A stretch of 64,000 bases of DNA from a virus: positions 1 through 64,000 of the IMG/VR virus record IMGVR_UViG_3300045988_161245; one strand, written 5' to 3'. The notes beneath the pieces were generated by a model. It worked only from the letters and a program-made list of their open reading frames with translations. It did no database searches and had not been told where the DNA came from. Made by a program: the position numbers and the translations under genes. How positions within the stretch are numbered: the first letter of the stretch is position 1; each line of letters starts with the position of its first letter. Below are positions 1 to 64,000 of this stretch, in pieces.

Positions 1-29
1 GTTTTTTTTTCATTCTTTAATTCTTCCAT
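1..29 (-). CDS. hypothetical protein, 5' end only (continues beyond left edge)
   Basis: ATG at 29-27 with GGAG 8 nt upstream; reads MEELKNEKK then leaves window. Confidence 0.3.
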
Positions 30-50
30 TATTTATCTCCGATAAAAAGT

Positions 51-440
51 TTATTTTATATCCTCAGTTACAATTTCACCATATCGCCATATAGCTACAC
101 AATCTGTAGTCTTACTTGTACAGCCATAGTCCCAAGCATATATTTTTCCGTCTTTATATTTTGCAAAGTAACGTAATACCCATTCGTCAATTTTATTTTC
201 TTTTACTCTAATCAACGTATCAACAGGCACATTAGACCAATCAACTTCTGGTTCTTCATATTCTTCGTCAAGCCATAATATTTGTAATGTTCTACAATCG
301 CTACATGATATACTACTACAATTAATATTATTTTGTTTGAGAATAATAGGTTTTATGATTTTATTACAAAGATTAATATCATTATTTCCATTTATGATAA
401 TGCTTTTAATTTCTTCTGCATATTTTTCTCTATTTTTCAT
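51..440 (-). CDS. hypothetical protein (129 aa)
   Basis: ORF track; packed co-directional minus-strand array; no motif recognised. Confidence 0.6.
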   Translation of the reverse strand: MKNREKYAEEIKSIIINGNNDINLCNKIIKPIILKQNNINCSSISCSDCRTLQILWLDEEYEEPEVDWSNVPVDTLIRVKENKIDEWVLRYFAKYKDGKIYAWDYGCTSKTTDCVAIWRYGEIVTEDIK

Positions 441-556
441 TTTCTATCATCCTTTTTTACTTTTCTCTTTTGTTTTTTCTTAATCCATACATCAATCTCA
501 GAATCTGAAATAGAATACATTTGCTTTAGCATTTCGATGCAGATCTGCATGTCCAT
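437..556 (-). CDS. small hypothetical protein (39 aa, below ORF-track cutoff)
   Basis: Hand-translated MDMQICIEMLKQ...; stop overlaps next start as ATGA; only a weak RBS. Confidence 0.3.
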   Translation of the reverse strand: MDMQICIEMLKQMYSISDSEIDVWIKKKQKRKVKKDDRK

Positions 557-577
557 GCTGCTACTTTACTTCCTATA

Positions 578-868
578 TTATTCATTATTTTTCTCATTTC
601 TTTCTAATTTTCTTCCACAATACGGACAGTATATAAAATTATCAATAGTTGAAGTTAGCTTAATTAACCCTTTTTCTTCTGCCTCTCTATATAACTTTAG
701 TTCTTTCAGCCATTTAATGAGTTGCCAATGTTGTATCTCTATTATTTTACAATTTGATTTTATATCATTATCAATAGAATCAACTGACTCAAAATTCATA
801 GCGCTACGTGCTCTTTCCACTATTTCTTCTTCATAAGCAATAGCTTCGTCTAGCGTTATTCTTAACAT
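578..868 (-). CDS. hypothetical protein with C-terminal CPYCG zinc-ribbon-like motif
   Basis: ORF track; packed array; YCPYCGRKL near C-terminus. Confidence 0.55.
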   Translation of the reverse strand: MLRITLDEAIAYEEEIVERARSAMNFESVDSIDNDIKSNCKIIEIQHWQLIKWLKELKLYREAEEKGLIKLTSTIDNFIYCPYCGRKLERNEKNNE

Positions 869-1083
869 TTTTTCTTCATCTCCTCCAACTTCTTCTCTAT
901 CGGATTAATAATCTCTTCCAATACCTGCTGCTCATAATTTTCTTTCCAGATTTTTTCTCTTTTCCAAAATGGAGCTTTTTTAACCTTGCCGATTAAATCA
1001 ATACACACCATGGCAGTTAGCATTCCCCAGCATCCATCGCAGGCTCTTTCATTGCACCAGTTTTCAAATTCTTTAAATTTCAT
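862..1083 (-). CDS. hypothetical protein (73 aa)
   Basis: Start moved to ATG 1083 (MKFKEF...), which has GGAGG upstream; track start 1149 would overlap the upstream gene by 77 nt. Confidence 0.55.
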   Translation of the reverse strand: MKFKEFENWCNERACDGCWGMLTAMVCIDLIGKVKKAPFWKREKIWKENYEQQVLEEIINPIEKKLEEMKKKC

Positions 1084-1660
1084 TTTTGAGTTCCTCCAAC
1101 TTATCCTCAGCTTTCTTATGGGTAAGGAATACGGTTTTACCAATTTCACTCATTGGAAAAGCTCCTGTTATTGAACCGGTATAGTTTTCGTAATAAAATA
1201 TAATTTCATCTTCTGTTCCTATATCTGGTTCTACATAGCTGTCACAATATCCATATGAAAATGCTTTTATTTCATACAATTCCTGATATCCAAAATCGTT
1301 ATCCAATACCATATCTCCAACCTTACACGGCAGCCTCACAAGCAAGCCATGTTTTTCTAAATCTTTGTATTCCTTCAATTCTTTCTGCATTATCGCTAAT
1401 TTAGCAAGCTCTAATCCAGTAAATGTACCGTTTTCTTTGAGCTCCTTTAATTCTTTTAAAGTGCCAATATCTTTGTAAGATTTTAATTCTTCAAGCCACT
1501 CTGCGATCTGTTCATATTCCTTTACATATTGATTGCATATATCTGCATGTAACTCATTTGCATCTTCTGAACCCATGTCTGCATTCTCGGCACTCCATTT
1601 ATAACGATTTGCAACTATCTTTGACTGTTTAATACCATCATCAATTAGAAATCTCTCCAT
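1073..1660 (-). CDS. hypothetical protein (195 aa)
   Basis: ORF track; packed co-directional array; no motif recognised. Confidence 0.6.
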   Translation of the reverse strand: MERFLIDDGIKQSKIVANRYKWSAENADMGSEDANELHADICNQYVKEYEQIAEWLEELKSYKDIGTLKELKELKENGTFTGLELAKLAIMQKELKEYKDLEKHGLLVRLPCKVGDMVLDNDFGYQELYEIKAFSYGYCDSYVEPDIGTEDEIIFYYENYTGSITGAFPMSEIGKTVFLTHKKAEDKLEELKNEI

Positions 1661-2023
1661 CTACTTCACCTCTTCCAATTGACTTTCTGTGGTATTTGCA
1701 AGTAATAACATTGATTCAATAACTTTATCTGTTAATGACATTCTGTCTTTGTTATTCGCAAAATACTTAACGTGAGCTATTGCTTCTCTAAGTTTCTTTT
1801 CATCTTCTATTACATCTGATGCTTCCCATAGTTTTGTATCGCTTTTATAAGTAATTATTTTATCATTATAAAAATTCAACACGTTGGGAATCGGAATATT
1901 AATAAGATTTAAGTTACGACTACTAGACCATGTAAATCTTTGTAATTTCGCCATTTTTAAAAGACTCTCGTATTCTTCCTGTGTTCTAACAAACACGCTC
2001 TTTCCTACTAAATCAATCATCAA
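1661..2023 (-). CDS. hypothetical protein (120 aa)
   Basis: ORF track; abuts upstream gene; no motif recognised. Confidence 0.6.
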   Translation of the reverse strand: MMIDLVGKSVFVRTQEEYESLLKMAKLQRFTWSSSRNLNLINIPIPNVLNFYNDKIITYKSDTKLWEASDVIEDEKKLREAIAHVKYFANNKDRMSLTDKVIESMLLLANTTESQLEEVK

Positions 2024-2327
2024 CTACACCACCTTTCACGATTTCAAGTGCCAATGCAATTGCCTGTTCCATACCTATGTATTTTTTTATCTCAGTGTTA
2101 TCTTTAAAAATAAGTGATAGTTCGGAATATATATCCTTTGTTTCTTCTAGCTGCTCAACAATTCTATTAACATCATAGGCTGTAGGCTGTTTCTGAATAG
2201 TTGTAATTGCAAGATGCGTAAACAAGTCCATTGGACTTATATCTTCTTCTGCAGCTTTCTGCTTTTCTTTATCCCAATACCATTTTGACATTTCTTCGAT
2301 TAATTTATCTGCATCGATCAGTCTCAT
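2013..2327 (-). CDS. hypothetical protein (104 aa)
   Basis: ORF track; overlapping stop/start with neighbours. Confidence 0.6.
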   Translation of the reverse strand: MRLIDADKLIEEMSKWYWDKEKQKAAEEDISPMDLFTHLAITTIQKQPTAYDVNRIVEQLEETKDIYSELSLIFKDNTEIKKYIGMEQAIALALEIVKGGVVDD

Positions 2328-2671
2328 ACCTTTACCTCATTATCATTTGGCATCTGGAATACTACAGTTTCTTTTAAAACATTTTGTGTTTTCGTATACA
2401 TTTTATCTACATCGTCTGATTCATTAACGAAAAGTGACATTGTTGTAAGACCGTTTGCAACAGTATGTGTGGTTTTATAATCGACATATCTTTTCTGTAT
2501 CATATCAAGCACTTTTATGGCTTTTGCTTCTGTAGAATATTTTCCAAGTGTATACGCGTCTTCAAAATCGTTATATACAATAGCAAAATCTTTACCAATT
2601 TTTTCCATGTAAATTGCAGTTAAATTATTAAAATTTAATAAAAATACTTTATCTTGACTTCTAATTAACAT
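2324..2671 (-). CDS. hypothetical protein (115 aa)
   Basis: ORF track; 4-nt overlaps with neighbours. Confidence 0.6.
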   Translation of the reverse strand: MLIRSQDKVFLLNFNNLTAIYMEKIGKDFAIVYNDFEDAYTLGKYSTEAKAIKVLDMIQKRYVDYKTTHTVANGLTTMSLFVNESDDVDKMYTKTQNVLKETVVFQMPNDNEVKV

Positions 2672-2958
2672 TTTGTGCTCTCCTTATCAAACTTACTCTT
2701 TAGCATATCTGCTTTAATCAATTCATAAATAATATCCAAGTATGTTCTTTTATCTCTGTATCTGCAATTTGGTTTTTTATGAATCCTCGGATCATCGTCT
2801 CTCCAAGCATTTACATCAAAATATTTATTACTCACGAAAAGCATTTTGGTTCCTCTGGCGACACAAATGTAATAGCATTCTGATTTTCCATACTCTCCTA
2901 CACATTTCTTAAAACCAAACTTTTCAAATTCTTTAGCCGGTACTGTTGGAATTAACAT
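2665..2958 (-). CDS. hypothetical protein (97 aa)
   Basis: ORF track; overlaps neighbours by a few nt. Confidence 0.6.
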   Translation of the reverse strand: MLIPTVPAKEFEKFGFKKCVGEYGKSECYYICVARGTKMLFVSNKYFDVNAWRDDDPRIHKKPNCRYRDKRTYLDIIYELIKADMLKSKFDKESTKC

Positions 2959-3215
2959 TTTGTATCCTCACTCCAATCAAGTTTCTGCCCACAATAAAAG
3001 CAGTATTTCATGTTATTGGAGCAGCTAAATTCAAAACCACATACAGGACATTCTCCACGTTTATATATTTCATTTCCATTAAAATCTATAACAGGACGCA
3101 TCTTTGATACTTTCTTCTCAGTTTGCTTATCAAGTGCTTCTGAAATAGTCTTTAATTGTTTAAGTAACTCTTCTTTTTGATTAACACCTGTTACTCCAAA
3201 ATTCATATCTACCAC
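2952..3215 (-). CDS. hypothetical zinc-ribbon protein (87 aa)
   Basis: CPVCG...CFYCG cysteine pairs; packed array. Confidence 0.6.
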   Translation of the reverse strand: MVDMNFGVTGVNQKEELLKQLKTISEALDKQTEKKVSKMRPVIDFNGNEIYKRGECPVCGFEFSCSNNMKYCFYCGQKLDWSEDTKC

Positions 3216-3562
3216 ATCACCTTTTCAACATTCTCAAATTCTGGAAATAAATTACCACTAACAACGTCATCCCAGTATGTGATTCCTTGTTCATGATCTC
3301 TCATCCAATTTATTAGCTCATGCAACGCATCAAAGAATTCTTCTTCATTATGTGCTTTATATGAAACTCCATATTCAAAGTCGTCATAGTCGCAAATACT
3401 TATATAGATTTCGTATGGACCATACCATTTTGAAATAGCATCTTTATATGCATGTAATGTTATAAATGGTCTTCCACAAATACCGGTATAATTATCAAGA
3501 AATATTGATGATTGTACAAAAAGTCTTTCGTATGTTTTTGATACAGATTTTTCAATTATCAA
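3209..3562 (-). CDS. hypothetical protein (117 aa)
   Basis: ORF track; packed array. Confidence 0.6.
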   Translation of the reverse strand: MIIEKSVSKTYERLFVQSSIFLDNYTGICGRPFITLHAYKDAISKWYGPYEIYISICDYDDFEYGVSYKAHNEEEFFDALHELINWMRDHEQGITYWDDVVSGNLFPEFENVEKVMW

Positions 3563-3572
3563 TTTTTATCAC

Positions 3573-3923
3573 CTACATTTTTTGAAAAGTAATCTCCATA
3601 CTTCCATCTTCTTTTTTAGTTACATTTGGACATTCGTCTTTTTCTAAAGTAATTTTTTTAACATCTCTTAAAACGCTATAATTAACAAAAAAGTCATTGC
3701 AAATAATCGTATAATCAGGAATAAAAATTTTATATTGATTTTCAGATATTTTATTTATGTAAAAATCGCAAATATTTTTTATTGGGCTAGAATCTTTTAC
3801 CAATACGTTAATTGAATTTAACAAAATATCTTTATCTTCCAAAATATACACTGAGCCATAAAAACTTTTCGATTTATAAATCACTTCTTTATATTCTTCT
3901 ATTTTCATTCCATTTTCTCCCAT
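3573..3923 (-). CDS. hypothetical protein (116 aa)
   Basis: ORF track; packed array. Confidence 0.55.
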   Translation of the reverse strand: MGENGMKIEEYKEVIYKSKSFYGSVYILEDKDILLNSINVLVKDSSPIKNICDFYINKISENQYKIFIPDYTIICNDFFVNYSVLRDVKKITLEKDECPNVTKKEDGSMEITFQKM

Positions 3924-3965
3924 AAAATGTTTCTTTTATCTTACATTTTAACCAGCTCATAAATC

Positions 3966-4433
3966 TTATCCTTCATACTCGGTAAACAAGTCTCCAAGAG
4001 ACATATTATTATATTTCGCAAGATCCATAGCACATGCAACAACATTTTTGGGTAACGAAGCACCAATTCCATCGCATAAGTATTCTGTAAGCGATTTATA
4101 TTCTTTACATGGCTCTTCTTCATATTCATCAGGTAAATAATAATCATCGTCCCAACAAATTAAACGTTTTTCATTTACAATTGCTCTAGCAGTTGGTTTT
4201 CCAAGAACACTTCCTGTACTTGATCTCCACCATGCGTCTTTACCAGCCAATTCAACAAATTCATCTTCAGAATAATCACAAATAATATCAAATATATTAT
4301 CGGTCATTGCCCAAACTTCATAATCAGTACCCTTATAAGTTCTTTCAAACATTCCGCCATCACATGGATATTCTATTCTTCTAAAAAATTTTTCCAAATT
4401 ATAACCTAGAATTTCTTTCATACTAATCACCAC
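3966..4433 (-). CDS. hypothetical protein (155 aa)
   Basis: ORF track; preferred over nested ORF 3941-4147 in another frame. Confidence 0.6.
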   Translation of the reverse strand: MVISMKEILGYNLEKFFRRIEYPCDGGMFERTYKGTDYEVWAMTDNIFDIICDYSEDEFVELAGKDAWWRSSTGSVLGKPTARAIVNEKRLICWDDDYYLPDEYEEEPCKEYKSLTEYLCDGIGASLPKNVVACAMDLAKYNNMSLGDLFTEYEG

Positions 4434-4678
4434 ACTCTATGAAATGCAAAATTATCTTCTTCACTCTTAAGTTCAGTACACTCACTATATCTGATAATCT
4501 GTTTACAATTTGGGCAGTGAATAGTACATTGCTCTGGTTTTGGATCTATACATCTTGGTACACAGCCCTCATGCTCCTGAAAAATAAATTTGGTTCCACA
4601 ATTTTTACATATACACCCATACTCTTTTTCTCCACCTTCTTTATAAAGATGATTATTTTTTGTCTGTACAATTTCCAT
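4427..4678 (-). CDS. hypothetical zinc-ribbon protein (83 aa)
   Basis: CKNCG...CPNCK cysteine pairs; packed array. Confidence 0.6.
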   Translation of the reverse strand: MEIVQTKNNHLYKEGGEKEYGCICKNCGTKFIFQEHEGCVPRCIDPKPEQCTIHCPNCKQIIRYSECTELKSEEDNFAFHRVW

Positions 4679-4683
4679 TTTAT

Positions 4684-5568
4684 TTACCTCGCTCCATTAA
4701 AATATTTTACAATCTGACTTCCAACCCAGCGTCCCATTGGAACGGCAACAGCATTACCAATCTGTCTATAAGCATCACTATCACTTCCACAAAATTCAAA
4801 CCAATCTGGAAAACCCTGTAGTCTTGCATACTCTCTGACTGTATATGGTCGGATTCTATTACCATCTTTAATTAATCTAGTTCCTCTATCTTTTGAATAG
4901 TGTGCTACACATGTTGGTGCAAGATCATCACATTCAGGATCAGAAACAATTGGTTTGTCTCTATAATTACCATTGATACGATTTAATACATACTGTGGAA
5001 TATTTACTTCACTGTCTTTTTGAATAATATCTTTCAAGCGTAAGGGAGTTTCGTCCGGATAATCCAGATTGATAAATGGCTTTTTGCTACCAATAAGAAT
5101 TAATCTCTTACGTTCTTGTGGTAGCCACATATTTGCGTTTACAGGACATTCGATTCTTACATAATAATCTGGTAACTTAGTCAGTGCCTCCATAACCACT
5201 TTAAATTTAATCATTCCAGGAACATTCTCAACTACATACATTTCTGGTTGTGCCAATGCAATATGTCTAAAGAAATGAAGAAATAAATCATCACCTGTTC
5301 TTGCGCCATTAATATCTGCAGCAGTTGAATATTTTGTACATGGAAAAGTTCCAATATACACATCTGCATCTTGCTGATCAAGAACTGTAATTTTAGTAAT
5401 ATCAGCTTCGTTAACCTTGTGCTTAAAATTTTTTCTTAACGTATCACAACATTTCTTATCAATTTCGTATGATTCAAGAATATTGATCCCTGCTTCTTCA
5501 ATTCCAAGATCCATTCCACCTGCACCACTAAAATAGCTTTTCGCTGTAATCTGCATTTTATTTTCCAT
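4684..5568 (-). CDS. DNA (cytosine-5)-methyltransferase
   Basis: Ordered C5-MTase motifs: FSGAGGMDLG (I), TFPCTKYS (IV, PC), VVENVPG (VI), QERKRLILIG (VIII), QIGNAVAVP (X). Confidence 0.9.
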   Translation of the reverse strand: MENKMQITAKSYFSGAGGMDLGIEEAGINILESYEIDKKCCDTLRKNFKHKVNEADITKITVLDQQDADVYIGTFPCTKYSTAADINGARTGDDLFLHFFRHIALAQPEMYVVENVPGMIKFKVVMEALTKLPDYYVRIECPVNANMWLPQERKRLILIGSKKPFINLDYPDETPLRLKDIIQKDSEVNIPQYVLNRINGNYRDKPIVSDPECDDLAPTCVAHYSKDRGTRLIKDGNRIRPYTVREYARLQGFPDWFEFCGSDSDAYRQIGNAVAVPMGRWVGSQIVKYFNGAR

Positions 5569-5640
5569 CCTTTATTGTTTTATATTGCTTACTTCTAATT
5601 TTCCAGATCTTTTAATCCAGATAAATTCCAGATTTTATCG

Positions 5641-5925
5641 TTACTCTACCGAATGACTTGCATTCACAATCTTCTTATAAATATCTTCGTATAAAACTCC
5701 ATCATCACCATTGTATGTATATTCTGCTAAAACAGCTGCGGCACGAGTACCTACGATGCACTTATAGTTCTGTAGCGTTTTACATGCCCAAACTACAAAT
5801 ACATCATCAACACCAATCGTCTGAATATCGTTTGGTCCTTTATTGGCATAACTACTCCTGTTGTACCATTCTACAAATTTATTTTTACATACGCTCTGAA
5901 AATGATTCATTGATTTAATCATCAT
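5641..5925 (-). CDS. hypothetical protein (94 aa)
   Basis: Start moved to ATGATG at 5925, which overlaps the upstream stop (ATGATGA); track start 5967 overlaps by 46 nt. Confidence 0.5.
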   Translation of the reverse strand: MMIKSMNHFQSVCKNKFVEWYNRSSYANKGPNDIQTIGVDDVFVVWACKTLQNYKCIVGTRAAAVLAEYTYNGDDGVLYEDIYKKIVNASHSVE

Positions 5926-6718
5926 ACTTTTTTGGTTCCTTTCAATCTTTCTTCTGCAATATTGCAATATTCTTTACTAATTTCGAATCCAATATAACTT
6001 CTACCAAGTTCAATTGAAGCTTTCGCAGTAGTTCCACTTCCAATAAACGGATCAAGAACTAAATCGCCAGGATTTGACCATGATATAATATGGTCTCTGG
6101 CCAACTGCTCTGGAAATACAGCAGGATGCCCTGATTTTCCACCGCCAACACTGTACGTAAATATATTATTATGTATTTTCTCTGGCTTTACTGTATACAA
6201 ATCTGTCGTCCTATCTCTACGACATTGATTGTCATCCATAACAGTTTTTCTGTCTCCCCAATTAAACACTTTCCCAGCATTTTTAGTTGGGACCTTTATT
6301 GGATTAAATGTATTTGGTTTACCCTTACTGACACAAACATATACTCAAAACATTGTTCATAACGATTATGGTTTTGCGGAATTGGATTTGCTTTTTCAAA
6401 AATCATAGTATCATGCAGCTTGAATCCCAATTTCATAAACTGTAATGCCTGTTTGAACGATGTTCCTGTTTCAGATCCATTCTTAGTTTTATCTCCTACA
6501 ACCCAAACCAAAACACCACCTGGTTTAGTTACACGAAATAGCTCGTAAGAAATTGCATCAAAATCAAATGAGTATCCATTATATTTTCTCAAGTCATCAT
6601 ATGGTGGGCTTGTTACTGTAAGATCAATTACATCTGAGTCAAGTTTTTTTAACCCAATAAGGCAGTCTTCATTATAAATTTTATTTATTTCTAACATTTT
6701 ATATCCGGAGCAAACCAT
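5922..6718 (-). pseudogene. beta-class (N4-C/N6-A) DNA methyltransferase interrupted by a single frameshift
   Basis: ORF 6296-6718 carries TSPPYDD (motif IV). ORF 5922-6269 carries DPFIGSGTT (motif I). The -1 frame around 6330-6333 reads continuously MFV(V)SKGKPNTFNPIKVPTKNAGKVFNWGDRK. Confidence 0.8.
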
Positions 6719-6752
6719 GATTTTATCGCTGCAGCAAATCTCACTACTCCTT

Positions 6753-7514
6753 TTATTTTCTTTTCAATAACAATTTTACATGTGTGTTATCATTAATATT
6801 GATTCCAAAGTCTTTTTCTACAATAGATTTTAAATATGGTAAACAATAAGTTTCAATATATGCAATTTCATAATCACTAGGAATCTTCTTTAATAATTCT
6901 TCTAAAGTAATTGGAAAATAATTTTCTTTTACTTCTCTATCCCAATTTTCTATATACTTATATTTCATAAGAAAATGTAGAAAGTTATTATTTCTCATAA
7001 GCGATCCCCAATTATGTTCAAAATCTCTAATTTGATTCTTATCTGCTGCATTTATTAATTTCCAATAATCTGTTATATTGGTAAATCTATAAACATTTTC
7101 AGAAATACACATATCACGAATTGAAACATAATCAAATCCAGATAAAAATACATTATCCCAGAACTCTTTAACTTCATCGGTACTACAATAGGAATATATT
7201 TCGTGAATTACACTTGATAAATTAAGTAAAGAATTTTTATTACAGATATCTTTTGGAAATATATTTGTATAATTAATATTTGATGTATCTACTGACTTAT
7301 TTCGTGCAATTTTAATCATTTCAGAATTATTGTCATATCCAATATAATTAATATCAGGAAGAACTTTATTCATTTCTCTAATTAAAGCTCCATCTGCACA
7401 TCCAAAATCCACAATATTTTTTACTTTTGAAATTTTATTCATAAAGAATAGCTTATCTTCACATGATTTTGCCATTCTGGACGTATATATACTAATATCT
7501 GAAATTTGATTCAT
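6753..7514 (-). CDS. class I SAM-dependent methyltransferase, substrate unknown
   Basis: VDFGCADGALIRE (motif I) followed by YIGYDNN and LSSVIHEIY; no DNA-MTase motif IV seen. Confidence 0.65.
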   Translation of the reverse strand: MNQISDISIYTSRMAKSCEDKLFFMNKISKVKNIVDFGCADGALIREMNKVLPDINYIGYDNNSEMIKIARNKSVDTSNINYTNIFPKDICNKNSLLNLSSVIHEIYSYCSTDEVKEFWDNVFLSGFDYVSIRDMCISENVYRFTNITDYWKLINAADKNQIRDFEHNWGSLMRNNNFLHFLMKYKYIENWDREVKENYFPITLEELLKKIPSDYEIAYIETYCLPYLKSIVEKDFGININDNTHVKLLLKRK

Positions 7515-7516
7515 AA

Positions 7517-8275
7517 TTATAATTGCTCCTTTATAGTCAAATACTTATCTTTGCCACTATATATAAATAACTTTTCAATAGCTTTTACTCTTTTTGTATT
7601 ATCAATAGTTCTTTTTACTTCTTGTTCCCAAATAGATTTCCAATCATCTGGCGCATTATGTTCACTAACAAGTACAATATTTCTTGTACTCATATCTTTA
7701 GCACAACTCCAGAAACGATCATAATCGAAATTTTTACTTGTTCCATATTGTTTTGTATTTTTATAAGGAATGTCACAGTACAACAAACATCCAGAAACAT
7801 TATTATAAAAATCTTCATAATCTCCATATTGAAATGAAATGTCTTTTAGATGTGGAATTTGTTCTAATAAATTTCTTTTTGCTTCATCATAATAATTTCG
7901 TTGTACTCCTGTTTTTGTAGTGATAATTCCACTATACCCACCATCAAAAAAACGACCGTTATAACTAGATAAAAATCCAACTGCACCAATATACCAATCT
8001 TGATACGTATTCAAATTATTATTAAAACATTCTCTTACTTCAGAATAATGCTCTTTATCAATAAAATCCGGCAACGTGTTAATTTTATTTAAATTATTGA
8101 ACATTGCGATAAGATATTTATGATTATCAGAAGCAATTTTGTTTTTACAACTTATTTTATCAATAATATTTGCTCCGCCCACAAATGGCTCTATATATGT
8201 ATCAATATTATTTTCATCAATATATCTCTGAATAATCGGAACAATATATTTCGCTATTCGAGATTTACTTCCCAT
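7517..8275 (-). CDS. Dam-like (D12 class) N6-adenine DNA methyltransferase
   Basis: MGSKSRIAKYI, EPFVGGANI (motif I) and CDIPY (DPPY variant) in alpha-class order; no Shine-Dalgarno sequence upstream. Confidence 0.8.
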   Translation of the reverse strand: MGSKSRIAKYIVPIIQRYIDENNIDTYIEPFVGGANIIDKISCKNKIASDNHKYLIAMFNNLNKINTLPDFIDKEHYSEVRECFNNNLNTYQDWYIGAVGFLSSYNGRFFDGGYSGIITTKTGVQRNYYDEAKRNLLEQIPHLKDISFQYGDYEDFYNNVSGCLLYCDIPYKNTKQYGTSKNFDYDRFWSCAKDMSTRNIVLVSEHNAPDDWKSIWEQEVKRTIDNTKRVKAIEKLFIYSGKDKYLTIKEQL

Positions 8276-8325
8276 ATATTTAATTTTTCTATACCAGAAA
8301 GTGACATGTCCTTAGTGCGCACCTA

Positions 8326-8340
8326 ACTTTTATCCTTTCT
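8326..8340 (-). repeat. leader motif copy 1 (plus-strand ACTTTTATCCTTTCT)
   Basis: Identical 15-mer recurs at 9287-9301 and as a 13/15 variant at 14917-14929, each in the 5' leader of an enzyme gene. Confidence 0.6.
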
Positions 8341-8382
8341 GATCATTTCATCAACATTACATCAATTATTTCCAAAACTTTC

Positions 8383-8625
8383 TCATACCATTTCTGGATT
8401 TTCTTTAAACATCTGTAAAAACTTCATTTCATCTTCTTTGCTAGTACACCACAGCTCCAGGTCTTCGCCGTGATTGCCGATCAGAGCGGAAACTGCTACA
8501 TACTGTGTCAATTTAGACTTGAGATTAAATTTATCTCCGTAAACGGATGTTAAAGTAACATTACCATTACACTCATCTACTACTTTAAGAAATGTTTCTA
8601 CATCTTTAATATTCTTAATTTTCAT
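8383..8625 (-). CDS. small protein with HPr/Crh-like sequence pattern lacking the His15 loop
   Basis: By eye, GNVTLTSVYGDKFNLKS...GEDLELWCTSKEDEMKFLQMF parallels HPr [15 protein letters not shown]...[13 protein letters not shown]; there is no HARPA active-site loop. Confidence 0.35.
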   Translation of the reverse strand: MKIKNIKDVETFLKVVDECNGNVTLTSVYGDKFNLKSKLTQYVAVSALIGNHGEDLELWCTSKEDEMKFLQMFKENPEMV

Positions 8626-8703
8626 TACACTTACCTATTTTCTCTCTATTCAATTTTCAAATAAAACGTGGATTTTCTGACAAGAATTTGCCAAATTAGA
8701 ATT

Positions 8704-9204
8704 CTATCTTACTAATGATTTTTCATAAAATTTTAACTCTTCTACAATTAAATCTCTTGGTAACAAATCTTTACAAAAATATGCAGTTGCAAATGGACTA
8801 CCTTTAATAACAATATCCATACTATCAGGTTTATGAAAACTAATCCTAGAATCAAAACTTAATAACTGTATTCCTTGCGTAAAGAATTTGAATCTTGTTT
8901 TACCCTGTAAAGAATTTAACGGTAAAAGAATTGCAAATGGCTTTTTAAATGAATATAATCTTTCCAACACCTTATCTTTACTAGAAAATGGAGGATTGGA
9001 AACAATCATATCCCATTTATTAGGCTCATACGTAAAAAAATCCTGACCATCTTTTAACGAACTTCTTACAACATTATATCCCTCTTCTTTTAATCTCCTA
9101 TAAAAAGCAGACCATTCTTCGTCAAAAGGACACCATATAATTTTATCCTTTGGAATATATTTCAAAATTGGATCTACAGCATAGAGGGGGGGTATATAAC
9201 TCAT
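8704..9204 (-). CDS. small NPPF-motif methyltransferase (putative N6-adenine)
   Basis: MIVSNPPFSSKD motif IV; 166 aa; sits in the MTase island; no Shine-Dalgarno sequence upstream. Confidence 0.6.
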   Translation of the reverse strand: MSYIPPLYAVDPILKYIPKDKIIWCPFDEEWSAFYRRLKEEGYNVVRSSLKDGQDFFTYEPNKWDMIVSNPPFSSKDKVLERLYSFKKPFAILLPLNSLQGKTRFKFFTQGIQLLSFDSRISFHKPDSMDIVIKGSPFATAYFCKDLLPRDLIVEELKFYEKSLVR

Positions 9205-9286
9205 TATTTTCTTTGTCTGATTGTAAATATCCTATATTTAACGCCATATAATTTCTTATTAAGTGCTACGTAGCTTATCTCATGAG

Positions 9287-9301
9287 ACTTTTATCCTTTC
9301 T
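9287..9301 (-). repeat. leader motif copy 2 (ACTTTTATCCTTTCT)
   Basis: Exact copy of 8326-8340 in the leader of the NPPF methyltransferase gene. Confidence 0.6.
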
Positions 9302-9343
9302 CATATTTTAATAGATAGTCACTGCGTCCAGTAACATATAAGC

Positions 9344-9637
9344 TTAGAAATGTAAACCTTCATCTTTTAACGGAATTTTTAATCCTTTAGTCAATGTTTG
9401 AATCATCTGAAGTACATCATTGTTATCATACACAGTAAACCAATCATCATCTCTGTATTCATCAATATTCCAATCAAAATCGAATACTTCTCCTTCGTAT
9501 GGAATTACTTCTGTTGCACCAAACAGACCATCTGTGACCATAAGATTTCTTTCATCGACTGCTGTAAATACAATTCCACCTTCAGGATATTCCTGCATTA
9601 ATTTCTTAAATTGATCTTTATAATATTCTTTCATCAT
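9344..9637 (-). CDS. hypothetical protein (97 aa)
   Basis: Start moved to ATG 9637, which overlaps the upstream stop (ATGATG); the track start overlaps by 70 nt. Confidence 0.5.
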   Translation of the reverse strand: MMKEYYKDQFKKLMQEYPEGGIVFTAVDERNLMVTDGLFGATEVIPYEGEVFDFDWNIDEYRDDDWFTVYDNNDVLQMIQTLTKGLKIPLKDEGLHF

Positions 9638-10023
9638 TCTACTCCATACGGTGTCCAATCTGGAGTCCAATCTGGTTTGTGTATAATTGCTCCACCTGGG
9701 CAATATACTTCATCAATATTGAAATCTGGTTTACAATCTGCTAATGCCCACGATAGACAATTAATCATTTTCATAACTTCGGCTTTACTGAACGCTGCAA
9801 ATAAATCACCTTCATCATAATCTGCTTGAATATTTAGATCATCAGTTGACCAATTAGTTTCTTTATCGGTTTTATTAACCCAATCAAAACCTGGGACCAA
9901 ATCTAAATTACAATTATTTCCAACTTTAATCTTAATTTCCCCATCTGTTATTTCAGGTGTATATCCTACATAAACAGTACCGGCTGGAGCCTCAAGCAAT
10001 TCTTTTTTAGTTAAAATTTTCAT
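9634..10023 (-). CDS. hypothetical protein (129 aa)
   Basis: ORF track; packed array. Confidence 0.6.
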   Translation of the reverse strand: MKILTKKELLEAPAGTVYVGYTPEITDGEIKIKVGNNCNLDLVPGFDWVNKTDKETNWSTDDLNIQADYDEGDLFAAFSKAEVMKMINCLSWALADCKPDFNIDEVYCPGGAIIHKPDWTPDWTPYGVE

Positions 10024-10056
10024 TTATTCTCTCCAATAAAAAACATATTTTATGTA

Positions 10057-10317
10057 TTACTGCATTGCCTCTTTCAGAATCTCTTCTGCATTCTCTTTCA
10101 TGTAATTGGCAGTCTTAATATACCCCTTGATATTGGTCTCGTGTGTAAATCCTCTATATTTTACTCTAGCAGGACACACGCTAATAATATTTCCATTTTC
10201 ATCCTGATCAATAGCAATGGACCAACCAAACACCTGTAAAATTGTATTTGCCATCCATAACATTCCGCTTTCCTGGAACTCTTTCCAACTTTTTTCTTTT
10301 ACTGCTGCGTCATTCAT
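10057..10317 (-). CDS. hypothetical protein (86 aa)
   Basis: ORF track; packed array. Confidence 0.6.
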   Translation of the reverse strand: MNDAAVKEKSWKEFQESGMLWMANTILQVFGWSIAIDQDENGNIISVCPARVKYRGFTHETNIKGYIKTANYMKENAEEILKEAMQ

Positions 10318-10582
10318 TTAAAATTATCTCCCTTACTTTATTAATATATTTTAATACATCGTCTTTACCCATTTGCTTCAATGTTATTCCATTTGGAATT
10401 ATTACAAAATTTGCAACGTCATCAAAGTTATTTATAATTGCATTGTAATATTTAAAAGCCACATCAATATCAATCTTATTACTATCAAAACTCAAAAGAA
10501 TTAGATCGTTTTTACCAGGATGTAATTTTTTAACTCTAAATAATAATTTATCCTCAACTTTTTTCTTCTGTCGTTTATTCAT
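10310..10582 (-). CDS. hypothetical protein (90 aa)
   Basis: ORF track; 8-nt overlaps on both sides. Confidence 0.6.
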   Translation of the reverse strand: MNKRQKKKVEDKLLFRVKKLHPGKNDLILLSFDSNKIDIDVAFKYYNAIINNFDDVANFVIIPNGITLKQMGKDDVLKYINKVREIILNE

Positions 10583-10787
10583 CTATTTTGTCTCCGTATT
10601 TAACAAATATACCAAAGCTCAGACCTGTCAGAAGTCCAAAGTCCCATTGAAGCCCAGGATCTTCTATAAATATAGGTAGAACTGTAAATAGTATCATAAA
10701 TAAAAATGAAAATAGTATAACTGCAGCCTCTTTATTCTTCATCTTCGTAATCCCATTTTTCATACTCATGTATTCTTCTTTTTTCAA
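10575..10787 (-). CDS. small membrane protein (start uncertain; may begin at ATG 10742)
   Basis: Hydrophobic AAVILFSFLFMILFTVLPIFI segment; the track start is TTG and overlaps ORF 10732-10860. Confidence 0.45.
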   Translation of the reverse strand: MKKEEYMSMKNGITKMKNKEAAVILFSFLFMILFTVLPIFIEDPGLQWDFGLLTGLSFGIFVKYGDKIDE

Positions 10788-10860
10788 TTACATAAGCTAA
10801 TACTGCACATACATAAGTGACAGTTGCAATTATAAAATTTAATTTAGTTCTATTTTTCAT
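10732..10860 (-). CDS. small membrane protein (42 aa, below ORF-track cutoff)
   Basis: Hand-translated MKNRTKLNFIIATVTYVCAVLAYVIEKRR...; GGAGG 9 nt upstream; start overlaps the upstream stop. Confidence 0.5.
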   Translation of the reverse strand: MKNRTKLNFIIATVTYVCAVLAYVIEKRRIHEYEKWDYEDEE

Positions 10861-11482
10861 TTATTTTTTCCTCCAATACTTTAATTGCTAATTTCAGTAC
10901 ATTAATATTCAATTGACCTTTACCATCTAAGTAATTACTTATATTGTTTATAGCTGCTTGTTCAGGTTTTTCTTTTAGCTTATTACCTGTTTTTACAATT
11001 TCATAAACTTGCTCAATATTATCTTTGGTCCATAAATCACTATCACACCATCTGTAATCACATCCATCCACTTTAATAGTTTTACATTCTTCACAGTTAG
11101 AACAATGATATGCCATATCTAAAAATTTGTTAAGAAATTCATGGGCAGTCATTTCTCGATCCGTATCTAATAAATCTCTAGCAGTATCTGTAGCACTTGC
11201 GCCAATCCAATTAATGCCATTATATTTAAAAGTTAATACAATAGGTCCATCATGTTCAATTAATGGATTGTATGCAGTCGCTAAATCCCCATCGTACCAT
11301 CTAATTCCTTGTTTTTCTGCCTCTTTTAAAATAGCAGCAGCCTCATCTTTTGTTGTACACAATACATTCTTCTCTTTTAAATCAATCATATTTTCCACCT
11401 CTTCACTTTTAATAGGACAATACAATAAATTATCTCCTGGACGAAGATATTGAAAATACTTATTAGTCAATATAATCATCAT
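10850..11482 (-). CDS. hypothetical protein (210 aa; alternative start ATG 11386 has GAGGTGG RBS)
   Basis: ORF track; Cys-rich centre (HCSNCEECK); start uncertain. Confidence 0.55.
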   Translation of the reverse strand: MMIILTNKYFQYLRPGDNLLYCPIKSEEVENMIDLKEKNVLCTTKDEAAAILKEAEKQGIRWYDGDLATAYNPLIEHDGPIVLTFKYNGINWIGASATDTARDLLDTDREMTAHEFLNKFLDMAYHCSNCEECKTIKVDGCDYRWCDSDLWTKDNIEQVYEIVKTGNKLKEKPEQAAINNISNYLDGKGQLNINVLKLAIKVLEEKINEK

Positions 11483-11675
11483 CCAATCTGTCAGGATTCA
11501 TGTTGCATTTAGGACATCTTAATATAAGATCTTCATCTTCGTCAGTATAATAGTTATCGCCATAAATACGACACTCTTCGCAATAGTCTAAAGCATCTTG
11601 ATATTCTTCAAAATCATAATCATAGTCTTCGTCTACATCGTATTCTTCTGTATTATCTTCTTCTAATTCACTCAT
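11463..11675 (-). CDS. highly acidic zinc-ribbon protein (70 aa)
   Basis: MSELEEDNTEEYDVDEDYDYDFEEYQDALDYCEECR...CPKCN; start moved to ATG 11675 to avoid a 47-nt overlap. Confidence 0.5.
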   Translation of the reverse strand: MSELEEDNTEEYDVDEDYDYDFEEYQDALDYCEECRIYGDNYYTDEDEDLILRCPKCNMNPDRLDDDYID

Positions 11676-11691
11676 AAAATCTTTAGTCCTT

Positions 11692-11895
11692 TTATTTTTT
11701 TGGCAAAGTTCTTTTTGATGCAAACTTAATAATTTCATCTGCTAAAATTTGGCAACATTGAGTTCCATTACAAGATGAAACAGTATAATATCCTGGTATA
11801 AAACTATCTGAAATTCTATATACTATATTGCACACTGTATTATAATTTTCTTTATACCAATTTAATTCTTTTTTCAGTTTTTCTAGTTCAGTCAT
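11692..11895 (-). CDS. hypothetical protein (67 aa)
   Basis: ORF track; GGAGG upstream of ATG 11895. Confidence 0.6.
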   Translation of the reverse strand: MTELEKLKKELNWYKENYNTVCNIVYRISDSFIPGYYTVSSCNGTQCCQILADEIIKFASKRTLPKK

Positions 11896-11939
11896 AATAT
11901 TCCTCCATAAAACAGTGTTTCTATTGGACTAATAATTTC

Positions 11940-11969
11940 TTGAAATATATGGTAAATGTGTGGTACAAT
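11940..11969 (+). promoter_or_regulatory. sigma-A-type promoter, TTGAAA-18 nt-TGgTACAAT
   Basis: -35 at 11940-11945 and extended -10 at 11961-11969, read directly; faces against the gene array. Confidence 0.55.
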
Positions 11970-12123
11970 ACCTGCTAAGGTGTTTGGGTATCCAACACAT
12001 ACCCAAGGGACTGGCAAAATCTAAAATCACCTATTGGAACCGCTAGGTGTTAAGGCGGATCAGCTCCTGCGCAAAATATTAGCTAGTAACTTGTTAATTT
12101 GCTATGTTTGAAAGGAGTTGCCT

Positions 12124-12207
12124 ATGTTAAAGGAATTATTTAACAGCTGGAGCTTAATCTTCAGTATTATAGGTATAGTATTTGGTATTATCGCCAAATT
12201 ACTATAA
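12124..12207 (+). CDS. 27-aa hydrophobic peptide (type I toxin-like)
   Basis: AGGAG at 12113-12117, 6 nt before the ATG; MLKELFNSWSLIFSIIGIVFGIIAKLL; the only plus-strand ORF with both an RBS and a promoter. Confidence 0.5.
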   Translation: MLKELFNSWSLIFSIIGIVFGIIAKLL

Positions 12208-12226
12208 TATAGGTGATTTCGCCAGC

Positions 12227-12243
12227 TGTGGTATCATACCACA
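12227..12243. promoter_or_regulatory. palindrome TGTGGTATCATACCACA: hairpin and/or back-to-back extended -10 boxes
   Basis: Read on the minus strand it gives TGTGGTATGAT, the same extended -10 seen at 45878-45888 and 43414-43422, and would fire antisense to the peptide ORF. Confidence 0.4.
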
Positions 12244-12266
12244 CAATTTACTTCTTCATTTATCTA

Positions 12267-12677
12267 TTATTTTGTTCTGATAAAAGTCTGATTCTGTAGG
12301 TCTACAATATATTCTTTTACATTTATTGTTTCATCTAAATTTTTAATATAGTCCTTTACATGAATAAGATTATTATCTTTCTCATCAATTTCAAATTGCG
12401 GTTTATTTAAATATAAGCCACAAATTTTATATTCCTTAAAATCTTTATAAATTAGTGTATAATTTTTAGAATCTTTAGATTTCGAAAAGAAAAGTGCTGT
12501 TTTATCGAAAATTGATTTATATGTGATTTCTCCAAGTTTACTTTCTTCCATAACTCGTTGAATGTCATTTATATCATCTCTGCATTTATTAAGTTCTTCT
12601 GGCATATTAGAAACCTTTCTTTCAAGCCTATTTAGTCTACAAACTAATTCTTCATATTTCTTCTTACTAATCCACAT
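12267..12677 (-). CDS. hypothetical protein (136 aa), last gene of the RNA-repair block
   Basis: ORF track; 4 nt downstream of the Pnkp-type gene. Confidence 0.6.
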   Translation of the reverse strand: MWISKKKYEELVCRLNRLERKVSNMPEELNKCRDDINDIQRVMEESKLGEITYKSIFDKTALFFSKSKDSKNYTLIYKDFKEYKICGLYLNKPQFEIDEKDNNLIHVKDYIKNLDETINVKEYIVDLQNQTFIRTK

Positions 12678-12681
12678 TATT

Positions 12682-14868
12682 CTATTTCTCCTTGTAAAAC
12701 ATTTTTCTTAAAGTAACAATATCTCTTGGCAACTCATCAGCTTTACCATTTTCAAACTGTTTCTTGCACCAAGCGTAAAATTCTTTTGCTACCGGCGTAG
12801 TCAACAATGATGTCCTGTTTGTATAACCTTTCTTTAAAGTCTCATGAGCAATACCACGCATAAACTTCCAGAAATTGTAATATGTAAGTTTCAGCTTAAC
12901 CATATATCCATTAGCATCTTCGATTACAAATCCTTCGATCTTATCACCTCTGTACTCATAATCTTCTTCTAAAACCTCAAAATACCAATCATAAAATTCC
13001 TGCCATGTAGATAACTCATAAGCCTGTTTCTTGATTGTTAGTCCAAGATCACGACCAACATGTGCCATATCCTCATAATTGTATTTCTGGAAATCCAAAG
13101 TATTGTATACAATATCAAGCAAAACCAACTTACTTTCTGGATAATCAATAATATGTGGATCATGCTCCATGTCGCAGCATTCGAATACAAAAGAGACATC
13201 GTTCTCCTTAATATACTTCTTCATCTTTTTAAGATTCTCTTCAGAAATTTTCGTATAAACCATATCTCTCAGCCACTCAGAGAATTCACCTTCAGGATCA
13301 GACTTGCTTGTAATAAATAAGTCATCTGTATATTCATTCCAGGAAACAATTCCCAAAAATCCATTTTCTTTAACATAGGCAGCTACTGGGAATTTTAATG
13401 TACGTTGTAGTGTATCAAATTTAGTCTCTTCACGCTCGTTAACAGAAAAGAACTTTTCGTATGCCCTGGCTACTACTTTATACTTCTCAGAAGTATCCAG
13501 AAACAGACCTCTCGCTCTAATTGTTTGTGCGTTCCATTTCTTTTCATAAAATGCTGCTGGCGTAAAATTGAACGAAGAGATATTACCAAACTGCTTTTCA
13601 GAAATATATTTGTTGTTCCTCAAAGAGATAATTGCATCAGCAACATTACTTCCTAATGTATCTTCTACTTTTTCAGGCTCTCTGAATACATTGTTCTTAA
13701 CCTCATAGGATATACTTCCACCAGGAACAATATCAATACATCTCAGACAGCCACCAAACTCAACCTGTCCTTCCAAATCGTATACTCTTGGATTAACATT
13801 AATATCAAATCCTTTAGTATTTCTATGACCAAAAATCTGATAAGTATGTTCATCAGTAGTGGTGATAAATGTATCAGCAACTTGCTCTACATCGTTATAT
13901 CTACCAATTCCATGAATCATTTGATCGGTTGCAACAAAAGTAAGATTTTGTGGGATTGTACTCAGACCACCGTGAGTAACAAGATATGTATTTCCATGAT
14001 ATGTATAATAGGCACACTGAGCAAATTTTCTACACAGCTGCCGAAGATCTTTCTTACTGAAACCGGCTTTATCTAATGCAGGTTTTGTAAATAATTCAAA
14101 TTCTTTTGAAAATGACTTCTTATCTTCGCTATATTTCCTTAGATGAATTTCGTGATTGCCCTCAAGCAAAAGTACGTTTGGTTTATCCTTAATGCTTAAG
14201 AGAAACTGAACCACTTCCGCATTTTCAATTCCTCTGTCAATATAGTCTCCGCAAAATATAAAGAAGTGATCGTCCTTGATACCGCCAATTGCGTTCAAAT
14301 ATTTCTGTAAAGCTGTATTACAACCATGTATATCTCCTACGTGATGAATCACTTTATATTCGGACAAATCAATCTTTTTCATAAACACTTTATCAAGTTC
14401 TTCCGGCTTAATTACTGTAATACCGGACGGAATTCCCTGTGTCTTAAACCTACTATACATCTTATCAATAACAGCTTCAGGTACCTGTTTCATTGCAGCA
14501 CGAAGACTATTTCTTTTCTTACATTCCTCGATTGAAACATCTGTAAAATCAACAAGAAAAATTCTGTATCTATACTCCTGACATAATTTCTTATATTTGT
14601 TCATTTCAGAAGTCTTGGAATTAGTTGCATCTATAACTGTAAATTCTCCACGCTGCATTCTAACTTCCAGTAAGCTAAATAACGTCTTCCAAACAGTACC
14701 ATCATTACTCTGTGTAATCTCTGTGTTACCATTTGCAGATAATACCGGACTCTGACAGAGTAAACGAATATCATCTGCACATAATGTATATGGTTTTAAC
14801 CCATTTTTCTCAATATAAGTGCTCTTGCCAACTCCTGGAGCACCACGAAGTAATAATAAAGTTCTCAT
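12682..14868 (-). CDS. pnkp: Pnkp-type RNA repair enzyme: polynucleotide kinase / metallophosphatase / RNA ligase-like adenylyltransferase
   Basis: GAPGVGKST P-loop; GDIHGC, GDYIDRG, GNHE and THGG phosphoesterase motifs; C-terminal KENGF (motif I Lys), IEGFVIED and VKLKL ligase motifs, in the bacterial Pnkp domain order. Confidence 0.85.
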   Translation of the reverse strand: MRTLLLLRGAPGVGKSTYIEKNGLKPYTLCADDIRLLCQSPVLSANGNTEITQSNDGTVWKTLFSLLEVRMQRGEFTVIDATNSKTSEMNKYKKLCQEYRYRIFLVDFTDVSIEECKKRNSLRAAMKQVPEAVIDKMYSRFKTQGIPSGITVIKPEELDKVFMKKIDLSEYKVIHHVGDIHGCNTALQKYLNAIGGIKDDHFFIFCGDYIDRGIENAEVVQFLLSIKDKPNVLLLEGNHEIHLRKYSEDKKSFSKEFELFTKPALDKAGFSKKDLRQLCRKFAQCAYYTYHGNTYLVTHGGLSTIPQNLTFVATDQMIHGIGRYNDVEQVADTFITTTDEHTYQIFGHRNTKGFDINVNPRVYDLEGQVEFGGCLRCIDIVPGGSISYEVKNNVFREPEKVEDTLGSNVADAIISLRNNKYISEKQFGNISSFNFTPAAFYEKKWNAQTIRARGLFLDTSEKYKVVARAYEKFFSVNEREETKFDTLQRTLKFPVAAYVKENGFLGIVSWNEYTDDLFITSKSDPEGEFSEWLRDMVYTKISEENLKKMKKYIKENDVSFVFECCDMEHDPHIIDYPESKLVLLDIVYNTLDFQKYNYEDMAHVGRDLGLTIKKQAYELSTWQEFYDWYFEVLEEDYEYRGDKIEGFVIEDANGYMVKLKLTYYNFWKFMRGIAHETLKKGYTNRTSLLTTPVAKEFYAWCKKQFENGKADELPRDIVTLRKMFYKEK

Positions 14869-14916
14869 CCTATCTTACCATCGTAAGAGCTGCGCGCAAT
14901 TATCCCTGGGACTCGA

Positions 14917-14929
14917 ACTTATCCTTTCT
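14917..14929 (-). repeat. leader motif copy 3 (ACTTATCCTTTCT)
   Basis: 13/15 variant of the 8326/9287 motif in the leader of the Pnkp-type gene. Confidence 0.5.
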
Positions 14930-14931
14930 TT

Positions 14932-15219
14932 TTATTCTCCTAACGTAATTTTTCTATATTCTTCCGGTGTAATTTCACCTTTTTGCAACTTAATCTCTAA
15001 ATCCAATTTATTACTTCTTAGATTTAGACCATTAAGCTCAGATAAATAGCCTCGGATCTCATCAATTGCATATTCATTGTTTATATGTTGTTTGCTCTGA
15101 TCAACCAATGTTTCTCCAATACAGGACCATGTATGATCATATTCTCTAATTAAATAAATCAAATCATCCCTTGTGAGCTTGTCTAAATTTTCTTTTACAT
15201 ACTCCGGGAAATCTTTCAT
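14932..15219 (-). CDS. hypothetical protein (95 aa)
   Basis: ORF track; between the Thg1-like and Pnkp-type genes. Confidence 0.6.
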   Translation of the reverse strand: MKDFPEYVKENLDKLTRDDLIYLIREYDHTWSCIGETLVDQSKQHINNEYAIDEIRGYLSELNGLNLRSNKLDLEIKLQKGEITPEEYRKITLGE

Positions 15220-15476
15220 AATAATTCACCTGTTGCTTTCTTAATATAATTTTTCTGACCTAATAACGGACACCAATTTGGAATTTTTGTATAATCTGGG
15301 ATAATGCTTATATTATCATTTTCATTTGCACCACAAACATACACATTTCCATGTAGTCCAAATTTCCAAAATAGACTTTCTGGACAATCATTGCAATGAC
15401 TTATTGTAAACGTAACTTCATTCATTTTATTATCTAACATCCTCTTTATCATCAACTTTTTCAAAATTGAAAACAA
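15216..15476 (-). CDS. hypothetical Cys-containing protein (86 aa)
   Basis: ORF track; HCNDCP...WCP; 4-nt overlap with the downstream gene. Confidence 0.55.
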   Translation of the reverse strand: MFSILKKLMIKRMLDNKMNEVTFTISHCNDCPESLFWKFGLHGNVYVCGANENDNISIIPDYTKIPNWCPLLGQKNYIKKATGELL

Positions 15477-15511
15477 GAAACTGCTTTTCTTTGTATACTT
15501 TCATTGCAATA

Positions 15512-16375
15512 TCACTCTCCAACGAATACTAAATCATCAATATAGCGGCGATCTTCGCCTTTAAAAATAGAAATATTCTTATCTACCACCCATTTGGTTC
15601 GTGTAATATCATCTTGGGCATATTCTTTTTTTACACAGCAGCTTCCACGCTTTTTATAAGTTATAGAATCGTTCCAGTTGATACCTTTTTCAGTTAATAA
15701 CATATTTAAAATATCATTACATGATTTATTGTGTAGCTCTTTATGTGAAAAATTTGCTTGTCCAACCATTTGAATAGAGTTGCGTGTGGCATCGAGTTGT
15801 CTCCAGTAGAAATAATTTGTCACTTCTTCTTTCGGAATGTTAAAACATCTTGAGTCAAACATTGCTCTGTTACACTTAGAATAATATTTATCATAATATT
15901 CGTCTTCTAATTTATCAAACATAGGATCTGCTTCTTCAGAACTAATTTCTTTATTAGTAATTTTTTCATTAATCTTTGCACATTTTTCTTGAAAACTAAA
16001 TTCAACATTATCATAAAAGAACTTATTAAAAGCTAAAGTTGCCATACTTGCTGATATAGAACAAAGTTTCTGTACTTCATAATCAAACCAAGCTGCAGTA
16101 TCTAATTTTTTATAATCAATAAGTAGTAAAGATATTTCGTCAGACTGAGTATATCCAAGTACACAGCCCTCTATATTTTCACATAAATATTTCATTGTAT
16201 CCTGCATTGTTTTAACTAAAATATCATCAAAAGGTTTATCAAATGAGCGACAAAATGTGTGAAATGCCCTACCATCAATCCTCAGTATAACTGGGCATCT
16301 TCGTATTAATTTTGTCTTTGGAATCTGCTCATAATAGTCTTTCATTCTTTTACCAAGATCATCATTTACTGGCAT
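15512..16375 (-). CDS. Thg1-like protein (tRNA-His guanylyltransferase family 3'-5' polymerase)
   Basis: ILRIDGRAFHTF, YTQSDEISLL, FDSRCFNIP and YWRQLDATRNS match Thg1 blocks VVRLDGRNFHRF, YGQSDEYSFV, FDGRVVVYP and SWRQADCHINN. Confidence 0.85.
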   Translation of the reverse strand: MPVNDDLGKRMKDYYEQIPKTKLIRRCPVILRIDGRAFHTFCRSFDKPFDDILVKTMQDTMKYLCENIEGCVLGYTQSDEISLLLIDYKKLDTAAWFDYEVQKLCSISASMATLAFNKFFYDNVEFSFQEKCAKINEKITNKEISSEEADPMFDKLEDEYYDKYYSKCNRAMFDSRCFNIPKEEVTNYFYWRQLDATRNSIQMVGQANFSHKELHNKSCNDILNMLLTEKGINWNDSITYKKRGSCCVKKEYAQDDITRTKWVVDKNISIFKGEDRRYIDDLVFVGE

Positions 16376-16390
16376 ATTATTTCTCCCTTC

Positions 16391-16600
16391 TTACATAGGA
16401 TATACATAGTGTTTCTTATCCATTGCTTCCAAATCTTCATCACTTTCGTTTCCATAAATCACTTCACTATATATACCAGAGTACGGAACAATCCACTGAA
16501 GACATATAACACAATTATCTTTTTGTGCAATATCCCTGGATGCAATGTAATCAAATAAATCTGGTCTCTTATCGCATAAGAAACTTCTAATTTCTTTCAT
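16391..16600 (-). CDS. hypothetical protein (69 aa)
   Basis: ORF track; packed array. Confidence 0.55.
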   Translation of the reverse strand: MKEIRSFLCDKRPDLFDYIASRDIAQKDNCVICLQWIVPYSGIYSEVIYGNESDEDLEAMDKKHYVYPM

Positions 16601-16608
16601 AGTTTATT

Positions 16609-16794
16609 TCACCTACATTTTTTATTATTTTCAAAGAACAATTTACATGCAACAACATCTGTTTTATCCATTGAACATAATGAATAATAACCGCACTTTT
16701 TATTTCCATAACGATCAAAACATATTGAAGAACCATGATTTTTTACTTTTGTTTTCTCACATTTTATGCATTTCTTACAATCTGTTTCACACAT
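16609..16794 (-). CDS. Cys-rich small protein (61 aa)
   Basis: ORF track; multiple CxxC pairs. Confidence 0.5.
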   Translation of the reverse strand: MCETDCKKCIKCEKTKVKNHGSSICFDRYGNKKCGYYSLCSMDKTDVVACKLFFENNKKCR

Positions 16795-16819
16795 AAATCC
16801 TCCACATAAAATATCGTTT

Positions 16820-17053
16820 TTATTCTGCCCTCATATTCCATTTTTCAATAGCTTCATTCTTTGCTTTGGAAATTTCTATAGTCTCATCACTATACGAAAT
16901 ATCTTTTGTAATCGTACTTCCTTTTGCGTGGCATCTATTACACATTACATAAAAGCTCATCCTTACAATTTTCTTCCATGGATCTTTGAATTTTGTTTTG
17001 TGTCCAACTTTTAGTTTATCGCTCCCACAAAAGGGACATTTTAACAGTTCCAT
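16820..17053 (-). CDS. Lar-family restriction alleviation-like protein
   Basis: LKCPFCGSDKL...VMCNRCHAKG...AIEKWNMRAE fits the Lar-family pattern CPFCG...C..C...AI..WN.R. Confidence 0.55.
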   Translation of the reverse strand: MELLKCPFCGSDKLKVGHKTKFKDPWKKIVRMSFYVMCNRCHAKGSTITKDISYSDETIEISKAKNEAIEKWNMRAE

Positions 17054-17635
17054 TTACTCACCAACCTTTTTGTCTGTACCATGAATTTCATTATATAAAG
17101 CAGTAAAATTTCTTAAATATTTATCTCTATATTTCTCATTTGTTCCAGTTTCAAGAAGTTTTATCATTAAATCAAATTCTTTATCAAACAATAAAAGAAA
17201 TGCAGGATAAAACGATAACCAATCCATTGCCAAACAATAGAATTCGCCATTCCGTTCAAATGCTGACTCATATCCAATTTTATGAAATAATGTCAGCATA
17301 GAATCTGTAGGTAAACTTTTTGAAAAATGTTCTTTTATCCATTTAATGTCTTTTTGTTGGTTGGTAATCTCTTCATATTTCCTTTTTAATTCGTCTATAA
17401 GATCAATATTTCCTTCTTCTACAAACTCTAACTGACTATCATCCCACCACGAAGAACTAGATCCATTTTCCATACTGAGAATCGAATATCCTCCATAGCA
17501 TTCTCCATTGCCATATTTTTCTCCATAAGAATATTCTATTACAAACAACTTACCAATATCTTTTCTTGATTCATTTAATGATCCATGCCAATATGTATCA
17601 ATCATTTTTACAATATTACCTGGTTTGAATTCCAT
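17054..17635 (-). CDS. hypothetical protein (193 aa)
   Basis: ORF track; abuts neighbours. Confidence 0.6.
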   Translation of the reverse strand: MEFKPGNIVKMIDTYWHGSLNESRKDIGKLFVIEYSYGEKYGNGECYGGYSILSMENGSSSSWWDDSQLEFVEEGNIDLIDELKRKYEEITNQQKDIKWIKEHFSKSLPTDSMLTLFHKIGYESAFERNGEFYCLAMDWLSFYPAFLLLFDKEFDLMIKLLETGTNEKYRDKYLRNFTALYNEIHGTDKKVGE

Positions 17636-17956
17636 TTACTCTACCATCATCCTTTCACCTATAAATTTTCTCACCTGCTTATTAATGTTTGCCGGATAAC
17701 TTTTTACAACATCATTCGGATCAATAAAAATCTCTTTAATATTATGATCATCATCCAAAAAGATGCTTCCTACTGTTCCACCAGGAACTCTAATGTAATA
17801 TGTCGCAGGATCTTCATCATCAAACAATATTAAGTCATTTATTACAATATAATGAAGTCGCTCATCTAACCCAGCTACTTGATCTAAAAACCATGTAATT
17901 TCACATGTCCATGCTTTACGTACTTCTCCACATACTTTTCTTCTCATTAATTCCAT
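17636..17956 (-). CDS. hypothetical protein (106 aa)
   Basis: ORF track; abuts neighbours. Confidence 0.6.
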   Translation of the reverse strand: MELMRRKVCGEVRKAWTCEITWFLDQVAGLDERLHYIVINDLILFDDEDPATYYIRVPGGTVGSIFLDDDHNIKEIFIDPNDVVKSYPANINKQVRKFIGERMMVE

Positions 17957-17959
17957 AAA

Positions 17960-18244
17960 TCATTCTCCATCATAAACTTGTAATGTTCCATCTGCGTTAT
18001 ATAGTGGTGTAATGCCGTATTGATTATAACCACTACATATAAAATATTTTACTTTTGTATCATTCGCATAAACAATTGTGTAATTACCATCACCCCATTT
18101 TACAATCTCCGTAAAATATCCATTCGACCTAGTTGCTCCATTCGCGGTGTTGGCACTTATAGCTTCCTGATATGTTGTTCCACATCCACTTGCTGACACA
18201 CAAATTAATCCAGCAGCAATCGCAGCTAAAATTTTCTTCTTCAT
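17960..18244 (-). CDS. predicted lipoprotein (94 aa)
   Basis: MKKKILAAIAAGLICVSASGC signal peptide with a lipobox cysteine. Confidence 0.65.
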   Translation of the reverse strand: MKKKILAAIAAGLICVSASGCGTTYQEAISANTANGATRSNGYFTEIVKWGDGNYTIVYANDTKVKYFICSGYNQYGITPLYNADGTLQVYDGE

Positions 18245-18513
18245 TCGATTCCCATCACTTTCTTATACAATTCAACTTCTTCATCTGTTGCAATATGTAA
18301 CCAATCTAACAAAGTTTCTTGACACCACGCATCTTTATATCCTGACACCATAACGATAAACGAATTATCATCGCTTTCCTGAGTAATACTTTGGTAACAT
18401 GCAATAGTACCAACTCTACCAAGTAAGGTTTCTGGTTTGCTTAAATCAACATCTTTATAATTTGTAATTACAAATTTTCCTGTATCAACAGGAAAATTTA
18501 CAGTAAACGCCAT
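18241..18513 (-). CDS. hypothetical protein (90 aa)
   Basis: Start moved to ATG 18513 (MAFTVNF...) with GGAG upstream; the track start overlaps the upstream gene by 98 nt. Confidence 0.55.
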   Translation of the reverse strand: MAFTVNFPVDTGKFVITNYKDVDLSKPETLLGRVGTIACYQSITQESDDNSFIVMVSGYKDAWCQETLLDWLHIATDEEVELYKKVMGIE

Positions 18514-18526
18514 AAAATCACTCCAA

Positions 18527-18757
18527 TCAAATTTTGCTTTTATTCTTTTTTTTAAACTCCAATAAATCTTCTTTCGTTTCAAATAAATAATCAAAAAATC
18601 GTCCAGCAGGTCTTCCATTATCATAATTTAACTCGGCCCATAATTTTGATCCAGTAATATAAATTTTTTCAATAGTACCAAATACAGGTCTTTCTGGCCA
18701 TCGCTCCCAAAACCAAACTTTATCGCCAACTTTAAAATTTTTACTATCCATAATCAA
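18527..18757 (-). CDS. hypothetical protein (76 aa), paralog of 18764-19141
   Basis: N-terminus SKNFKVGDKVWFW resembles DKNFLVGDTVWFY of the neighbouring gene. Confidence 0.6.
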   Translation of the reverse strand: MIMDSKNFKVGDKVWFWERWPERPVFGTIEKIYITGSKLWAELNYDNGRPAGRFFDYLFETKEDLLEFKKKNKSKI

Positions 18758-18763
18758 TGTCCT

Positions 18764-19141
18764 TTAAATTTTTACATCAAAAATTTCTTTTGCTCTTTCT
18801 TTAATAGCAATCTTCTTATCATTTAAATCTGCTACTGGCATGAATTCACAGTCTTCAATTACAGAATACATAAGTTCAACCAGCTCTTTCGCATCATGAA
18901 TATTATCTTTTATGCGTTTTACATTTGCTTTCTCTTCTTTTTCAATCCAAGCAATAAGTTCAAGATCGTCATGAAATATTTGAGAAATAGGCATTTTAGT
19001 TTCCATATGTCCATTTCTAATAAGTGCAAAAGGAATTTCATCTAAAATAAATATTTCTTTTATAATTCCCTTAGACATAAAATCGTGTTTTCTAATATAA
19101 AACCAAACAGTATCTCCAACCAAAAAATTTTTATCGCTCAT
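18764..19141 (-). CDS. hypothetical protein (125 aa), paralog of 18527-18757
   Basis: Start moved to ATG 19141 with GGAGG 6 nt upstream. Confidence 0.6.
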   Translation of the reverse strand: MSDKNFLVGDTVWFYIRKHDFMSKGIIKEIFILDEIPFALIRNGHMETKMPISQIFHDDLELIAWIEKEEKANVKRIKDNIHDAKELVELMYSVIEDCEFMPVADLNDKKIAIKERAKEIFDVKI

Positions 19142-19517
19142 AGTTTTCCTCCAAATCCCATATACCAATATTTTCTTCTCTGTATTCTTTAAATTCCGTC
19201 CCAAACCGTCCATATACCTTACCATCATCTTCTTTATATCTAATAAACTCTGCATAATCAGTAAGCAGTTTTGGACAATTATTCACGACCCATTCTCGTG
19301 TAGCAGTAATACAATAATTTGAAGACATATCAATTAATTCTCTAACTACACATAATCTGCTTTTCTTTACCCAAGTCTCATCATCAAATTTGATTTGTAA
19401 ATCATTTTTCATCCATAATCTAAACGGTTCATCGTCTGGATAGAATATTCCAGGAATCCAATTATTTAGTTCAAAATATATAATCTTATCCATCTTATTC
19501 CTCAATACAACATTCAA
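19131..19517 (-). CDS. hypothetical protein (128 aa)
   Basis: ORF track; packed array. Confidence 0.6.
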   Translation of the reverse strand: MNVVLRNKMDKIIYFELNNWIPGIFYPDDEPFRLWMKNDLQIKFDDETWVKKSRLCVVRELIDMSSNYCITATREWVVNNCPKLLTDYAEFIRYKEDDGKVYGRFGTEFKEYREENIGIWDLEENYER

Positions 19518-19845
19518 TATCCGGAAACTCTTCCGATTCCCATTCTACTCCGCAAGTTTCACATTTAAAACTTAATGAATTCCACCATTTCTCTCCTTGA
19601 AAAATATGTTTATACCAAGGCTTTTGAAATCCTAATCTTCGATGGCGAATACCATAAAATTGTCTTATGCCGGATAATTTTTTATGTTCTTTTATCGCAT
19701 CTAGTTCATCTTTAACTGTACAAAGTCTATTCTCTCCACAGCATGGACACACACTATTTCTTTTTATAATTGTATCCATCATTATTTTATTTGGATCACA
19801 TTTATCTGGAAATTTAGTTATTCTCATCATCATCATCCTCTTCAT
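19495..19845 (-). CDS. hypothetical zinc-ribbon protein (start among a run of ATGs, uncertain)
   Basis: CPCCG...CETCG pairs; the 5' end overlaps the upstream gene. Confidence 0.55.
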   Translation of the reverse strand: MKRMMMMRITKFPDKCDPNKIMMDTIIKRNSVCPCCGENRLCTVKDELDAIKEHKKLSGIRQFYGIRHRRLGFQKPWYKHIFQGEKWWNSLSFKCETCGVEWESEEFPDIECCIEE

Positions 19846-20116
19846 TATCTAAACCAATTAGCCAACAGAATTGATTTAATCCACCAATGTAAGCATTAAC
19901 TGCATCACCGTTCTCATGAATCTCATCCAGATATCCCCTGGCGATCACTCCGGCGTTAAAATAATATTCCGGCGTATGTTCTTTACTTTGAATTCTGTTT
20001 TCCAACTCTTTTATATCAGCTGACAAATCAATATCCTTTCGACCATAAATCAGCTTATCAAAGCGTTGGCACATAATTTTATAATGTACATCTGGACAGC
20101 CCATTTTTACCTCCAT
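19814..20116 (-). CDS. hypothetical protein with acidic tail (100 aa)
   Basis: ORF track; C-terminal EEDDDDENN. Confidence 0.55.
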   Translation of the reverse strand: MEVKMGCPDVHYKIMCQRFDKLIYGRKDIDLSADIKELENRIQSKEHTPEYYFNAGVIARGYLDEIHENGDAVNAYIGGLNQFCWLIGLDNEEDDDDENN

Positions 20117-20173
20117 ATTTTACAATTTAATTATAGGTATATACGCTAACATAAAACATATCTTTTACTGTTC

Positions 20174-20920
20174 TCACTCCAACCATTTGTTCTCTAAATA
20201 GCAAAAACCATATATAGCAGCTCCTGTCAACATAATCCATAATACCCAAAACAACCACATTGGAAAATGTGTTGTAACATATTTAAAAGTTTCATCTAGA
20301 TCCATATTGTTATAATATTTAGTATTATTTATGGTTTTATCTTTAAGATTTGTGAATATAGTCCCTTTATTAACTGCAGGAACACCATAGTATTTAAATC
20401 TTACATGGTAACCACCACTCAATGTATCAATATAGTCTTTCCCTGGAAATGGAATTTTACTGCTATCAAAATCAATTCCACAAAAATTAATCGTTTTACA
20501 ACTTTTATCTTCTTCTCCGGCATAATCCCAGGTCCAATATGTTTCTGTTCTTGTATGCTTTTTCCCTTTTGAGTCAGTAGTCGTAACAGTTCGAGTATGC
20601 ATATTATAATGTTCTTCTACTTTTCTAACATACATGTATCCTCCACCAATTTCCGGATATGTAACTGAATCTACAGCTTTCAGCTCCCCATAAACAAATG
20701 CATTACCGACATTTGTATCCATTCCATATTGGAACAGATCTGTATCATTATCTATTTGAATTGCCTTGTTATATTTAATATCAGATTCCTGTTGGCTCTC
20801 TGACCATTTCGTGCTGATCAGAAAGCCAAACATAATCATTAAGGCTGCGATTACAATACTTACAAGAATTTCTCTTTTAGTAATCGTAAAGTTCCGAAAC
20901 TTTATGTTTTTCATTTTCAA
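20174..20920 (-). CDS. membrane protein with N- and C-terminal TM helices (248 aa)
   Basis: ILVSIVIAALMIMFGFLI and MWLFWVLWIMLTGAAIYGFCY hydrophobic segments; last gene of the LemA/vWA/PurA-like operon. Confidence 0.6.
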   Translation of the reverse strand: MKMKNIKFRNFTITKREILVSIVIAALMIMFGFLISTKWSESQQESDIKYNKAIQIDNDTDLFQYGMDTNVGNAFVYGELKAVDSVTYPEIGGGYMYVRKVEEHYNMHTRTVTTTDSKGKKHTRTETYWTWDYAGEEDKSCKTINFCGIDFDSSKIPFPGKDYIDTLSGGYHVRFKYYGVPAVNKGTIFTNLKDKTINNTKYYNNMDLDETFKYVTTHFPMWLFWVLWIMLTGAAIYGFCYLENKWLE

Positions 20921-20957
20921 TCCTCAATTTCTCTACAATTTTTTCATAATATTCAGG

Positions 20958-21221
20958 TCATTCCTTTTCAAATTCTTCAAATGGTTTATACTTACAATTC
21001 TTAAAAACTTGAATCGCATTTTTGTAATTTTCGTAGCCTTCTTGTGTGTGAGGAAATATGCTTGGACTCAAAGATCCAAATTCAAAATCTTTACATTTTT
21101 CACATATACAAGGTGAAATTATGTAAATTTTATGACAATCATTTTCTTCTATTACTGCATAATATTTACCACAACCAAGTGTCACATAAAAATGCCTATC
21201 ACATTTTTGTTTCTTTTTCAT
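20958..21221 (-). CDS. Cys-rich small protein (87 aa)
   Basis: ORF track; packed array. Confidence 0.55.
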   Translation of the reverse strand: MKKKQKCDRHFYVTLGCGKYYAVIEENDCHKIYIISPCICEKCKDFEFGSLSPSIFPHTQEGYENYKNAIQVFKNCKYKPFEEFEKE

Positions 21222-21224
21222 AAA

Positions 21225-21809
21225 TTAATCCTCTCCAAACAAATCCTGTGGTGCATCCTGAAGGTTGTCACCAAAGTCTAATAGTTTATAATCCTGTTTC
21301 TCGTATCCAAGAAAATCAAGAAACGTACTCTGTGGGAACGCACGAACATAACCATTATAAATTTTTACCTGTTTATTATAATTTTCTCTATAATTTGCGA
21401 TTAAATTTTCAGTTGTTGCCAACTCATTCATAAGCTGTTTATAATTCTCATTGGATTTTAATTCCGGATATGCCTCAGATACTGCCTTAATAGAAGTTTT
21501 GATTTCTGCAGCTTTATCGTCATCAGATGAACGACCGTCCACGATTGCCTTTAATGTATCATATTCATGTTTATCATAATTCTTTACGCAATCAACCAGG
21601 TTACCAAGTGAATCTACTCTTCGCTTTTCCTGAATATTTATGTCAGATTTTGCAGTTAACACCTGTTCTTCCATATTAATAGCTCTATTTTTATAGCTCT
21701 GAACTCCAAAGACAGCCATGAGAGCTACAGCAATAATAATTGCAATTGCGATTAATACCACTTTCCAACCGGTACCTCTACTTTTCATTTTTATCTCCTT
21801 TACCAACAT
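21225..21809 (-). CDS. lemA: LemA family membrane protein
   Basis: N-terminal TM helix, then QEKRRVDSLGNLVDCVKNY...AYPELKSNENYKQLMNEL..TENLIANYRENYN..V..YN...R.FP, typical of LemA. Confidence 0.8.
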   Translation of the reverse strand: MLVKEIKMKSRGTGWKVVLIAIAIIIAVALMAVFGVQSYKNRAINMEEQVLTAKSDINIQEKRRVDSLGNLVDCVKNYDKHEYDTLKAIVDGRSSDDDKAAEIKTSIKAVSEAYPELKSNENYKQLMNELATTENLIANYRENYNKQVKIYNGYVRAFPQSTFLDFLGYEKQDYKLLDFGDNLQDAPQDLFGED

Positions 21810-22063
21810 ATTTCATTTGTATATGTAGAATTTGTTTTCTTATTTAAACCAGCAAATTTATTTATTATTGTTTCTAATTCGCAGTTTTCATCAAATGATA
21901 ACAAATTCTGTGTTAATATTTCTACTAATAGCCTTAATACATACTTAGTATCATCCACACTACAAGAAAATAGTTCAGGATCTTCTACAGATAAAAACAA
22001 TCTTGCGTACTGATCGGATGATGCTAAATTATATAATTCTCTTTTTAACTTTTCTTTATCCAT
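21800..22063 (-). CDS. hypothetical protein (87 aa)
   Basis: ORF track; overlaps both neighbours (translational coupling). Confidence 0.55.
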   Translation of the reverse strand: MDKEKLKRELYNLASSDQYARLFLSVEDPELFSCSVDDTKYVLRLLVEILTQNLLSFDENCELETIINKFAGLNKKTNSTYTNEICW

Positions 22064-23162
22064 CTTTATACCTCAAAATATCATTGTGTGTTTCACCATC
22101 TGATTTATAAATATTCCAGCCTGAGAATAACTTCCCAAATTTATCATCATCTATTCTAAATTCGTTGCAATGCGTAATAGTAATAGATCTTTCACACTCA
22201 AAATCTCCTACATCTGCTATAACTCTCTGATAAAGTTTATTTAAATCTAGTTTTCCATATCTCAAAGTATCCTGATGATGGTTTGGAACATTTGTCTTAT
22301 CATACATTTCGGCATTAATTTCGTCTTTATTGCATTCTGTTGGAAACGGACCAGCACCATGTCTGGTTAAATATGTACGTGTTACATAACATACTTCTAT
22401 ATTTAATTCATCATTCCAATTTACTCTTTCAATAATTTCTTTTGGATTTTTCAGACCTGTGTTAGATGGGGTAAGATGTGGAAAGTATTTTAGATTGTTC
22501 TGATCGAGTAATAACCCTTGAGCGGCTTCAAAAATAATGTGATCAAATATATTTAGAAAGCTTTCATCCCTGGTTGTCTCAATATGGTCATTCATAAAAT
22601 CTAAGTCTTCAAGAAAATGTTCGTATATTCCTTGGTCGTTAAATAATTTTTTCCAACTATCAGATAACACAATTCCTTCTTTTTCAAACTTCTCAAGGTA
22701 ATAATCTTTTACCTTATCAAAATCGGTAATGTCACTTTCATACCTCTTAATGGTTTCAAAAATTCCTAACCCACAACTGCCATGCTTTTGTTTTCCACGA
22801 TTTTCTTCAACAATATGATTTGCCATCATATCGTAAGGTGTTGAAACCATACAGTCTGAATGAACATAAACAATAGGAACTACACCTTTATTTATCAGTT
22901 CTTTAAATTCTTGAACGAAAATAAGTGGATTTACAATGAATTCTTTTGGCAAATATGTAACAGCCCCATTAAAAGTTCCAGAACCAAAATGATGAAAGAC
23001 ATGTCTGATTCCGTCCGGTGTCATTACGGTATGTCCTCTTTGACTTCCACCATTAGAACACACTACAATACTATTAGGTTTCTGTGAAAAGTAATCAGTC
23101 ATTAAACCTTTTCCTTCATCTCCTGCATTTGCACCAATCACAATCTTAATGTCTTTCATCAT
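22056..23162 (-). CDS. short adenylosuccinate synthetase (PurA/PurZ) family enzyme, substrate uncertain
   Basis: GANAGDEGKG, NGGSQRGHT, HHFGSG, GSCGLGI, EAAQGLLLD and TRHGAGPFPTE match PurA blocks; 368 aa; the canonical GxTTGRxRR loop is not recognisable. Confidence 0.75.
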   Translation of the reverse strand: MMKDIKIVIGANAGDEGKGLMTDYFSQKPNSIVVCSNGGSQRGHTVMTPDGIRHVFHHFGSGTFNGAVTYLPKEFIVNPLIFVQEFKELINKGVVPIVYVHSDCMVSTPYDMMANHIVEENRGKQKHGSCGLGIFETIKRYESDITDFDKVKDYYLEKFEKEGIVLSDSWKKLFNDQGIYEHFLEDLDFMNDHIETTRDESFLNIFDHIIFEAAQGLLLDQNNLKYFPHLTPSNTGLKNPKEIIERVNWNDELNIEVCYVTRTYLTRHGAGPFPTECNKDEINAEMYDKTNVPNHHQDTLRYGKLDLNKLYQRVIADVGDFECERSITITHCNEFRIDDDKFGKLFSGWNIYKSDGETHNDILRYKDG

Positions 23163-23181
23163 CTCAATCTCCTATTTTATT

Positions 23182-24081
23182 TTACCAAACAATTTCTCCG
23201 TTTTCATTTGTAATTACCTGATCAATAGCTGATACAGGTGCTATATAACTTTCATCCTTTTCTGCTGCACCAACAATAATATTTACGATGGTTTCTGTAA
23301 TGTTATCAAGATTTGCCTTTTTAAAATGTTCCTCATCAAGAATTGATTTAAAGGATTTTTCAATATTTTCTTCATCATAATTACGACCATGATTTACGTG
23401 AATATGATAAATATCAAATTTCTTAGTGGTCTCTTCAAATAATTCTGGAGTCTCCACATCTTTTTCAAGATTATCACCGAGGGCATCTACTAAACCAGAG
23501 CGTCTACCATGCATCGGAAGATACGGGTTTATTCTCTCATCGCCAATAGTAATAATAATTCCTCGTTTACCACGATTCCAGCAATCAAGCTTAGTATGAT
23601 GAAGTCCAAAATACCAGGCAGCTGTATAAGATTCATACATATTTCCACCACCGCCAAACTCAAAGTAAATTTTATCAAGTTGCTCTGCGATACGGATATC
23701 AGATTCAAACTGAGATACCTGAATAGGATAATAATCACAGCTTAAATCTCCAATACCCATAATCATAAACTCAACGTCTTTTATATTTTCATACAATTTT
23801 GTCATAATGCTATTGAGCTTCTTAGCTACCTCTACGGCAGCTTGTCCCATTGATCCAGTTACATCCAGGGCTAAAATCACTGGTAATGTATTTGGGTGAT
23901 CATCAGAATCACAACATTCTCTAATAACATCTTTTGGATCAAGTGCAGGATCTAAATCTCTTGCCTTAAACATTTCTTGATTAGAAACACTTGAAGTAAC
24001 AAATCCTAACTTATCAGTTGTAAGTCCTTTAGATGTTGAATAACTTCTAAAACTATCTGTATCCCATGTTCCACATCCCAT
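23182..24081 (-). CDS. von Willebrand factor A (vWA) domain protein
   Basis: VILALDVTGSMG MIDAS motif, later GGGGN and IIITIGDE. Confidence 0.7.
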   Translation of the reverse strand: MGCGTWDTDSFRSYSTSKGLTTDKLGFVTSSVSNQEMFKARDLDPALDPKDVIRECCDSDDHPNTLPVILALDVTGSMGQAAVEVAKKLNSIMTKLYENIKDVEFMIMGIGDLSCDYYPIQVSQFESDIRIAEQLDKIYFEFGGGGNMYESYTAAWYFGLHHTKLDCWNRGKRGIIITIGDERINPYLPMHGRRSGLVDALGDNLEKDVETPELFEETTKKFDIYHIHVNHGRNYDEENIEKSFKSILDEEHFKKANLDNITETIVNIIVGAAEKDESYIAPVSAIDQVITNENGEIVW

Positions 24082-24083
24082 AA

Positions 24084-24689
24084 TTATTCTTCCTCCTCTG
24101 CATCTACATTATCATCTTCATCTGTGTTATCTACGGTATCAAAATCAAACATTCCATCAAACATATCACTCATATTTCCACCCATCATCATAAACGGAAG
24201 CATTGAGTTCATATTACTCGCCGTTCCAGTAGAACCATTTCCATTCATCATCTGAGATAGCATCATATATTTGAAAATATTGTTCATTCCGTTTTTTCCC
24301 TTAGTAATATTACTTCCAAGTAAAGAAACAATCTTTCCATAAAAATATGTATTTCCCATAAATACGTGTCGTTCTGGAACAATATTCTCTACAGTAGAAT
24401 CTTCATAATTGATTGCAGTAATCATATTCTTCTCTACTTTAATAACACATTTAGGCTTTCCATTTGCAAATATAATATCACCTGCACTAACTTTGTTTGT
24501 TGGAATAATAAAGAAGAAATCCTGTCCAATATCAAATGCAAAATTGTCACAATTTGTAAGTCTACCAGTCTTCACATTATAACTTTTATAACCATTAGAT
24601 GTTTTTACTGCAATACCGCCACTCATAGAAAGTCTGCACATTCCGTTACCTACTTTACCAAACATACCGTTTAAAAAATTGTTCATCAT
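24084..24689 (-). CDS. hypothetical protein with Gly/Met-rich region and acidic tail (201 aa)
   Basis: ORF track; 2 nt upstream of the vWA gene; C-terminal DNTDEDDNVDAEEEE. Confidence 0.6.
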   Translation of the reverse strand: MMNNFLNGMFGKVGNGMCRLSMSGGIAVKTSNGYKSYNVKTGRLTNCDNFAFDIGQDFFFIIPTNKVSAGDIIFANGKPKCVIKVEKNMITAINYEDSTVENIVPERHVFMGNTYFYGKIVSLLGSNITKGKNGMNNIFKYMMLSQMMNGNGSTGTASNMNSMLPFMMMGGNMSDMFDGMFDFDTVDNTDEDDNVDAEEEE

Positions 24690-24743
24690 AATTATCTTTT
24701 CTCCTTTTTTTATTTATATATTTTTTATAATGCTTTTCAGCTA

Positions 24744-25367
24744 TTATTTACTTCCAATTTCTTTTTCATATTCTTCTTTTAATTTCTGTAAATCGTTTTC
24801 TTTATTTTTTATATCTGATTCCAGTTTACGAATTTTACCTTCAAATGCTCTAATTCTGTTTTTACGCTCTTTTTCCGCTTTGAGTCGTTCTTGCTCTTCT
24901 CTATATTCCTTCGAAAATTCATCATTCATTGCATCAACATTTTCTTGAGTAATCTCTCCATTCCCACTAGAAAGTAAATCTTTCATATATGTCTCTGCTG
25001 TACTATATGCTAATTCAAGATTTCTTTCTTTAAGAAAAATGTAAAATCGTATAAAGCGCCCTTTGTCATAAGAAACAAAATTGTATAATCCAATATTTTT
25101 TACACAGCATCTACAATAGTCACACTCTGGAACATTGTCTGAGAAATCTTCTCTTTCATACTTATTAGTATTATTAGAAAATTTAAATGAAATACCATAA
25201 TGATAAACAAGTTCATATTTGCTATAATCAATATCACTTTTTAATCTTTCAAGTGGCTCGATTTCACACCCTTTTATTGCACTATATTTATATGCTTCGT
25301 CTAAATCTTCTGTATATCCTATTAATTCATGATAATCATAATCATAGTCAATAAGCCCATATAACAT
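24744..25367 (-). CDS. hypothetical protein with C-terminal coiled-coil-like K/E-rich region (207 aa)
   Basis: Start moved to the second ATG (MLYGLIDY...), which has GGAGG 8 nt upstream. Confidence 0.55.
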   Translation of the reverse strand: MLYGLIDYDYDYHELIGYTEDLDEAYKYSAIKGCEIEPLERLKSDIDYSKYELVYHYGISFKFSNNTNKYEREDFSDNVPECDYCRCCVKNIGLYNFVSYDKGRFIRFYIFLKERNLELAYSTAETYMKDLLSSGNGEITQENVDAMNDEFSKEYREEQERLKAEKERKNRIRAFEGKIRKLESDIKNKENDLQKLKEEYEKEIGSK

Positions 25368-25523
25368 TTTCTTGCCCTCCATTTAATAAGTAATAAAAGT
25401 TCCGTTTGGTATATAATTTTCTCCTTTTTATGAATTTTTCTCAAAATTCCATTTTCGCAATCCCTTTATTTATAAGGGATTCACGAGGGTCATTTTCCCA
25501 ATAAAACTGTTGTTTTATCGTTG

Positions 25524-25775
25524 TCACTTTCCAAACAATTTTTCAATAAAACTTTTTTCAAAAACTTTTACAACCGAAACGCCATAATTGGTTTTCTCGT
25601 TTAATTCTCTTACTGCGTCATTTAATTCGGAATAATCTTTTATACTAATTGTTACTTTTCGATGAAAATCTATACAACACTTTTCTTTTATTACACGAAT
25701 ATTATTCGCCGCTAAAATCCCATAAAACCAACGCTTATCATTTGATATATCTATATATTGTAATACTGCTTTCAT
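25524..25775 (-). CDS. hypothetical protein (83 aa)
   Basis: ORF track; packed array. Confidence 0.55.
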   Translation of the reverse strand: MKAVLQYIDISNDKRWFYGILAANNIRVIKEKCCIDFHRKVTISIKDYSELNDAVRELNEKTNYGVSVVKVFEKSFIEKLFGK

Positions 25776-25792
25776 ATATCTCTACCTCTAAG

Positions 25793-27121
25793 TCAAATAT
25801 CCACATCGTTATATCTATATCTAGTAATGAATAATGATGTATTTGTCATTTCAAGCTCTCTCATTTTGCAATCAATATATTCTAATTCTTCGTAATAATA
25901 ATCAATATCATGTTTTAATCTATAGGTAATATTAAATTTAAATTCTTTATATTCATCAAGTTGTTTAACATTACTACACCATATGTATTCACTTTTCCTA
26001 TTATATGTAATTCTTTTTTCTTCTTGAACATTAATTAAATTCTTATAAAAATGAATATCATTTAATGTAAACGATTCAAAACCATAATATTCATCATTAT
26101 CGTTATGCATTACAAACTCGTAATTCCAATAATTTTCTCTATAATAGTCAATATTATTAATAAATTCTTCATATGGAATATTCATTCCACTATGCATATC
26201 GATTCCTATTAATCTATTAATATGTTCAACCGTTTTTTCTTTATCTAATGTGAGGCACTTATATTTTGCAAGACCTAATACATGCTGTATATATTGATGA
26301 TTGTTAGTTTCTGCAATAAGACCATATCTGGAATGATAATTTCCGCAAATATATTCAACTTTTCCTAAATATGTTTCCCTACATACGCCTCCGCCTTCTT
26401 CTTTATATTTTCTATTTTCATCATCATAATATGTTACTTTATGTTGTACTGTATTATTTTCACACCAAAATTCTATATGGCATAATGTATTACCTTTTGG
26501 ATCTAATGCTGTTGAAGAAAATTTTACATTTGAATCACAATCTAAATATTGATAAAACATTATCATTTCTTCATATGAATATCTTCGTTCATCACGAATT
26601 TTTTTCATTACAAAATTATCTTTTCTAATATCTTCTAAATATCTTATTTCTCTTTTAAGACTTGTTACTTCATTTTGTAATAATTTTATTTCATTTTCAG
26701 CAACCTCTTTACCACCATTAATGATTCTCACAGCACGTAAATACTCGTCATCGATTTCCTCCATTATGTCAAAACGATTATATTCTTCAATAAATTTAGC
26801 ACTATATTTAGACAAAAGCTCTTTATTGTATTTAATCCATTTAGGCTCAACAAAATCTAATCCACCCCATTCAGATACTTTTGCTTTATTATATCTAGGT
26901 TTATACCGTCTAATTAACTCACTCTCAACTACATCAGACATAATTCTATTTGCTAACTCACAATAATAAATATCTGAGTTATTTATCTCATTCCATCCTT
27001 CTTCTGGAATATTGTCACCTGGTCGTCCATGTCGATTTAGTCTTGAAGTAAGATCTGTATCGTTTTTACCAATATAAATAATTTCATCTTTATATACATA
27101 TTTATAAACATAATTGCCCAT
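25793..27121 (-). CDS. GIY-YIG family homing endonuclease-like protein
   Basis: N-terminal YVYKYVYKDEIIYIGK...R..RH...E...RYKPRYN; start set at ATG 27121 with AGGAG 9 nt upstream. Confidence 0.7.
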   Translation of the reverse strand: MGNYVYKYVYKDEIIYIGKNDTDLTSRLNRHGRPGDNIPEEGWNEINNSDIYYCELANRIMSDVVESELIRRYKPRYNKAKVSEWGGLDFVEPKWIKYNKELLSKYSAKFIEEYNRFDIMEEIDDEYLRAVRIINGGKEVAENEIKLLQNEVTSLKREIRYLEDIRKDNFVMKKIRDERRYSYEEMIMFYQYLDCDSNVKFSSTALDPKGNTLCHIEFWCENNTVQHKVTYYDDENRKYKEEGGGVCRETYLGKVEYICGNYHSRYGLIAETNNHQYIQHVLGLAKYKCLTLDKEKTVEHINRLIGIDMHSGMNIPYEEFINNIDYYRENYWNYEFVMHNDNDEYYGFESFTLNDIHFYKNLINVQEEKRITYNRKSEYIWCSNVKQLDEYKEFKFNITYRLKHDIDYYYEELEYIDCKMRELEMTNTSLFITRYRYNDVDI

Positions 27122-27270
27122 TTTATTTAACTCCTTTTCCGTATTCCAACAAGTCTTATCCATTCATCGTCCTTTAATTTATCCGGATATAGCATTTCAA
27201 AATGCTTGCGCAGGATAGATTGTTGGGTATTTTTCTCTTCTGAGTCTATAGTGATCATCTCCTTTTATAA

Positions 27271-28650
27271 CTAAGATATTTTCTGTTTTAAATATTCATC
27301 ATAAAACATCCATTGGCATTTAATATTTGTATTTGGAATTTTACCTGCACTATGACGTCCGTTTTTATTTCTACAACATTCATAAATAGATTTGTATTGT
27401 TTTATTCCACACCATTTTGCAGCTTCAACACCAGAGTTAAATAAATTCCCATTAGTTATACATATAATTTTTCTATCAGATACACTTTTATCATATATAA
27501 TCACCTTTCCATCTGCTCTTTTCCATCTAAACCCACCTGCCAGCCAATTATTTTTTATTGCTGTCGATATATTATGAATATTTAATAGTTTTTCAGTTTC
27601 ATTAATCCCACAGAATGTATTTAAATATTTTCCATCAGGGGTATATTGATTTATGTATATACTATTATTTTTTATAGCATTTATTTTTAACTTTTCTATT
27701 TTTTCACAATATATTTTTTCTTTAAAATCTATATTTATTTCTTTATTTAAAGAATGTTTTTTAGAATAGTTATAATATTCTTGTCTCGAAATTTGTATAA
27801 ATTTAAATCCTGCATGTATTTTTTTATCATCTATATATTTACGAATAGAAAAATGCGAAATATTTAATTCATTACTGCATTCTAATATACTTGCGTATAC
27901 ATTGATAATTTGTTCTTCTTTTAATTGTGCAACTGGATAACCATTATCACTTACACCAAATCCTCCGCTAGATACGTTATATCCGCATTCCGGATTTGTA
28001 GAATTATACACATCAATATAATATTTTTCTTTTTCAATCGCTTCCCTATAAGTTAAATTATCTTCTAATATCTTATGTTCAAAATTATTCCATCCATATT
28101 TTTTTATTGCGCTATAAAAGTATTTTTGTCTATTATATCCTTTTCCATTTTGGAATCTTTTACAAAAATTTTGATGTGTTATTCCTATATAAACTTTTTT
28201 GCTTGGAGAAATATGAATATATACTTTATAATCTTTTATCGACGAATTTAATCTTATTGAATTATCTTGTTTATATTTTGTTTTATTCCAACAGCCACAT
28301 GATTTTACATGACCACTTTTTAAATAACTAATTTTAGTTCTTTTAATTTTTTTACAGTCACATTCACACACCCATTCTTTTGTTTCAAAATCATAATATA
28401 AAGCAGTTAGCTTTCCAAATTTTTGACCAGATATATCTTCCCAATTCGGATGCAATTGTTTTATATTTCTGTACATTGCTGCCTCTCTAATTTGTTTATG
28501 TGAAGAATTTGGAAATATTTTCTCTAATTCACTCCAATTTCTAATTGGATAATATTTATATAATGCATCGATTTGTTCTTTACTAAATTTATTTGATTCT
28601 CTCAACTTTAAAAAAGGAAGTAATTGCAATTTTACCAGGCCCGACTCCAC
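27271..28650 (-). CDS. GIY-YIG homing endonuclease with N-terminal Cys-rich and C-terminal NUMOD-like DNA-binding modules
   Basis: YKVYIHISPSKKVYIGIT...RF..G...YFYSAIKKYGWNNFEHKILE...EKEKYYIDVYNS...GYNVSSGG; N-terminal GQKFGKLTAL...CECDC...SCGCW. Confidence 0.8.
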   Translation of the reverse strand: MESGLVKLQLLPFLKLRESNKFSKEQIDALYKYYPIRNWSELEKIFPNSSHKQIREAAMYRNIKQLHPNWEDISGQKFGKLTALYYDFETKEWVCECDCKKIKRTKISYLKSGHVKSCGCWNKTKYKQDNSIRLNSSIKDYKVYIHISPSKKVYIGITHQNFCKRFQNGKGYNRQKYFYSAIKKYGWNNFEHKILEDNLTYREAIEKEKYYIDVYNSTNPECGYNVSSGGFGVSDNGYPVAQLKEEQIINVYASILECSNELNISHFSIRKYIDDKKIHAGFKFIQISRQEYYNYSKKHSLNKEINIDFKEKIYCEKIEKLKINAIKNNSIYINQYTPDGKYLNTFCGINETEKLLNIHNISTAIKNNWLAGGFRWKRADGKVIIYDKSVSDRKIICITNGNLFNSGVEAAKWCGIKQYKSIYECCRNKNGRHSAGKIPNTNIKCQWMFYDEYLKQKIS

Positions 28651-28697
28651 TACCTCCCTCTTTAATTTATAAAATTATTCACCGATAAAACTCCAAT

Positions 28698-28898
28698 TTA
28701 ATCTTCATCCACACCAAGAAATTCTTTAAATAATCTAAGCATTTCTTTTTCTTCCGGAAAGAACATATCAATTCCCTTACCTTTAAGCCAATATTCAAAA
28801 TTACTTATCAGCTGTCCAAATCTCCAATCAGGAACATTGTCTTTCCATATACTTCCAAATTCATCACAAAATTTATCAATTCTCTTTGGATCTCTCAA
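28698..28898 (-). CDS. hypothetical protein (66 aa)
   Basis: ORF track; 4-nt overlap with the upstream gene. Confidence 0.55.
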   Translation of the reverse strand: MRDPKRIDKFCDEFGSIWKDNVPDWRFGQLISNFEYWLKGKGIDMFFPEEKEMLRLFKEFLGVDED

Positions 28899-29242
28899 TC
28901 GTTACCAAACTCCTCTCTTATAAATGTTCTCCATGCTTCTCTTGATACATAAGCTATATGTGGTTTATCAATTCTCTTTTTACAATCTTCTAATGTATTA
29001 AAATAATATGCGCAACTTAAATATGGAACATACTTACCATCAATACAGTAAATTTTATTTCCTTTATATTTTTCTACAAAATATTGAGCTTCCCATTTTT
29101 CTTTACATTCATTACTACAAACATAAATATTTTTATGGAACTTCGGCTCATAAGTCTTCGAGCAACCTTTGTAAAATGCTGGCATCTCTTTTCCACACAC
29201 TATACATATACTTACTGAACTAATCATCCCATCTATATCCAA
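28895..29242 (-). CDS. Cys-rich hypothetical protein (115 aa)
   Basis: ORF track; packed array. Confidence 0.55.
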   Translation of the reverse strand: MDIDGMISSVSICIVCGKEMPAFYKGCSKTYEPKFHKNIYVCSNECKEKWEAQYFVEKYKGNKIYCIDGKYVPYLSCAYYFNTLEDCKKRIDKPHIAYVSREAWRTFIREEFGND

Positions 29243-29243
29243 T

Positions 29244-29456
29244 CTACATTCTATGATATTTTCTATAAAATTGACAAAATCCTTTGTTTGTCTTTTTTTG
29301 AAGTAGTTTCATCTTTCCATTCTCAAAATCAGGTATCTTCATCTGCATCCAATATTCATGTTTTCGCTTATCAAGATCCGACTTATACTCTTCTTCATTT
29401 TCATATTCAACACATTCTTCTTCGTACCAAATTTTCTTAGAACTAATTAATCTCAT
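29244..29456 (-). CDS. hypothetical protein (70 aa)
   Basis: ORF track; GGAGG 9 nt upstream of ATG 29456. Confidence 0.55.
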   Translation of the reverse strand: MRLISSKKIWYEEECVEYENEEEYKSDLDKRKHEYWMQMKIPDFENGKMKLLQKKTNKGFCQFYRKYHRM

Positions 29457-29461
29457 CTTTT

Positions 29462-29614
29462 CTACCTCCCTAACATCATTAAGATAATTGCAGCAATCAA
29501 AAATATATGAGATATAATTAAATAAATCGCCCTAAGTTTTATTTCTGTACTTTTTACATTATTTTCCATATAGAAAATAACAAAACTAATAATTGCACAC
29601 GCTATAGATCTCAT
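29462..29614 (-). CDS. small membrane protein (50 aa, below ORF-track cutoff)
   Basis: Hand-translated MRSIACAIISFVIFYME...IYLIISHIFLIAAIILMMLGR; ATGA overlap with the upstream ORF. Confidence 0.45.
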   Translation of the reverse strand: MRSIACAIISFVIFYMENNVKSTEIKLRAIYLIISHIFLIAAIILMMLGR

Positions 29615-29775
29615 CTTCTACCTCCAAAAAACATTTCATCCATCAGCATAAATGCCAACGGTACCACCATCGTAGTTAAACAATAATATTGCTTTGTGGC
29701 TGCCACAGATATTGCGGTAACAATACTGCAACAGATCCACATCATTATGTATACAATTGCACGATTCTTCTTCAT
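29611..29775 (-). CDS. small membrane protein (54 aa, below ORF-track cutoff)
   Basis: Hand-translated MKKNRAIVYIMMWICCSIVTAISVAAT...; TAATG overlap with the upstream gene. Confidence 0.45.
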   Translation of the reverse strand: MKKNRAIVYIMMWICCSIVTAISVAATKQYYCLTTMVVPLAFMLMDEMFFGGRR

Positions 29776-30083
29776 TAGTGATACCTCAAATACTCAGATA
29801 AATTAAATAATTCATTTACTTTTTTCTCAAACTTTTTTACATTTAATAATGTTTTCAGTTGATCATCAGATAATTTTGTACATCTTTTCAACTCATCAAT
29901 TACCATCTGCATATTTTTTATCTCATTATTTTTAGAATCAAGTTCCCTTTGCATACTATGTATTTTGTCGTATAATTCAAATTTTACTGAATTCAGTTCA
30001 TGGTTTAATTCTCTGATTTGCTTTCTGAACTCAGCTCTTTCTTTTTCAAATGCTTTATCTTTTGCAGATAATTGTTTCTTCAT
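29775..30083 (-). CDS. coiled-coil-like protein (102 aa)
   Basis: ORF track; K/E/L-rich heptad-like sequence; 4-nt overlap with the ATPase gene. Confidence 0.55.
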   Translation of the reverse strand: MKKQLSAKDKAFEKERAEFRKQIRELNHELNSVKFELYDKIHSMQRELDSKNNEIKNMQMVIDELKRCTKLSDDQLKTLLNVKKFEKKVNELFNLSEYLRYH

Positions 30084-31039
30084 ACTAAATCATCCTCATT
30101 TGGGATCTGGAACACCTGGTCCTGATAATAGATAATCTTTGGTGGTTCGCCATCAATAATTTCCATCCTCTGTTTCGCTTGAACTTTGCTTTCTAACATT
30201 GTAAGAACCTTATCGATACTTTCCTGTTTGCTAAAACTTCCGGCAGGAATCTTATCGAAGTACAACACATATTTTTGTTTACCACCTTCAGTTTTTCTTT
30301 CTGAATAAACATCTGTTACATTAGCCAGATTAATAAATCTTTTTTCGTTCTGTGCTTTTATAAACATATTCATTCCTCCTTTCTTAACTCCATATCTTTT
30401 GTCTTTAATTTCCCTTGACTTGCAAATGAACTTTGAGTATTCGTCATAATTTTCAAATGTTCTGTACTTGCAGTTATAAACATCAAAACACAGTTCTTCA
30501 TTTGCAAACTCGTAAGCATTTGTTGAAACTATAATATAAATTTCAACTCCCTTTGACTTACAATCTTCTTCTATTATTGAAAACAGTTTGTTCTTAATTT
30601 CTTTAATTCCATCAATACTCAATCCACTATCTGCAGCATCAAAGAAAACCCATAGTTCCTTATTCTCTTTTGTCAATACACTTGTTACCGCTCTACCAAT
30701 TTTTGCAGCATAGTTTCCAATATTCATCAAAATATTTTCACCCTCGCTTGACATTACTGCAGTAGCTAAAAATGAAAAATCTCCTGTATATCCAGCCCAA
30801 CTTCGTGCGTTCTCTCCACCATCAAAAAGATTATTGAAACTTGTATATGTAATTTTTTCATTGTCCAACAGCCTTTTTAATTGTTGAATCAATGTTGTTT
30901 TACCAGATCCATTACATCCAACCAGGACTGTTAATCCAGAGTTAATTTCTATATTTGCCTTCCGGTATAATATTTGATCTTCTTCCCAATAGTTTCGGAT
31001 AATTTTAAATTTCCTGCTCAATACATTACATCCTTTCAA
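30080..31039 (-). CDS. ABC/SMC-like P-loop ATPase with degenerate Walker B and H-loop
   Basis: VGCNGSGKTT (Walker A), MSSEGEN (signature-like), WVFFDAADSGLS (Walker B-like with no Glu), IIVSTNAYE (H-loop position is Asn). Confidence 0.6.
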   Translation of the reverse strand: MKGCNVLSRKFKIIRNYWEEDQILYRKANIEINSGLTVLVGCNGSGKTTLIQQLKRLLDNEKITYTSFNNLFDGGENARSWAGYTGDFSFLATAVMSSEGENILMNIGNYAAKIGRAVTSVLTKENKELWVFFDAADSGLSIDGIKEIKNKLFSIIEEDCKSKGVEIYIIVSTNAYEFANEELCFDVYNCKYRTFENYDEYSKFICKSREIKDKRYGVKKGGMNMFIKAQNEKRFINLANVTDVYSERKTEGGKQKYVLYFDKIPAGSFSKQESIDKVLTMLESKVQAKQRMEIIDGEPPKIIYYQDQVFQIPNEDDLV

Positions 31040-31766
31040 ATTGACTCATTAAGTCGTCTGTTAACTCGTTCGTGTATTTAATATTAATATTCTGAGGATT
31101 CTGTATACTCTCTGACACTGCAACCATTCGCTCATATAATTTAGAGGATGTATTATTAGATATGATCATTTGTACAACGGCTAACTCGTTTTTAATTTGC
31201 CTTCTTTTTTTCCTTATCTCAAATAACTTCATTCTCTCCTTATATGCCATGGATGCATTTGGACGTTCATTATTCTCAATAACATGTAAGAAAACATCCT
31301 GCGCTTGATCTATTAGACTTAATTTCTTATAGAGATATTCCATTCGCTCTCTTGCTTCCTCTTTAATTCCATTGCAGCTATGTAATTTCTTGAGCCAATT
31401 ATCTATGTTATTGTTATGAGCTTCTTCTTTGATAATTGGTTTATTCTCAATTTTTTTCTCTTGCTTGACTTCTGGTTTCGCTTCTACGATCAGATTTTCT
31501 TTCAACTCTGTATAACATCCGGTTTTCTTTGCATGTTCAGCTGCTCTTTGAAGTATTTGTTCTTGTTTAATCTCGCATTCCGTTTTTCCTTCAATTAATG
31601 GCTCAATTTCAAACTTATACTTTTTTAGATTGTTTGGAGGATTTTTAATGAGATTTTTCGCCTTTTGCTCTTCAAAAGTTTTTGCACATATTTTGGGACC
31701 AAGTTTTATTTTGCTTTTTCTATCAAAATGAACATATTGATCACCACATCTAATTAAACAACTCAC
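31026..31766 (-). CDS. hypothetical protein (246 aa; GTG start)
   Basis: ORF track; 14-nt overlap with the ATPase gene; begins directly after the IS right-end repeat. Confidence 0.5.
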   Translation of the reverse strand: MSCLIRCGDQYVHFDRKSKIKLGPKICAKTFEEQKAKNLIKNPPNNLKKYKFEIEPLIEGKTECEIKQEQILQRAAEHAKKTGCYTELKENLIVEAKPEVKQEKKIENKPIIKEEAHNNNIDNWLKKLHSCNGIKEEARERMEYLYKKLSLIDQAQDVFLHVIENNERPNASMAYKERMKLFEIRKKRRQIKNELAVVQMIISNNTSSKLYERMVAVSESIQNPQNINIKYTNELTDDLMSQFERM

Positions 31767-31793
31767 ATATTCTCACCTGCCTTATTTGAACCT

Positions 31794-31820
31794 CTCATCA
31801 CTAAAGTTACGAGATTCTTG
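31794..31820. repeat. element-end repeat (CTCATCACTAAAGTTACGAGATTCTTG)
   Basis: About 21/27 identical to 33051-33078, in the same orientation. Confidence 0.55.
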
Positions 31821-31892
31821 GGAACTTCCTACTACTGCAAGAATATTAACCAAGCTAACCCGATAGTTCCTACCGTTCTTGTTTTATAGTTT

Positions 31893-32996
31893 CTAAGCTA
31901 CTTTTAACATTTTCACTCCTTCATTTAGAATGTTAATTGCAGCATTTATATCACGATCATGATGCGTTCCACATTGTGGACAATCCCATTCACGAACTAA
32001 TAAATCTTTAGTCTGTTTATTTATATATCCGCACACATTGCAAGTCTGTGAACTTGCGAAGAATTTATCCACTTTTATAACATCTCTTCCGTACCAATCG
32101 GCTTTATATGTGAGCTGTCGTACAAATTCAGACCATGAAACATCAGCAATAGACCTTGCAAGCCTATGATTTTTAATCATGTTTTTTACTTGTAAATCTT
32201 CAATACAGATCACATCGTTGTTCCTGATAATCTCAGTAGATAATTTTTGTAGAAAATCTTTGCGCTGATTTGCAATATGCTCATGAAGTCTGGCAACTTT
32301 AATTCTTGCTTTATTACGATTTGAACCACCTTTCGATTTTCGAGATAGTTTTCTTTGCAATTTAGCAAGCTTGCATAATGACTTCCTAAGATATCTTGGA
32401 TTTTCAATCATTTCACCATCAGAAGTAATACAAAATTCTTTAATTCCAAGATCAATCCCAATTGAACTTCCAATCTTTTCTAATGGTTTTATATCTACGT
32501 CAGTACAACAGAGTGATACGAAATATTTTCCACTAGGCTCTTGTGATACAGTTGCATTAAGTATCCTGCCTTGTGGTATCAACTTGTTTTTCGTTTTTAC
32601 CATTCCAAGTTTAGGTAACTTAATATACTTATTACAATACTGAATATTCCCATTTACACATTTTGACTTATATGAATATCTATGTGTTTTCTTTGATTTA
32701 AATTTCGGATATCCTGTATGTTCTTTGAAGAATTTTTGATAAGCCGAATCTAAGTCTCTAAGCGAAGATTGAAGAGCAGTGGAATCAACTTCTTTAAGCC
32801 ATTTCAATTCAGTTTTAAGTTTTTTCATATCATTTGCACATTGCGCATATGCAAAAGTCTCTTTATTCTTTTCGTATATCTCAATTCTTTTTGCAAGATA
32901 TGTATTATATACAAATCTACAGTAACCAAATGTTTTGGCAATAATCTCTCTTTGTTTCTTGTTTGGATATATTCTATATTTGTAAGCTTTTTCCAC
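31893..32996 (-). CDS. tnpB: TnpB (IS605 OrfB family RNA-guided endonuclease)
   Basis: [11 protein letters not shown]-terminus; GIDLGIKEF (RuvC-I D), [10 protein letters not shown] (E), CNVCG...CPQCG zinc finger, [11 protein letters not shown] (RuvC-III D). Confidence 0.9.
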
Positions 32997-33050
32997 TATA
33001 CTTCACCTCACTTTCATATATTTATATATTCTCTCTGTCAAACGATTCAT

Positions 33051-33078
33051 CTCACGACTAAAGTCACGATTATTCTTG
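33051..33078. repeat. element-end repeat (CTCACGACTAAAGTCACGATTATTCTTG)
   Basis: Partner of 31794-31820. Confidence 0.55.
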
Positions 33079-33090
33079 TTTGAAGCGCAA

Positions 33091-33127
33091 TAAAAATAGA
33101 GTGCCAAGTTTAATTACCTGACACTCT
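33091..33127 (-). terminator. rho-independent terminator after gene 33157-33375
   Basis: 11-bp stem (AGAGUGUCAGG/CUUGGCACUCU with 2 G-U pairs), 8-nt loop, then AUUUUUAUU on the minus strand. Confidence 0.6.
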
Positions 33128-33156
33128 ACTCTTCTTATTTAATACTTAATTTATTC

Positions 33157-33375
33157 TTATTTTCTATTCTGTCTTCTCTGTTTCTGTCTTTCTTTGCGAA
33201 TTCTGTTTTTAGCTTTCTGATTTTTACGAATCTGTTCTGCCTTTTCTAATTCTGCATCCTCCTGTAAAAATGTCTGCACCATATTTTTAAGATACTTAAT
33301 GTATTTATCAAGTGCAATACCGGTATTCTTATGTAATAAATATTTTGCAGTTATTTTTGCTTCAAAAGAACTCAT
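33157..33375 (-). CDS. basic C-terminal protein; ORF is open a further 78 codons upstream (to 33609) without ATG/GTG/TTG
   Basis: ORF track for MSSFEAK...; the hand-translated upstream extension ANVLNIKIGFTGGHEQTLVPKKVYH... contains no stop. Confidence 0.45.
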   Translation of the reverse strand: MSSFEAKITAKYLLHKNTGIALDKYIKYLKNMVQTFLQEDAELEKAEQIRKNQKAKNRIRKERQKQRRQNRK

Positions 33376-33596
33376 ATCAGACTCAAACGGAAAACTAAAT
33401 CTTTTATAAATTGCCTTGGCAACAATAATATTGAATGCTACACTTGGATCATACTTATCATCTGCAATTGGTTTTGCTTTAATTTTTCCAACGCTATCTC
33501 CAAAATCAATTACAATTGTACTTGTTGTCGAATCGTGATAAACCTTTTTAGGAACTAAAGTTTGTTCGTGTCCACCTGTAAATCCAATTTTTATAT

Positions 33597-33953
33597 TTAA
33601 TACATTCGCTTACTTTCGTATTTCTCTTTAATCTGCTGCTCCAATGGTTTCTTTTCATATTCGTTTTTCTGCATAATCTTATCCTCACTTTTCTTTTCAT
33701 CGTATAATTTTAAATATTTTTCATTTACAATCTGTCCATAACCATCTTTACACATTCCATTACAATCATGTCCACCAATATTTTCTTCAAATGCAACTTT
33801 ATAAGACATACTTCCATTGTCCCAACTGGTACAAGCACCACATATTGTTCCAACCAAATTAAAAAGATCTTTTTTTGCACTAATACATGGATATTCCATC
33901 TCCTCTTTATGTGCAGTTATAATAACTTTATCTCCAATTTGAAATTTACCCAT
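33597..33953 (-). CDS. hypothetical protein (118 aa)
   Basis: ORF track; packed array. Confidence 0.6.
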   Translation of the reverse strand: MGKFQIGDKVIITAHKEEMEYPCISAKKDLFNLVGTICGACTSWDNGSMSYKVAFEENIGGHDCNGMCKDGYGQIVNEKYLKLYDEKKSEDKIMQKNEYEKKPLEQQIKEKYESKRMY

Positions 33954-33970
33954 AAAATTCTCCTTTTCTT

Positions 33971-34378
33971 TTATAATCCGTAATCTTCCAGATCAATATA
34001 CTTCAGCGAATCCACTACTCTCTGGTTCAAAAACCAGTTGGTCCAAGGATTGTCTGCCCAATATTTTGCATCATAAACTTCTTTATTCCATTTATATACA
34101 TTTTGAATTACATTTGCCTTGGAAACATCTTCATATTCACTTGAAATAATCTGACATTGCTTTATAAGTGATTCATACTCAATTTGCTTTGAATGTACTT
34201 TCTTTTCGGTGTTACACTGTTCTATAGCTATAGTTGGAATACAAAGAACTAAGCCGGTTATAGATAATATTATTAGTGCTGCGCATATAATATCAATATA
34301 GATTTCAGAACTTCTTTCACATGCAATAAGAACAAAAGCAATAAGTAACATAATGACCAATATTAATATAATAATCAT
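33971..34378 (-). CDS. membrane protein (135 aa)
   Basis: Two N-terminal hydrophobic segments (IIILILVIMLLIAFVLIA, ICAALIILSITGLVLCIPTIAI). Confidence 0.6.
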   Translation of the reverse strand: MIIILILVIMLLIAFVLIACERSSEIYIDIICAALIILSITGLVLCIPTIAIEQCNTEKKVHSKQIEYESLIKQCQIISSEYEDVSKANVIQNVYKWNKEVYDAKYWADNPWTNWFLNQRVVDSLKYIDLEDYGL

Positions 34379-34421
34379 AATTTAATATCCTTTCCGTTTT
34401 ATTCTTCATCAGGTTTTAAAA

Positions 34422-34646
34422 TCATTCCACATTCTCCCACTTGCAGAGCACAGATTTTCCTGTGCTCAGTTCATCAAGTTCACTTTTCTTAATATAATTC
34501 CATGCATAATACTTCTTACCACAAACCAAACACTCCATAGTCTCAAGTCTCATCGGAAAACCGCTCTGATCGAACTGGATCACATTTGATTTTGCTACAA
34601 TTACACTTTTAGGATGTCTGCAAAATATAGCCATATTTATCACCAC
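34422..34646 (-). CDS. hypothetical protein (74 aa)
   Basis: ORF track; CLVCGKKY motif. Confidence 0.55.
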   Translation of the reverse strand: MVINMAIFCRHPKSVIVAKSNVIQFDQSGFPMRLETMECLVCGKKYYAWNYIKKSELDELSTGKSVLCKWENVE

Positions 34647-34651
34647 CTGCC

Positions 34652-36253
34652 TTACGCTGTCTTATTTTCTTTATATGTCAAATATGAATTAAAATCTTCT
34701 TTCATATCATCGAGAAGTTTCTGTACATCATTCTCTGGTTTTGTACACTGGAAAGCGTAATCTTTAAACCAATTAAGAGCATCTGTATTTGTATCGTTGT
34801 CATATGTATATTTTACGAATCCTACCATTGCAGGAACGTATTTTGCCTTGAGAAGTGTAGTACCGGCTGGAAGCTCCAGACTCCATTCATTCACTTCATC
34901 AAGATACAGATCCACATCTTCAATATTATCTTCTGTATATTCATCAGCAGTGATAAATTCCTGAATTGCCTTATCAGAGAAATTTGTCTTTCCACATACT
35001 GCCATAAGTGTCTGTGCAGCAATACGATCAATATCACTTCCCATTGGAATACCAAGTGCTTCCATTAACTCTGTGTTCTCAAACTTTGTTGCAAATGCAT
35101 CAAATCTGTCTGTTGTCTCAAAAGATTCAACAATATCTTCCTTATTAATAGAAAAGAAATCCATCATAAGAGATTCAAGATACTCTAATTTGCCAAAGAT
35201 TGTATTTCTGTTCTTTGTAGATTTATTTCCCTTAATTTCATCGAAAGATTCTCCATTAATTTTGGTTTCTCTTAACCCACCAATAAATGCCTCTAAAAAC
35301 TCTTTAAACTTAGAATCATCCATTTCAAGTTTTGAGAATTTATCGAATAAAGCAATCCACATTGGCGCATCTTTTTTCTCAAAAAGTTTTGAAAGTTCAT
35401 CGTTGTCTTCAACTAATGCATACATTCTTCCAAGATAGTTATCGAGAAGATTAAACTGTTCTTTTTCACCATTTGTTTCCACATACAAAGCATTTTTCTC
35501 TGCATTACTTTTCCATTCATCTTTAAAAAAGATAATCATTACAGTATCAAGCATTACTCTCTCTGGATCACTGTTCTTTTCAGAAGCTCCATGATAACAC
35601 GGAAGCTCTTTAAAGAATGGATTGGAACTCATAATTTCTTTTGTCCATTTTGCAGTCTGTTCCATATATGTAACGGATTTCTGATTTTTATTCATACTCT
35701 TCTGATTGTTATATCTTCGAATATGATAACCCATTCTACTTTCTGTACAGTTTGAATGCTCTACATAAATTACTTTGTAATTATTAAATCTTTCCTTAAG
35801 CTCCATAGGAAGATCTTTATAACGTTTTCCACGAAGATCAAACTCTAACTCTTCCATAATTGGATAGCCATCTTCATCTTTAACTACATTTCCGTTTTCA
35901 TCCTTTTTTGCTGACTCGTATGGAACAATGTAATTTTCAAGATTTTTCCCAAGAGCAAACACATTATTATAGAAATTATTCCATGTTTCAAATCTGTTTC
36001 CACCATCTACAATCCACTTTTGAGATGGTTTGCCTTCTCGAATTTCTTCACAGATTTTTACTGGATCAATATCTTCACCTTGTACAGTTGTTACAATTGC
36101 CTGGTCACGAATCTGATTATTCCACTGAGTAGATTTTCTCTGCAGCCAAAAGTCTCTTCTAATTTCACCTCTATCCAACTTACCAAGAAGAGTCTTAAGA
36201 AATTTCTGATCTCTTACCATTTTTTCGTTTTTGTTTGGTCTGATACATAACAT
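34652..36253 (-). CDS. DUF262/ParB-like nuclease-domain protein (533 aa)
   Basis: N-terminal LQRKSTQW...IVTTVQGEDIDPV...WIVDGGNRFETW fits the DUF262 pattern (QR..vW ... DGqQR..T); no His-Me/DUF1524 motif seen at the C-terminus. Confidence 0.5.
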   Translation of the reverse strand: MLCIRPNKNEKMVRDQKFLKTLLGKLDRGEIRRDFWLQRKSTQWNNQIRDQAIVTTVQGEDIDPVKICEEIREGKPSQKWIVDGGNRFETWNNFYNNVFALGKNLENYIVPYESAKKDENGNVVKDEDGYPIMEELEFDLRGKRYKDLPMELKERFNNYKVIYVEHSNCTESRMGYHIRRYNNQKSMNKNQKSVTYMEQTAKWTKEIMSSNPFFKELPCYHGASEKNSDPERVMLDTVMIIFFKDEWKSNAEKNALYVETNGEKEQFNLLDNYLGRMYALVEDNDELSKLFEKKDAPMWIALFDKFSKLEMDDSKFKEFLEAFIGGLRETKINGESFDEIKGNKSTKNRNTIFGKLEYLESLMMDFFSINKEDIVESFETTDRFDAFATKFENTELMEALGIPMGSDIDRIAAQTLMAVCGKTNFSDKAIQEFITADEYTEDNIEDVDLYLDEVNEWSLELPAGTTLLKAKYVPAMVGFVKYTYDNDTNTDALNWFKDYAFQCTKPENDVQKLLDDMKEDFNSYLTYKENKTA

Positions 36254-36255
36254 AA

Positions 36256-36945
36256 TTAGTCTTCCTCCAATGCTAATCTAAATTCTGAAGTTCTCATATC
36301 GGTTACATAATCAAAATACTGTTTGTTAGTAAGTTGCAATCTCTCTTGAATCTCATTTGGTTTATAACCATCAATCATCAGAGAAACTATTTTCTTTTGT
36401 GTTTTATTGAGTTTGTTAATACATGCTTCTAATTTTGATGCTTTTTTATTCGAAAAAATAATGTCTTCAACATCTTTTTCACATTGAATTGTGTCTGCAT
36501 ATGTAATATCTGAATCAGAGTCTATTTTGTCATAGATACTGACAGTTTTTACTCTCACGCTTTTTTTGACTTTTTCGCCATTTTCATCACGTTTTTCAGG
36601 GTCCCAATTTCCGTCACCACCACGCTTAAGAGAATTAATTCCATAAATATAGCTGATAAATTTCTTTTGCATATACGGATAAACATATGCTCTAAACGGT
36701 CCTGTAGTTGGATCATAAGACTCCAGGCAAAATGTGATAATATATCCTGCTAAAGATTCAAAATCATCTCTGTAATAATCTGGAATATCATTCCAAATTA
36801 TATGAAGTATCTGGTTGCAAAGTTTTTTAAGCTCCTTTCCTTTGTCTTTGTAGAAAAAGTCAACTATGTTATTGACCTCATCTTCTGTAAGTTTCTCATT
36901 CTTACTCCATTTCTCTGATCCCATAATTTTCATTCTGCCACTCAA
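36256..36945 (-). CDS. sigma-70 family-like transcription factor (TTG start; 5' end uncertain)
   Basis: Region-2-like FESLAGYIITFCLESYDP..GPFRAYVYPYMQKKF and region-4-like LNKTQKKIVSLMIDGYKPNEIQERLQLT; the frame stays open upstream to 37098. Confidence 0.5.
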   Translation of the reverse strand: MSGRMKIMGSEKWSKNEKLTEDEVNNIVDFFYKDKGKELKKLCNQILHIIWNDIPDYYRDDFESLAGYIITFCLESYDPTTGPFRAYVYPYMQKKFISYIYGINSLKRGGDGNWDPEKRDENGEKVKKSVRVKTVSIYDKIDSDSDITYADTIQCEKDVEDIIFSNKKASKLEACINKLNKTQKKIVSLMIDGYKPNEIQERLQLTNKQYFDYVTDMRTSEFRLALEED

Positions 36946-37114
36946 AATATGAACAAAATATCCATATCGAGAATTGAAATCCTCACGGATATTTCTTACT
37001 GCTTCATTGTATATGCTTTCATGGTTATTTAACTCACTACTCGCAGATCCTTGTATACTCCACAGTCGTAAATTCCCGACTAAGCCATCGGTACATACTT
37101 ACTTTTGCTTTTAT

Positions 37115-38287
37115 TTATGCAATTTCGTAAGCTATCGCATCTCTTAAATTAAGTGCTGCATTATAATCTCTATCAGCATAATATCCACATTCGCAAATAT
37201 ATTCTCTGTCAGAAAGTTTTAAATCTTTCTTAATACATCCACATTCGTGACATAATTTGCTTGATGGAAACCACCGATCCACAATTCTTAATTCGATTCC
37301 TAATTCTTTGCATTTTTCAATAAGCTTTAATCTGAACTCATAAAACTTCTGTGATGCAACTGCTTTAGAGAGATGTTTATTCTTCATCATTCCTTTTATA
37401 TTAAGATCTTCAATAGTTATATAAGATGGTTTGGTTTTCACTATCTCTGTTATTGTTTTATTAATATAATCGGTTCGAATATTAGTTATTCTTTGATAAA
37501 TTTTCTGTACCTTTAAAACTTGTTTTTGAATATTCTGTTTAGTAGCTGCTCCTTTATTGTTTTTGTTTCGTTGTTTATAACTTTCGTATTTTCTCGAAAG
37601 ACAACGTTGTTCTCTTTTTAATTTCTTTTTTAGCTTTTTAAATTTTTTTGTTTTATTAATATTTTTCTTTACAGTACCATCGCTTATTACTGCAAATTCC
37701 TTTATACCTAGATCAATTCCTAAACCAAAATCATTTAAAATAGCTTTATCTTGTTCTGGAACATCAACTAAAACAGAAATATAATATCTTTCTGCTTTCA
37801 TAGATATAGTTCCACTTTTAATTACTAATCCTGATTTAGTTGTTGGAATATAACCATTTTCTTTAAGCCTGACCCAACCTAATGTAGGAACTTTTATACG
37901 ATGCCTTTCACACCATATAACCGACTTACTATCGGTTTTTACAAAATACATTTTTACATCAGATTTGTTTTTCTTTTTAAATTTGGGGAATTTACTTTGA
38001 TTTTTGAAGAATCGTTTAAAAGATTTGTCTGCATTCATTATGCTTTGCTTGACAGATTTGGAGCTTACTTCTTTTATCCATAGATAATTAGGATTTTCTT
38101 TTAGGAATACATTATTTAACCATTTAGAAAAATCCATTCCTGAAACAAATATTTTTTCTTTTTTATACATCTCTATATTATGTGCAATATAGAAATTATA
38201 AATGTATCTACATGTCCCAATAGTTTTATTTATTATTTGTTTCTGCTCCAATGTCGGATTTATCTCCGTTTTGAAGCTTTTTAGCAT
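37115..38287 (-). CDS. tnpB: TnpB (RNA-guided endonuclease, IS607-associated type)
   Basis: KTEINPTLEQKQ N-terminus; [24 protein letters not shown]...CECG zinc finger, ADRDYNAALNL; GGAGG upstream of ATG 38287. Confidence 0.9.
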   Translation of the reverse strand: MLKSFKTEINPTLEQKQIINKTIGTCRYIYNFYIAHNIEMYKKEKIFVSGMDFSKWLNNVFLKENPNYLWIKEVSSKSVKQSIMNADKSFKRFFKNQSKFPKFKKKNKSDVKMYFVKTDSKSVIWCERHRIKVPTLGWVRLKENGYIPTTKSGLVIKSGTISMKAERYYISVLVDVPEQDKAILNDFGLGIDLGIKEFAVISDGTVKKNINKTKKFKKLKKKLKREQRCLSRKYESYKQRNKNNKGAATKQNIQKQVLKVQKIYQRITNIRTDYINKTITEIVKTKPSYITIEDLNIKGMMKNKHLSKAVASQKFYEFRLKLIEKCKELGIELRIVDRWFPSSKLCHECGCIKKDLKLSDREYICECGYYADRDYNAALNLRDAIAYEIA

Positions 38288-38480
38288 TCACGTCCTCCTT
38301 ATTTTGATTTACACCTTTAAATTGCAAATAATGTTCATAAGTATAATATCTTCTATTAGTAGGAGTACGATTTGCTATTAAGATTCCTGCTCTATCCCAA
38401 CGCTGCAATGTTTTTACAGATACATTTAACAATTCAGCAAATTCTCTTGGTTTATAGTTAGTGATATTTTTTGTGTTCAT
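38226..38480 (-). CDS. MerR/excisionase-type HTH protein (truncated IS607 TnpA N-terminal domain or Xis-like)
   Basis: YKPREFAELLNVSVKTLQRWDRAGIL HTH; 84 aa; AAGGAGG upstream; overlaps the tnpB start by 62 nt. Confidence 0.6.
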   Translation of the reverse strand: MNTKNITNYKPREFAELLNVSVKTLQRWDRAGILIANRTPTNRRYYTYEHYLQFKGVNQNKEDVNAKKLQNGDKSDIGAETNNK

Positions 38481-38503
38481 AATATCGTCCTCCTTATGAA
38501 CAC

Positions 38504-38532
38504 ATTATAACACTTTTGTACACATTTATCTA
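38504..38532 (-). promoter_or_regulatory. promoter with extended -10 (TGTTATAAT) for the HTH-tnpB unit
   Basis: TGTTATAAT read on the minus strand at 38512-38504; weak -35. Confidence 0.4.
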
Positions 38533-38719
38533 CATTTTTTTCATTCTCCCTTTACATTTGAATTTTGCGTATACTAAATACACTATTCGCTTCTAAAAAG
38601 AGAATGAAATTATTCTTAAAAAGATAACAATTCCATTTTTAGCAAATAGCATATTTAATATACAGTTATACTCACGGAATTTCTCTTACAGAATGGCAAG
38701 AGATTAGAATTGGAAAATA

Positions 38720-38748
38720 TTGACATTTCCATTGAATTGCTACATAAT
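38720..38748 (+). promoter_or_regulatory. promoter TTGACA-17 nt-CATAAT
   Basis: Consensus -35 at 38720-38725 and -10 at 38743-38748; no ORF with an RBS follows before the terminator. Confidence 0.5.
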
Positions 38749-38774
38749 ATGTATGTATCCATCCGTGGGTACAG

Positions 38775-38830
38775 AAAACCCTGTCCTATCAGCTGACGGT
38801 CGCCAAACTTTCTGCTGGTAGGGCATTTTT
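38775..38830. terminator. bidirectional rho-independent terminator
   Basis: CCCT(bulge)ATCAGC ... GCTGGTAGGG stem flanked by AAAA on the left and ATTTTT on the right, giving a U-run on either strand. Confidence 0.45.
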
Positions 38831-38859
38831 CTTTATAAGATCAATGTCGATTAAAAATC

Positions 38860-38873
38860 AGAACATTTGTTCT
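38860..38873. promoter_or_regulatory. LexA (Cheo) box-like palindrome AGAACATTTGTTCT
   Basis: GAAC-N4-GTTC core, just downstream of the minus-strand TGGTATAAT box. Confidence 0.55.
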
Positions 38874-38885
38874 TTTATGTATTTG

Positions 38886-38894
38886 ATTATACCA
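38886..38894 (-). promoter_or_regulatory. extended -10 promoter element TGGTATAAT
   Basis: Read directly on the minus strand; flanked by the two LexA-box-like palindromes. Confidence 0.5.
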
Positions 38895-38916
38895 CTTTAT
38901 CGTACCAATAAAAAGG

Positions 38917-38922
38917 TATAAT
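38917..38922 (+). promoter_or_regulatory. possible divergent -10 box TATAAT
   Basis: Mirror image of the 38886-38894 box; the LexA box begins 11 nt downstream; poor -35. Confidence 0.3.
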
Positions 38923-38932
38923 TTAACATTTT

Positions 38933-38946
38933 CGAACTTTTGTTCG
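38933..38946. promoter_or_regulatory. LexA (Cheo) box CGAACTTTTGTTCG
   Basis: Full match to the Gram-positive SOS-box core CGAAC-N4-GTTCG; followed by a direct repeat TTGTTCGAT x2. Confidence 0.65.
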
Positions 38947-38958
38947 ATTTTTGTTCGA

Positions 38959-39219
38959 TCAGAATAGAATAACAATAGAGCTACATGGAGAAAATTTGAA
39001 TTTCCCTTTGATTCCATGTAGCTCTATCTTCCTGATATATTCAGAATCGCTATAAGTAATAGTCTTTGCATTCTGAATATTTTTCTCCACCCTCCTCTTG
39101 CCAATTTTTTTAGATTTTGAAGATATACCTTTTTTCTTGTTATAGTACATTGCACAAACTTTACTTCCTACAATCCCTTTTATAAGTTCCATTGCCTCCA
39201 CCTTATTTAATTCGCACAT
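38959..39219 (-). CDS. very basic 86-aa ORF downstream of the toxin gene (doubtful)
   Basis: ORF track; overlaps mazF by 13 nt, but its last ~22 codons are encoded by the terminator hairpin. Confidence 0.3.
   Translation of the reverse strand: MCELNKVEAMELIKGIVGSKVCAMYYNKKKGISSKSKKIGKRRVEKNIQNAKTITYSDSEYIRKIELHGIKGKFKFSPCSSIVILF
38976..39026 (-). terminator. terminator hairpin of the toxin unit
   Basis: Perfect 14-bp inverted repeat TAGAGCTACATGGA/TCCATGTAGCTCTA with a 23-nt loop, followed by a T-rich tract on the minus strand. Confidence 0.55.
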
Positions 39220-39647
39220 ACAGTCCCCTCCTTAACAAGTTTACAGAAAAGCTGTGTAATCTTGGTCCATAATGGATTTCCATATCTACTTTTTCCAGTA
39301 AGATTAGCCATATATGTTCCAATAATTCCATCTTTATCTGCGGTATTATCTACTACACCAATTTTCTGTTTAATACGCTGCTTTGAGATCTGTGTAATAG
39401 TCTCCCCTAATACCATTGAATCAAATCGTAATCCATTCGCATTATTCTTCCTAATTATGTAATGGGTTGGCTGATTTGCTTTCTTAAGTTCCTTTGTAAG
39501 CGCCATTACAAGAACAGTTGGACTGTGAATGTTGCCGGTATCATTTTGAATGATTATCACAGGTCGTATACCTTTCTGCTCAGATCCTATGGTTCCTTTA
39601 CTAGAAAGATCAGCGTAAACAATATCAAACTGTTTGTATTCGTCCAC
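39207..39647 (-). CDS. mazF: MazF/EndoA (PemK family) endoribonuclease toxin with C-terminal extension
   Basis: FDIVYADLS..GSEQKGIRPVIIIQNDTGNIHSPTVLVMALT...QPTHYII...DSMVLGETITQISKQR parallels B. subtilis EndoA; GTG start. Confidence 0.85.
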   Translation of the reverse strand: MDEYKQFDIVYADLSSKGTIGSEQKGIRPVIIIQNDTGNIHSPTVLVMALTKELKKANQPTHYIIRKNNANGLRFDSMVLGETITQISKQRIKQKIGVVDNTADKDGIIGTYMANLTGKSRYGNPLWTKITQLFCKLVKEGTVCAN

Positions 39648-39672
39648 TACTTCTCACTTCCTTTCGTTTTTA

Positions 39673-39704
39673 GTATAAAAAAGACACCACATAATGTGAT
39701 GTCT
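39673..39704 (-). terminator. rho-independent terminator upstream of the toxin unit
   Basis: 10-bp stem AGACAUCACA/UGUGGUGUCU followed by UUUUUUAUA on the minus strand. Confidence 0.65.
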
Positions 39705-39723
39705 AAGTATAATCATTATATTT

Positions 39724-40050
39724 TCATTCTGTTTCTGCAATATCATAATCAGATCCTGCAACAAACTCTCCATCTTCATCTGAATCAAAATACTCTAATG
39801 CATATTCTTCAATATCATACATTCCATTCGATTCTTGATAACTGCATTTGTATTTTTTCAATGCATCTAAAGCCTTTTCTTTCTCATCTTCATTCCATCG
39901 AGAAATCTCTTCTGCATCAGAATCATTTCCCCATATTGTATCACCAGGCTCAAAATTTTTATATTCCCTTGTCGTAAGGAATGCCGTTCCTTTTAACAAC
40001 CTAATTGTATTATAGTAACTCATAATTTCCTCTCCTTTATCAAGTCTCAT
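39724..40050 (-). CDS. acidic hypothetical protein (108 aa)
   Basis: ORF track; ATGA overlap with the upstream gene. Confidence 0.6.
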   Translation of the reverse strand: MRLDKGEEIMSYYNTIRLLKGTAFLTTREYKNFEPGDTIWGNDSDAEEISRWNEDEKEKALDALKKYKCSYQESNGMYDIEEYALEYFDSDEDGEFVAGSDYDIAETE

Positions 40051-40292
40051 CCAATCGGTGGTTTATCCAGCATGTGCCATTCCCAATCAATTGGAATTAC
40101 TTCATCTGCCGTTTCCATTACTGCACAATCCTTATCACAACCATCTTGTACACAAGAACAAGCCATTTTTGTCTTCTTCATTTCACCAGGATAACCGTCA
40201 TACTGAACCAACCATAGTCCTCTATAATGCATTCGCTTGCAAAGTCCATATTCATATTCATATTTTGTTTGCCTTATTGGTGGCTCTTCCAT
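40047..40292 (-). CDS. Cys-rich hypothetical protein (81 aa)
   Basis: ORF track; packed array. Confidence 0.55.
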   Translation of the reverse strand: MEEPPIRQTKYEYEYGLCKRMHYRGLWLVQYDGYPGEMKKTKMACSCVQDGCDKDCAVMETADEVIPIDWEWHMLDKPPIG

Positions 40293-40313
40293 AGCGTTAT
40301 CTCCTTTGCTCTG

Positions 40314-40910
40314 TTAAAATAGTATTCTGTCTTTTTTATCAGAATACAGGTGATATTCAGGTTCATTATATATAAATGGGTCGCCATATTCATTATAAGA
40401 CACTAACGTTGCAAACCTAAATTTACTTTCATCTGGTGAGTATTTACGTTCCCAATCTATGGTTTCTACCTGTTCTTTAAATACCATTTTTTTATATAAT
40501 TCACTTTTAAGGGCAGCCATTATAAATTCATCATTGAAAATCACATTATTATTATGTTTATCCAAATATGTAAAATTCTTTTTTATTACAATAGGATGAA
40601 ACACATCATATATTATTTCATACACTTGATAAACAAATATATTATTTAGTGTATTTTTATAAAAATTTTCATATTCCTCAAATGTTCTGACAGGTTTTCC
40701 ACTCATGCACCACTTATGAAATTCATTAAATACTTTGTGAGCTTCACATTTCATTTTAAAAAGATAAATTTCATATTTATCTTCTGCCGGCAAAAGCCCA
40801 TCAACGACTGCTAATAAAATATTTTCTTTATCTTTCTCGGTTAACTTGTTCTTTTCAACTATGCATTTATCGTATATAGTCATCAGCTGTTCTAAGTATT
40901 CTGCTTTCAC
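40314..40910 (-). CDS. hypothetical protein (198 aa)
   Basis: ORF track. Confidence 0.6.
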   Translation of the reverse strand: MKAEYLEQLMTIYDKCIVEKNKLTEKDKENILLAVVDGLLPAEDKYEIYLFKMKCEAHKVFNEFHKWCMSGKPVRTFEEYENFYKNTLNNIFVYQVYEIIYDVFHPIVIKKNFTYLDKHNNNVIFNDEFIMAALKSELYKKMVFKEQVETIDWERKYSPDESKFRFATLVSYNEYGDPFIYNEPEYHLYSDKKDRILF

Positions 40911-40978
40911 GAACTAATACCTCCGATTAAATATCTGTTTTATTAATCAATCTGCATCAATAATTTCTACCGTAGTTC

Positions 40979-41209
40979 TTAATATTTGCGATTTTTCTTG
41001 ATAATTCTAAAAAACAATGTATATATTTCTCCGTCCTCATCTTCTACTGAAATTTTTCGGTTTCTTAAAATTTCAGAAATGTTTCCAACGCCATTCCAAA
41101 TTTTACCAATAGGATATGTGTCTCCAATATGCATATCATGCCCTAACTGAATGCAATATGCATATTCTGCTAATATGCCAGATGTGTATTCATCATATAA
41201 TGTTCTCAT
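40979..41209 (-). CDS. hypothetical protein (76 aa)
   Basis: Start moved to ATG 41209 with GGAGG 6 nt upstream; the track start overlaps the upstream gene by 134 nt. Confidence 0.55.
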   Translation of the reverse strand: MRTLYDEYTSGILAEYAYCIQLGHDMHIGDTYPIGKIWNGVGNISEILRNRKISVEDEDGEIYTLFFRIIKKNRKY

Positions 41210-41222
41210 ATGTCGCCTCCGT

Positions 41223-41447
41223 TCAAAATATATATGTCGCAACCCATCTCTTCGCACTTGCAAGAGATTTACATTCCGCCAATTTTGTATTACAGTTCTT
41301 TCCACTGTATACTCCAAACTTCTCACCTTCATCGTCGATCCAAACGAATCTTCCATAATCCGGATGATTTATTTCAGCAGCCCATTGAGTTGGATTTCCG
41401 TTGTCATCGTCACACTCGTGAACTATGTTCCATTTTAATCTTGCCAT
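41223..41447 (-). CDS. hypothetical protein (74 aa)
   Basis: ORF track; packed array. Confidence 0.55.
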   Translation of the reverse strand: MARLKWNIVHECDDDNGNPTQWAAEINHPDYGRFVWIDDEGEKFGVYSGKNCNTKLAECKSLASAKRWVATYIF

Positions 41448-41478
41448 CTTATATCTCCCTTCAAATCGTCATTTTATA

Positions 41479-41658
41479 TTATAATTTTTCCACAGAGTCT
41501 CCACTAACTTCATCTAGCCATTTAAGCCAATCTTCATAATTACTTGGATATTTCTCTGGATTTATATTTATGTCATTTAATAGATAAGCCATTTGCTCTG
41601 TTTTAAATTCCCTTATAGCTTGAGATTTTGTATTGATTCTTCCATATTCGTCTATCAT
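41479..41658 (-). CDS. hypothetical protein (59 aa, below ORF-track cutoff)
   Basis: Hand-translated MIDEYGRINTKSQAIREF...; AGGAG 8 nt upstream. Confidence 0.5.
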   Translation of the reverse strand: MIDEYGRINTKSQAIREFKTEQMAYLLNDININPEKYPSNYEDWLKWLDEVSGDSVEKL

Positions 41659-41669
41659 TTTATATCTCC

Positions 41670-41921
41670 TTAAAACATATCAATTACCACATGATACGGA
41701 TCAATGGTCTCAGCAGTAATCCAAAAGTTCCCTTCTGGCTGTATTAACTCATTACAATTTTGGTTATACAATTGAAAGTTGTCGCTAAGAAAATGTACCG
41801 GTATAACCAATGTTCCTGCAGAAACCATTGTGATTGACTTTTCTGTAAGTTTATATTTGTGCTGTCTTTTGCTTCCAATTCGTTCTACAACGACACCAGC
41901 CCTATTTGACTTTAAATACAT
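41670..41921 (-). CDS. hypothetical protein (83 aa)
   Basis: ORF track. Confidence 0.55.
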   Translation of the reverse strand: MYLKSNRAGVVVERIGSKRQHKYKLTEKSITMVSAGTLVIPVHFLSDNFQLYNQNCNELIQPEGNFWITAETIDPYHVVIDMF

Positions 41922-41939
41922 TTTCTACCTCCATAGAAG

Positions 41940-42545
41940 TTATAAAATACTATCTTGTATATACTTTTGATTTTCATTTGCATTAATTAATTTGCCAGCA
42001 ATATTTGTTTTCTTTATATTTTCTTTTACATTTTCCATATATTCATAAACATAATCTTGTGCTAAACTTATTTTATCTTCAGACACGCCATAATTAACAC
42101 AAAATCTAGTACCAAAGTCATCTATACCTATTTCTGAAAAATCTTTATTTCCACCATCGCTTACTTCTGTATGCTCAAATAACTGTTCAAATAATATTTT
42201 TTTCAAATATCTATTAACAGGATCAATAAAATAATATGAATCAATAATATGGCTTCCTTCTAACTTAAACCACTCTCTATATTTACTTTCTTTTATAAGA
42301 CCGTTAATATAATTTTTATTAAAATATTGCTCGAATTTTTGAATACAATGTATCATTCTGTTTTCTACAATACTTTTTTTTAGTTCAATTTTTTCATCAT
42401 TATTTAAATTTTCATACTTCAGTTTTATAATCGACCAAATCAAATATTCTAAATCATTAAAAGAAATCTCTTCGTTATTATCTAATTTAAAAAACAAATC
42501 CCAAAATTCATAATTATTTTTCAATTTTAATAATTCCGATTCCAT
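41940..42545 (-). CDS. hypothetical protein (201 aa)
   Basis: Start moved to ATG 42545 (MESELL...) with GAGG 7 nt upstream. Confidence 0.55.
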   Translation of the reverse strand: MESELLKLKNNYEFWDLFFKLDNNEEISFNDLEYLIWSIIKLKYENLNNDEKIELKKSIVENRMIHCIQKFEQYFNKNYINGLIKESKYREWFKLEGSHIIDSYYFIDPVNRYLKKILFEQLFEHTEVSDGGNKDFSEIGIDDFGTRFCVNYGVSEDKISLAQDYVYEYMENVKENIKKTNIAGKLINANENQKYIQDSIL

Positions 42546-42571
42546 ATTTCTACCTCTGTAAAAGTTAAATT

Positions 42572-42760
42572 TTACTCCCATACCTCATCATTATCTGCTA
42601 ATTCAGCATCAAAAGAAAAAGTGGTTATCCCTGTTTTCTCTTTTACTATTTCAATAGCTTCTTTATAATCATTTGCCTTTACAATGTAAATATAACTTGA
42701 TACATCATCCTCGTATTTTGGGACATCCTTAACGACATATAATTGTTTCATATTCAACAC
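42572..42760 (-). CDS. hypothetical protein (62 aa)
   Basis: ORF track. Confidence 0.55.
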   Translation of the reverse strand: MLNMKQLYVVKDVPKYEDDVSSYIYIVKANDYKEAIEIVKEKTGITTFSFDAELADNDEVWE

Positions 42761-42772
42761 CTCTGTTTCATA

Positions 42773-43006
42773 TTATTCAATATAACATGCAATATCCATC
42801 CCACTTCCACTATAATCATAATTATATGGAAAACTTATCATATTATCCTCAGTTTCAACCTCATAATGAAGTCCATCTTCTTGTTTTACATTCCACGTTT
42901 TGTATTTTTCCTTATCTGAAAAATACCATTCAGCTCCAACGCATTCAACATATACTTTGATTCCGTTCTCTAATTTTTGCACATCTGACAATTCTATTTT
43001 TTTCAT
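42773..43006 (-). CDS. hypothetical protein (77 aa)
   Basis: ORF track; 4-nt overlap with the upstream gene. Confidence 0.55.
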   Translation of the reverse strand: MKKIELSDVQKLENGIKVYVECVGAEWYFSDKEKYKTWNVKQEDGLHYEVETEDNMISFPYNYDYSGSGMDIACYIE

Positions 43007-43365
43007 TTAACATCCCTTTCAAATTTAGACCAATCAACACCAGAATATTTATCTTCAAGTTTTAACATTTTTTTTCTCATATCTGCAACTTTATCAAACT
43101 CGTATCTTTCGTCTCTCTGTGATTGATCAGGATATCTTTTTATTAAAAGAATACCTTTTTTCTTCCCATCTTTATAGGTTCGTCCTAATATTATAAAATT
43201 CTTCTGTTGCTCCCAGTTGTCAATTAAAGCAATTCTTTCTTTTGCACGTTTTTCGAATTCTATAATCTCTAGTTTCTGTTGCTCTATGTCTTGATTAAAT
43301 TTTTCTAAATACTTCTCAAGATCGTTTTTAGTATAAACATATCTATCGTACTGTTCGTAGTTCAT
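43003..43365 (-). CDS. hypothetical protein (120 aa)
   Basis: ORF track; preceded by a TGGTATGAT extended -10 at 43414-43422. Confidence 0.6.
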   Translation of the reverse strand: MNYEQYDRYVYTKNDLEKYLEKFNQDIEQQKLEIIEFEKRAKERIALIDNWEQQKNFIILGRTYKDGKKKGILLIKRYPDQSQRDERYEFDKVADMRKKMLKLEDKYSGVDWSKFERDVK

Positions 43366-43413
43366 TTAACCACTTCCTCTAAAACTTTGATTTTACCAAC
43401 TTGAATTACTTCC

Positions 43414-43442
43414 ATCATACCATAATTTCCCTTACATTGCCA
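43414..43442 (-). promoter_or_regulatory. promoter with extended -10 TGGTATGAT
   Basis: Same motif as at 45878-45886 and 12233-12241; weak -35 (TGGCAA). Confidence 0.4.
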
Positions 43443-43650
43443 TACCGCATCTCTTGCAAGTGTCACGAAATGTTTTCCAGTTCATATTGCCAATCGGAGC
43501 TATTACCAACTCCGATCTGCCTTTCTTCTTATATATATTATGATTATTTGTCCTGACTATGTACCACCCATTTGCATTGAATATCTTTTCAACCTGGCGT
43601 GGTTTTAAGTCTCCCTTGTTTCTTAATATATCATCTAAACTTTTGCTCAT
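43432..43650 (-). CDS. HicA-like small protein (possible mRNA interferase toxin)
   Basis: KIFNANGWYIVRTNNHNIYKKKGRSELVIAP...CKRCG fits the HicA pattern G...R..gsH......gr...v.P; abuts the integrase stop. Confidence 0.45.
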   Translation of the reverse strand: MSKSLDDILRNKGDLKPRQVEKIFNANGWYIVRTNNHNIYKKKGRSELVIAPIGNMNWKTFRDTCKRCGMAM

Positions 43651-44673
43651 TTAATCATCTCCATATAAATCTTCTACTGCGTCAGCAATTTCTCTTCTCT
43701 GCTGAACTGTATCATCCAAATATTTCTGTGTTGCTGCTAAACTCTTTTGTCCAAGTAATTGCTGTACCGCTCTAGCATTACCGGTTTTTAAATAATAATT
43801 CGTTCCGGTTGAACTACGCATTGTATGTGGGACAATTCTTTTTTCTTTATTAATGTCACCGGCATATGCTCTTAGTATCCTTCCAACTGTTTTTTGAGAA
43901 ATTCTACCAGACTTATTTGAAATAAATAGCGCAGGACTTTCTACTCCATTTTCTCTAACATATTCATTTCGCTTCTGAACCCAACTTTGAAGTATCTTAA
44001 TTGTACCATCACTGAGGCGGACATGCCTTGGTTTATTTCCCTTTTCAATAACACTCAAAGACTTGTCTTCCCAATTAATATCATCAATATTAATTGATAT
44101 TATTGCAGAAACACGCAGAGCCTTGTGGAATCCAAGGTTAATTATAGCTTCGTCTCTCTCATTCCACTGAGAAAGATATAATCTACTTCTTTTAGTGTTT
44201 CCGGAAGATACATTTTTTTCAATCTCTTTTACCTCATCAACATCTAGGTATACTTTTTTCTTCATTCTCTCATTACTTGGAGTTTTAATTTTTCTCATTG
44301 GATTTTTACTGATATGATCCCCATCTTCCAAAAACTTAAAAAAGCAATTTAAAGAAAAATATCTAATATATTTATAAGAATCAGAAATTTTTCCATTTTT
44401 CATAATTATATGATTATCATCGTCTACAATATACTTTCTTATAGTTTCTATATTTAATCTTCCAATATCATCTATAGTTTCCGTTGGATATCCAGAATCT
44501 TTTAGATAATGTACTAACCTTATTACATTATTGATATAATTTAATCGTGTCTTTGCTGTTTTATCATCTGCAATCATAAATACATTAAACAATTCCATGT
44601 ATTCTGGTTCATTTTTTAGGAGCCGATTAATGTTATTTATATACTTAACTTCAATCTCCATTCTACCTATCAT
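43651..44673 (-). CDS. int: tyrosine recombinase / phage integrase (XerC/D-like)
   Basis: N-terminal SAM-like domain; HKALRVSAI (R), HTMRSSTGT (H-x-x-R), LGQKSLAATQKYL (catalytic Y). Confidence 0.85.
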   Translation of the reverse strand: MIGRMEIEVKYINNINRLLKNEPEYMELFNVFMIADDKTAKTRLNYINNVIRLVHYLKDSGYPTETIDDIGRLNIETIRKYIVDDDNHIIMKNGKISDSYKYIRYFSLNCFFKFLEDGDHISKNPMRKIKTPSNERMKKKVYLDVDEVKEIEKNVSSGNTKRSRLYLSQWNERDEAIINLGFHKALRVSAIISINIDDINWEDKSLSVIEKGNKPRHVRLSDGTIKILQSWVQKRNEYVRENGVESPALFISNKSGRISQKTVGRILRAYAGDINKEKRIVPHTMRSSTGTNYYLKTGNARAVQQLLGQKSLAATQKYLDDTVQQRREIADAVEDLYGDD

Positions 44674-44688
44674 TTATATCACCTCACT

Positions 44689-44997
44689 TTATATTACCAA
44701 TTTGCTTATTCCCTGGTAGTTCATATGATAATCCAATATTTTTTCTTTCATATCTACAATCATATCTTCTAATTCATCATCAATTTCATCCTCTTTATAT
44801 TTTTTCAAAATATCATTTGCTACATCAGCAATTTCTTCCCATTCACAAAGCGTTTCTTCGTTAACACTTGTAGGACGAAATGTTGTTCGCATTTGTAGTT
44901 CCAGTAATCTATCCTTTACACATTCACACATTCTTATGATGAAAGCTTTATTTGTGCATTCTGAATTGGCAGCATGTAATAATTTTATATTCTTCAT
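44689..44997 (-). CDS. hypothetical protein (102 aa)
   Basis: ORF track. Confidence 0.55.
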   Translation of the reverse strand: MKNIKLLHAANSECTNKAFIIRMCECVKDRLLELQMRTTFRPTSVNEETLCEWEEIADVANDILKKYKEDEIDDELEDMIVDMKEKILDYHMNYQGISKLVI

Positions 44998-45021
44998 TTC
45001 GCTTATACCTCCGGTTTTCTT

Positions 45022-45057
45022 AAATACAAAAACAGCCTACATTTATGTAAGCTGTTT
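45022..45057 (-). terminator. rho-independent terminator after gene 45070-45831
   Basis: About 12-bp stem AAACAGCUUACA/UGUAGGCUGUUU followed by UUGUAUUUA. Confidence 0.6.
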
Positions 45058-45069
45058 CTATTATAAATA

Positions 45070-45831
45070 TTATTTTTTATTATATGGAAGTCCATGTGTG
45101 GCTCTATAATATCGCTCTGCTGCAAATTGCCTTTGTTTATAATCTTTATAAACGTCACAAAGATACCAAACCCAAATTAATACAATAAAAGGTGCAAATA
45201 TTGTAATAAGAAGTATTCCGGATACAACAAGTAATCCTAATCCTATTTTAATCTGATCGGTTGTGAAAATAGGAATATTTGTATAACAATCTGGGTTACA
45301 AAATTCCGCTGGTTTTCCTGTTCCATCCGTTGACAATACACCGGCTTCTATAGCTGCTTTCCTCAAAGCTTCATTGTATTTTTTCTGCTTCTTTTCCTCT
45401 ACATATTTTTCGTAGTCAATTTTACATTTTTCAGTTGGGAACCAATAATCATCTGTTGTTGATGGAGCATATGCATGTATAGGTGGTTTAGTCTTTTTCC
45501 CATCGTATACAAGATAACCTGCATCTATGTATGGTTGTGCATTTTTTACAAATAAAAGTTCCTTAAAAAACTCTTTTTCTTCATTTGTCATAACACCTTT
45601 ATTGAATTCTAAACATTCATGTTTTAAAATGTCCATCTCATAGTCGTCTGTTGTGCAGCCATAAATAAGCCTAAACTTTGAGTACCCAAACTCTCTTTTT
45701 TTACCTTTTTCAAACATTTCTGCAAATTGTTCTAGTTGAGATGCTAATATTTTCTTATTACTACTCAAGAAATCATCAGAATCGTAAAAAAAGATATGAT
45801 CAAACCGATCATCATTTGCATAATGTGACAT
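45070..45831 (-). CDS. membrane-anchored protein (253 aa, C-terminal TM helix)
   Basis: IGLGLLVVSGILLITIFAPFIVLIWVWYL near the C-terminus. Confidence 0.6.
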   Translation of the reverse strand: MSHYANDDRFDHIFFYDSDDFLSSNKKILASQLEQFAEMFEKGKKREFGYSKFRLIYGCTTDDYEMDILKHECLEFNKGVMTNEEKEFFKELLFVKNAQPYIDAGYLVYDGKKTKPPIHAYAPSTTDDYWFPTEKCKIDYEKYVEEKKQKKYNEALRKAAIEAGVLSTDGTGKPAEFCNPDCYTNIPIFTTDQIKIGLGLLVVSGILLITIFAPFIVLIWVWYLCDVYKDYKQRQFAAERYYRATHGLPYNKK

Positions 45832-45877
45832 TTTCTTTCCTCCATTCCAATTATTTCACGTACAGTTAATTTCTTAA

Positions 45878-45906
45878 ATCATACCACATTTATCTCATAT
45901 TGTCAG
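45878..45906 (-). promoter_or_regulatory. promoter CTGACA-17 nt-TGgTATGAT
   Basis: -35 at 45906-45901 and extended -10 at 45886-45878, read on the minus strand. Confidence 0.55.
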
Positions 45907-45930
45907 TAGATTTCTCTTGTAAAATCCAAC

Positions 45931-45965
45931 TTTTACAAAAGCGACCAGAAATTAATCTGATCGCT
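45931..45965 (-). terminator. rho-independent terminator
   Basis: 9-bp stem AGCGAUCAG/CUGGUCGCU followed by UUUUGUAAAA. Confidence 0.55.
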
Positions 45966-45968
45966 TAT

Positions 45969-46085
45969 CTACTCGTTTTTAGGTTTCAATCCCATTCGCT
46001 GCCGAATCACATCTTCTTCAATCATATCTGTGTTTGCCTTAATAGTCCATCCATCAACTTCTATGATAATATCTATGTCATCCAT
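45969..46085 (-). CDS. small hypothetical protein (38 aa, below ORF-track cutoff)
   Basis: Hand-translated MDDIDIIIEVDGWTIKANTD...; GAGG upstream; followed directly by a terminator. Confidence 0.4.
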   Translation of the reverse strand: MDDIDIIIEVDGWTIKANTDMIEEDVIRQRMGLKPKNE

Positions 46086-46088
46086 GTA

Positions 46089-46358
46089 TTAATCCTCGCT
46101 AAAATTATTACTCCACATAACACTTCCTGTATTATTGCAATTAAGCTCTATTTTATATTTCTCTTTGAACCATAATTTTAACCAATCGAAAAATTCTTTT
46201 GTTGGGTTGACAATAAAACTATCAACGCAATTCATACTTGGAAGTGTAATTTCCATTGAACTTATAATCATATCATCAACAAATTTATATCTAAATGGAC
46301 AACCTTTAATAGCTAATTCAATATTTAGGTTCATTACCATTTCCTTTGTAATCTTCAT
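46089..46358 (-). CDS. hypothetical protein (89 aa)
   Basis: ORF track. Confidence 0.55.
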   Translation of the reverse strand: MKITKEMVMNLNIELAIKGCPFRYKFVDDMIISSMEITLPSMNCVDSFIVNPTKEFFDWLKLWFKEKYKIELNCNNTGSVMWSNNFSED

Positions 46359-46394
46359 TTAATCATCTCCATTCTTCACCTTGAAAGCAATTTT

Positions 46395-46790
46395 TCAACT
46401 ATTCATTTTCCATTTTTTAATATTAAACAATTCTTTTAGGATAACTTTTTTAATGTCAAATATTCCGTTCTCCCAAACATCCATCTCTCCGTATTCATTA
46501 AATCCAGATGTGCGGATTTCTCCATTATCCATGCAGTTAATACATTTCAAAATATCACAGTGTCCAGTTCTTGCTCCCCATAACCTAACAGAATCTAATA
46601 CAACTTCAGAGTATGTGGTTATAATCAAATCTTCATTTGCTTTAAAATACGTATCACATAATTTCAAAATTTTTTCAGATAGTTTATAAGGATGTAATGT
46701 GCTTTGTTCTGGAAAATACTTTACATGTTCATAATTCCCTGCAAGATATAAACTTCCATTTCGTTGACCTGTAACAATGATTATTTCCAT
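46395..46790 (-). CDS. P-loop-less fragment resembling the C-terminal third of an ABC-type (AAA_21/DUF3696-like) ATPase
   Basis: YFPEQSTLHP (degenerate Walker B-LHP), DLIITTYSEVVLD (H-loop with Tyr for His), GEMDVWENGIFD tail; no Walker A. Confidence 0.4.
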   Translation of the reverse strand: MEIIIVTGQRNGSLYLAGNYEHVKYFPEQSTLHPYKLSEKILKLCDTYFKANEDLIITTYSEVVLDSVRLWGARTGHCDILKCINCMDNGEIRTSGFNEYGEMDVWENGIFDIKKVILKELFNIKKWKMNS

Positions 46791-46811
46791 TATGTCACCT
46801 CTTTAAAACTC

Positions 46812-46991
46812 TCATTTTATGTCATTCAAAAACGTTAAGTCTAGATTTTTAATTTCTGCATTAAATCCATTTTCACATCTTTGTATTGAAACATTCTGTT
46901 CAATAGTTTCCCATAACTTTTTATTTTTGCGTATTGTTTCCTTTGATGGACGAAATATTGAGTTATATTCTATGTATATTGAGTTATTCAT
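46812..46991 (-). CDS. hypothetical protein (59 aa, below ORF-track cutoff)
   Basis: Hand-translated MNNSIYIEYNSIFRPSKETIRK...; start overlaps the upstream stop. Confidence 0.45.
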   Translation of the reverse strand: MNNSIYIEYNSIFRPSKETIRKNKKLWETIEQNVSIQRCENGFNAEIKNLDLTFLNDIK

Positions 46992-47463
46992 CTTTACCCC
47001 AGTAAGTCTTTACAAATCCCTGTTCTGGATCTCTATAACTTCTACCTTCACATTCTTCATAAGCTCTGTTATAGGATGCCGAAACAAGTTTTAATGGGAA
47101 TTTCAATTTATCAATATCTTTATCATCGCATCCAATACAAATTCCTTTACATCTATTTGATTGTTTACATGTATTTCCATATTTTATGATTTCTTCCATT
47201 GTTTTTGGATAATGCCCACATTCATACGAATAATCCATACCATCACAACCATTCCAATATGCCAGAATCCCATATAGATCTGCTTCATTTTCTGTCCCAT
47301 GAAAAACATGTCCATAATCATAGTATGTATCTTTGATAAATCCGCCACCAAATTCCTTTGGAATAAGTATCTTGTAGCGATCTCCTTTAGTGAGATTACT
47401 TCTCTTTGTAGTTCTATCTGCTCTTAACCAACTAAAGCTTCCCATTATTCTGCCTCCGCTCAT
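46984..47463 (-). CDS. hypothetical protein (159 aa)
   Basis: ORF track; ATGA overlap with the upstream gene. Confidence 0.6.
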   Translation of the reverse strand: MSGGRIMGSFSWLRADRTTKRSNLTKGDRYKILIPKEFGGGFIKDTYYDYGHVFHGTENEADLYGILAYWNGCDGMDYSYECGHYPKTMEEIIKYGNTCKQSNRCKGICIGCDDKDIDKLKFPLKLVSASYNRAYEECEGRSYRDPEQGFVKTYWGKDE

Positions 47464-47663
47464 TTTATACTATTGTAATCATTAATCAATTTTCTTGTAT
47501 ACTCGATCATGGAAATAATTTTAAGATTTCCCTTAGCCAGATTCTCATTAAGCCATGCGTGAAAATTATTTTCTTTTATATTTAGTATTTGTAGGTAAAA
47601 TATTTTTAATTTCTCTTCTGTGAAAACAGCACCATCAAAAGTACGTTTATAATAATTTTCCAT
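47460..47663 (-). CDS. hypothetical protein (67 aa)
   Basis: ORF track. Confidence 0.55.
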   Translation of the reverse strand: MENYYKRTFDGAVFTEEKLKIFYLQILNIKENNFHAWLNENLAKGNLKIISMIEYTRKLINDYNSIK

Positions 47664-47684
47664 TCTTAATTCTTAATACCTCCA

Positions 47685-48203
47685 TCATTTTACTGGTTCA
47701 ATGACAATTTTGTTTGCGACATATCTTCTCTCTCCCGGTTTAATATTCCAGTTTTCATCAAATATACCATCAAGTATCTGCTGTTGAAAATAATATTTAC
47801 ACATGCCAGCGTATCCTAAATGTGGTGTTGTTAAAAGTATTTCATCTCCGTACTGGACATTATATGACAAAGCCTCAATGTTTTCCATGTTCTTAGCTTC
47901 GTATTCATCAATCTCGTCCTGGATAGCATCATAATCAACTGTGCCATATCCAATACGATTTCCGTCTTCGTTCTCATAAAGCTGATAAAAAAGCCCTTCA
48001 ACATCAGCTTTTTCTATTTCTTCACTTAGCTCTCTAAAATTGTCTCCATCTATGCAACATTCAAATCTGCCTTCCCAGGGATGATCTACAAAGAATCCGA
48101 GCTGAACACCAACCCCATCATGTGGAGCATTTGGATTATATCTTTCATCCTCACTTGTAACAATCATCACATATTTTTTATTATTATTTCGCTTGTCAAC
48201 CAT
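47685..48203 (-). CDS. hypothetical protein (172 aa)
   Basis: Start set at ATG 48203 with GGAGG 8 nt upstream. Confidence 0.6.
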   Translation of the reverse strand: MVDKRNNNKKYVMIVTSEDERYNPNAPHDGVGVQLGFFVDHPWEGRFECCIDGDNFRELSEEIEKADVEGLFYQLYENEDGNRIGYGTVDYDAIQDEIDEYEAKNMENIEALSYNVQYGDEILLTTPHLGYAGMCKYYFQQQILDGIFDENWNIKPGERRYVANKIVIEPVK

Positions 48204-48205
48204 AA

Positions 48206-48418
48206 TCACACCTCCGAATCAAAAATTTCTTTTATCTGGTCCTCTGTTAATACCCCATCAAATAGTTCCCTTACTGTCCAGTTCTTAGAACTACGTCCTG
48301 TGTAGAAATCTGCATATTTAATACAATTACATGCCAATTTAATAAGTTGATCTCCATCGGATCTTTCCGATGTTGTGTTACTTTTCAAATAGCCAATTAC
48401 CTTATCAAGCCGGTCCAT
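48206..48418 (-). CDS. hypothetical protein (70 aa)
   Basis: Start moved to ATG 48418 (MDRLDKV...) with GAGG 8 nt upstream. Confidence 0.5.
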   Translation of the reverse strand: MDRLDKVIGYLKSNTTSERSDGDQLIKLACNCIKYADFYTGRSSKNWTVRELFDGVLTEDQIKEIFDSEV

Positions 48419-48428
48419 TTTACTTACC

Positions 48429-48749
48429 TCACTCATCTTTGTATTTGAAAAACTTCTCTTTCTGATCATATATTCGTTCCTGGATATCACTTATACCTTT
48501 AATTAAATTTTCATATTTATCATCCAGAAATTCTTGTGCTTTTGATGCAACCAGCTCATCAATAGAATCCTCAATTCTCTTTGCAACTACTGAAAAGTCC
48601 AATTCAATTCCGCCAACTTCAAATTTTACCGGATATGTTCCATCTTTCTCACTTTTAGCCATTTTTAAAATTTTATCATTATCTCCCTTAATCGCGGCGC
48701 AAATTAACCAAAGTTCCATATCGCCATGTTTAGGTTTATAATTCGTCAT
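48429..48749 (-). CDS. hypothetical protein (106 aa)
   Basis: Start set at ATG 48749 with GGAG 9 nt upstream. Confidence 0.55.
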   Translation of the reverse strand: MTNYKPKHGDMELWLICAAIKGDNDKILKMAKSEKDGTYPVKFEVGGIELDFSVVAKRIEDSIDELVASKAQEFLDDKYENLIKGISDIQERIYDQKEKFFKYKDE

Positions 48750-48761
48750 ATTTATCACTCC

Positions 48762-48890
48762 TTATGCAATTTTTTTTAATACGTGTCTAATACTTACTTC
48801 CGTTCTTCCCATCTCTGCAGCAATTTCTTTTGTATTTAATCCACGGTGCTTCATATGTTTTATCCTAACAATTTCATTGTCCGTAAACCT
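48762..48890 (-). CDS. HTH module (42 codons) in frame with, and separated by one TAA from, gene 48891-49325
   Basis: Hand-translated RFTDNEIVRIKHMKHRGLNTKEIAAEMGRTEVSIRHVLKKIA; resembles the N-terminal repeat of the upstream ORF. Confidence 0.4.
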   Translation of the reverse strand, partial: RFTDNEIVRIKHMKHRGLNTKEIAAEMGRTEVSIRHVLKKIA

Positions 48891-49325
48891 TTACCCATGA
48901 CGTTTTGTTTTATATCTCGCTTGCTCAAATTCAACCCAACGTGGTTCTGGAAGAATGGAACATAAATCATAACCAGACCAATTGATTATACTTCGGTGAG
49001 TATCTGCCCATTTCCAAAATTGCTCTGGATCTATCTGATATCTTGTACGGTTTGGCTCTTTTACCTTGATTGCCGGAAGATTGAATTTTTCCACCCATCT
49101 TTTTACCGCTCTCTCATTCGTACTAAAGCATCTTCCAAGCACTCTAGCACTCAGATACCCATCATAATATGTATTGATTCCCATTCTAGCAGCTTTCTTC
49201 CGAACAGATTCAACTGTTCGATTGAGAGCTTTTGCAGTTCGCTTGTTAGGCTGTCGCAAATAATATTTATTCATATATTTCTCTTCTTCAGCTGTCCAAT
49301 ATCTTTTGTCCATTTCAGCCTCCAT
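48891..49325 (-). CDS. DNA-binding protein with Myb/sigma-region-4-like HTH (144 aa)
   Basis: YWTAEEEKYMNKYY...TAKALNRTVESVRKKAARMG. Confidence 0.55.
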   Translation of the reverse strand: MEAEMDKRYWTAEEEKYMNKYYLRQPNKRTAKALNRTVESVRKKAARMGINTYYDGYLSARVLGRCFSTNERAVKRWVEKFNLPAIKVKEPNRTRYQIDPEQFWKWADTHRSIINWSGYDLCSILPEPRWVEFEQARYKTKRHG

Positions 49326-49342
49326 AAAAAGTTGATTTCATA

Positions 49343-49528
49343 TTAATCTTCTACACATATACACAAATCTTCATACCAATTTGTTCCAAAGCTCACCACA
49401 TTGTACTTAGAATATAATTCCATGGCTTTTTTAACAGATCCTGAAAATATTTCCTTTCTATTGTATATTTTTACTGTTCCAAAAGAACCATTTTGTAATG
49501 AAAGCAAATCTCCAACTGTCGTTCCCAT
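49343..49528 (-). CDS. hypothetical protein (61 aa)
   Basis: ORF track. Confidence 0.5.
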   Translation of the reverse strand: MGTTVGDLLSLQNGSFGTVKIYNRKEIFSGSVKKAMELYSKYNVVSFGTNWYEDLCICVED

Positions 49529-49555
49529 TTTTGCTACCTCCGTAAAAACTCGATT

Positions 49556-49930
49556 TTATCTTTCTGAAATATATTTCTGAATATAATCATCTGCTTCTTT
49601 TTCTGTCATCATTTCAGTAGTTGAAGCGCTGCCATCTGTCATTTCTTCAAAAATACATTCCGCAATAATCTGATCAGAATAATCATCATAAATTTCTCTT
49701 AATGATTCAATAGAATCGTAATATCCAGAAATATTACATTCCTTTTCATACTCTGTATAATCATCGAGATCGACCAAAGCAGTTTTTACTGTATATTTTT
49801 TATCCGGATATCCAGGATCTCCCTTACAAATATCTAACCATACCTTTTCTATGAAACTATATGTTCCATCTGAATTTATCTTAGAATATTGACTGCTATC
49901 TGAATCTGTACAAACCCATTCTTCTCTCAT
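49556..49930 (-). CDS. acidic hypothetical protein (124 aa)
   Basis: ORF track. Confidence 0.6.
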   Translation of the reverse strand: MREEWVCTDSDSSQYSKINSDGTYSFIEKVWLDICKGDPGYPDKKYTVKTALVDLDDYTEYEKECNISGYYDSIESLREIYDDYSDQIIAECIFEEMTDGSASTTEMMTEKEADDYIQKYISER

Positions 49931-49943
49931 TTAATCACCTTTT

Positions 49944-50159
49944 TCAAATTACATCCCATAACATTTTCATATCTGGATGGCTATAACCAATGTAAGCAAG
50001 TGCCTGGTTAATTCCTTGGGCATAGCTTTGTTTCTGATCGGCAAACCTCATCTGTGTAGCAGATATATTGGTTCGCTTAAAAACATCTTGCGCTTCTCTT
50101 CCGTTCCTAATTCCTTCCCACATAAGTTTGTGACATTTTTGTTTTTCCAATTCAGTCAT
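49944..50159 (-). CDS. hypothetical protein (71 aa)
   Basis: ORF track. Confidence 0.55.
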   Translation of the reverse strand: MTELEKQKCHKLMWEGIRNGREAQDVFKRTNISATQMRFADQKQSYAQGINQALAYIGYSHPDMKMLWDVI

Positions 50160-50171
50160 ACTTTAATTACC

Positions 50172-50453
50172 TCACCATTCATATGTTTTAAATCCATTCT
50201 CAATCGGACCATCGGAATCAAGACAGATCCAATCTACTCCACATCCAATTGCAAAAGCAATTATTGTTTCAATATCTTCCGGAAGATTCATTTCTTCATA
50301 ATCAAAATCATCTGGCACATAAACAAAATATCCACCAGTTTTTTCATACACACATAATCCCTCAGTCGGTTCTTTTACTTGCCCTATTAACCATTTGTCT
50401 GTTTCTTTTGAAATATGCGCTGTACTCAGTGTCCACATTTTTGCAATTTCCAT
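50172..50453 (-). CDS. hypothetical protein (93 aa)
   Basis: ORF track. Confidence 0.6.
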   Translation of the reverse strand: MEIAKMWTLSTAHISKETDKWLIGQVKEPTEGLCVYEKTGGYFVYVPDDFDYEEMNLPEDIETIIAFAIGCGVDWICLDSDGPIENGFKTYEW

Positions 50454-50455
50454 TG

Positions 50456-50782
50456 TTAACCCTCCTTTAATCCAAGTTTTGCAAAGAAATCGTCAACCAT
50501 CTTATCTGATTCTTCTGCTTTTCTCTTTTCTTTTTCAAGTGCATTGTAAATGTCTTTAATTACGTCATTTTGATATCTGTAATCCAGTGACTCTGAATTT
50601 CCATTGTCAGAAAAGTGTGTTTCATACAAGGGTATGCAGCTTCTTCCAATCCGAACGCATTCTACATTATTCCAATAACCACATCGTGTATAATCAATTT
50701 CAAATCCTACTTTCTGAAGCTTTTTCATAAAAGTGTCATTTACTTTCCGGTCCTTTTTTAAATACTCAATTGTCTCTTTCAT
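50456..50782 (-). CDS. hypothetical protein (108 aa)
   Basis: ORF track. Confidence 0.6.
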   Translation of the reverse strand: MKETIEYLKKDRKVNDTFMKKLQKVGFEIDYTRCGYWNNVECVRIGRSCIPLYETHFSDNGNSESLDYRYQNDVIKDIYNALEKEKRKAEESDKMVDDFFAKLGLKEG

Positions 50783-50797
50783 CTATATCTTCTCCTT

Positions 50798-50974
50798 TCA
50801 AATAATTCCGTTCTCACGAAATTCATTTACCAATCCATATCGTTTTGCCTTTGTACTAAAAAACTCCTGCCATTGGAGTAATTCCGACCAGGAGTAATTG
50901 TTGTTTCCAAAATCCGACTGCCAATCTGCAGCCAGATCACGTATTTTATTTTTCGCTTGCTGATATTTAGTCAT
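50798..50974 (-). CDS. hypothetical protein (58 aa)
   Basis: Start moved to ATG 50974 (MTKYQQAK...); the track start overlaps the upstream gene by 110 nt. Confidence 0.5.
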   Translation of the reverse strand: MTKYQQAKNKIRDLAADWQSDFGNNNYSWSELLQWQEFFSTKAKRYGLVNEFRENGII

Positions 50975-51527
50975 CGCTATCACGCTCCAAGTATCTATTA
51001 ATCTTCTCATATAGCTGGTCGCAAAGAGAAAGAATTCCATAGGTTCCATTATCATCGTCATCGTCATAAACCTCATCTGAAGCCTGTGCTGCTAAATCTG
51101 CAACTCTGGATAATAAATCTTTCATTTCTTCTGTTACAAACAAATCGTCCATAGGAAATCTATATTCTTTAAAAAACTGCTCCTTATCATCGTACCCTTC
51201 CATAAAATCATTAATATCAGGAGTTTGCCAATCAACATAATTAAATAAATCTTCTGCAATATTTTCATGCCCATTGCATTCTTTTATAAAGTCGTTTGTT
51301 GTATAACACCGACCCATAACGCTATCAATTTCATAACTTTTGACAATACTCTTATTAACTGGGATATCAACTAAAGAAAGATCAGAAATATAACAAATAT
51401 CATCTCCAATAATGCCAGGAAGAAATTTTCCTTTATAGATTAGACAATCCTGTCCATCTGTAAATTCGAATATATCCTCTAATTTCACACCGGCTTTTAA
51501 TTCTTTCCGCAATTCGTCTCTCGTCAT
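50967..51527 (-). CDS. acidic hypothetical protein (186 aa)
   Basis: Start moved to ATG 51527 with GGAGG 5 nt upstream. Confidence 0.6.
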   Translation of the reverse strand: MTRDELRKELKAGVKLEDIFEFTDGQDCLIYKGKFLPGIIGDDICYISDLSLVDIPVNKSIVKSYEIDSVMGRCYTTNDFIKECNGHENIAEDLFNYVDWQTPDINDFMEGYDDKEQFFKEYRFPMDDLFVTEEMKDLLSRVADLAAQASDEVYDDDDDNGTYGILSLCDQLYEKINRYLERDSDD

Positions 51528-51543
51528 AATAACCTCCAAATAA

Positions 51544-51864
51544 TCACTGTGTAATATAAACAACTTTCCCAGATTTTAATTGAATAAAATTGTCATTTAC
51601 AAAAAGGTCTTCTTCTAATTTTTCAAAATTAAAATATTCTTCGTTTTCTTTACTTACAAGTCCCAATGAATATGCTGTTTCTATAGCAGCAGTACTATAA
51701 TCTTCATATACCGCATTAATACTTTGAATCTCATTTCCGTATTCATCTAATAATTCGCAACATTCTTCGTCAGACAAATCATAGTCATCCTGAATTTCTC
51801 CAATAATACTATTTTTTAATGCTGTTTTCTGATTAATATATTTTTTATATAAATCACTAAACAT
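51544..51864 (-). CDS. acidic hypothetical protein (106 aa)
   Basis: Start moved to ATG 51864 with GGAGG 7 nt upstream. Confidence 0.6.
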   Translation of the reverse strand: MFSDLYKKYINQKTALKNSIIGEIQDDYDLSDEECCELLDEYGNEIQSINAVYEDYSTAAIETAYSLGLVSKENEEYFNFEKLEEDLFVNDNFIQLKSGKVVYITQ

Positions 51865-51897
51865 ATAATTACCTCCAATCAAATACGACTTTTATTT

Positions 51898-52326
51898 CTA
51901 CATAAACATTAGATATTCTTCATATGTAACTTCTGGGATTATATTTATTAAAAATTTTATTAACTCTTCTCCATTATATTTGGATTTTGCATAATCAATA
52001 ATATTTTCTAATACATCCCAGTTCCAATGTGTATCAATTACTCCTGGAAATTCTTCCTTTATATAATCTAGTAATCCATCTTTATCAATTGATTTATTTG
52101 TTGATTTGCTGTTTTGTGATATAACCCTAAATGCCCTTGCTTCTCCAGGATGTTCTGTTTCAAATCTACCATTTCTAAATAATCGTTGCATATGTCTATG
52201 TACGACTGATGTACTACTAAGCCCAACTCCCTTTCCGATTTCTCTTATTGTTGGAGCGTAACCATGCTCATCTATGTAAGACTTACAAAAATCATATATT
52301 TTTTCTGTTGTTTTATAATATTTCAT
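51898..52326 (-). CDS. LexA-like DNA-binding-domain protein lacking the S24 peptidase domain
   Basis: HGYAPTIREIGKGVGLSSTSVVHRHMQRL...ARAFRVI parallels LexA [29 protein letters not shown]...PRAIEIL; no GDSM/Ser-Lys dyad in the 70-aa tail. Confidence 0.7.
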   Translation of the reverse strand: MKYYKTTEKIYDFCKSYIDEHGYAPTIREIGKGVGLSSTSVVHRHMQRLFRNGRFETEHPGEARAFRVISQNSKSTNKSIDKDGLLDYIKEEFPGVIDTHWNWDVLENIIDYAKSKYNGEELIKFLINIIPEVTYEEYLMFM

Positions 52327-52440
52327 ATCTCACACCTCCAGACTATCTAATCTGCCATAATTCATAATCTTCAAGCAGCTCTTTCAAATTTGTATTCTCT
52401 GTATATTATTCTACTCCAATCATTCACTTTATATTATAAT

Positions 52441-52677
52441 TTATTTATACCAATAATCTTTATCTGTTTTAGAATCAGCACTTTCAACACAGTATTCTGT
52501 ACCATTCACAATTATATATTCTCTAATGAGGTTTTCTAACTCATCTCCATCATCGTCAACTGCATCTTCAAATTGTTCAATATTAAATACTTCTCTTGTT
52601 TCTGTGTTTACCTTACAGCTGCTAAGTAATTCGAAACCACCATCCCAAACTGAAATAAATGTTGCGTCCTTAACCAT
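52441..52677 (-). CDS. hypothetical protein (78 aa)
   Basis: ORF track. Confidence 0.55.
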   Translation of the reverse strand: MVKDATFISVWDGGFELLSSCKVNTETREVFNIEQFEDAVDDDGDELENLIREYIIVNGTEYCVESADSKTDKDYWYK

Positions 52678-52694
52678 ATTATCCTCCTTTCAAA

Positions 52695-52844
52695 TCATCG
52701 TTTTATCGGTTCATATTCTGTAATACTTGCCTTTATTGCTTCTTTTTCACTCATTCCATATACCTCGATTTTCCACCATTTCCAGGCGGTTCGACTATCT
52801 TCTTGATTTGTCCGTTTTAAATATTCTTCATAGCTCTCAAACAT
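52695..52844 (-). CDS. hypothetical protein (49 aa, below ORF-track cutoff)
   Basis: Hand-translated MFESYEEYLKRTNQEDSRTAWKWW...; AGGAG 7 nt upstream. Confidence 0.45.
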   Translation of the reverse strand: MFESYEEYLKRTNQEDSRTAWKWWKIEVYGMSEKEAIKASITEYEPIKR

Positions 52845-52855
52845 AACAATCTCCT

Positions 52856-53188
52856 TTATTCGTGAAATTCTTTATAATCATCACATAGGTCCACAATTGT
52901 TTCTGACAGAGAAGCCGCTGAATTAATTCCTTTTCCAAAATAACCATCAATTAATTCATCATTGCATCCATCTTTATTACTGTATAATTTTATAATATGT
53001 GCCCAACATCCGCCCTCGTCTGCATCAATTTCAAACTGAATTGTCATATATACTTCTTTATTAAATATATTATATACCTCTATTTCGCTTGAAAAACTTG
53101 AAGGCATATTGCCTGATCCGTCCCACAAATCCGGATTATGCTCCTTTATAAATTTATCTGCTATTTCTCTTGCAACTTCTTTTGTCAC
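52856..53188 (-). CDS. hypothetical protein (110 aa)
   Basis: ORF track. Confidence 0.6.
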   Translation of the reverse strand: MTKEVAREIADKFIKEHNPDLWDGSGNMPSSFSSEIEVYNIFNKEVYMTIQFEIDADEGGCWAHIIKLYSNKDGCNDELIDGYFGKGINSAASLSETIVDLCDDYKEFHE

Positions 53189-53213
53189 AATCTCACCTCA
53201 ATTATTTTAAAAT

Positions 53214-53600
53214 TTAATTTGGTAATGAAATAATTTCAGGTGTAATAACTAATGCTTGTCTACCATCAACCATTTCAATATGCATTTCTGAAACGTTAGA
53301 AGGAGTAACAGAATCATTTTCCAAAATGCTATTTATCATAATAGGCAAATTAATTCCTTGTAAGTATTTTGTATGTCCGCCTACATCATCTAGCATTATT
53401 GAAAAAGATTTTGAACCTGTGCATTTTTGTCTATTTCTCATAGATTCTATATCATTGTAAAATCTATCTATTTTATTCCAAGCTTCCGTCATACTTTTTG
53501 AATCAGATATATCTTCTGTAACAGAAGAAGCTAACATTTTAATTTCTTTCATAAACTCTACTGCCAATCCAACGTTCATTTCTCTTTGTTTTTTAGTCAT
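53214..53600 (-). CDS. hypothetical protein (128 aa)
   Basis: ORF track. Confidence 0.6.
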   Translation of the reverse strand: MTKKQREMNVGLAVEFMKEIKMLASSVTEDISDSKSMTEAWNKIDRFYNDIESMRNRQKCTGSKSFSIMLDDVGGHTKYLQGINLPIMINSILENDSVTPSNVSEMHIEMVDGRQALVITPEIISLPN

Positions 53601-53636
53601 AACATTTTCCTCACTTTCTCTTATAAAATTCTTGTT

Positions 53637-53888
53637 TTATTTATCTTTATATTTCAGTGGGTATTTTTCAAAATCTAAATATTTCTGATTGTAAACGCAT
53701 GGTATGTATTCTCTAAAATCATCGTAGTACCACGCTTTCCATAATTTAGTTCCTGGCTTTGAAAGTTCTCTTACTGCCTCTTTAAATGAGTCGTATAAAC
53801 CCATGCTATATACTTCCATATTTTCTTTTGTGCGGTCTAATATTTTCTTTGAGACACGTTTTGCAAAATCAGTTTCATCAAAAGTCAT
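53637..53888 (-). CDS. hypothetical protein (83 aa)
   Basis: Start moved to ATG 53888 with GAGGTG upstream. Confidence 0.55.
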   Translation of the reverse strand: MTFDETDFAKRVSKKILDRTKENMEVYSMGLYDSFKEAVRELSKPGTKLWKAWYYDDFREYIPCVYNQKYLDFEKYPLKYKDK

Positions 53889-53901
53889 ATTTTCACCTCG
53901 C

Positions 53902-54276
53902 TTAACACATAAAATCCATCTTCTCGGCAAAATTCCTCAATGCTTTTTCTTTGTATTCTTCATTATGTACAAGATCAATCACTCCTGGAATACCAGATGT
54001 TCCATTTCTTTTCGCTTCTAGCCACATGTAAACATTTTCCTCAACATCACAATCATTGTATAAATTCCAAAATTCTTTACTAAGACTTTTAGCTAAATCT
54101 TCCTCTGTCTCAGGAGTTTCAACTGTAATATAAAAACACCAGTCTTCACATTCAGGGTTATCTCCGTCCACAAGCAATTCTATTTCTTCATTTTTATCCT
54201 CACTAATCTCAAATGAAAAATCAGTTCCTTTAGATAATTTTTCTAAACTATTAACTATCTGATCAATCGTCATCAT
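53902..54276 (-). CDS. acidic hypothetical protein (124 aa)
   Basis: Start moved to ATG 54276 with GGAG 9 nt upstream. Confidence 0.55.
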   Translation of the reverse strand: MMTIDQIVNSLEKLSKGTDFSFEISEDKNEEIELLVDGDNPECEDWCFYITVETPETEEDLAKSLSKEFWNLYNDCDVEENVYMWLEAKRNGTSGIPGVIDLVHNEEYKEKALRNFAEKMDFMC

Positions 54277-54305
54277 AACTTTAGTCTCCCTTCTAAACAA
54301 AATTG

Positions 54306-54530
54306 CTATTTTATTTCCATAAGCAGCTTTCCAATTTCCTTTGCTTCACCAATAGTACAAATTGCAGTTGCCTTACTATCTTTGCTTCCATTCTTTCTTG
54401 TAAAGTGATTTACCATATAAACTTTATCCGGCATTACTTTACCATCTACTATGTAGTGACCAATCTCAACAATTTTGTCTCCGATTTTTCCAAGATCCTG
54501 TACTTTTGTGTAAACGAATTCCTTTGCCAT
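54306..54530 (-). CDS. hypothetical protein (74 aa)
   Basis: ORF track; preferred over antisense ORF 54303-54716. Confidence 0.55.
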   Translation of the reverse strand: MAKEFVYTKVQDLGKIGDKIVEIGHYIVDGKVMPDKVYMVNHFTRKNGSKDSKATAICTIGEAKEIGKLLMEIK

Positions 54531-54541
54531 AGTTCTGCCCC

Positions 54542-54760
54542 CTATCTAATCACTATTTTGAATCCATATTTTTCAGCAAGTTCTTTATTAATAACGATTC
54601 CTTTATCGAAAGTTTTTCCTGCATCAAAATTTTCAACATTTACCAATGCTTTTGTTTTACCACACATATCATCAAAAATTCCAACTGCAATTCCATTATT
54701 GAGTGAGGTTTTATAACTCCATGGCTCAAGCTCTTCACCGGTCCATAAACACTGCTTCAT
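54542..54760 (-). CDS. hypothetical protein (72 aa)
   Basis: ORF track. Confidence 0.55.
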   Translation of the reverse strand: MKQCLWTGEELEPWSYKTSLNNGIAVGIFDDMCGKTKALVNVENFDAGKTFDKGIVINKELAEKYGFKIVIR

Positions 54761-54786
54761 AAAATACCTCCGACCAAATATCTCTT

Positions 54787-54957
54787 TTATTTGTCTATAC
54801 TGTTTTTCTTTCCATTGCTAGAAATATGAGTATTAACTTCAATAGTGGCAACCTCTCCATCTTTAAGATTTGAAAACATAGTTATTTCTTCTTTTTTAGG
54901 ACCTAATATTTTTGTAATTTTTACAACTACGTTTTCATTATATATTTTAAAATTCAT
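54787..54957 (-). CDS. hypothetical protein (56 aa, below ORF-track cutoff)
   Basis: Hand-translated MNFKIYNENVVVKITKILGPKKEE...; GAGG about 12 nt upstream. Confidence 0.4.
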   Translation of the reverse strand: MNFKIYNENVVVKITKILGPKKEEITMFSNLKDGEVATIEVNTHISSNGKKNSIDK

Positions 54958-55051
54958 ACTTTATTTACCTCAAAATTTTAAGTCAAATTAATTTTCACCC
55001 ATCTCCATTCTTCTGTCTGTTTGACTATCATTCGTTGTGGTTTTTCTCATT

Positions 55052-55315
55052 TTAATTACCTCTCGTGATTTCTTTCATACATTTATCCAAGTAATCATCA
55101 AATTCTGTATCTGTAAATTCAAAGAACATTTGTTTTACAGCATCTTTATCCTTACTTCTCTTATAAATATTAAAAATATCTTGTGAGAAACCTGAGATTT
55201 CATTATCTACATTTGATAACAAATCAGCCAAAATTGTGTCTGAATCAATAATTATACCTTCAGGAGTACTGGTATTTAACAGCTCTACTTGCCTAATCTT
55301 TTCTCTTGTCGTCAT
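55052..55315 (-). CDS. hypothetical protein (87 aa)
   Basis: Start moved to ATG 55315 with AGGAGGTG upstream. Confidence 0.55.
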   Translation of the reverse strand: MTTREKIRQVELLNTSTPEGIIIDSDTILADLLSNVDNEISGFSQDIFNIYKRSKDKDAVKQMFFEFTDTEFDDYLDKCMKEITRGN

Positions 55316-55317
55316 AA

Positions 55318-55722
55318 TCAGCACACCTCCTCGTATTTTGTACAAACCGTGTACACTGTTCTCTTCAAGATTTTATATCGAGTTACATCGTATTTCTCTT
55401 CTGACAGCTCATGCAAACGTTTCATCAATCTCTCTTCACATAACATTTTGTTAAGTGTAGCTTTTCCGCTTGGCACATATCCAGATCCATATCTAAATAT
55501 GTATGCCTGATATTCTTCGTCTTCTTCGTAAGAATCAAATTCTGTAAATCCATCAAGATTTACACCGGACTGATTGAGCCAGTTAAATTCATTATCAAAA
55601 TCTTCAAGAATATCATCTACACTATAATCGTCATCGTCTATGTAAGTGTGACCTGCTGCATCTTTTAAAATTCCCTTGTCAACATCGCAAAATGCTAATA
55701 TCTTCATTTTCTGTACCTCCAT
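55318..55722 (-). CDS. acidic hypothetical protein (134 aa)
   Basis: ORF track; TAATG overlap with the upstream small ORF. Confidence 0.6.
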   Translation of the reverse strand: MEVQKMKILAFCDVDKGILKDAAGHTYIDDDDYSVDDILEDFDNEFNWLNQSGVNLDGFTEFDSYEEDEEYQAYIFRYGSGYVPSGKATLNKMLCEERLMKRLHELSEEKYDVTRYKILKRTVYTVCTKYEEVC

Positions 55723-55901
55723 TATTCTGCACTTGCAATTACTGTATTGTGAATAAAATCGTCACTAACATAGTTTGATAATTCTTCATACGCAAGGCAT
55801 CTTTGATCAATATTTAAACTATCAGTGTCTATATCAAAATTCATTGGAATAATAATTCTTATTCCATTCTTATTGTTGTAAAATTCAACTTTAGTAATCA
55901 T
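55722..55901 (-). CDS. hypothetical protein (59 aa, below ORF-track cutoff)
   Basis: Hand-translated MITKVEFYNNKNGIRIIIPMNFDID... Confidence 0.45.
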   Translation of the reverse strand: MITKVEFYNNKNGIRIIIPMNFDIDTDSLNIDQRCLAYEELSNYVSDDFIHNTVIASAE

Positions 55902-55915
55902 TTCTCTTTCACCAC

Positions 55916-56245
55916 CTACCGTAATTCAAGTCCCATACTATAAACCATTTCTTTTGCTATTTCCTTTGTTACGTCTCTATGAGCTAGTTTTTTGTCATCT
56001 TCGTCTAAATATGCTGTCGTCACATTGAAATCTAAATCAGATTCTAATAGATATTCAATAAACTCTTTATTTTGTGTTGTGACCACAGGTGGGTTGTCAG
56101 ATTTAAGATCTTCTATAAGGATTTTAAATTCTGTATAGTGCTCTTTGCCTGGATAGTAAACAACATCTGAATACTCATCAATGTCTGGCAACATTTCTTT
56201 AATATACTTTCTAATTGCTTCTGGCTTTCCTAAGAGTAAAAGCAT
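55916..56245 (-). CDS. hypothetical protein (109 aa)
   Basis: ORF track. Confidence 0.6.
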   Translation of the reverse strand: MLLLLGKPEAIRKYIKEMLPDIDEYSDVVYYPGKEHYTEFKILIEDLKSDNPPVVTTQNKEFIEYLLESDLDFNVTTAYLDEDDKKLAHRDVTKEIAKEMVYSMGLELR

Positions 56246-56271
56246 ATTTTTACCTCCATCAAATCTACATT

Positions 56272-56571
56272 TTATTTTGAAGTTACTGCCACAATCACTA
56301 CCTCACAATAAGATTTAATTTCTCCTAACATTTTCGTTGCACTCGAATAATCAGTAAAGCTGATTGTTTTCTTTCTAATATCATTCATCCACCGAACTAC
56401 AATGTTTTCTGCACTATCCTTTTCCTCTTTTTCTTGCTTTAAATCAACTTTTAATGTTGTATCTGATAGATTTGTTGAGAACAATAAAAACTCAGGATTC
56501 CCACTCAAACAATTTTTTAAATCATTAAACTGTTTATCAGTTACGTTAATCATATGAGTAATTTCTGCCAT
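56272..56571 (-). CDS. hypothetical protein (99 aa)
   Basis: ORF track. Confidence 0.6.
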   Translation of the reverse strand: MAEITHMINVTDKQFNDLKNCLSGNPEFLLFSTNLSDTTLKVDLKQEKEEKDSAENIVVRWMNDIRKKTISFTDYSSATKMLGEIKSYCEVVIVAVTSK

Positions 56572-56574
56572 TTT

Positions 56575-56931
56575 TCAGTTTCCTTTCTGTATAACAGTTT
56601 TGATACAGTTCTCAATCTGGTCATTCTCACTTAAGTTACAGTCATAAATTCTTTGAAACAATATAACAACTTCTTCAGCTTCTTCCCAACTGATGTCATA
56701 ACCCCAATCATCTGCACGATTCAATACATCATCAACTTTACCTTCGAAAACTTTTTTCTTATAAAACATATAACCTAATGAAACGAACCCTTCCATTCCG
56801 GTAAAACCATGTCTATAGTTAGTTGTTTCCATCCACTTATTAAGTTCATCCAACTCCATTACTAAATCTTCTTTTGTCTTACCAAGCTTGTTTAATAACT
56901 CATCAAGAGTACTATCTAATGTTTTGTTCAT
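56575..56931 (-). CDS. hypothetical protein (118 aa)
   Basis: ORF track. Confidence 0.6.
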   Translation of the reverse strand: MNKTLDSTLDELLNKLGKTKEDLVMELDELNKWMETTNYRHGFTGMEGFVSLGYMFYKKKVFEGKVDDVLNRADDWGYDISWEEAEEVVILFQRIYDCNLSENDQIENCIKTVIQKGN

Positions 56932-57311
56932 TACGGTTCCTCCACAATAAATTTTAATTTCATATAATCTGTTTCTTCTGGATCAACATCCATCTCATTA
57001 CATAAATATTCCCAACTGTAATCTGACATTGCTGCCTTACCTATTTCGATTTCTTTTACTGCAGGAGTAAACCATGCTTCACATCTGATGTATTGTAAAA
57101 TTTCATGAGTATCACACTCATTTGCAATCCGAACCGCAGTTCTAACAATTGACTGGCAAAACTCTTCTGTCATCAACCCATTTCTTCTTACAGTTTTTAT
57201 ATCATCTTCTGTAATGGATTTTAAATTTTCAATTCCCTTGTCAAGCATATAATAAATAATCATCATCTCTGCGCTTCCACTGCGACTTAAAATTTCTTTC
57301 ATTTTGTTCAT
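56931..57311 (-). CDS. hypothetical protein (126 aa)
   Basis: ORF track; 1-nt overlap with the downstream gene. Confidence 0.6.
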   Translation of the reverse strand: MNKMKEILSRSGSAEMMIIYYMLDKGIENLKSITEDDIKTVRRNGLMTEEFCQSIVRTAVRIANECDTHEILQYIRCEAWFTPAVKEIEIGKAAMSDYSWEYLCNEMDVDPEETDYMKLKFIVEEP

Positions 57312-57374
57312 TCTCTCTTACCTCCATTTTTTGTACTAAAAAAGACAATTGGTAATATTTACTTCCCAGTTGCC

Positions 57375-58238
57375 TTATGCTACATTCTCAAATTTTTCAA
57401 ACAGTTGTTCTGATATTCCATACTCTTTGACGATTTCTTCAATCAAATCATCGCCCCATTTGTCACTATAAAATCCCCAGCAAGATTCTTTATCGGTCCA
57501 ACTATCATCATCCTCTGGATTTCCCTCTCCATCATATTCTTCAGTAATAATTCCGTATACTTCATTCTGAAGATACATATCATACTCTTTTACTTCGCCT
57601 TCCATCCATTTGTAAGCAGTTTCTTTCCAATTTCTCTTAATATCTGCACCAGTTCCTAATACAGTATTTTTATCAGTATAAATCCAACCAACTTGACCAG
57701 AATCCCACCGATCAGAAAATCCACAACAATTCATTGTAATTCCACTATGATCGTATAAATATAATGGAAGTGCAATAATATTTGCATGTTTCTCTAATAG
57801 ATACCATTTATCTTTGCGTGATAGACAATCAATAATATCGTCCACCAACCAGGTAATATCTTCATTTTCTTCATAAACCTGATATTTTGCATTTTTAATC
57901 GACTGAATTGTTAAATAATACGAGACCCATAACTCCCACATTTTGCTTCTTCTATTATAAGTTAATTTTACATCATTTGAAGCTTTACCATTCTTAACGA
58001 AATTAATTATTGATTTTTCGCTTACATTTTCACGTAATAAATCTGACAAGAATTGATCTGAATCACTATAATTATTTTCTTCATAATCACCCAAATTGTA
58101 ATATCTATGCCAACACATCATTTTACCTACATGTCCATCGAAATCTGTTCTCGGATTAAGAGGACTGCTATCATCCTCTATATGTAACCGAATAATTTTC
58201 CCTTCGGATTTTTTGTAATATCTATACTCTTTTTCCAT
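57375..58238 (-). CDS. hypothetical protein (287 aa)
   Basis: ORF track; conserved-looking LYLYDHSGITM...RWDSGQVGWIY block of unknown function. Confidence 0.65.
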   Translation of the reverse strand: MEKEYRYYKKSEGKIIRLHIEDDSSPLNPRTDFDGHVGKMMCWHRYYNLGDYEENNYSDSDQFLSDLLRENVSEKSIINFVKNGKASNDVKLTYNRRSKMWELWVSYYLTIQSIKNAKYQVYEENEDITWLVDDIIDCLSRKDKWYLLEKHANIIALPLYLYDHSGITMNCCGFSDRWDSGQVGWIYTDKNTVLGTGADIKRNWKETAYKWMEGEVKEYDMYLQNEVYGIITEEYDGEGNPEDDDSWTDKESCWGFYSDKWGDDLIEEIVKEYGISEQLFEKFENVA

Positions 58239-58253
58239 TGTAAAACCTCCCTT

Positions 58254-58451
58254 TTACCGGCTCCATTCTCCAACTTTATTTCCATTGATGTCTATTAAAA
58301 CTCCTGATTCACAGCCATACTCAAGCTTATCAATAACTTCTCTTAAGATTCTGGAAATTTCTTCTGCCTCACAGTATTTGTCATAAGCTTTATCATCATT
58401 ATATTCATCGTGAAAAGCTGCATTACCTGTATTAATTGTAAGTTTAAACAT
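58254..58451 (-). CDS. hypothetical protein (65 aa)
   Basis: ORF track. Confidence 0.55.
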   Translation of the reverse strand: MFKLTINTGNAAFHDEYNDDKAYDKYCEAEEISRILREVIDKLEYGCESGVLIDINGNKVGEWSR

Positions 58452-58468
58452 ATTTTTATCCTCCGTTC

Positions 58469-59203
58469 TTATAAATAATAACTATCAACTTGCTTCTGAA
58501 GCTCTTCCTTAACAATTTCTACCTGTTTATTTGTTAAATCACTCCATCTATAACCAAGTGCATCCAGTGTGTCGTCTGCTTCACCTGTAATACAGGCTTC
58601 ATGATTTGCCAATTCGTAGGAAATCATTTCTCTAAACTTATCCAGATCTTCCCTGAGTTTTCTATACTCATTTTCAATATTACTCATATATTTCGCTTGC
58701 TCATTTATAATTTCTTCACTTTTTACATAGCAGAATGAAAACTGATCATAAAATGGATAAAATTTCTTTTGTCTGTCAAATTCTCTCTGTGCTTCATCAC
58801 CTATACCGAAGATTGATAAATAATCATATCTCATTATCCAGTAGTCTCTGATGAAATGATCTTTCCGCGTGTATTCATCATAGTCTTTTATATGCTCTAA
58901 TAATTCATCTTCTGTGAACAGTATCTCATTTAACTTTTTAATATAATATTCTTTTAATGCTTCATTACCTTTTTCTTTTACTAACCATTCATTGTGCAAC
59001 TCATAGTCATTAGCATAATGAATATGTCTTTTATTTTTGAATACAAGAATTGATTTTCCAAAATATCCACCAAAATCAACTAAAAAACAATCATGACCTT
59101 TAATATTTAAAGTTTCGATTGCCATTTCCTTTGCCTGGTCATATGTCAAATTTTCAATATCATAAATTGTGTAATCTTTATTTGCGCTTATCATATTAAC
59201 CAT
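58469..59203 (-). CDS. hypothetical protein (244 aa)
   Basis: ORF track. Confidence 0.65.
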   Translation of the reverse strand: MVNMISANKDYTIYDIENLTYDQAKEMAIETLNIKGHDCFLVDFGGYFGKSILVFKNKRHIHYANDYELHNEWLVKEKGNEALKEYYIKKLNEILFTEDELLEHIKDYDEYTRKDHFIRDYWIMRYDYLSIFGIGDEAQREFDRQKKFYPFYDQFSFCYVKSEEIINEQAKYMSNIENEYRKLREDLDKFREMISYELANHEACITGEADDTLDALGYRWSDLTNKQVEIVKEELQKQVDSYYL

Positions 59204-59212
59204 TCACCATCC

Positions 59213-59467
59213 TTATCTTATATAATAAATGCACACTAAAATTCCCCTAAGAGCATACTTACACTGTTCTGCAGTCATGTATCCAATAAGACTTTCTTCG
59301 TTATTTTTTATGTGAAACTGATTTCCGCCATCTATAGAAATGACAACTGAAATATTTTTATTTCGACTATGTAGGATTTCAAGATATTTATCTATTGCTT
59401 CACAATTTCTTTTTTCTTCTTTACTTAGATATCCTAAAATATCATAGTCCCATTTGATGTACTTCAT
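59213..59467 (-). CDS. hypothetical protein (84 aa)
   Basis: ORF track. Confidence 0.55.
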   Translation of the reverse strand: MKYIKWDYDILGYLSKEEKRNCEAIDKYLEILHSRNKNISVVISIDGGNQFHIKNNEESLIGYMTAEQCKYALRGILVCIYYIR

Positions 59468-59805
59468 TACTCATCAACCTTCCCAATAATTATGTACATT
59501 CGATCCAACTTGTCTGCGGTTCCATCCTCATGCTCAAAAATGGCAATCGCATCATTTGTTTCGCTTACTGCAAGACCTTCAAATCTCCATTCTTCAGACC
59601 ATTTATAAACAGCTTCTGCCTGACAATTCCAAATAGCAGCAAAGCAACTTGATGATGTATATGGAAATCCAAATATATCCTCAACGGTTCTTCCGTTGCC
59701 ATGAGTGATTTTAAGGTTTGACAACCTCCATATATTAAATTGTCTGCATAACTCTCTCGATGTTCTTTCAACATCATTCCATTCTTTCTTTAATTTTATC
59801 ATCAT
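59467..59805 (-). CDS. hypothetical protein (112 aa)
   Basis: ORF track; GGAGG upstream of ATG 59805; preferred over nested ORF 59565-59777. Confidence 0.6.
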   Translation of the reverse strand: MMIKLKKEWNDVERTSRELCRQFNIWRLSNLKITHGNGRTVEDIFGFPYTSSSCFAAIWNCQAEAVYKWSEEWRFEGLAVSETNDAIAIFEHEDGTADKLDRMYIIIGKVDE

Positions 59806-59817
59806 GTCGTACCTCCA

Positions 59818-59976
59818 TCACTCATCTACATTCCAGCGTTTACACCGAACATTACTTTTATTAAACTCATGTCCAGGTTTTGCTACCGGAATGCGTTTTA
59901 CATTATTGATTTCCTTCTGCTTCTTTTTAGGTAACTTTTTAAATTCCTCAGTTGCCATATTTTCTAATTTAGTCAT
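59818..59976 (-). CDS. basic hypothetical protein (52 aa, below ORF-track cutoff)
   Basis: Hand-translated MTKLENMATEEFKKLPKKKQKE...; AGGAG 7 nt upstream. Confidence 0.5.
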   Translation of the reverse strand: MTKLENMATEEFKKLPKKKQKEINNVKRIPVAKPGHEFNKSNVRCKRWNVDE

Positions 59977-59988
59977 TTATTCTCTCCT

Positions 59989-60240
59989 TTACGCAATTGG
60001 ATATAATCTACTCAATATTTTGTAAATTACTGCATCCTGGTCCATGTACTCAAATCTATATCCGTAATCATTATTATACTTTTGCACTGACTGACCAACG
60101 ACACTGGCAAGTTTAAATTTAATAAAGTGATATTGTGAACCAGTTTTTGCTTTTCCAACTATCTCATCCACTTGATCGCAAAATGGTTTTATGCTTGTTA
60201 CATAACAGTATAGTTCTTTCGCTTCTACTGTCATTTCCAT
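59989..60240 (-). CDS. hypothetical protein (83 aa)
   Basis: ORF track. Confidence 0.55.
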   Translation of the reverse strand: MEMTVEAKELYCYVTSIKPFCDQVDEIVGKAKTGSQYHFIKFKLASVVGQSVQKYNNDYGYRFEYMDQDAVIYKILSRLYPIA

Positions 60241-60248
60241 TACTCCTT

Positions 60249-60488
60249 TCAGTCAAAAATATGTTCTGATAAAATTTCTTCCGTACCCATTTCATCAATC
60301 TCATTTCCTAATGCTTCTGTAAAACATGCAGCATCTTTATATCCTGCCTCTTTTAATAAATCAGCAACAAAGAACACTGTACGTTCAACTTCCATTCTAG
60401 TTTCAAGTTTTAAAAAATTTTTTCTTCTATGTTTTTCTATAACTTTTTTTAACTGTTTCGCTACCATTTTCTTACTCCTTTTATTCAA
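60249..60488 (-). CDS. hypothetical protein (79 aa)
   Basis: ORF track. Confidence 0.55.
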   Translation of the reverse strand: MNKRSKKMVAKQLKKVIEKHRRKNFLKLETRMEVERTVFFVADLLKEAGYKDAACFTEALGNEIDEMGTEEILSEHIFD

Positions 60489-60853
60489 AATTCATACATC
60501 AGTAATAACCATTCTTCTTCTGTCAAGACATCTGCCTCATCAGACATAAGAGCATCTAATATATTTTCATGCTTTTCACAGAATTCTTTTATAACGTCTT
60601 CTCTAATATCGTCATAAGAAAAGAACAATTCTTTCTGCTCACTTTTACCAAACAATAATTCCTGACATTCTGGACAATACCCAGTTTTTAAAAATTCCCT
60701 TACTGTTGGACTTGTGTTTGAAAGGGCATTCTGAATCAAGCTTCCATATGCAATATATTTTTTGTACTGATCATATTCAACTTCTGTCAATTTGACAAAA
60801 TGTGTTTTACCGCACATTGGGCATTCTTTTTTTACAATTTTTGAATATTTCAT
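60485..60853 (-). CDS. zinc-ribbon hypothetical protein (122 aa)
   Basis: CPMCG...CPECQ pairs. Confidence 0.6.
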   Translation of the reverse strand: MKYSKIVKKECPMCGKTHFVKLTEVEYDQYKKYIAYGSLIQNALSNTSPTVREFLKTGYCPECQELLFGKSEQKELFFSYDDIREDVIKEFCEKHENILDALMSDEADVLTEEEWLLLMYEF

Positions 60854-60882
60854 TTTTCTTCTCCGATCAAATACGAATTTTA

Positions 60883-61038
60883 TTATTCAACCTCAATCAT
60901 TATTTGTTTTTTTCCTTCATTTTCATTTTCAAAAGAAAAACAATATTCATATGGTTCGCCGGTGTGTCTATCAAAAATAACTATTTCTGCATCCGGATCG
61001 TAATGCATTAAAGATTTGACTAACTGATCTACTGTCAT
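60883..61038 (-). CDS. hypothetical protein (51 aa, below ORF-track cutoff)
   Basis: Hand-translated MTVDQLVKSLMHYDPDAEIVIFDRHTGEPYE... Confidence 0.45.
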   Translation of the reverse strand: MTVDQLVKSLMHYDPDAEIVIFDRHTGEPYEYCFSFENENEGKKQIMIEVE

Positions 61039-61055
61039 AATTTTCAACTTCCTTT

Positions 61056-61487
61056 CTAATTTGCATGATCATAACTATAACCATTTTCTGCCACATATTT
61101 ATCAAGAGCTTCAAACATATCTCTTTCAAGCTGCTCTGCCCAATTGTCTGATTCCCAATTTACATTAATATCATGATCGACATAATCATCAGACCTCCAA
61201 TCATTTTCATTATCTCCACACTTAATACAGGCAAAGTAATCAATAATTGGACGTTTATCACCAGGATGTTTTCCAACCTGTTCATATGTCATTAAATTTA
61301 CCTCAATGTCTACATAACCGATTTCAAGAATAGCAATTCCTCTTTCCGGATCACCACTCTCATATAACCCTTTCATATAGTTGTTTCGAATATCTTCAAT
61401 ATCGTTTTCAATTCCATTTAATGCAAAGTTATAATCAGATCTCTGTCTTGCTTCCTCAAACGTCATAGTCTTCGTCTCCTTACCCAA
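61056..61487 (-). CDS. hypothetical protein (143 aa)
   Basis: ORF track. Confidence 0.6.
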   Translation of the reverse strand: MGKETKTMTFEEARQRSDYNFALNGIENDIEDIRNNYMKGLYESGDPERGIAILEIGYVDIEVNLMTYEQVGKHPGDKRPIIDYFACIKCGDNENDWRSDDYVDHDINVNWESDNWAEQLERDMFEALDKYVAENGYSYDHAN

Positions 61488-61848
61488 AATTGAACTGAGG
61501 ATTATCTTTTCGCTGAATACATTCTCTTAACCACTGTTTTACTTCCTCATTCCAATAGCACAGTCCGTTTGTGAACGTTCCACAAGAATAAATAATTAAT
61601 CCGTCTTTTTCAATCTGTTCAACCCAGTAACGGTATCTTTCATCATCCCTTGATGAAATACAAGAACTATCTAAATGCAATTCTTTATCATTTTTATCAT
61701 CAGGATTAACAAAAAACATAGAACCTTCATATTTCCCTTTTACCATTCCAAATAGCCAATCTGCAATTTCCTCTAACGAAGAGAATATTTTAACTTCTTG
61801 GGTTCCACCATAGCCGTAACGATATTTTTCATATTTTACCTTATACAT
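61480..61848 (-). CDS. hypothetical protein (122 aa)
   Basis: ORF track. Confidence 0.6.
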   Translation of the reverse strand: MYKVKYEKYRYGYGGTQEVKIFSSLEEIADWLFGMVKGKYEGSMFFVNPDDKNDKELHLDSSCISSRDDERYRYWVEQIEKDGLIIYSCGTFTNGLCYWNEEVKQWLRECIQRKDNPQFNFG

Positions 61849-61875
61849 ATTTTATCTCCTTATAAAATGCGGATT

Positions 61876-62043
61876 TTATAGTTCTGTTACATCACACCAA
61901 CTGTCGCAGCAATTCTCTGGACCATCTTCTTTGCCCTCCTGGATTCTATATCTGAGAATATCTTCTGCTTCTTCTGGTGAGTTGGCTTCGATTTCATAAT
62001 TCTCTTCATAGGTTTCATGGTAAGTTACACTATACTTTTTCAT
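61876..62043 (-). CDS. hypothetical protein (55 aa, below ORF-track cutoff), paralog of 62045-62224
   Basis: Hand-translated MKKYSVTYHETYEENYEIEANSPEEAEDIL... Confidence 0.45.
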   Translation of the reverse strand: MKKYSVTYHETYEENYEIEANSPEEAEDILRYRIQEGKEDGPENCCDSWCDVTEL

Positions 62044-62044
62044 T

Positions 62045-62224
62045 TTAATTTTCCTTTCTTGCTCTTAAAATTTCTGACGCAATATATTCGGTTCCCACAT
62101 AAGTGGCTGGTTCATCATTCTCATATGATTTATTTCTAGAAATTTCTTTTGCTTCTTCCGGATCATCTGCATCAACAACAGAGTAACGCTCGTAAACTTT
62201 TCTTTCGAGTACTATATATTGCAT
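62045..62224 (-). CDS. hypothetical protein (59 aa, below ORF-track cutoff), paralog of 61876-62043
   Basis: Hand-translated MQYIVLERKVYERYSVVDADDPEEAKEISR... Confidence 0.45.
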   Translation of the reverse strand: MQYIVLERKVYERYSVVDADDPEEAKEISRNKSYENDEPATYVGTEYIASEILRARKEN

Positions 62225-62258
62225 GTAAAATTCCCCCTTAAAATTTCCGTTTTATTGT

Positions 62259-62444
62259 TTAAAAGTTTAAGCAGATAATTTCCTTAATCTGTTCGATTAC
62301 TCTTTTATGCTCTGATACCATAAGCATCACAGCAAATTCGCTCCTATCTTTAATATCTGCATACTGTTTAATATCTGGTTCACAATATGTTTCACTATAT
62401 TCAGTTAATAAATCCATCAACTGAATTAGATCTTCTTTACTCAT
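62259..62444 (-). CDS. hypothetical protein (61 aa)
   Basis: Start moved to ATG 62444, an ATGA overlap with the upstream stop. Confidence 0.5.
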   Translation of the reverse strand: MSKEDLIQLMDLLTEYSETYCEPDIKQYADIKDRSEFAVMLMVSEHKRVIEQIKEIICLNF

Positions 62445-63166
62445 GCAATTACTTCCCATTCTTCGTTTTTCTCTTCACGCTTTCCTTTAAAAATCTGACC
62501 TTTATAGTATCTAAACATGTATTCCCAAATCCTTGGAATGGATAAAAGCTTTTGCTTTATAATTTCAATTTCTCTTCCACCATGATCCGCTTCATATTTT
62601 TCTAAAGCCCAATCAATGTTTTCATATACATCTAAAAGTCTACAGTAGATATGATTTTTATATCTGTTTTCCCTTTGAATCTTTAAATGTTTTTCACATT
62701 CCTCGTATGTATCAAACACATCATCAGGATAATAATCATTGTGCTCACCATATCCAAGTGGATAGCCATGCGCTTTTTTAACTATTCTATAAAAACCATG
62801 GTCAATTTCTGCTTCAATAAATTTATCAACTATTGGAGCAATCACTAATAAACCATTGTCAAACAACTCCTGTATTCTTTTTGTATCTTTTACATTGACA
62901 GTTCCAAATTCTGCAACATATTTTTCATATTTCCATTGGTCAATAGATTCTTCCCAAAGTCTTGTGTTATAGGTCCAGTCTTTAGGTAACTTTTTGAACT
63001 CAATTTCTGATTCAAATTCATCAAACGGAATTCCATTAATCAACCGAACTTCTGGTGTTCTGAGCCTTTTTACAACATGTGTACATGTGCTTTTATAGCT
63101 GTATGCACCAAAAATAACCATATCATTTTCTATGAAATAACAGATCTGGTTTTCTTTCATTTCCAT
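62441..63166 (-). CDS. hypothetical protein (241 aa)
   Basis: ORF track. Confidence 0.65.
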   Translation of the reverse strand: MEMKENQICYFIENDMVIFGAYSYKSTCTHVVKRLRTPEVRLINGIPFDEFESEIEFKKLPKDWTYNTRLWEESIDQWKYEKYVAEFGTVNVKDTKRIQELFDNGLLVIAPIVDKFIEAEIDHGFYRIVKKAHGYPLGYGEHNDYYPDDVFDTYEECEKHLKIQRENRYKNHIYCRLLDVYENIDWALEKYEADHGGREIEIIKQKLLSIPRIWEYMFRYYKGQIFKGKREEKNEEWEVIA

Positions 63167-63408
63167 TACCCCTCCGTCAAACTATCAAGTGCAAACATAA
63201 ATGCTGCAACCTCTCTATCACTTGTAATAAAATCGCCTCTATAATTTGCAAATTTTCCAACAAAATCTCCATGATCATTTAAGAATTTGTCTCCGGCTTC
63301 TACTGCTTCATTAAAACCTGCAACTTGATCTCGATTTTTATACAAAAAATCATATTCTTCATCAAATTTCTTTTTAAACATTTCAATATCTACATTAAAT
63401 TCTCTCAT
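63166..63408 (-). CDS. hypothetical protein (80 aa)
   Basis: ORF track. Confidence 0.55.
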   Translation of the reverse strand: MREFNVDIEMFKKKFDEEYDFLYKNRDQVAGFNEAVEAGDKFLNDHGDFVGKFANYRGDFITSDREVAAFMFALDSLTEG

Positions 63409-63423
63409 TTTCCCCTTACCTCA

Positions 63424-63657
63424 CTAAACCACATAGAAATATGATTTTTTGATTTCCGGTGCATATTTGTAAAAACCTACGCAGTCAAGACCAACAAATC
63501 TCTTACTGGTCATTTTATCTTTCTCTTCCTGGGTAAGAAGTCTGTCAATAGTAACACGGATGGCGCTACGACCATCCATCAACCGAACATCTTTAAAATC
63601 TACAGTGTCACATTTAACACTGTTTGGAAGTAACTCAATTAATTTTTCAATACACAT
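63424..63657 (-). CDS. hypothetical protein (77 aa)
   Basis: Start moved to ATG 63657 with GGAGG upstream. Confidence 0.55.
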   Translation of the reverse strand: MCIEKLIELLPNSVKCDTVDFKDVRLMDGRSAIRVTIDRLLTQEEKDKMTSKRFVGLDCVGFYKYAPEIKKSYFYVV

Positions 63658-63658
63658 A

Positions 63659-63808
63659 TTATTTATCCTCCGTTTCTCTTGCTTCTTTTTGTTTACCACG
63701 TTCTCTAATATGTTCTACCATCCAATCAGCAGAACCATTTCGCTTACAAGTCCTAGCAAATCGTTCATAGAACGGAAGATCTTTCCATCTCGGTTTATTT
63801 TTCTTCAT
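63659..63808 (-). CDS. basic hypothetical protein (49 aa; shorter model of track ORF 63659-63910)
   Basis: ATG 63808 (MKKNKPRWKDLPFYERF...) with GGAG 10 nt upstream; the upstream part of the track ORF conflicts with a better-supported ORF. Confidence 0.4.
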   Translation of the reverse strand: MKKNKPRWKDLPFYERFARTCKRNGSADWMVEHIRERGKQKEARETEDK

Positions 63809-63917
63809 TTTTTCTTGCTCCATCATCTTTTTTGTCATCAGTTTCGTAAGCACATTTTGAACCTGGCAATTTACAAGAACATGATTCATAAGTGCATGTA
63901 CATTCATCACATTTCAT
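63795..63917 (-). CDS. Cys-rich small protein (40 aa, below ORF-track cutoff)
   Basis: Hand-translated MKCDECTCTYESCSCKLPGSKCAYE...; strong GGAGGTAAGG RBS. Confidence 0.4.
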   Translation of the reverse strand: MKCDECTCTYESCSCKLPGSKCAYETDDKKDDGARKNEEK

Positions 63918-63934
63918 TTACCTTACCTCCGTTT

Positions 63935-64000
63935 TTAATTCATCAGCGTATTATATGCTTCATCCAATGAGCAACTTAACCCAATCATTAACATCATACA
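63935..64000 (-). CDS. hypothetical protein, 3' end only (enters from right edge)
   Basis: Open frame from the window edge to TAA at 63935-63937. Confidence 0.3.
   Translation of the reverse strand, partial: CMMLMIGLSCSLDEAYNTLMN

Follow-up and report, generated by a model that had tools for sequence, protein, structure and literature searches.

Among the described systems closest to the locus analysed here are the plasmid copy-control RNAs, i.e. Inc RNA/repZ of ColIb-P9, RNAI of IncB and IncK plasmids, and CopA/CopT of R1. The UUGGCG loop motif is named in the title of Asano et al. 1998, and the loop of IncK RNAI reads CCCGCCAAAG. Rfam RF02589 (Spy779816) is a narrow family named for a Streptococcus pyogenes small RNA. 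On the side of DNA damage control, the Gram-positive LexA operator has the consensus GAAC-N4-GTTC, in clostridia also GAAC-N4-GTTT (PMC4234289). In GIL01, a phage of Bacillus thuringiensis, the promoters P1 and P3 are controlled by LexA, gp7 and gp6, and gp6, a truncated LexA homologue, activates the LexA-repressed late promoter. For uviA of the Clostridium perfringens plasmid pIP404, LexA control was reportedly described by Dupuy and co-workers in 2005.

Here we report on a short region ('the hub', 38720-39030) in a window of 64,000 nucleotides, the whole stretch of viral DNA that was analysed. Judged by sequence comparison, the hub is probably the regulatory region of a phage sigma-factor-like gene, in which LexA-type operators are combined with an antisense RNA. 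A first-pass annotation of the window had already pointed to the hub; the sequence features it listed are real, but the region needs a different reading. Its LexA-type operators and its plus-strand small RNA were borne out, whereas a pair of overlapping small RNAs and an antisense control of the neighbouring toxin unit were not.

Results

Putative LexA-type operators around a minus-strand promoter

The window derives from a large gut phage of about 215 kb, which also encodes an integrase. A nucleotide search with the hub against 50,697 GenBank phages gave zero matches, and a scan of GTDB genomes revealed no integrated copy of the locus, only two distant homologues. At the gathering score, Rfam has no match within the hub, its sole match being RAGATH-18 inside a neighbouring insertion sequence (IS); at E values up to 10 only chance-level matches and a weak Spy779816 lead appear in the hub. 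The features relevant to transcription of the minus strand, and a possible regulator, are the following.

38933 to 38946, no strand: box 1, CGAACTTTTGTTCG, a LexA/Cheo-type palindrome of the form CGAAC-N4-GTTCG
38860 to 38873, no strand: box 2, AGAACATTTGTTCT, of the form AGAAC-N4-GTTCT
38953 to 38957, no strand: extra GTTCG half-site, 11 bp from box 1, corresponding to the second TTGTTCGAT copy
38886 to 38894, minus strand: promoter P(-), extended -10 element TGGTATAAT, predicted start at about 38878 to 38880
51898 to 52326, minus strand: phage LexA homologue of 142 aa, with the LexA DNA-binding domain only and without S24 peptidase domain

Both boxes match GAAC-N4-GTTC exactly, and the direct repeat of TTGTTCGAT is likewise present. 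The motif occurs three times in the 64 kb against 0.40 expected, a number reached by 0 of 100 shuffles, so that the boxes are statistically unexpected. The third copy, at 57131, lies within an ORF as had been noted, and boxes 1 and 2 form the sole such pair in the window. When one mismatch is allowed, there is no enrichment (19 matches, 13.6 expected). Beyond the boxes, each relative locus of 6.6-8.4 kb contains no further GAAC-N4-GTTC.

The first-pass annotation had staked its proposal on conservation of the boxes in related phages, and they are indeed kept where the sigma-like protein is only 55-79% identical. Box 1 is retained as CGAAC-N4-GTTC(G/T) in all relatives bearing the PemK/86-aa cassette, and box 2 is found in every relative, L023 included, with variation mostly within the N4 spacer. 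Most relatives place the boxes 73 bp apart, whereas L024 has 63 bp between them and L021 has 96 bp; these spacings approximate whole helical turns. In most lineages the half-site appears as (C/A/T)(G/A)AAC; it is deleted in the L001/L017/L025 group.

The extended -10 element on the minus strand lies as annotated, with a box on either side. Since other promoter sequences occupy the same position in diverged relatives, namely TTGACA-17-TAAAGT (L021), TTGACA-17-TAATAT (L024) and TTGTCA-17-TATAAT (L023), P(-) appears to be functionally conserved with turnover of its sequence. Box 2 spans about +6 to +19 of P(-), which is a repressor position, and box 1 is centred at about -60 relative to the predicted start site. 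Together they flank this conserved promoter in the manner expected of operators. Their conservation, their position around a promoter and the lack of a second such pair in the window make the boxes look like functional LexA-type operators. In a homologue on a distant phage-like contig (L026), the promoter itself incorporates two perfect boxes, one abutting the -35 element and the other within the 17-nt spacer of TTGACA...TATACT. The plus-strand hexamer TATAAT at 38917-38922 is present in the window but unconserved, being GATAAT, TATAAG, GATAAA or deleted in relatives; therefore, antisense control of the toxin unit from this weak -10 element is not supported.

The phage LexA homologue is a candidate binder of the boxes. 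It matches the Pfam LexA_DNA_bind profile (E = 7.6e-14) as well as LexA structures in the PDB, and its recognition helix, GLSSTSVVHRHM, is common to the full-length LexA-type proteins P0061 and P0076. Short homologues that have a DNA-binding domain only are common. A possible, if rather unlikely, alternative holds that the boxes are operators for this non-cleavable phage protein instead of host LexA, and that the hub is a developmental (early/late) timer; in another version, the phage protein would be an activator or competitor there, like GIL01 gp6 at P3. The location of box 1, a classic activator position, would suit the latter. On the other hand, box 2, at the repressor position, is more conserved than box 1, and apart from the three copies named above the 64 kb contain no box, neither close to the phage lexA-like gene nor elsewhere. 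Moreover, the alternative is compatible with binding of host LexA as well.

A structured leader and a sigma-like gene

Reading from P(-) along the minus strand, one encounters a leader, an insertion sequence and the sigma-like gene; upstream lies a small gene.

38538 to 38879, minus strand: structured 5' leader of the sigma-like gene, about 345 nt, separated from the gene by the IS in this genome
36937 to 38537, minus strand: IS607-like insertion, 1.6 kb, with AGAATGAAAA at each junction
38226 to 38480, minus strand: MerR-HTH remnant in the IS
37115 to 38287, minus strand: tnpB in the IS
36996 to 37066, minus strand: RAGATH-18 omega-RNA motif in the IS
36256 to 36924, minus strand: sigma-70-family (ECF-like) gene, assigned by profile and structure searches, which the hub would control
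38959 to 39219, minus strand: gene for an 86-aa protein, with an AAGGAGG ribosome-binding site, overlapping the mazF stop codon

Where relatives lack the HTH-tnpB insertion, P(-) leads into a covarying leader of about 345 nt that reaches the sigma-like gene. What had been annotated as a terminated minus-strand RNA of roughly 100 nt would instead be the start of this leader. The L001 leader folds with -99.7 kcal/mol (z = -6.4). Over 69 consensus pairs, in a set of only about nine distinct hub sequences, 93% of cells are paired and double changes occur in 22 pairs; with slid partners, these values are 35-44% and 3-8 pairs. Among its helices are a long-range one, in which 38758-38772 pairs with 38668-38679, and one of 21 bp, formed by 38642-38663 and 38569-38590. 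We found no attenuator terminator in the leader. There is also no gene-sense terminator between the upstream mazF/86-aa genes and the hub, and therefore read-through from these genes could feed the leader, too.

The sigma-like gene shows weak matches to Sigma70_r4_2 and to a PHROG sigma-factor family. A PDB profile search with the protein retrieved region 2 of sigma-H and region 4 of FliA, and the top Foldseek matches are nearly all sigma factors. Its L026 homologue exceeds the Pfam Sigma70_r2 cutoff; this protein is 26% identical (tblastn), aligns with an hhalign probability of 99.3% and is accompanied by a syntenic downstream gene. In the window, a DUF262/GmrSD_N-like gene comes after the sigma-like gene.

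The IS sits in the leader, 3 nt upstream of the sigma-like start codon. It is absent from six of eight close relatives (L001-L006) and present in L007 and L028. Accordingly, the hub does adjoin an HTH-tnpB unit in this genome, as had been described, but not natively. By the same token, SOS-controlled read-through into HTH-tnpB is physically true here, but only because the IS has recently inserted into the leader. Since the split leader persists in the window genome, L007 and L028, strict control through the leader may be unnecessary or may follow another route.

The statement that the region up to 39030 lacks coding capacity had to be corrected, as 38959-39030 lies inside the 86-aa gene. This ORF is intact in all eight close relatives, in L006 its 12 nucleotide changes result in only three amino-acid changes, and gene calling recovers it in every distant relative with PemK. 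A palindrome within it (38980-39026) was considered as terminator of the mazF operon and rejected, because it is coding and two substitutions are synonymous and break its pairing.

A probable plus-strand antisense RNA

The opposite strand of the hub very likely carries a small transcription unit.

38720 to 38748, plus strand: P(+), TTGACA-17-CATAAT, promoter of the antisense sRNA
38755 to 38834, plus strand: predicted antisense sRNA of about 80 nt
38755 to 38772, plus strand: 5' hairpin of the sRNA
38782 to 38825, plus strand: terminator hairpin of the sRNA, with the U-tract (38826 to 38834) directly after it
38797 to 38810, plus strand: loop CGGU-CGCCAA-ACUU, the complement of which, GUUUGGCGAC, is on the gene-sense leader

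The convergent promoter was correctly recognized, matching the consensus at 11 of 12 positions. Its hexamers are invariant (C/TATAAT), its spacer is variable in sequence, and the spacer length is 17 nt in all relatives but L023 (18). In view of these hexamers and of the fold, it is very likely that a plus-strand sRNA is made and ends at the hairpin. The hairpin had been taken for a bidirectional terminator. When folded, the plus strand reaches -33.9 kcal/mol (z = -5.8), and here the assignment holds; it fails on the minus strand, which reaches -20.6 kcal/mol (z = -1.2). Because G.U pairs of the stem turn into C.A mismatches on the complement, two of which are present in the minus-strand hairpin, the plus strand is the folded one. 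The stem comprises 11 bp with compensatory changes in five pairs, and in most relatives there is no gene-sense T-run beside it. An exact search of IMG/VR with the 39-nt hairpin gave nothing.

With a promoter and terminator of its own and full overlap with the leader, the RNA has, as far as sequence goes, the makings of an antisense RNA. SOS control of this sRNA is not supported in this phage, because more than 110 nt separate P(+) from the nearest box and its spacer contains none. In L018, L020 and L024, a box-like palindrome lies within the spacer of the sRNA promoter; it would co-repress the sRNA, and a simple scheme with a constitutive antisense RNA does not account for this. In agreement with the first-pass annotation, neither RNA has a conserved small ORF; a 28-aa ORF (38740-38826) and a 35-aa ORF (38655-38762) were rejected as their start codons are lost in relatives.

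A probable kissing-loop motif shared by unrelated phages

The hexamer CGCCAA (38801-38806) is in the apical loop of the terminator hairpin and is complementary to UUGGCG in the leader. By its sequence, the sRNA loop is a kissing-loop motif of the CopA/Inc-RNA type, as in the Inc RNA system of ColIb-P9. More than 120 IMG/VR contigs contain the exact 14-mer of the loop. A stem of at least 8 bp encloses it in 34 of 120 contigs, as opposed to 37 of 2400 control positions, and these hairpins have 23 different inner stems. Many unrelated phages thus carry the same 14-nt loop in terminator hairpins whose stems are unrelated, opposite integrase, antirepressor and replication genes, and the loop is identical across phages whose hosts differ widely in GC content. 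Among 27 cases from unrelated phages, 11 have a T-run on the strand with CGCCAA and none has one on its complement, and a -10 element stands at a fixed distance upstream in 20 of 27 against 6 of 27. In L018 and L023 the loop is reverse-complemented; stems and promoter keep their strand. A streptococcal version of the hairpin is matched by 252 Streptococcus phage records and itself matches Rfam Spy779816 with 41.4 bits, short of the gathering score of 67. A literature search by loop sequence returned primer coincidences only. The only other CGCCAA-loop hairpin in the window (12192) was discarded, having a 7-bp, AT-rich stem inside a small ORF.

We tentatively propose that the sRNA is one of many phage cis-antisense RNAs that form a large class, almost wholly unannotated, and whose intrinsic terminator carries a near-invariant CopA/Inc-type loop of about 14 nt, UCGGUCGCCAAACUU. 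This class would span streptococcal prophages, gut phages of about 215 kb and high-GC phages, and would gate decision genes, among them those for integrases, antirepressors and replication proteins and, in the present phage, for a sigma factor behind LexA boxes. As L018 and L023 suggest, its loop could pass from the antisense to the sense RNA, and still function, when the DNA enclosed by the stem arms is inverted.

A shared loop could also be explained in another way. The plus-strand RNA might be mainly a trans-acting phage sRNA, with the loop as seed for a host or phage target, or the hairpin might be a mere insulating terminator that guards the boxed promoter from convergent transcription. 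Loop identity across hosts of differing GC content could indicate a common trans partner, be it an RNA or a FinO/ProQ-type chaperone, and a terminator ending about 40 nt before the P(-) start site fits the insulating version. We nevertheless regard both variants as improbable. A loop that is still conserved after reverse complementation in L018 and L023 is incompatible with a fixed trans target and expected for a cis sense/antisense pair, the window contains no second match to the loop, and in other phages the 5' part of the sRNA overlaps the ribosome-binding site or 5' UTR of the divergent gene.

Even less probable is the earlier model, in which each strand yields a short SOS-controlled RNA (about 100 nt from the minus strand, about 75 nt from the plus strand) and the two transcripts overlap and share a bidirectional terminator. 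Promoters exist on both strands, and in the window sequence the minus strand does carry GGGUUUUCUGU after the hairpin. However, the mismatched minus-strand hairpin is weak, its T-run is missing in most relatives, and strongly covarying gene-sense structure continues past it to the sigma start codon; the sRNA promoter lacks a box in this clade. No evidence speaks for a minus-strand small RNA, and a pair is not supported. That the element acts as DNA, as an inverted repeat with a conserved core for recombination, replication or packaging, is hardly credible: the core is conserved in both orientations and an integrase gene lies about 5 kb upstream, but G.U-specific stems, a one-strand T-run and a -10 element at fixed distance across unrelated phages denote a transcribed terminator hairpin, which accompanies serine integrases, tyrosine integrases and non-recombinase genes alike.

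Discussion

The preferred reading, a sigma-gene regulatory region with operators and antisense RNA, may be drawn up as follows. A host-type (sigma-A) promoter on the minus strand, TGGTATAAT, is located between two LexA-type operators and, to judge from their position, would be closed by a pair of LexA-family dimers on both boxes. Once P(-) fires, a structured leader would emerge whose first hairpin presents a 5'-UUGGCG-3' loop. From the opposite strand, a near-consensus constitutive promoter would supply the antisense sRNA, the intrinsic terminator hairpin of which presents the complementary 5'-CGCCAA-3' loop. The two RNAs may meet by loop-loop kissing and then zip up, as in ColIb-P9 Inc RNA/repZ and R1 CopA/CopT. 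Formation of the duplex would displace the conserved long-range leader helix and silence leaky sigma mRNA, presumably through refolding or duplex cleavage. Strong firing of P(-) would cross the sRNA promoter and titrate the sRNA, resulting in a sharp threshold.

LexA operators and kissing-loop antisense RNAs are each already known separately; we found no description of a LexA operator pair combined with a kissing-loop antisense RNA on a phage sigma gene. If our reading is correct, a gut phage of about 215 kb governs its own sigma factor by two layers, a LexA operator pair and a plasmid-style antisense RNA. The loop hairpin next to decision genes is almost never annotated. Since it recurs beside such genes, a single covariance model could flag control points of lysis/lysogeny or early/late decisions in uncultured phage genomes. 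The natural inversion of the loop also offers a test for the idea that the U-turn may be on either partner.

The hub resembles the plasmid copy-control RNAs in that a short, predicted constitutive antisense RNA lies opposite the leader of a key gene, with 5'-CGCCAA-3' in the antisense loop and 5'-UUGGCG-3' (YUNR U-turn) in the target loop, and in that antisense binding would compete with a long-range leader pairing, a theme of the title of Asano & Mizobuchi 1998. In contrast to these systems, the target is a phage sigma-factor gene and not a replication initiator (repA/repZ), and therefore the hub would work like the copy-control family but is not a member of it. Furthermore, the kissing loop is built into the intrinsic terminator of the sRNA itself, the conserved motif extends to about 14-15 nt, and the hosts are of Firmicutes type instead of enterobacteria. 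Inspection of the sequence downstream of the leader UUGGCG loop revealed no ColIb-P9-style CGCCAA pseudoknot partner, and no leader peptide was found.

With Spy779816 (RF02589) the hub shares the terminator-hairpin loop, GUCGCCAAAC, and the two-hairpin layout. The stems and the 5' hairpin of the window RNA are unrelated, and with 19.7 bits (E = 2) against a gathering score of 67 it falls outside the family. In streptococcal prophages, copies of Spy779816-type RNA adjoin the integrase gene.

Like GIL01, the phage has multiple Gram-positive LexA boxes at phage promoters together with a truncated LexA homologue of its own that is in essence the DNA-binding domain. GIL01, however, is a linear tectivirus of 15 kb, whereas the hub belongs to a far larger, integrase-encoding phage. 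Moreover, the gene controlled here would be a sigma factor, GIL01 has no known antisense RNA partner, and the homologue in the window possesses an extra C-terminal domain of about 70 aa.

A final parallel is UviA of pIP404, a sigma-70-family factor of a mobile element behind a DNA-damage-responsive promoter, for which the boxes of the hub would be the counterpart. The two proteins represent different sigma families, as the one encoded here is not detectably TcdR-like, and to the common scheme the hub would add an antisense RNA layer and a long structured leader.

Native context of the intergenic hub

The window has a GC content of about 31%, and its minus strand carries nearly all genes. Down that strand, the hub region (38720-39030) is set in the following order:

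39647-39207, minus strand: PemK/MazF toxin gene, 146 aa (Pfam E = 1e-23)
39219-38959, minus strand: 86-aa gene overlapping PemK/MazF, with an AAGGAGG ribosome-binding site; then the gap
36937-38537: IS607-like element of 1.6 kb, with a MerR-HTH remnant, tnpB and a RAGATH-18 omega-RNA motif (36996-37066)
36924-36256, minus strand: sigma-like gene, 222 aa, downstream of tnpB
34652-36253, minus strand: 533-aa gene with a WIVDGGNR motif

Judging from the alignments, the HTH-tnpB unit is a recent insertion. AGAATGAAAA is present at both of its junctions, and in six IMG/VR relatives (contigs of 187-222 kb) the alignment runs from 40300 to about 38538 and then skips to about 36939; the other two of the eight close relatives, L007 and L028, have the element. 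In the window it splits the leader of the sigma-like gene, separating the Shine-Dalgarno sequence from the ATG, and the native position of the hub is directly upstream of that gene. The first-pass annotation had placed the hub between the toxin unit and HTH-tnpB, which holds for the window but not for the native arrangement, since six of eight relatives lack the element.

The 86-aa ORF is a real gene. It is intact in eight close relatives, 12 nucleotide changes between L006 and the window yield only 3 amino-acid changes (substitutions being mostly synonymous), and it was called independently in distant relatives. Because it is a real gene, 38959-39030 is coding, and the assertion that the hub has no coding capacity fails there. 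Its product is basic and conserved and has no family match; a 12-bp palindrome within the gene is not kept, its two substitutions disrupting pairing. Since PemK/MazF overlaps the 86-aa gene and both are absent from L023, a two-gene cassette is suggested, possibly a toxin and partner in reversed order. The C-terminus of the PemK/MazF protein is unusually long.

Other features of the phage

Further genes were recognized in the window:

12682-14868: RNA ligase/kinase-phosphatase fusion
15512-16375: tRNA-His guanylyltransferase
22056-23162: PurZ-like adenylosuccinate synthetase homologue, hinting at a possible 2-aminoadenine genome
31893-32996: second tnpB
43651-44673: tyrosine integrase, located upstream of the hub at a distance of a few kb, as in L020, L021, L023 and L024

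The phages with this integrase arrangement are of about 215 kb, and relatives have HicA-like toxins with the integrase. An integrated copy of the phage was found in none of 185,579 reference genomes. A small plus-strand ORF at 12124-12207 (MLKELFNSWSLIFSIIGIVFGIIAKLL), preceded by a ribosome-binding site GAAAGGAG and a promoter-like site TGTGGTACAAT, opposes all neighbouring genes in direction; its predicted product is reminiscent of small membrane peptides such as type I toxins.

LexA-type boxes and the promoter between them

The first-pass annotation was right about the positions of both boxes (box 1, 38933-38946; box 2, 38860-38873), of the two -10 elements, of the hairpin and of the plus-strand promoter of consensus type. 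Its claim that the pair of boxes is not expected by chance was borne out: the 64 kb hold three copies of GAAC-N4-GTTC versus 0.4 expected, and no shuffle gives three. A one-mismatch search across the window revealed no enrichment, and together with the exact-match excess this marks the hub as the sole boxed site in the 64 kb.

Loci of relatives (L016-L038) were collected by searching for proteins homologous to the sigma-like one, which are 55-79% identical to it. They keep the order PemK, 86-aa gene, gap of about 430 nt, sigma-like gene and gene of about 533 aa; L023 retains the gap though it lacks PemK and the 86-aa gene. Box 2 is conserved in all sequences of the hub alignment and box 1 wherever the toxin cassette is kept, substitutions are mostly confined to the N4 spacer, and at each relative locus GAAC-N4-GTTC is confined to the hub. 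Most relatives have their boxes 73 bp apart (about 7 helical turns); the distance shrinks to 63 bp (about 6 turns) in L024 and grows to 96 bp (about 9 turns) in L021. In diverged lineages the minus-strand TGGTATAAT between the boxes (-10 at 38886-38894) is swapped for TTGACA-17-TAAAGT, TTGACA-17-TAATAT or TTGTCA-17-TATAAT. Therefore, a promoter is kept at the inter-box position despite sequence turnover. The plus-strand TATAAT at 38917 exists in the window but is unconserved in relatives. We predict that the two boxes are LexA-type operators.

The strongest single result of the comparison comes from a distant homologue in L026, a contig of 197 kb whose metagenome-assembled genome is labelled 'uncultured Eubacteriales'. 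The sigma-like protein encoded there is 26% identical (tblastn; hhalign probability 99.3%), and the gene after it shares 32% identity with the 533-aa gene. The upstream region (L026:2848-2899) reads AGAACAGATGTTCG, 10 nt, then TTGACA-AAATCGAACATCTGTTC-TATACT; thus one perfect box abuts the -35 element and another fills the 17-nt spacer of a TTGACA-17-TATACT promoter. The locus has no antisense hairpin. Because this promoter is boxed, the predicted LexA-box control of the sigma-like family would be old and independent of the remaining hub.

Both boxes fit the LexA consensus of B. subtilis and clostridia (PMC4234289). A candidate binder is encoded by the phage itself:

51898-52326, minus strand: LexA homologue, 142 aa, LexA DNA-binding domain only

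Its recognition helix GLSSTSVVHRHM is that of full-length LexA-type database proteins, and it cannot self-cleave because it lacks the S24 peptidase domain.

A sigma-factor gene with a structured leader

Four agreeing lines identify the 222-aa protein as a sigma-70-family factor. It has weak Sigma70_r4_2 and PHROG sigma-factor matches; a PDB profile search returned sigma-H region 2 and FliA region 4 in the correct order; the L026 homologue exceeds the Pfam Sigma70_r2 cutoff and also matches r3 and r4; and the top Foldseek matches of its AlphaFold model (pLDDT 64) are almost all sigma factors, mostly of the ECF type. The L026 homologue of the 533-aa gene matches GmrSD_N (DUF262; E = 1e-5). A sigma factor and a ParB/DUF262-like protein are an unusual pairing.

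Between box 2 and the ATG the gene-sense RNA is strongly structured; that of the close relative L001 has a folding energy of -99.7 kcal/mol (z = -6.4). In the consensus structure of 69 pairs, 93% of cells are paired versus 35-44% with partners slid, and 22 pairs show double changes versus 3-8; these values were matched by 0/500 shuffles. Since many pairs are G.U, the structure is strand-specific. It follows that the minus-strand transcript is a long leader with covarying structure up to the ATG, and not the RNA of roughly 100 nt that had been proposed.

A predicted antisense sRNA

about 38755-38834, plus strand: predicted antisense sRNA of about 80 nt, with a 5' hairpin and a terminator hairpin

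The plus-strand RNA 38753-38842 folds at -33.9 kcal/mol (z = -5.8), its complement at -20.6 kcal/mol (z = -1.2). The terminator stem has 11 bp, five of which covary, and its G.U pairs become C.A mismatches on the opposite strand. After the stem, only the plus strand has a U-tract; a gene-sense counterpart is missing from most relatives. The terminator is thus not bidirectional, as had been supposed, but plus-strand only. The promoter (38720-38748) has invariant TTGACA and (C/T)ATAAT hexamers and a spacer that varies in sequence and measures 17 nt in all relatives but L023 (18). The invariant promoter, strand-specific fold and U-tract all support the short plus-strand RNA postulated earlier, ending at the hairpin. 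In L018, L020 and L024 a third LexA-box-like palindrome lies in this spacer (e.g. TTGACATTT-CGAACTTGCGTTTG-TATAAT), which would place the sRNA under the same repressor; the window's clade has none.

A conserved loop shared among phages

The loop of the sRNA, ...CGGUCGCCAAACUU..., is far better conserved than its stems. In L018 (L018, L019 and L037 are three independent assemblies) and in L023 it is exactly reverse-complemented, whereas promoter, G.U-patterned stems and U-tract keep their strand (L018:2600-2760, L023:2700-2800). The inverted loop of about 15 nt is still conserved, and it looks as if the DNA enclosed by the stem arms had been flipped.

An exact scan of IMG/VR for the 14-mer loop yielded more than 120 contigs, of which 120 were examined (L041-L160). 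The 14-mer forms the loop of a stem of at least 8 bp in 34/120 contigs versus 37/2400 control positions. These hairpins comprise 27 distinct ones with 23 different inner stems, from contigs of 32-60% GC. A T-run follows the CGCCAA strand in 11/27 and the opposite strand in 0/27, and 20/27 have a -10-like hexamer at 15-70 nt upstream, versus 6/27 in the mirror control. At many loci a divergent gene begins 27-100 nt before the hairpin, so that its ribosome-binding site or 5' UTR is overlapped by the 5' part or promoter of the sRNA. Among the products of these divergent genes, judged by eye from their sequences, are serine and tyrosine integrases, Bro/KilA-type antirepressors, replication proteins and a MuB-like ATPase. 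A streptococcal version, seen for example at FR671407.1 36068-36171, lies beside the integrase gene in 252 Streptococcus phage records and scores 41 bits against Rfam Spy779816, under its gathering score of 67 bits. This narrow family alone touches the class; the other hairpins have no covering Rfam family, and none is annotated in the GenBank records. Taken together, the hairpins, spread over many unrelated phages, point to a widespread, unannotated class of putative phage antisense RNAs.

Proposed mechanism and comparison with known systems

From sequence comparison, the locus comprises two predicted operators, two convergent promoters, a plus-strand-only terminator, a structured leader, complementary loops, a sigma-factor gene and an IS insertion; what the first-pass annotation observed is largely real, and its interpretation was partly right. 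We propose that a LexA-family protein represses the boxed promoter, that the sRNA pairs with the leader, resulting in refolding or duplex cleavage, and that convergent transcription would give threshold behaviour. The leader segment complementary to the sRNA 5' hairpin pairs over a long range with 38668-38679, and this pairing covaries (helices 4 and 5); sRNA binding must therefore displace intramolecular pairing.

Leader and sRNA are predicted to carry complementary kissing loops. The CGCCAA core and its UUGGCG complement, whose UUGG is a YUNR U-turn, are a motif named in Asano et al. 1998, and the IncK RNAI loop, as read from primer sequences, is CCCGCCAAAG. A kissing-loop motif accounts for the conservation of the loop and its seat on a cis-antisense RNA. 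It also explains why inversion is tolerated, because sense and antisense RNA remain complementary to each other, with the U-turn still on one of them. For the boxes, phage GIL01 provides a precedent: its promoters are repressed by host LexA, and gp6, a truncated LexA homologue of the phage, activates a late promoter. On this reading the element would bring together two known kinds of regulation in a new combination, acting on a phage sigma-factor gene.
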